Shown here: positions 1 to 15,639 of the stretch, piece after piece
Numbering within the stretch: position 1 is the first letter of the stretch
Layout: each line of letters starts with the position of its first letter
Assembly (NCBI GenBank): GCA_030637655.1
Contig: DAOWGI010000043.1
Span: 1-15,639, forward strand
Direction: 5' to 3'
Origin: a candidate division FCPU426 bacterium
GTDB lineage: Bacteria > Oederibacteriota > JAAXVQ01 > JAUVAV01
Length of the DNA: 15,639 bases
Made by a program: the position numbers and the translations under genes
Notes under the pieces: model-generated
Databases searched by the model: none
Told to the model about the DNA's origin: nothing
What the model saw: the letters and a program-made list of their open reading frames with translations, nothing else

Positions 1-125
1 ATTTTTTTATGCTTTTGTCCACAGTCCCAAATAGCAATCCTGCTTGCAACTCTCCGGAATCGTGGTATTGTTTTTTTAGTTGTTTTTCGTTAACCATACC
101 GGGACGCGGGATATGGCCGTGAACT

Positions 126-138
126 GGTGCCAGCCACT
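126..138. repeat. Imperfect copy of the short palindrome GGTGCCwGGCACC upstream of the RAYT remnant
   Basis: ggtgccagccact matches 11/13 to the reverse complement of the palindrome at 454-466. Confidence 0.45.
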
Positions 139-221
139 TTTTTTTATTTTTTCTGCAATTTTTCCCTCTATTCCCTGTCTAAATAAACAAGCATCAAACT
201 TACATTTACAGGAGGCTGAAT

Positions 222-471
222 ATGGGCCGACCGCTTCGATTGAAAACACCTGGCTTGACCTACCACATTACTTCACGCACCAACGGAAAACGCCTGTTTT
301 TAAAGAAAAAAACAGGATCAAAAAGCTTTATGCAAAATCCTTAAACTCATTTTAGCGAAATATGGCGTTATTTTGTATGCTTTCACACCCATGATGAATC
401 ACTTCCATATGATCATTCGCATTGAAAACAATTCCGACCTCTCCGAGGGATTAGGTGCCTGGCACCATTAA
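222..471 (+). pseudogene. REP-associated tyrosine transposase (RAYT / IS200-like Y1 HUH) remnant, frameshifted and truncated
   Basis: Translated by hand; not in the ORF track as such. RBS GGAGG at 211-215, ATG at 222. Frame 1 reads MGRPLRLKTPGLTYHITSRTNGKRLFLKKK, matching the RAYT-type N-terminus MxRPLR...PG..YH(V/I)TSR.N, and stops at 344. A +1 shift in the A7 run (306-312) continues QDQKALCKILKLILAKYGVILYAFTPMMNHFHMIIRIENNSDLSEGLGAWHH* (stop 469-471), which contains the M.NH.H HUH motif. The C-terminal catalytic-Tyr region is absent. Confidence 0.85.
454..466. repeat. Short palindrome GGTGCC-T-GGCACC at the truncation point of the RAYT remnant
   Basis: Perfect 6-bp arms with a 1-nt centre, located just before the stop of the shifted frame. 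Confidence 0.6.
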
Positions 472-496
472 TCAAATTCCTATTTTCCCACAACAC

Positions 497-598
497 AGGC
501 GACCAGCCGGTCGCCCCTACGTTTTTTTTCGGGCGAGCATAAGGTTCGCCCCTGCGGGTATCATTGATATGGTGGGCGGGTCTAGGACCCGCCCTTAC
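497..598 (-). repeat. Cluster of three GTAG-family REP-like hairpins
   Basis: 497-520 ggcgacc-agcc-ggtcgcc-cctac; 531-555 gggcga-gcataaggt-tcgccc-ctgc; 574-598 gggcgggtc-tag-gacccgccc-ttac. On the minus strand each is a GTAG-like tetramer (GTAG, GCAG, GTAA) followed by a GC-rich hairpin. Confidence 0.8.
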
Positions 599-682
599 TG
601 TTCGTCCCTGGTTCCATACTGGTTGTTATCACTATGGCGCCATGGTACAGTAACTGCATCTTTTTGATGGAAGGTTTTGGTT

Positions 683-2557
683 ATGTCATTAATCAGTTTG
701 CGCAATATCCGGATCGCTTTTGGAGGTCCGCTTATTCTGGAAAATCTTTCCCTGGATATTCACAAAGGCCAACGCATCTGTATTCTGGGACGCAATGGCG
801 TTGGCAAGTCTACGCTCATGAAAATCATGTGCCGACAACTCAAGCCGGATTCCGGCGAGATCAGTATGGCATCAGGATTGCAACTAGCCTATCTTTCCCA
901 GGATGTGCCGGCAAACCTGACTGGCACTGCCTTTGAAGTGGTGGCTGCAGGCGCCGGGCCAATTGGTGAAAAGCTGGCATTGTATCACCAAGAACTTTCC
1001 GAACCCACGGATCAGGACTTGCTCCATAAACTACAGCACGAGCTTACTACGCAGGATGGTTGGAAAATCGAGACTGTTGTCAAGCGGGTGCTCAGTCAGG
1101 TTCAGGTTGATCCGGAGGTTCCCTTTGCGTCTCTCTCAGGCGGCATGCGGCGGCGTGTTCTTCTTGCCCGGGCTTTGGTCAACGAACCGGATGTGCTGCT
1201 CCTTGACGAACCGACCAACCATCTTGATCTGAAGTCCATTACCTGGCTGGAAACTTTTCTCCTGTCCTCCAAGCTGACTGTTATTTTTGTTACCCATGAC
1301 CGCCGGCTGCTCCGGAAAGTGGCCACACGTATTATTGAAATCGACCGGGGGAAAGTGGTGGATTGGAGTTGTGACTACCTCACTTTTCTGGAACGCAAGC
1401 AAGCGGTTCTGGATAACGAAGAAAAAGAGTGGGCCCAATTTGATAAAAAGCTGGCCCAGGAAGAGGTGTGGATTCGTCAGGGAATTAAAGCACGGCGCAC
1501 TAGAAATGAAGGACGGGTCCGGGCACTCAAAAAAATGCGGGAAGAAAGGCGCCAACGCCGGGAGCGTATAGGCACGGTCTCGCTGACTATCAGTACTGCC
1601 GAACGCTCAGGCGATAGGGTTCTGCAAGCCAAAAATGTCAGCTTTGCTTATGGTCAAATACCCGTTATCCGGGATTTTTCGTTTACGCTCACACGGGGTG
1701 ATCGCATTGGAATTGTCGGGCCCAATGGTTGTGGAAAAACCACCCTGTTAGATTTATTGCTCGGCAAACTTGCGCCGCACCAAGGTCAAGTCGAACTTGG
1801 CGCCCAGGTACTGCCTGTTTATTTTGATCAACTGCGCCTGGGCATTGATCCTGCTAAAACTGTCTGGGAAAATGTTGTGCCCTCCGGCGGAGACCGGGTT
1901 ACCCTCAATGGTCAGTCCCGACATGTCATAGGTTATCTGCAGGATTTTCTTTTTACCTCAGACCGTGCCAGAACACCGGTCAAACAACTTTCCGGCGGTG
2001 AAAAATATCGCTTGCTGCTGGCCCGGTTGTTTAGCCAGCCCTCCAACCTGCTCATATTTGACGAGCCTACCAATGATCTGGATACCGAGACCTTGGAACT
2101 ACTGGAAGAGGTGCTCTCTGATTATAAAGGCACGCTGCTGGTGGTTAGTCACGATCGTGAATTTTTGAATAACGTTGTCACCTCCGCCTTAATTTTTGGC
2201 AATAATTTTACCGTGAATGAGTATATTGGCGGTTATGATGACTGGAAAAAACAGCTTGATCAAATAATCGCAACCGCCGGCCCGGAACTACTGGTACCAA
2301 AAGAAAAAGCCGTTAAGCCGTACCCAAAAAAGGTGGCCAAAAAATTAGCTTACAAAGAAACCCGGGAACTGGCAGCACTTCCCGGGCTTATTGAATCTTT
2401 GGAAAAAGAGCAGGCAGCGATCCATTATCAGTTGTCGGATTTTGAGCAATGCCGGAAACCGGAATTTATCGCCCAGTCCAATGCGCGCCTGGCTATAATC
2501 GAGAGCGAACTTGCCCAGGCTTATACACGCTGGGAAGCGCTTGACCAGCGTACATGA
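683..2557 (+). CDS. uup: ABC-F family ATP-binding protein, Uup type
   Basis: Two ABC domains: GRNGVGKS / LSGGMRRR / LLLDEPTNHLD and GPNGCGKT / LSGGEKYR / FDEPTNDLD. It has the Uup-typical linker EEVWIRQGIKARRTRNEGRVRALK and the C-terminal coiled coil (KLAYKETREL...YTRWEAL), with no TM segments. ATG 683 (MSLI) after GGAAGG is preferred over TTG 677. Confidence 0.93.
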   Translation: MSLISLRNIRIAFGGPLILENLSLDIHKGQRICILGRNGVGKSTLMKIMCRQLKPDSGEISMASGLQLAYLSQDVPANLTGTAFEVVAAGAGPIGEKLALYHQELSEPTDQDLLHKLQHELTTQDGWKIETVVKRVLSQVQVDPEVPFASLSGGMRRRVLLARALVNEPDVLLLDEPTNHLDLKSITWLETFLLSSKLTVIFVTHDRRLLRKVATRIIEIDRGKVVDWSCDYLTFLERKQAVLDNEEKEWAQFDKKLAQEEVWIRQGIKARRTRNEGRVRALKKMREERRQRRERIGTVSLTISTAERSGDRVLQAKNVSFAYGQIPVIRDFSFTLTRGDRIGIVGPNGCGKTTLLDLLLGKLAPHQGQVELGAQVLPVYFDQLRLGIDPAKTVWENVVPSGGDRVTLNGQSRHVIGYLQDFLFTSDRARTPVKQLSGGEKYRLLLARLFSQPSNLLIFDEPTNDLDTETLELLEEVLSDYKGTLLVVSHDREFLNNVVTSALIFGNNFTVNEYIGGYDDWKKQLDQIIATAGPELLVPKEKAVKPYPKKVAKKLAYKETRELAALPGLIESLEKEQAAIHYQLSDFEQCRKPEFIAQSNARLAIIESELAQAYTRWEALDQRT

Positions 2558-2652
2558 TTTTTATAAACCGCGAACCAGGACGTTCTTGCTTTATCAAGTA
2601 ATTTACTGATTCTGCTGCAAAACCCCTGGTTTTAAACAGTAGCGCATAAATA

Positions 2653-3993
2653 CTAAATATATTCCGCCTTCTCCTCACTTCTGGTTTCAGCCAATGGAAG
2701 TGTAAAGCAGAAAGTCGTGCCTGTGCCCGGCTCGCTTTGGGCAACACCCAAATCGCCGCCCTGGAGGCGAATAAGCTGCCGCGAATTGGAAAGCCCCAGT
2801 CCGGTCCCCCGGATTTTCGGGTGCAGGCGCACAAAGGGTTGAAATATTTTATTCCAATCCGCTTTGTCAATCCCGGAACCGGCATCTTGCACACAGGTCG
2901 TAATCAGCTTGTCCTCCACAGCAACTTTTATTTTAATACAACTACTGTCCGGGGAAAATTTTACCGCATTGTCCAGCAAGTTCATAATAACCGGTTTTAC
3001 GATTTCCGGATCTGCCCAGACCAGCTGCTGCCCCGGCGGCCGAATAAATTCAAGTGATATTTTTCTTTTGGCCAGAGACTCCTCAAAATTTTGGCCGGCA
3101 ATCTGAATGAGCTTTACCAAATCAATTTGCCGCGACAGACACTTTACCTGCCCTTTGTTCAGTCTTTCATTATCCTTCAAATTTTCCAGCGTTCGTTTTA
3201 GGGCGTCCGTGTTTTCCCGGATGTTTTTTAGTCCCGCGGTCAATACCGGCACAGGTACGCTCGCCTGCTTCTGATTCAACAAATTGAATATTTTTCCGTA
3301 GATGGCGGTCAGAAATTGCATAGCATGATGGGAAATGGCCCGGATCATCTCCGACTTGGTATTTTCCTCCTGCTGCAATTGCTTCTGGGTCTGATGCAAA
3401 ATGACATTTTGTTTCTCCAAACGGCACTGAGTACTATTCAGGATTACAAGCAAGACTATAACAACGACCAGCAAACTTAGAATCACCCCAATAGCCTGGA
3501 TAATATTGTCCTTGCGTTCCTGAAAATCGGCCAAGGAAAATACAATACGCAACAATTTGAATGTCCGCCGGTCTCCGGAAATTGACAACGGCATATTTAT
3601 ATTTATACTTTGTCTGGTCCTGATAATTTTCAGTTCTTCTTCAGCCGCATCCTTATCCGGAAACCACGGCCGGCCTATGTCCCTCTCATTTCCAGCCTGC
3701 AGCACGCATTCACCGTCAATATAAAATGCCATATACTGAATATGGGAAGTTTTGGTTAAAAGCTGCATTAAATCCAATAAATTATCATATTGCTGCAAGA
3801 GAACAAAATTTTTGGCGGTTTGCCCCATATTGCTCGAAAGTGTTTGATATTCCTTGATTCGATTCTCTTCCATGGCCGAGAGATTAATCCAAACAGCGCT
3901 TGTCATAACCAAGGTAACCACTAAAATGACCGGACTGCTTATCAGAAAATAATGCCGGCGCCACCAAGGTTTTTTGGGGGGGGTGGATTCCAT
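2653..3993 (-). CDS. Membrane-bound sensor histidine kinase (2 TM, extracytoplasmic domain, DHp, HATPase_c)
   Basis: TM1 FLISSPVILVVTLVMTSAVWI and TM2 AIGVILSLLVVVIVLLVIL. H-box AISHHAMQFLTAI, N-box NLLDNAVKFS, G1 VQDAGSGI, F-box IFQPF, G2 GTGLGL. RBS GGAGG at 4005-4001. Confidence 0.92.
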   Translation of the reverse strand: MESTPPKKPWWRRHYFLISSPVILVVTLVMTSAVWINLSAMEENRIKEYQTLSSNMGQTAKNFVLLQQYDNLLDLMQLLTKTSHIQYMAFYIDGECVLQAGNERDIGRPWFPDKDAAEEELKIIRTRQSININMPLSISGDRRTFKLLRIVFSLADFQERKDNIIQAIGVILSLLVVVIVLLVILNSTQCRLEKQNVILHQTQKQLQQEENTKSEMIRAISHHAMQFLTAIYGKIFNLLNQKQASVPVPVLTAGLKNIRENTDALKRTLENLKDNERLNKGQVKCLSRQIDLVKLIQIAGQNFEESLAKRKISLEFIRPPGQQLVWADPEIVKPVIMNLLDNAVKFSPDSSCIKIKVAVEDKLITTCVQDAGSGIDKADWNKIFQPFVRLHPKIRGTGLGLSNSRQLIRLQGGDLGVAQSEPGTGTTFCFTLPLAETRSEEKAEYI

Positions 3994-4025
3994 CCAGCAG
4001 CCTCCATATAGAAATCAATCGGATT

Positions 4026-4054
4026 ATTATAAAATACCCCTGCCACCCTGCCTA
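4026..4054 (-). promoter_or_regulatory. Possible sigma70 promoter for the kinase
   Basis: Minus strand TAGGCA (4054-4049), 17-nt spacer, TATAAT (4031-4026). The -35 matches consensus only 4/6. Confidence 0.35.
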
Positions 4055-4064
4055 CTTAAATTCG

Positions 4065-4276
4065 CGGAATTTTGTAATATGTCAGTGAACTAATGGAAAG
4101 AAAATTAACCGCCGATAAACGCCGATAAATACGGATTAAAAATTTTTTTATCTCTTAAGCTATAAATATCTGCGTTTATTTGCGTTCATCGGCGGTTAAT
4201 TTTGGTTCCGGTTTATCCGGATTAGGTTTTTCTCTCTTCACTGACTTGTTACGGAATTTTGTATCATGTCAGTGAA
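4065..4276. repeat. 25-bp direct repeat pair bracketing the inverted-repeat element
   Basis: 4065-4089 cggaattttgtaatatgtcagtgaa versus 4252-4276 cggaattttgtatcatgtcagtgaa (23/25 identical). Confidence 0.85.
4101..4203. repeat. About 100-bp inverted-repeat (MITE/REP-like) element built of 10-nt submodules
   Basis: aaaattaaccgccgat (4101-4116) is the perfect reverse complement of 4188-4203. Pairing extends imperfectly to 36 bp (4117-4136 with 4168-4187, 14/20). Internal 10-nt periodicity: cgccgataaa x2 on the left and tgcgtttat/tgcgttcat on the right. Confidence 0.8.
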
Positions 4277-4284
4277 GAGAGAAA
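4229..4284. terminator. Long hairpin 17 nt downstream of the barrel-SBP gene (terminator or mRNA-stabilising stem)
   Basis: tttctctcttcactgac (4229-4245) pairs perfectly with gtcagtgaagagagaaa (4268-4284). There is no U-tract on the minus strand, so intrinsic termination is uncertain. Confidence 0.45.
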
Positions 4285-4301
4285 GACATATGGTCTGCTG
4301 G

Positions 4302-6320
4302 TTACTGTTTGCTTGGTACCAGACGATCGCAGTCCAAGGTTTTTAATATTTTTTTGCCGCGACCATCTTTGTGCATAGCTTCACAGATTTTAATCAGCAG
4401 TTCTATTTTTTTTAGTTTATCTTTGCTTAAGCTGGTCCGAACAGCCACCGGGGCAAAAGGCACTTTCCTTTCCGAGGTCGCAATAATTTTCACACCTTTG
4501 CGCATGGCCTTTTGCTCTGCTTGATAGGCGCTGAGTATATATTTCAAGCCTACAATCACGTCAATCTCTTTCATTTGCAGGGCCAGGAGACAGGCACGGG
4601 TACTCTCACAGCGATTAATTTTTTCAAAGACCTTTCCCAACTGAACGTCCTCGAGCTGTTTAAAAAAGAATTTTTTCAAATAATAAATATCTTCTAAATT
4701 GACATACCCCAAGCGTTTTCCCTGCAAATGATCAAGCTGCGTAATTTGGTCATCCTCTCTGACAATCAGACAATACGGAGAAGAAACTTCCCCGTGTTTC
4801 TTGCGGTTTAATACCGGTCGAGCCACACCTTGTTTTTTTAGTTTTTGGTAGATACCGTAAAATTCAAGCACCACATCGATCTCGCCCTTTTCCAAGGCAC
4901 GGCTCAATTCTGCGGTACTATTGAATCTGCGCAATTCCAATTGCAGGCCGCTTTTACTTTCAAGGTACTCCTCCAAATAACCAACCTGTTTTAATACCGC
5001 TTGAATGTTCCGAAGATCCGTCAACACCTTGGTTTCCGTGCCAATGATAATCCTGTCTTCCTGGTGCCGGATGACTTTAACGGGCAATGTTTTTTTAGCC
5101 ACTTTTATTTTCGGCCGGGAAACAGAAGAACGGCTTTTTTTCGCTTTGTCTTTTTGCGCCTCCTTGAATTCCTGGTACTCCATGAATTGTTTGAATTTTA
5201 CAAATTCCGGATCTGCCAGGATTTGTTGACTGGCCTCTTCCTGGGACAGGTCTTTTTTTGGTTTTTTTATTTCCGGGGTTTTGGCCGCCGGTTGCTCCGG
5301 CTTGATCACGGTGACTACTTGCTTTGGCTTTTCTTGCCGCTCCCAACAAAAGGTTAGGCCCACGCGATGCGAGCCCCAATTATCCGGAATATGAAAAGAA
5401 TAGCCAAAAGCATAATCAAATTGCAGGGATAACGGCCGGCCCGGCCGGCTATATTTAAAACTCAAGCCACTGGTAAAACGGTTGGTATTTATTCCTGTCC
5501 GTAAGGCAAAAATTTTCTTGATGATCCAGGCTTCCACTCCCAATTTGGGCACATAAACATTATTGCGCGCTGTGATCTCAAATATTGTTTGCAGGTAATC
5601 CATGTTTGTCCGGTTCCAGTACCAGCGATAGGCCAGGCCCAGACGCACAATGATTGGGATGACTTCGGATACAGTCAAACCCATGTCCACGGGTATAATA
5701 TTATCTATAGCCAAACCAACATTAAAATCCTTAGCTATACCGGCCAATAAACCCAGGTCCGCGGTCAGGCCCCATTTATGTCGCTCCTTATAAGGAAAAT
5801 AGGCCGGATCAGTAGTATAGTCATTGGCCTCGACCAACCATTGCAGCCCTTTTAAAGTAATTCCCGCCTCCAGCCCCTCCTGGGATAAAAGCCTGCGGCC
5901 ATAGGACAAACTAAAGGTGTTTTCCTTATAAAAAGTGGAATTAAACTGTTTCCAGGCCAGGCCAAACGCTCCGGCTGCGGCCTTGAGCGGTATGGCGGCA
6001 GAGACCATATGATATCCGGCATAGTCTGATTGACCGGTATACAAACGGGCCTTGAGATTAGAATACAGGTCAGAATACATACCCATAATTTCAATATCAG
6101 CAATGCGCGCAAACCCGGCGGGATTGTACATAACCGTGTTGGCATCATCAGCCACACTCACAAAGGCTTCACCCATACCTGCCGGCCGCACTCCGTAAGC
6201 GCTTTCCTGAAAATAGGCCTGCGCAGACATCGCCATTAGGCTGAAAAACAAGCATCCCACCTGCAGTGCGACTGTTTTAAGCATTTCTTTTTTCAGAATC
6301 GTTTGCGGCAATTTTCTCAT
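4302..6320 (-). CDS. PorV/PorQ-like (FadL-superfamily) outer-membrane beta-barrel fused to a C-terminal PhnD/SsuA-type periplasmic substrate-binding domain
   Basis: Signal peptide ending AQA. PorV/PorQ-type N-terminal motif GVRPAGMGEAFVSVADDANTVMYNPAG. Amphipathic strands end FDYAF...HRVGLTFCW (about aa 326). Lys/Pro/Glu-rich linker aa ~327-422. Then a PBP2 domain with ALEKGEIDV, YCLIVREDDQITQLDHLQGKRLGY and IIATSERKVPFAPVAVR. Confidence 0.8.
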   Translation of the reverse strand: MRKLPQTILKKEMLKTVALQVGCLFFSLMAMSAQAYFQESAYGVRPAGMGEAFVSVADDANTVMYNPAGFARIADIEIMGMYSDLYSNLKARLYTGQSDYAGYHMVSAAIPLKAAAGAFGLAWKQFNSTFYKENTFSLSYGRRLLSQEGLEAGITLKGLQWLVEANDYTTDPAYFPYKERHKWGLTADLGLLAGIAKDFNVGLAIDNIIPVDMGLTVSEVIPIIVRLGLAYRWYWNRTNMDYLQTIFEITARNNVYVPKLGVEAWIIKKIFALRTGINTNRFTSGLSFKYSRPGRPLSLQFDYAFGYSFHIPDNWGSHRVGLTFCWERQEKPKQVVTVIKPEQPAAKTPEIKKPKKDLSQEEASQQILADPEFVKFKQFMEYQEFKEAQKDKAKKSRSSVSRPKIKVAKKTLPVKVIRHQEDRIIIGTETKVLTDLRNIQAVLKQVGYLEEYLESKSGLQLELRRFNSTAELSRALEKGEIDVVLEFYGIYQKLKKQGVARPVLNRKKHGEVSSPYCLIVREDDQITQLDHLQGKRLGYVNLEDIYYLKKFFFKQLEDVQLGKVFEKINRCESTRACLLALQMKEIDVIVGLKYILSAYQAEQKAMRKGVKIIATSERKVPFAPVAVRTSLSKDKLKKIELLIKICEAMHKDGRGKKILKTLDCDRLVPSKQ

Positions 6321-7789
6321 TTAATAAGCACCACTTTTCCCATGCTACTGCGCTCCTGCGTTTGAATCTGAAATATATATACTCCTCCTTCACATAAATG
6401 GCCGGCCTCGCTGCTGCCGTCCCACTCTGACACATTTCGCAAAGTCCGCACCAGACGGCCTGCTATATCCCAAATGCGAATCATATACTCTCCTTGTTCT
6501 TCCAGCGAAGCAAGCTGAAATTGAGTTCGCTGTCCTAAGGCAGGAAGAAAAGGATTTGGAGTTGCGGCTCCTCTTTCTCCCAGAAACGTGGGAGGTCGTG
6601 TCTCGGTGCTTACCGGAGTATTGGACGGAGTAACTGTCGGCGTTGCTGAAAGTGGAAAAGTATAGTGCTGCACTATGGCCTGGGCGGGAAATTCATTTTC
6701 ATACCAAGTTACATAAAGTGTTGAGTCGGAAGCTGCCAGCCGTGGTCGAACGCCGTCAATATCAGGATTAACATTTAAACTTCCACCAACCTGTGTCCAG
6801 GTTGAAAAATTCCTGGTTTTAACAATGATTTGCTGCTTAAATCCGTTACTTTCCTGCCAAGCAACATAAGGTGTAGCTAGATGAAATACTATTGAAGGGT
6901 AGTCCGCATCGCGATTGGGATCATTATTTAGCGCTCCTCCCAGGGTTGACCATATACTGCCGGTCCAATATCTAACATAAATTTGACTGTTAATGCCATT
7001 TTCCTGGGCAAACGCTATATAGGGTGTGCTGTTGTAAAAACAAAGACTTTGATGGTTGGCATTTTCAACGGTATTTATATTTACACTACCCCCCACTTGC
7101 TCCCAATCACTCCCATTCCAAAATTTGACATAGATTTGAGTAGCACTGCTAGTCTCTTCCACCCAGGCAATATAAGGAGTATATTCATTGAACACCAAAC
7201 TTGGCCAGACTGCGGTTTCGTTGGGATTTATGTTGATACTTGAGCCTAATTGCTCCCAGGTACTTCCATTCAAATATTTAACATAAGCTAAATAAACAAA
7301 CTCCCCGTTATCTTCAGACCAGGCAATATATGGCGTGTTATTTGATATCGTTACCTCCGCATACCAAGCACTTTTATTAACATCCAAATTAATATCTCCG
7401 CCCACGCGGATCCAGGTGTCAGTGTCCCATTTTTTAACAATTACTTTATAAGCATCACCAATATGTTCCGACCAGGCGACATACGGTGTGTAATATAAAA
7501 TATCAATATTCGGCATGATTGCGCTTCGGTTACTAAAAACATTCAAACTAGTGCCAAGGGCTATCCAAGCGCTGCCTGTCCACAGTTTGACGTAAATTTT
7601 ATTAGGAGACCCGCCTTCCTGCCAGCATACAATAGGGGTATTTTGTGTGACTGCAATACTGGGATATGAAGCATTAACTTCAGGGTCTGTGTTCAGACTT
7701 CCTCCATCTTGGACCCAACTACCCCAAGCCAAAGAGGCCAATGAAAAAAGGCCCAGAATTTGCAGCAGCCATATTTTTTTCATTTTCAT
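6317..7789 (-). CDS. Secreted 7-repeat beta-propeller protein with Thr/Pro linker and C-terminal FlgD-Ig / T9SS-like sorting domain
   Basis: Signal peptide. Seven repeats of 46-52 aa, consensus W.Q.GG.(L/I)N......A..P.(I/L).....PY(V/I)AW.E......IYVK.W.G (aa 25-376). Linker ATPTVTPSNTP. Tail PNPF...IRIWDIAGRLVRTL...WDG...GVYIFQI...KVVLIK. Its stop overlaps the next start (ATGA, 6320-6317). Confidence 0.85.
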   Translation of the reverse strand: MKMKKIWLLQILGLFSLASLAWGSWVQDGGSLNTDPEVNASYPSIAVTQNTPIVCWQEGGSPNKIYVKLWTGSAWIALGTSLNVFSNRSAIMPNIDILYYTPYVAWSEHIGDAYKVIVKKWDTDTWIRVGGDINLDVNKSAWYAEVTISNNTPYIAWSEDNGEFVYLAYVKYLNGSTWEQLGSSININPNETAVWPSLVFNEYTPYIAWVEETSSATQIYVKFWNGSDWEQVGGSVNINTVENANHQSLCFYNSTPYIAFAQENGINSQIYVRYWTGSIWSTLGGALNNDPNRDADYPSIVFHLATPYVAWQESNGFKQQIIVKTRNFSTWTQVGGSLNVNPDIDGVRPRLAASDSTLYVTWYENEFPAQAIVQHYTFPLSATPTVTPSNTPVSTETRPPTFLGERGAATPNPFLPALGQRTQFQLASLEEQGEYMIRIWDIAGRLVRTLRNVSEWDGSSEAGHLCEGGVYIFQIQTQERSSMGKVVLIK

Positions 7790-8034
7790 CCTATCTGTTT
7801 CATGAATAATATAACTTAATTTTGCACGTGAGTAAGCTAAAAAAATATTCCCATCTGAGCGGGCGCTATAAAATATGTTTTCAACCAGCTTATAGCTCCA
7901 AAGGGAGACTCCCCCGGATGGTTAAGTCCAAGCATAGAGAAAAAACACAAAGTATTCAAGTTGAAAGTGAGGAATGCAGTAACAGGTCAGTCATGCGTTT
8001 TTTTGTTTGTCATCCGTGAATGCAGCCCCCACCC

Positions 8035-8166
8035 TGTCATCCCCGAATGCTTGTATCCCCGATAAGAGCATTCGAGGACGGATATGGTTTAAAAAATCAG
8101 ATTCCTGCCGAATGCGTCCCTATATATCTTTTCCGGTCGGGGCCGATTAAACCCTCGGAAATGACA
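8035..8166. repeat. Degenerate palindromic element bounded by TGTCAT...ATGACA
   Basis: tgtcatccccga (8035-8046) versus tcggaaatgaca (8155-8166), 10/12 inverted. Internal hairpin tccccgaatgct (8040-8051) with agcattcgagga (8067-8078), 11/12. Confidence 0.6.
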
Positions 8167-8320
8167 AAATCGGGGAAATTGGCTCAAATTGTCTTTTGGC
8201 GACACTTCCATAAAGTATGCGAACCTAACAATTGAGAATTGAGCTGTGCTGGAATAATAAATTTAGATTTTGATGCAAAATTCAGGCGCTAAATTACGCA
8301 CGGCTTCCTTAAACTGCGCC

Positions 8321-10312
8321 TTACTCATATCGCAAGGCTACAATAGGATTGAGTTCCGCCGCTTTTTTAGCAGGCCACAAGCCGAAAACCAAGCCAATAA
8401 TCACTGAAAACATGGTCACCATCATTACCGAGGAACCCGATATGCTGATCGCCCAGCCGGTAAATGTCGTTAACAGTACTGCAATACCCACGCCAACGGC
8501 TATGCCTAAAATACCGCCGCAAAAGGTCATTACAATAGCTTCGATCAGAAACTGGAGCATAATATCTTTTTTGCGCGCGCCAATGGCTTTGCGCAAACCG
8601 ATCTCGCGCGTCCGCTCGGTTACTGAGACCAGCATGATATTCATAATACCAATCCCGCCGACCAGCAAAGAGATGGCTGCGATACAACCTAAGAGCGTGG
8701 TCATGGTTTTGGTCATACTCTGCAACGCTTCCTGAATCTCCGCCATATTGCGGATCGAGAAAGCGTTTTCCGCGTTCTCTGCCTTCACCTTATGACGTTT
8801 TACCAGCAGATCCCGAATCGCCTGCTCAGCCGGTTCCATGAACTTAAGATCATCGATTTCCACATCCATGGAATCGACGTACTTTTTGCCCAGGATGCGG
8901 TACATGGCCGTGGTTACCGGCATCACAATCATATCATCCTGATCACCACCAAACCCCGACCCTTTTTCCGGCAGCACACCTATCACCTGAAACTGGATCC
9001 GGTTGATTTTTATCATTTTCCCAACCGGATCCACATCTCCAAAAATTTCAGTTCTCACGGTCTGGCCGAGCAAAGCCACTCGCTGTCGCTTTCTAATTTC
9101 ACTTTCCACAAAATACCGGCCAATGACAGGTTCTGCCGAACGCATTTGCGCATAATCCAGACCCTGACCATAAATAGTGGTGTTCCAGTTTTTATTGCCA
9201 TACACAACCTGCCCTCTGCCCCGCACCTTGGCAGATACCCGTTTGATATGCGGCACCGTGGCCAACACTTTAGCATCCTTAAGTGTAAAGCGGGTGACTG
9301 ATCCGGCTTCCCGGGCAACCCCGCCACGATGCCAGCCGCCGGAGCGAACGCTGAGAAGATTGGTGCCCAGAGATGACATTCTCTCTTGCATGGATTTTTC
9401 CGCGCCTTTTCCCAAGGCCAGCATGGCGATAACCGAAGCCACGCCAATGAGTATGCCCAGCATGGATAAAAAGGATCTCATTTTATTGGCAAGCAGCGCT
9501 TGAAATCCCTGACGTAGATTCTCCGCAATTTCAACCAGAACCATTTTGGCCGGGTGATACGCTTCTTTCTCCTTGGCCCGATGGGTTATTGAATCCGGCT
9601 TGGCTTTACTTTTGGCGATTTTTTTCACGCTTTCATCGGAAATTATCTTGCCGTCACGCATCCAAATAATACGGTTCGCCTGCTCTGCCAACTCCCGTTC
9701 ATGGGTAACCAAGATAATAGTTTTACCTTGACGATGAAGTGTTTTTAAAAGAGCAAATATTTCTTTCTCGCTTTTTGAATCCAGATTCCCAGTCGGCTCA
9801 TCCGCAAATATGACCAAGGGATTATTGACCAAAGAACGTGCTATGGCCACACGCTGCTGCTGACCGCCGGACAGCTCATTGGGTTTGTGATCCTCTCTGT
9901 CACCCAGACCGACTTGATTAAGTTTTTCTTCAGCCATCCGGCGCATATTATTGTGACCGCTGTAAATCAGAGGCAAGGCAACGTTTTCCAACGCGGATAC
10001 GCGCGGCAATAGATGAAATTGCTGGAACACAAAGCCGGCATAGTTATTGCGAATTGAAGCCAGGTCATCATCGTTTAAGCGAGAAACATCTTTTCCATTT
10101 AAATGATAGGTTCCTGAGTCCGGACGATCCAGCAGCCCCAAAATATGCAGCATTGTTGATTTGCCTGATCCGGATGGTCCCATAATGGCTACAAACTCAT
10201 TGTTTTGAATATCCAGGGAAACATTTTGCATGGCACGGACTTCATTATTGCCAATGCGATAGGTCTTGGACACATTTTTTATCCGGATAACCGCGTCCTG
10301 CTTGGGCTTCAT
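8321..10312 (-). CDS. macB: MacB-family ABC exporter, fused ATPase and permease
   Basis: GPSGSGKS, LSGGQQQRVAIAR, IFADEPTGNLD. TM1 RSFLSMLGILIGVASVIAM, a periplasmic domain, and the FtsX-type C-terminus GGIGIMNIMLVSVTERTREIGLRKAIGA...LNPIVALRYE. Confidence 0.95.
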   Translation of the reverse strand: MKPKQDAVIRIKNVSKTYRIGNNEVRAMQNVSLDIQNNEFVAIMGPSGSGKSTMLHILGLLDRPDSGTYHLNGKDVSRLNDDDLASIRNNYAGFVFQQFHLLPRVSALENVALPLIYSGHNNMRRMAEEKLNQVGLGDREDHKPNELSGGQQQRVAIARSLVNNPLVIFADEPTGNLDSKSEKEIFALLKTLHRQGKTIILVTHERELAEQANRIIWMRDGKIISDESVKKIAKSKAKPDSITHRAKEKEAYHPAKMVLVEIAENLRQGFQALLANKMRSFLSMLGILIGVASVIAMLALGKGAEKSMQERMSSLGTNLLSVRSGGWHRGGVAREAGSVTRFTLKDAKVLATVPHIKRVSAKVRGRGQVVYGNKNWNTTIYGQGLDYAQMRSAEPVIGRYFVESEIRKRQRVALLGQTVRTEIFGDVDPVGKMIKINRIQFQVIGVLPEKGSGFGGDQDDMIVMPVTTAMYRILGKKYVDSMDVEIDDLKFMEPAEQAIRDLLVKRHKVKAENAENAFSIRNMAEIQEALQSMTKTMTTLLGCIAAISLLVGGIGIMNIMLVSVTERTREIGLRKAIGARKKDIMLQFLIEAIVMTFCGGILGIAVGVGIAVLLTTFTGWAISISGSSVMMVTMFSVIIGLVFGLWPAKKAAELNPIVALRYE

Positions 10313-11295
10313 TGTCTCCGGCCCCCTCCTCTACCTTTCCTTATGTTGGGCATAAAGGGATTATTCTTATTTTTGCTTTTATCTTTACCTTTCCATTGCT
10401 GATTATTTGAGACAATCACTACAATATCATCTGTTGACAAACCCTGTATGATTTCCACATGCGTTAAATCGGAAATTCCCAGCTCGACCTTTCGAGGCCG
10501 AAAGGGCCGCTCCCCTTCGCTTTTTACCATGACAAGAGACCGTCCCTCTCTTTGTATAACAGCAGTAGCGGGAATTTTGAGCACATTCTCTTTTTGTTTT
10601 TGAATCACTTCAATATTTGCGCTCATGCCCGAGCGAAAGACCTTCGGGACCTGATCAGGAATAATCTCCACGTGATAGATGGTCACATTGTTGACCACTG
10701 TCGATTCATATGAGATATGCTCAACCTGGCCGGTAACCCTCACATCCGGATAAGCATCCAACTCGATAACCGCTTTTTGTCCCACCGCAATATTCCCGAC
10801 ATCCGTCTCATCCACTGTGGCATTGATCATAAGCCGGTCGGATAACACAAAGAGCGCATCCGCCGCGCTAACTGTTTGCCCCGGCTCGATATTGCGAACA
10901 ATCACTTTGCCGTTAATTGGCGCAATAATGGGCGTTGCCTTGTAAGCATTCTCCCAATACTGCAGTTCTTCGGGATCTTTCATGCGCGCAGCATCCAGCA
11001 GCGCCGCCCGTTCGGTGGAACTCAGCAAAGCCAGGATTTGTCCGGTTCGGACACTTTCTCCCTCTTTGACCATAATTTTCTCCACCCGGCCGCTGATGGG
11101 CGGTTTGAGCTCCAAACGGTTTTGCGGTTCCACGGTCCCGGTGGTGGAAATCGAAGTCTTAATGGTTCCCAGTTCGGGTATTATCTCCTCCATCTGAACC
11201 GCTGGTTTTCGCGGAACCAGTGTCTTCCATATCCAAAACCCCAAGACCAACACCAACAGCAGACTTGCACTTAACATAAGTGTTTTCTTATTCAT
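10309..11295 (-). CDS. macA: MacA-family periplasmic adaptor (membrane fusion protein)
   Basis: N-terminal TM anchor; lipoyl halves ELKPPISGRVEKIMVKEGESV and IIAPINGKV; VDETDVGNIAVGQ; FRSGMSANIEV; VELGISD. Overlaps macB by 4 bp (ATGA) and tolC by 8 bp. Confidence 0.92.
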   Translation of the reverse strand: MNKKTLMLSASLLLVLVLGFWIWKTLVPRKPAVQMEEIIPELGTIKTSISTTGTVEPQNRLELKPPISGRVEKIMVKEGESVRTGQILALLSSTERAALLDAARMKDPEELQYWENAYKATPIIAPINGKVIVRNIEPGQTVSAADALFVLSDRLMINATVDETDVGNIAVGQKAVIELDAYPDVRVTGQVEHISYESTVVNNVTIYHVEIIPDQVPKVFRSGMSANIEVIQKQKENVLKIPATAVIQREGRSLVMVKSEGERPFRPRKVELGISDLTHVEIIQGLSTDDIVVIVSNNQQWKGKDKSKNKNNPFMPNIRKGRGGGRRQ

Positions 11296-12532
11296 GCTCC
11301 AAACCCTCTCCCTTGGTCTGAATCCATTGAGCTTCAGCCAGCAGCTGTTCAGCCTGTGAATTCAAATATGATTTTTGTGCTGTGACCAACCGGTCTTCAA
11401 TAATTGCCCAATCGTCAAACTCCACCAATCCGCTGGAATACTGGGCATTGGTGATTTTGGCACGCGCTTGGGCAGCTTGCAGATACATCTGCTGGACGCG
11501 TATCTGCCCGGCGGCATTTTGCAGGGCTGTCCATTTTTGTTCCAAATTAAATTGAACACTATCTTTTTGGCTTTGTGCATTGTTCTCCGCCTGTTGGAGC
11601 GCGTATCTGGTTTTAGAGATGGCGGCCATTTTGGCGCCGCCGGCAAAGAGCGGCAAAGATAAGCTAACCCCGCCGGACACATTTGTTTCTTCAGGGAAAA
11701 AATGATTGTCCTCCAGACCGGCTGAGGCGCTTAGATAAATCGAAGGATAGAGTTCTGCATAGGCAGCTTGCACCGACCAGCGGACTGCTTCTGTGGCCGC
11801 CTGCGATTCCTTCACTTCCGGCGTGTTGAGCATCAAGGCCGGAATATCCGGTGCTTGGGAAATATCCTGCTCCACGGCAAAAGAACCGGCCACCTTAATC
11901 GGCGTGTCGGGAATCCCAATTACTTTGACCAGTTTTTGTTCGGCTAATTTATGATTTCTCCGGGCTTGTTTGACTTCAAATTCTGCTTGGGCTAAATCCG
12001 CTTCTGCGCTCAACCGTGAACCAACATGTTCACGACCGGCTGCATAGCGAAGTTTGACTAAATCAACATTTTGTTTTCTTCTTTTCGCGATGACCCCGGT
12101 CAGTTTTAATAATTCACTGTTTTTCAGCAAACCGATAAAAGCTTCTTTGAGTTGATAACGGATGAAAGCTGAGGTGATGGCAAAACGGCTCTCGGCTGTT
12201 TCCAGTTGCGCCTGTGCTTTGCCTATTGCCGCCGGTGTTTTGAACCCGTCAAATATCAATTGCCGAACCGATATGCCGGTTGAATAGCTCTCACTGCCTG
12301 AACTTGTTCTAACCGAAGCACTCAAATCCGCCTGAGGATACCACTTGCTGTAAGCAATGGCTAAATCTTCTCGGGTCTGTTGAAGCTCTGCATCTGCTGC
12401 TAAGAAATTCGGATTTTGTTTTTTAGCAGTTTGCACACAATCGGCCCAACCGTTTATTTCAGCCGCTGCTGCATTTTGGAATATGGCATATACCAGGAAG
12501 CCGGTACAGATTCCTTTTAAATATCGCGTCAT
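11288..12532 (-). CDS. TolC-family outer-membrane efflux protein
   Basis: Two OEP repeats: QNP...YPQADLSAS...RQLIFDGF and YPSIYLSAS...LSLPLFAGG...YSSG. The start is reassigned to ATG 12532 (MTRYLKG...AAAA signal peptide) because AAGGAG lies just upstream; ATG 12604 has no such RBS. Confidence 0.9.
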   Translation of the reverse strand: MTRYLKGICTGFLVYAIFQNAAAAEINGWADCVQTAKKQNPNFLAADAELQQTREDLAIAYSKWYPQADLSASVRTSSGSESYSTGISVRQLIFDGFKTPAAIGKAQAQLETAESRFAITSAFIRYQLKEAFIGLLKNSELLKLTGVIAKRRKQNVDLVKLRYAAGREHVGSRLSAEADLAQAEFEVKQARRNHKLAEQKLVKVIGIPDTPIKVAGSFAVEQDISQAPDIPALMLNTPEVKESQAATEAVRWSVQAAYAELYPSIYLSASAGLEDNHFFPEETNVSGGVSLSLPLFAGGAKMAAISKTRYALQQAENNAQSQKDSVQFNLEQKWTALQNAAGQIRVQQMYLQAAQARAKITNAQYSSGLVEFDDWAIIEDRLVTAQKSYLNSQAEQLLAEAQWIQTKGEGLEHE

Positions 12533-12883
12533 TTCAGCTACTCCTTTTGTCTTGCATATATAGCCGACTTTATAGATTGGAAATATTGTTTGGAAAAATT
12601 CCATACTGCCGTTTTTACATTTGTTTATTACTTATTTCACATCATATCCGGATAGTACTTTGAGCTTACATATAGTATGCTTTTGAAAGGAAAAAAGATT
12701 CATTTTTTTGCTTGGTTTTTCGAAAAAATAGGCGTCAACAGGTTATCCAGCCGGGTGGCCTGAGGGGTTCACGCCTTCCTCGGCTTAAACCCTATTCTTT
12801 CTCCGTGCCCTCTGTGCTTAATGCTTTTCACAGGAAGATCAGGATGGTGCGTGGCACATGTTTATTTTGTTGTGACACATTGT

Positions 12884-13014
12884 CTTGTAGGGAACGGTCG
12901 CGACCGTTCCCTACAAGGTCAGGGCGAGGGTACCTCGGCCCTACGGTATTATTAATCCTTTTAATCAATTCAATCCCATTTATTCACCGGGCGAATACAT
13001 AGATTCGCCCCTAC
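12884..13014. repeat. Second GTAG-family REP cluster
   Basis: Perfect 34-bp palindrome cttgtagggaacggtcgcgaccgttccctacaag (12884-12917); agggcgagggtacctcggccctac (12921-12944); gggcgaatacatagattcgcccctac (12989-13014). Same GGGCG...CGCCCCTAC style as 497-598. Confidence 0.85.
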
Positions 13015-13101
13015 TGCCAGCCTTCTGGAGTAAAGGCGCGGGGACTAAGAAACGCCTTTGAAAAATCAATGCTTGTTTAGCCAAGGTTGCTTTACATAAC
13101 A

Positions 13102-13142
13102 CAGAGGCTGCGGCTCTAAAGGTGGGAAAGCCGCAGCCTCTG
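13102..13142 (-). terminator. Probable terminator hairpin of the VIT-vWA gene
   Basis: 14-bp perfect stem cagaggctgcggct / agccgcagcctctg, 40 nt after the stop. The T tail on the minus strand is weak (TGTTATGT). Confidence 0.6.
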
Positions 13143-13182
13143 CTTAGTAAAGAAGGAGGAGAATCTTCTTTACCTGGTTGCC

Positions 13183-15609
13183 TTACTTGACGGCCGTAAT
13201 CTTTAGTATAATCACGACCTGCTTGTGGTCTTTGCTCTGCTCGAATTTCAAGCGCGAAAGCAGGCGCATAACCTTCTTCTTCAAATCCTTATTATTGAAG
13301 GTGTCCTTTTTCACATCCACTTTCACAACCTTGCCTTTGTCATCTACGGTCAGGTGTACTTCATATTCTCCGGATTTTCCGGTTTGGGCGATCACCTGCG
13401 CAATGTAGTTTTGTTGTTTGGCAATAGCTTTTTCCACCTGCGCTTTATCCAGTTGTCCTTTAATCTTTTGCACTTGAATCTTGCAGCTTTGGATAAGCTG
13501 TTTGTATTCTGCGCGGTCCGTTTTTTCTTCCGTTTTTTCTTCCTCTGCTACTCCCGGCTTTGAAAGCGGGGACGGTGCCGACGCGCGAGTGCTCATCAAA
13601 CTGTGCCTGGTGCCAATTCCTTTTCGTTTGTAAGATTTTTTCCTTTTTACCGCGTAGGAAGAAGCACGCGGGGCCTTGGCAGGCTGACTGCCGCCCACTG
13701 CTTGGTTGGATACGCCTTGCGGTAAGGGCAGCGGTTGTTTGACTGTATACCGTGGTTTGCCGTCCGTGCGTTTTTTCGTATCCACAGCCACAAATGAGGT
13801 GTAGTCGGTTAATAAATTATAGTCTAATCCGAGTTGGGTCACTTGTTTCACGCGTTTGTCATCAGGCGACAATTTCACCATATCCGCCAAGCGAATAATA
13901 CGATGGCGCGCCCACAGATAACGCAGAGCCTTGTTCTTGGTCGAAATCTTACCTTCGCTAATACGAATGGTCTGTTTGTATTCCTGCCCGGCTGTTTTAC
14001 CGGTAATTGTCACAGTCCCGCGCGGCGTGCCCTGGTATTTGCCAAACACGACCACTGGTTTTTTGGCAAACATATCCGGAATGGACTGCGGTTCCACGTC
14101 ACTGACGTTCATGCCATTGAATTTCACTTTAATGTCCGTTAAAACCGGAGCTTCAATGTATTCTCTGAATTGTTTGGCCTTACGCGCGGCTTCTTTTTGG
14201 TTCAGGATAATAAACGGTTCACCCATACCGGCTCGTGCCATACCCTCGATTAGAAAGCGATTGACTGAGCTGCCAATACCAAAGGTGAATACATTGCCCT
14301 TGTTCAAATTGTTGCGGATATATTCAAAAGCATCTTTTTCCACGGACACATACCCGTCGGTCACAATAATCATGCTGCGGGAGATGTTCTCTTCTGCGCG
14401 CGGCAAAGCCATGGCTGCGCGCAAGGCCGGCATGAGCTCAGTTCCGCCGCCGCCGCGCTGGCGCGCGACCAGAGCAATGGCTTTTTGCAGATTAGCTTGG
14501 TTGGCAGGCAGCGAGCTCTCTGAGAGCACCCGGTTGCTGCCGGCAAAGAGCATCACATTAAAGAAATCCGTAGAACGTAAATTGCCGAGCAGATCTTTCA
14601 TCAAGCCTTTGGCCACATTCAGGGGGAATCCGTGCATGGATCCGGAGATATCAATGATGAAAATATATTCGCGCGGAACAATCATTTTGGTCTCAACCCG
14701 CTTGGGCGGTTCAAGCATGAGCAGGAAAAAATCCTCTTTTTTGCCTATATTCATCAACAACCCGCTCTCGATCTTATCGCCGGCTAAACTGTATTGAATT
14801 ACTACATCGCGATTGTTGGTGGTGTTGCTCTCTTTCAGGCCAAGGTGCGCGCTGGTTTTGCCGGTATACTCAATATCCACATCATGGCTGGGACTGGTCA
14901 GCTTGGCAATTGGAATACCACTGTTGATAGTCAGGCCAAACCCAAACGTGAAAGGAGCATCTTTGCCCTCTTCCAAATACGGGTTGGCAACCCACTTGTC
15001 CTGCGGACCGGCCGAGGCTTCGGTCTGATTGGAATAGCGCGGACCCACCACTGTGGGATAAACAAATTCATAGGTGCTGTCTTTTGGCACTAAAAGTTCA
15101 GTATAATTTAATTCCACTTTGATCTCATCTTTGGGAAGGATGTTGCCCACATTCATCTGGAATACATTGGGCCGCTGCTGCTCAAGCAAGGAGGCGGTCC
15201 TGCCTGCTTGCAAGGCTTTTTCATAGGTCTCTCTGGCTTTTTGGCGTTCCTGTATCTCGGCTTCAATCACGCGGCGGCCTATGGTCATGCGCATGGCATA
15301 GACCGCAGCGCGGGATGAGGCTGGAAAAATGTATATGGCTTCCAAGGTGTTCTTGCCCTCGTTCTTATATACCTGGGTAACTTTCACGTCCGCGATCACA
15401 CCGGAGATGGTTACATCCGCGCGTGTGCTCTTGAGCGGCAGTTTGTCCACTGTTGGATCATCACTCTTTATAAAAAAATAGGGCGAAAGCGTTTTGTCCA
15501 AATTTTGCTCCGGCCTTAAAACCGTCTCAGCTGTTCCCACCAATGGGAGTGCTGCGCAAAAGGCGCTGATCAACAACAGGTGCTTCAAATAGTTTTTAAA
15601 ACGTTTCAT
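13183..15609 (-). CDS. Secreted VIT-vWA (inter-alpha-trypsin-inhibitor-like) protein with a C-terminal TonB-C / AgmX-PglI-like domain
   Basis: RBS AAGGAGGA and a signal peptide. VIT domain LPLKSTRADVTISGVIADVKVTQVYKN...EAIYIFP...ASLLEQQRPNVF. vWA MIDAS FIIDISGSM / GGTEL / IIVTDGY. LLTDYTSFVAVD. Low-complexity linker, then a ~100-aa alpha/beta tail. Confidence 0.88.
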   Translation of the reverse strand: MKRFKNYLKHLLLISAFCAALPLVGTAETVLRPEQNLDKTLSPYFFIKSDDPTVDKLPLKSTRADVTISGVIADVKVTQVYKNEGKNTLEAIYIFPASSRAAVYAMRMTIGRRVIEAEIQERQKARETYEKALQAGRTASLLEQQRPNVFQMNVGNILPKDEIKVELNYTELLVPKDSTYEFVYPTVVGPRYSNQTEASAGPQDKWVANPYLEEGKDAPFTFGFGLTINSGIPIAKLTSPSHDVDIEYTGKTSAHLGLKESNTTNNRDVVIQYSLAGDKIESGLLMNIGKKEDFFLLMLEPPKRVETKMIVPREYIFIIDISGSMHGFPLNVAKGLMKDLLGNLRSTDFFNVMLFAGSNRVLSESSLPANQANLQKAIALVARQRGGGGTELMPALRAAMALPRAEENISRSMIIVTDGYVSVEKDAFEYIRNNLNKGNVFTFGIGSSVNRFLIEGMARAGMGEPFIILNQKEAARKAKQFREYIEAPVLTDIKVKFNGMNVSDVEPQSIPDMFAKKPVVVFGKYQGTPRGTVTITGKTAGQEYKQTIRISEGKISTKNKALRYLWARHRIIRLADMVKLSPDDKRVKQVTQLGLDYNLLTDYTSFVAVDTKKRTDGKPRYTVKQPLPLPQGVSNQAVGGSQPAKAPRASSYAVKRKKSYKRKGIGTRHSLMSTRASAPSPLSKPGVAEEEKTEEKTDRAEYKQLIQSCKIQVQKIKGQLDKAQVEKAIAKQQNYIAQVIAQTGKSGEYEVHLTVDDKGKVVKVDVKKDTFNNKDLKKKVMRLLSRLKFEQSKDHKQVVIILKITAVK

Positions 15610-15639
15610 GTTATCCTCCTTATTTTTTCGGCGCAGCTG

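Follow-up and report, generated by a model that had tools for sequence, protein, structure and literature searches.

A PorV-like outer-membrane barrel with a solute-binding tail beside a histidine kinase: a candidate tethered accessory receptor

Does a domain that a barrel secures to the outer membrane set the activity of a neighboring histidine kinase? The question is raised by three genes in the window (the whole stretch of DNA analyzed, 15,639 nucleotides), which the first-pass annotation had read as a trans-envelope sensing module made of a T9SS-like surface cargo, a PorV-like barrel fused to a solute-binding domain (SBP), and a membrane kinase. The co-orientation of the genes and the coupling of the first two were both confirmed: all three open reading frames (ORFs) lie on the minus strand, the cargo and fusion ORFs share an ATGA stop/start overlap, and 308 bp separate the fusion from the kinase. 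The features are as follows.

6317-7789, minus strand: cargo ORF, 490 aa
6320..6577, minus strand: T9SS-like C-terminal sorting domain (CTD) of the cargo, aa ~405-490 (TIGR04183, 22 bits), its subtype going with this barrel subfamily
4302-6320, minus strand: barrel-SBP fusion ORF, 672 aa
5343..6215, minus strand: outer-membrane barrel of PorV/FadL fold, aa ~36-326 of 672 (AF2 model, fold search, NF033709)
5061..5342, minus strand: predicted periplasmic tether, 94 aa, disordered segments flanking one ~35-aa helix
4305..5060, minus strand: SBP of PhnD/AioX fold, aa 421-672 (PF12974; ArrX/AioX top by fold and sequence)
4074..4252, no strand assigned: ~180-bp palindromic repeat with genome-wide copies, source of most of the spacer structure
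4026..4054, minus strand: match to a sigma-70-like consensus immediately upstream of the kinase gene, possibly its own promoter
2653..3993, minus strand: membrane histidine kinase (ORF 2653-3993, 446 aa) with TM1, a ~130-aa sCache-like sensor, TM2, a long helix without HAMP, DHp, and HATPase_c

The cargo has an N-terminal signal peptide (judged by eye), seven repeats of 50 to 52 aa (~51 aa) that probably form a 7-blade beta-propeller, and a Thr/Pro linker before the CTD. An atlas search gave no informative family for the propeller. In a profile search the CTD scored 22 bits against TIGR04183 (cutoff 23, E 1e-4), and a profile of its subtype picked out 5 strong matches, along with 44 weaker ones, in the same genome. 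The orthologous cargo adjoins the orthologous barrel in another locus (L144), and the N-terminal domains of the cargos differ among loci (propeller, LamG, CBM_4_9, SBBP), a CBM-like domain being present in many cargos of these barrels. SprA-like frames of 2138 to 2223 aa were found in 4/4 relatives, one of them above the cutoff, and none was found in the window's own genome, whose assembly is 91.55% complete. A GldM model gave no match in 5 genomes, where its control was likewise silent.

The AF2 model of the fusion contains a barrel of 14 strands (aa 77 to 326). Its best fold match was 6h3i_F (Z 24.0, rmsd 2.9, 263 aligned), the PorV chain of a T9SS translocon entry, in line with the PorV-like reading of the first-pass annotation, and a FadL homologue was a near-equal match (Z 22.9). 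Against the PorV_fam model NF033709 the fusion scored 53.2 bits (E 3e-14), under the curated cutoff of 90, a profile score that marks the barrel as a distant relative of the PorV/PorQ family. An N-terminal hatch motif, N66-P67-A68-G69, is invariant. The mature start A-Y-F is conserved and holds no lipobox cysteine, which, with the barrel model, argues for an integral barrel as the anchor rather than a QseG-like lipoprotein. From the adjacency of the genes, this barrel probably holds the CTD cargo on the cell surface. The tether behind it is modeled with pLDDT below 50 at aa 331 to 366 and 392 to 419 and with a helix at 361 to 395; across 25 fusions the linkers run from a minimum of 55 aa to 272 aa and are Pro-rich or helical, with no common sequence. 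The window barrel shares its top identity (57%) with an OmpA-tailed barrel, and SBP-tailed barrels interleave with OmpA- and TPR-tailed ones in a FastTree phylogeny, sequence relationships which indicate that tails were swapped during the descent of the subfamily.

The SBP (aa 423 to 669 in the model) matched PF12974 above cutoff (E 1e-24) and scored 35.7 bits against TIGR03431, whose cutoff is 261. By fold and by sequence, ArrX and AioX outrank the transport proteins PhnD and PtxB; these closest solved relatives are kinase accessory receptors, the role already suggested for this domain. Profile alignments put other residues at the oxyanion-pocket positions of AioX/ArrX, and in a family alignment of 40 rows the conserved positions were structural only, with no conserved small-ligand residues found in the pocket. 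Phosphonate or arsenic sensing was rejected, since the pocket residues are not kept. Neither ABC permease/ATPase genes nor arsenic molybdoenzyme genes are present in the window, and reading the remaining loci by eye brought none to notice. The SBP family takes three forms: part of the barrel fusion, joined to CBM-like repeats, or unfused, in which case it is coupled to a TolC gene. Direct fusion of a CBM-like domain to the SBP was seen in three proteins of the loci studied and in one more representative; a kinase-SBP fusion was found among none of the proteins of 782 to 2230 aa, which is a weak test.

Two hydrophobic segments of the kinase (aa 16 to 34 and 167 to 185) bound a loop of ~130 aa, and the phospho-His (His222) and the N, G1, F, and G2 boxes are intact. 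The loop appears sCache-like from its language-model neighbors, which are a lead (score 0.93, 158 shared features), and from its predicted secondary structure; the fold search with the whole kinase probed the cytoplasmic part only. The kinase family gave 32 matches in 11/99 genomes, all within one order, and a kinase scan of a genome collection returned no match. Every SBP-linked kinase falls into one 29-row clade of the kinase tree (support 92/100, under the support mark). No SBP is adjacent to 10/32 family kinases, of which three lie at contig ends and several have a full sensor loop; such a loop without an SBP was found in five kinases that fall outside the main clade and in one inside it (L047). 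In two related kinases for which no SBP came into view, the sensor loops measure 46 and 40 aa, versus 116 to 135 aa, and the core of the domain is lost, one of these loci (L056) lying near a contig end. The window kinase has a His after its phospho-His; its reading as a decaying copy was rejected, as the same H-box occurs in P0021, P0022, and L048. The His-His box is also found in the kinases of three TolC-type loci.

The spacer before the kinase does fold strongly (z -9.2), as the description "structured spacer" had implied, but the structure comes mostly from an inserted genome-wide repeat: copies of 4074-4252 that are 92 to 97% identical lie on at least 6 other contigs, and 4254-4301 has 11 to 22 genome matches per position. 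Because the repeat supplies the structure, and eight other loci with the fusion directly before the kinase have gaps of only -4 to 28 bp, it is not a feature of the module, and a regulatory RNA of the module was rejected as an explanation. Sigma-70-like sites such as the one before the kinase are no more frequent in the region than expected by chance (15 versus 10.5 +/- 3.7 in shuffles).

We compared 16 barrel-SBP fusions and 23 sister barrels from 15 genomes of one order of uncultured bacteria, each with its 5-kb neighborhood. A family kinase lies within 5 kb of 15/16 fusions and of 0/23 sister barrels with other tails, an association whose Fisher p of 6e-10 is overstated because kin are not independent. 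The kinase-less sisters carry OmpA, TPR, or no tail. The CTD subtype of the cargo is encoded within 5 kb of 14/16 SBP-tailed barrels, of 21/23 of the others, and of the truncated L144 barrel. Conserved synteny, which the first-pass annotation had suggested checking, is thus borne out, and the three genes do travel together; the annotation missed the regulator and the ECF sigma factor that complete the circuit. Through three architectures and several gene orders, 22/25 family SBPs adjoin a family kinase, and in 7 loci the pair occurs without a barrel; no gene of the cargo's CTD subtype was found at the TolC-coupled loci. One fusion has no kinase within 7-8 kb (L033), a CBM-SBP fusion has none on its 9.8-kb contig (L057), and at L030 a fusion and a kinase are encoded but a cargo gene is missing from the 5-kb neighborhood. 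A metagenome scan with the fusion alignment gave only generic PorV-like barrels among the matches listed, and at none of 79 such loci, many of them short, was the SBP or kinase family seen.

Contact between SBP and kinase, also put forward earlier, finds some backing in complex prediction. The pair of SBP aa 421-672 and kinase aa 36-168 scored 0.54, versus 0.00 for the best of 3 controls; the runs shared 100% of contacts and partner pLDDT was at least 79. The mark is reached by 116/157 solved pairs and 2/215 mismatched pairs, and the pass is a weak one because scores passing at up to 0.60 come from only 18 solved pairs and from both mismatched ones. The score may also reflect likeness to solved SBP-sensor complexes. 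All parts of the module are co-inherited (Mantel r 0.30-0.76), but with control for regulator and kinase core the co-evolution test gave no SBP-sensor signal in excess of common descent (partial r 0.05-0.11, p 0.15-0.34, n 15-21). In the 21-locus set, the residual signal was instead with the cytoplasmic part of the kinase (r 0.23, p 0.007).

On the output side, an NtrC-type regulator is encoded near 14/16 SBP-tailed barrels. In the window genome it is an orphan on another contig (G000:C20:8832-10247), and the regulator beside the orthologous cargo-barrel pair of genome G004 has this orphan as its best match (55% identity), which suggests that the orphan is the partner of the window kinase. In the available locus sequence an ECF sigma gene lies near 10/16 SBP-tailed barrels, with no recognizable anti-sigma gene at these loci, and the genes downstream of it encode mostly secreted proteins or exporters. 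A sigma-54 site was found upstream of 17/23 ECF regions (22 distinct genes), compared with a shuffle mean of 1.3 and a genome background of 234/1763, and rpoN is present in the genome above cutoff. Further sites precede the TolC-RND operon on the orphan's contig and the cargo operon of L022; high-scoring (10/10) sites precede one cargo operon only, among 24 regions scanned. Sigma-54 activation fits poorly in one respect, as exact GAFTGA is present in only 2/27 family regulators, the orphan having a one-residue variant. Ahead of the cargo operons no regulon promoter motif turned up, and the search for an ECF promoter motif gave nothing convincing (information content 7.0-7.5, versus 6.4-6.8 in two shuffles per set).

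The first-pass annotation knew of no described system with this architecture; each half of it has a close precedent in AioXSR, QseG-QseE-QseF, or PorA-PorY-PorX-SigP, which we compare here. The module resembles AioXSR/ArrXSR in pairing a transporter-less PF12974 SBP with a membrane kinase, whose sensor a review calls sCache-like in those systems and which appears so here, and in having a regulator of the kind that acts at an RpoN promoter (PMC5908839; PMC8050422), the presumed sigma-54-type regulator for the window kinase being on a separate contig. AioX itself stands alone in the periplasm and holds arsenic oxyanions with Cys106, Tyr131, Ser161, Ser163, His192, and Asp210 (PMC5908839; PMC8050422), whereas the present SBP does not keep this pocket, is fused to an outer-membrane barrel, and has an ECF sigma gene as output. 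The known links from outer membrane to kinase use lipoproteins, QseG and, as named in PMC12152298, NlpE and RcsF. QseG reaches across the periplasm to activate QseE, and QseF then switches on sigma-54 promoters, the one of the ECF gene rpoE among them (PMC6075780; PMC12691602); shortening the QseG tether abolishes activation (PMC12691602). By description, the succession of outer-membrane-anchored accessory protein, kinase, sigma-54 regulator, and ECF target is the same as that proposed here; in the present module the anchor is an integral barrel of 14 strands that probably bears a surface cargo, and the putative contact domain has an SBP fold. The PorA-PorY-PorX-SigP circuit of Porphyromonas gingivalis likewise joins CTD cargo, PorV barrel, membrane kinase, and ECF sigma, but there the CTD acts as a periplasmic ligand of the kinase, PorV is dispensable, and no SBP takes part (PMC12152298), while here the genes are clustered, an SBP sits on the barrel, and the regulator is NtrC-type. 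Finally, the T9SS pairs PorP-PorE-PG1035 and SprF-SprB link a barrel gene to its own CTD cargo gene and a periplasmic partner (PMC9143113; PMC12618676), and PorE has OmpA and TPR domains (PMC12773672), as do the tails of the sister barrels. Those pairs have type B CTDs, PorP-like barrels, and a separate PorE (PMC9143113; PMC12618676), in contrast to the PorV-like barrel and fused periplasmic part seen here, which in this clade is an SBP linked to a kinase.

We propose, with a probability of about 0.55, that the module is an AioXSR-type three-component cascade in which fusion to a cargo-anchoring barrel ties the accessory receptor to the outer membrane. An SprA-like translocon would export the cargo, whose CTD, from the fold and the gene pairing, would keep it at the surface by attachment to a PorV-like barrel of its own. 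The C-terminal tail of the barrel would extend into the periplasm as the long flexible or helical tether of the model, with the SBP at its end. The SBP would dock on the sCache-like domain and set kinase activity, as the genomic pairing strongly and the structural prediction weakly suggests. By orthology, the kinase would phosphorylate the orphan NtrC-type regulator, which would drive promoters bearing the sigma-54 motif: at most loci that of the ECF sigma gene, which mostly has secreted-protein genes behind it, and on the orphan's contig that of the TolC-RND operon. The barrel would serve as anchor and co-localizer, not as an allosteric wire. The input is most likely read in the periplasm beside the barrel, as a non-oxyanion ligand varying among paralogues or as the reach of the SBP to the kinase, as with QseG. 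In favor of the cascade count the kinase pairing in all three SBP architectures, the rank of ArrX/AioX, the two SBP-less kinases with lost sensor cores, the sigma-54 sites, and linkers of at least 55 aa; against it stand the missing SBP-sensor co-evolution signal, the 10/32 family kinases with no adjacent SBP, the kinase-less fusions L033 and L057, the rarity of exact GAFTGA, and, in this genome, a regulator on another contig and an SprA-like gene that was not found.

The first-pass annotation had gone further and proposed an outside-to-cytoplasm relay. In such a relay the surface cargo would bind a ligand outside, and either the resulting change would travel via CTD and barrel or the ligand would cross the barrel, so as to reach the tethered SBP and then the kinase. 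Taken to its end, this would be a new class of surface signaling without TonB or anti-sigma factors, in which interchangeable receptors exported by the T9SS use their CTD to attach to a dedicated barrel; the barrel would pass ligand or occupancy across the outer membrane to the fused SBP, and the SBP would fire kinase, sigma-54, and ECF sigma, with CBM-like-SBP fusions as the barrel-less form. We regard the relay, and with it the new class, as unlikely. It would account for the CTD cargo kept near 14/16 fusions, for cargo N-terminal domains as variable as interchangeable receptors would be, for the proteins that link a cargo-type CBM-like domain directly with an SBP, and for a fold shared with FadL transporters (Z 22.9). 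The cargo, however, also stands beside 21/23 barrels that have neither SBP nor kinase, the closest barrel is OmpA-tailed and the differently tailed barrels interleave, the linkers vary from 55 to 272 aa without common sequence, SBP and kinase pair without a barrel in 7 loci, and L030 lacks a cargo gene nearby.

We are similarly doubtful that the genes share a place without any contact, the fusion and cargo being targets or passengers of a kinase-regulator-ECF cassette in which the kinase senses alone and the SBP has another job. The six kinases with full sensor loops and no SBP, the missing specific co-evolution signal, and a window kinase that is separated from the fusion by a repeat and possibly has its own promoter all fit such an arrangement. 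It leaves unexplained an SBP family that stays beside the kinase across three architectures and several gene orders, whose closest structures are signaling SBPs and for which no ABC permease/ATPase genes were seen; nor do the cargo operons look like targets, with no regulon motif and a 10/10 sigma-54 site before only one of them. Less probable again is a secretion feedback in the style of PorA-PorY-PorX-SigP, in which the SBP or the kinase would bind, as its signal, cargo CTD left unexported in the periplasm, and the cascade would then tune the capacity for export or anchoring. It has a precedent in the PorA CTD, reported to act in the periplasm as activator of PorY, upstream of an ECF sigma factor (PMC12152298), and it agrees with a pocket devoid of conserved small-ligand residues, with the secreted proteins and exporters downstream of the ECF genes, and with the sigma-54 sites before the TolC-RND and L022 cargo operons. 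Against it, the same CTD subtype lies beside kinase-free barrels, and TolC-coupled SBP-kinase loci have no gene of that subtype.

A barrel-tethered SBP that switches a neighboring kinase would probably be an undescribed link from outer membrane to gene control; our literature search, with most subscription journals outside its scope, found no barrel-tethered kinase receptor in print. The family offers natural controls, namely one barrel with OmpA, TPR, or SBP tails, one SBP that is barrel-fused, CBM-fused, or free, and sensor-less kinases, which allow a direct test of whether a PorV-like barrel passes information inward. If the cascade holds, an integral barrel that carries a kinase accessory receptor and probably anchors a secreted protein would be a new type of anchor, and T9SS-like surface display would be connected with gene control in a lineage other than the Bacteroidota.

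We examined the three ORFs that the first-pass annotation had proposed in the window, which is the whole of contig C49 of a 3.28-Mb assembly (completeness, 91.55%). All three were present on the minus strand at the positions claimed, and the cargo and fusion ORFs do share an ATGA overlap.

6317-7789, minus strand, cargo ORF, 490 aa
4302-6320, minus strand, barrel-SBP (solute-binding protein) fusion ORF, 672 aa
2653-3993, minus strand, membrane kinase ORF, 446 aa

In the cargo, seven repeats of 50 to 52 aa are followed by a Thr/Pro linker and then by a C-terminal domain (CTD) that scored 22 bits against TIGR04183, narrowly under the cut-off of 23. As modeled by AlphaFold (mean pLDDT, 76.7), the fusion comprises a 14-stranded barrel, a 94-aa tether that is mostly disordered with a single helix, and a two-lobed binding domain. 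Among 48,161 chains compared, the best fold match of the barrel was 6h3i_F from the T9SS translocon (Z 24.0, rmsd 2.9), which we take to be PorV, with a FadL homologue close (Z 22.9); that of the SBP domain was ArrX (Z 22.2). ArrX and AioX outranked the transport proteins PtxB and PhnD by Foldseek and also when PDB sequences were searched with a profile. In the kinase, two membrane helices flank a loop of ∼130 aa, the ATP-binding boxes are intact, and His222 is invariant across 29 family rows. NCBI labels the fusion homologues P0007, P0011, and P0012 (34 to 47% identity) candidate division FCPU426.

The spacer between fusion and kinase, described earlier as structured, indeed folds much better than its shuffles (z, -9.2). 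Its membership in the module did not hold up: positions 4074-4252 have copies 92 to 97% identical on at least six other contigs, and the gap is only -4 to 28 bp at the eight other loci where a fusion directly precedes a kinase, so it is an inserted repeat that gives the spacer its structure. Another repeat family found across the genome, with tens of matches per position, lies at 7979-8167. The strand of the cargo also carries, upstream of it (8321-12604) and beyond a repeat-containing gap, genes for a MacB-type ABC permease, an HlyD-type adaptor, and a TolC-family protein; none were seen beside the other loci. An 808-aa VIT-vWA protein (13183-15609, minus strand) has a weak TonB_C-like C-terminal match (E, 0.044), and an ABC-F family ATPase (677-2557, plus strand) is convergent with the kinase, in the place held by the response regulator at other loci.

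When 41 genomes were searched for the barrel subfamily, 40 of the best 150 matches listed had E <1e-55, all 40 of them in the 15 genomes of the order. The surrounding DNA was examined for all 40; the counts omit L144, where a contig end truncates the barrel. Sixteen carry an SBP tail, and the 23 others have an OmpA tail, a TPR tail, or none. A family kinase lies within 5 kb of 15/16 SBP-tailed barrels versus 0/23 of the others, and a cargo of the same CTD subtype accompanies 14/16, which bears out the predicted synteny. An NtrC-type regulator is found with 14/16 and an ECF sigma gene, within the DNA examined, near 10/16. Kin among these loci are not independent; the fusions span eight genomes, two families, and several gene orders. 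Across the phylum (99 genomes), the profile of the kinase sensor had 32 matches (11 genomes) and that of the SBP 25 (E <1e-28), all inside the order. Generic PorV-like metagenome loci had neither family (0/79 among the matches listed). Searching 1.84 billion representatives by profile, together with a word search, yielded 25 full-length fusions. The family is small and lineage-bound. At the paralogous locus of the same genome (G000:C35:7769-12203), read by eye, the NHL-like cargo is spread over two frames, and between it and the fusion lie a hipA-like pair and a hydrolase gene.

As to secretion, SprA-like frames of 2,138 to 2,223 aa were found in 4/4 relatives (G002:C4, G006:C1, G009:C2, and G014:C1), three of which also have Peptidase_C25 genes; none was found in the window's own assembly, 91.55% complete. 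The lineage has ∼20 to 30 PorV-like genes per genome. The GldM model had no matches in the five genomes searched, and its control was equally silent.

The regulator and the ECF sigma output had been overlooked in the first-pass annotation. Of 31 complete kinase frames, 29 have a regulator no more than 500 bp away, the exceptions being the window and one contig-end case. With the -24/-12 consensus, we found sigma-54 matches upstream of 17/23 ECF regions, which represent 22 distinct genes; the mean in shuffles was 1.3, and genome-wide 234/1,763 upstream regions have a match. The genome also has rpoN. No anti-sigma-like gene was seen beside family ECFs in loci read by eye. Secreted proteins with 36-aa repeats lie directly downstream of family ECFs at L041:2838-5165, L047:613-5709, and G000:C35:18518-20143.

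Three kinases and three regulators of these families are encoded in the genome, and the unpaired members are the window kinase and the regulator at G000:C20:8832-10247. In the relative G004, a locus seemingly orthologous to that of the window appears divided among three contigs, whose joining we infer: L048 (kinase), L144 (regulator, cargo, and barrel), and L035 (SBP). The L144 regulator matches the C20 orphan best (55%), and judging from these sequences the window's missing regulator is probably the one on C20. It is the last gene of a TolC-RND operon preceded by a sigma-54 site. Ahead of the operon in that region (G000:C20:8832-22550), beside a 9,463-aa ORF, is a propeller-CTD cargo that lacks a barrel and shares 40% identity with the window cargo. 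Beside the G004 kinase (L048:1482-7132), we saw by eye an apparent peptide-export ABC transporter and radical-SAM cluster.

Exact GAFTGA occurs in 2/27 family regulators (altered in 25/27) versus 4/7 other enhancer-binding proteins of the genome, and sigma-54 sites are retained before ECF genes even beside strongly altered loops. In the family regulators (L021-L056, G000:C35, C60, and C20), Walker B is often Asn-Glu. The ATPase motifs are most decayed in the NtrC-type regulators L047:6584-8203 and L050:5229-6758, which by eye have OmpR-like C-terminal tails and whose ECF genes lack a sigma-54 site; together, this suggests a switch of sigma class.

Family SBPs (n = 25) occur in three architectures: 16 are barrel-fused, 3 are fused to CBM-like repeats, and 5 are free, with 1 contig-end fragment. 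The CBM-like fusions, with two or three ∼140-aa repeats, are as follows:

L050:8020-9780, CBM-like-SBP fusion
L053:221-2674, CBM-like-SBP fusion
L057:2875-5283, CBM-like-SBP fusion
P0137, CBM-like-SBP fusion (one further representative)

"CBM-like" is a label from sequence pattern, Pfam giving no match; the domain is also the N-terminal part of many CTD cargos in barrel loci. The free SBP genes (L041, L042, L043, L046, and L049) overlap an upstream gene, TolC-family in the four cases scanned and truncated in the fifth, and are followed by kinase and regulator, with an ECF in four; these are a barrel-less form of the cascade.

Complex prediction, a check of the kind proposed earlier, gave a score of 0.54 for SBP aa 421 to 672 with sensor aa 36 to 168 (best control, 0.00); the runs had 100% of their contacts in common, and the pLDDT of the partners was 79 or more. 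Of the solved pairs 116/157 reached the mark, as did 2/215 mismatched pairs; since only 18 of the solved pairs but both mismatches reached it with scores ≤0.60, the pass is weak and may stem from similarity to SBP-sensor complexes already solved. Two kinases with no SBP in view (L054:7655-8803 and L056:1865-2908) have lost the sensor core (loops of 46 and 40 aa versus 116 to 135); they branch with barrel-SBP kinases (80/86 support), and one is near a contig end. Y69, T80, and their neighbors, which sit at the distal turn of the sensor, are conserved in ∼79% of 24 rows and 0/5 SBP-less kinases, a difference confounded by descent. Co-location without contact, which is improbable, would agree with two observations that weigh against contact: 10/32 kinases lack an SBP (three at contig ends), and in the suggested co-evolution check partial Mantel tests gave no SBP-sensor signal beyond shared descent. 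On balance, the SBP quite likely touches the kinase directly.

The barrel-cargo half of the locus resembles the cognate shuttle pairs known from the T9SS (PMC9143113 and PMC12618676). The relay from surface cargo through a dedicated barrel has in its favor the conserved synteny. We consider it unlikely: SBP and kinase also pair where no barrel is present, the window barrel is nearest an OmpA-tailed barrel (57%, its highest identity), and cargo pairing is independent of the kinase, a CTD gene being present at 21/23 kinase-free barrels. PorA-like feedback by an unexported CTD (PMC12152298) is less likely still. We rather favor, at a probability of roughly 0.55, that the barrel would act as an anchor and co-localizer for the SBP and not as a wire, because tethers span 55 to 272 aa with no common sequence (25 full-length fusions) and because shortening the QseG tether abolishes activation (PMC12691602). 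Such variety in the tethers is easier to reconcile with reaching across the periplasm than with allosteric coupling. QseG is likewise anchored at the outer membrane as an accessory protein, but by a lipoprotein anchor absent here. AioXSR shares an SBP, an sCache-like kinase, and an RpoN regulator; however, its defining pocket is absent from the window SBP family. Indeed, the AioX residues listed in PMC5908839 are not kept in the family alignments, where conservation is limited to structural positions (40 rows), so that an oxyanion ligand common to the family appears unlikely. Either the paralogous SBPs bind different ligands or the domain is a protein adaptor.

The locus architecture is real and conserved, and apparently undescribed: a full-text literature search, covering main articles, found no paper combining these parts. 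As 22/25 SBPs adjoin a family kinase across the three architectures, the constant unit is SBP, kinase, and regulator, usually with an ECF, and the barrel is one of several SBP attachments. The barrel-CTD pair forms a second unit, constant apart from an exchangeable tail; by FastTree, barrels with an SBP tail are interleaved with OmpA- and TPR-tailed ones. The locus is the meeting point of these two modules.
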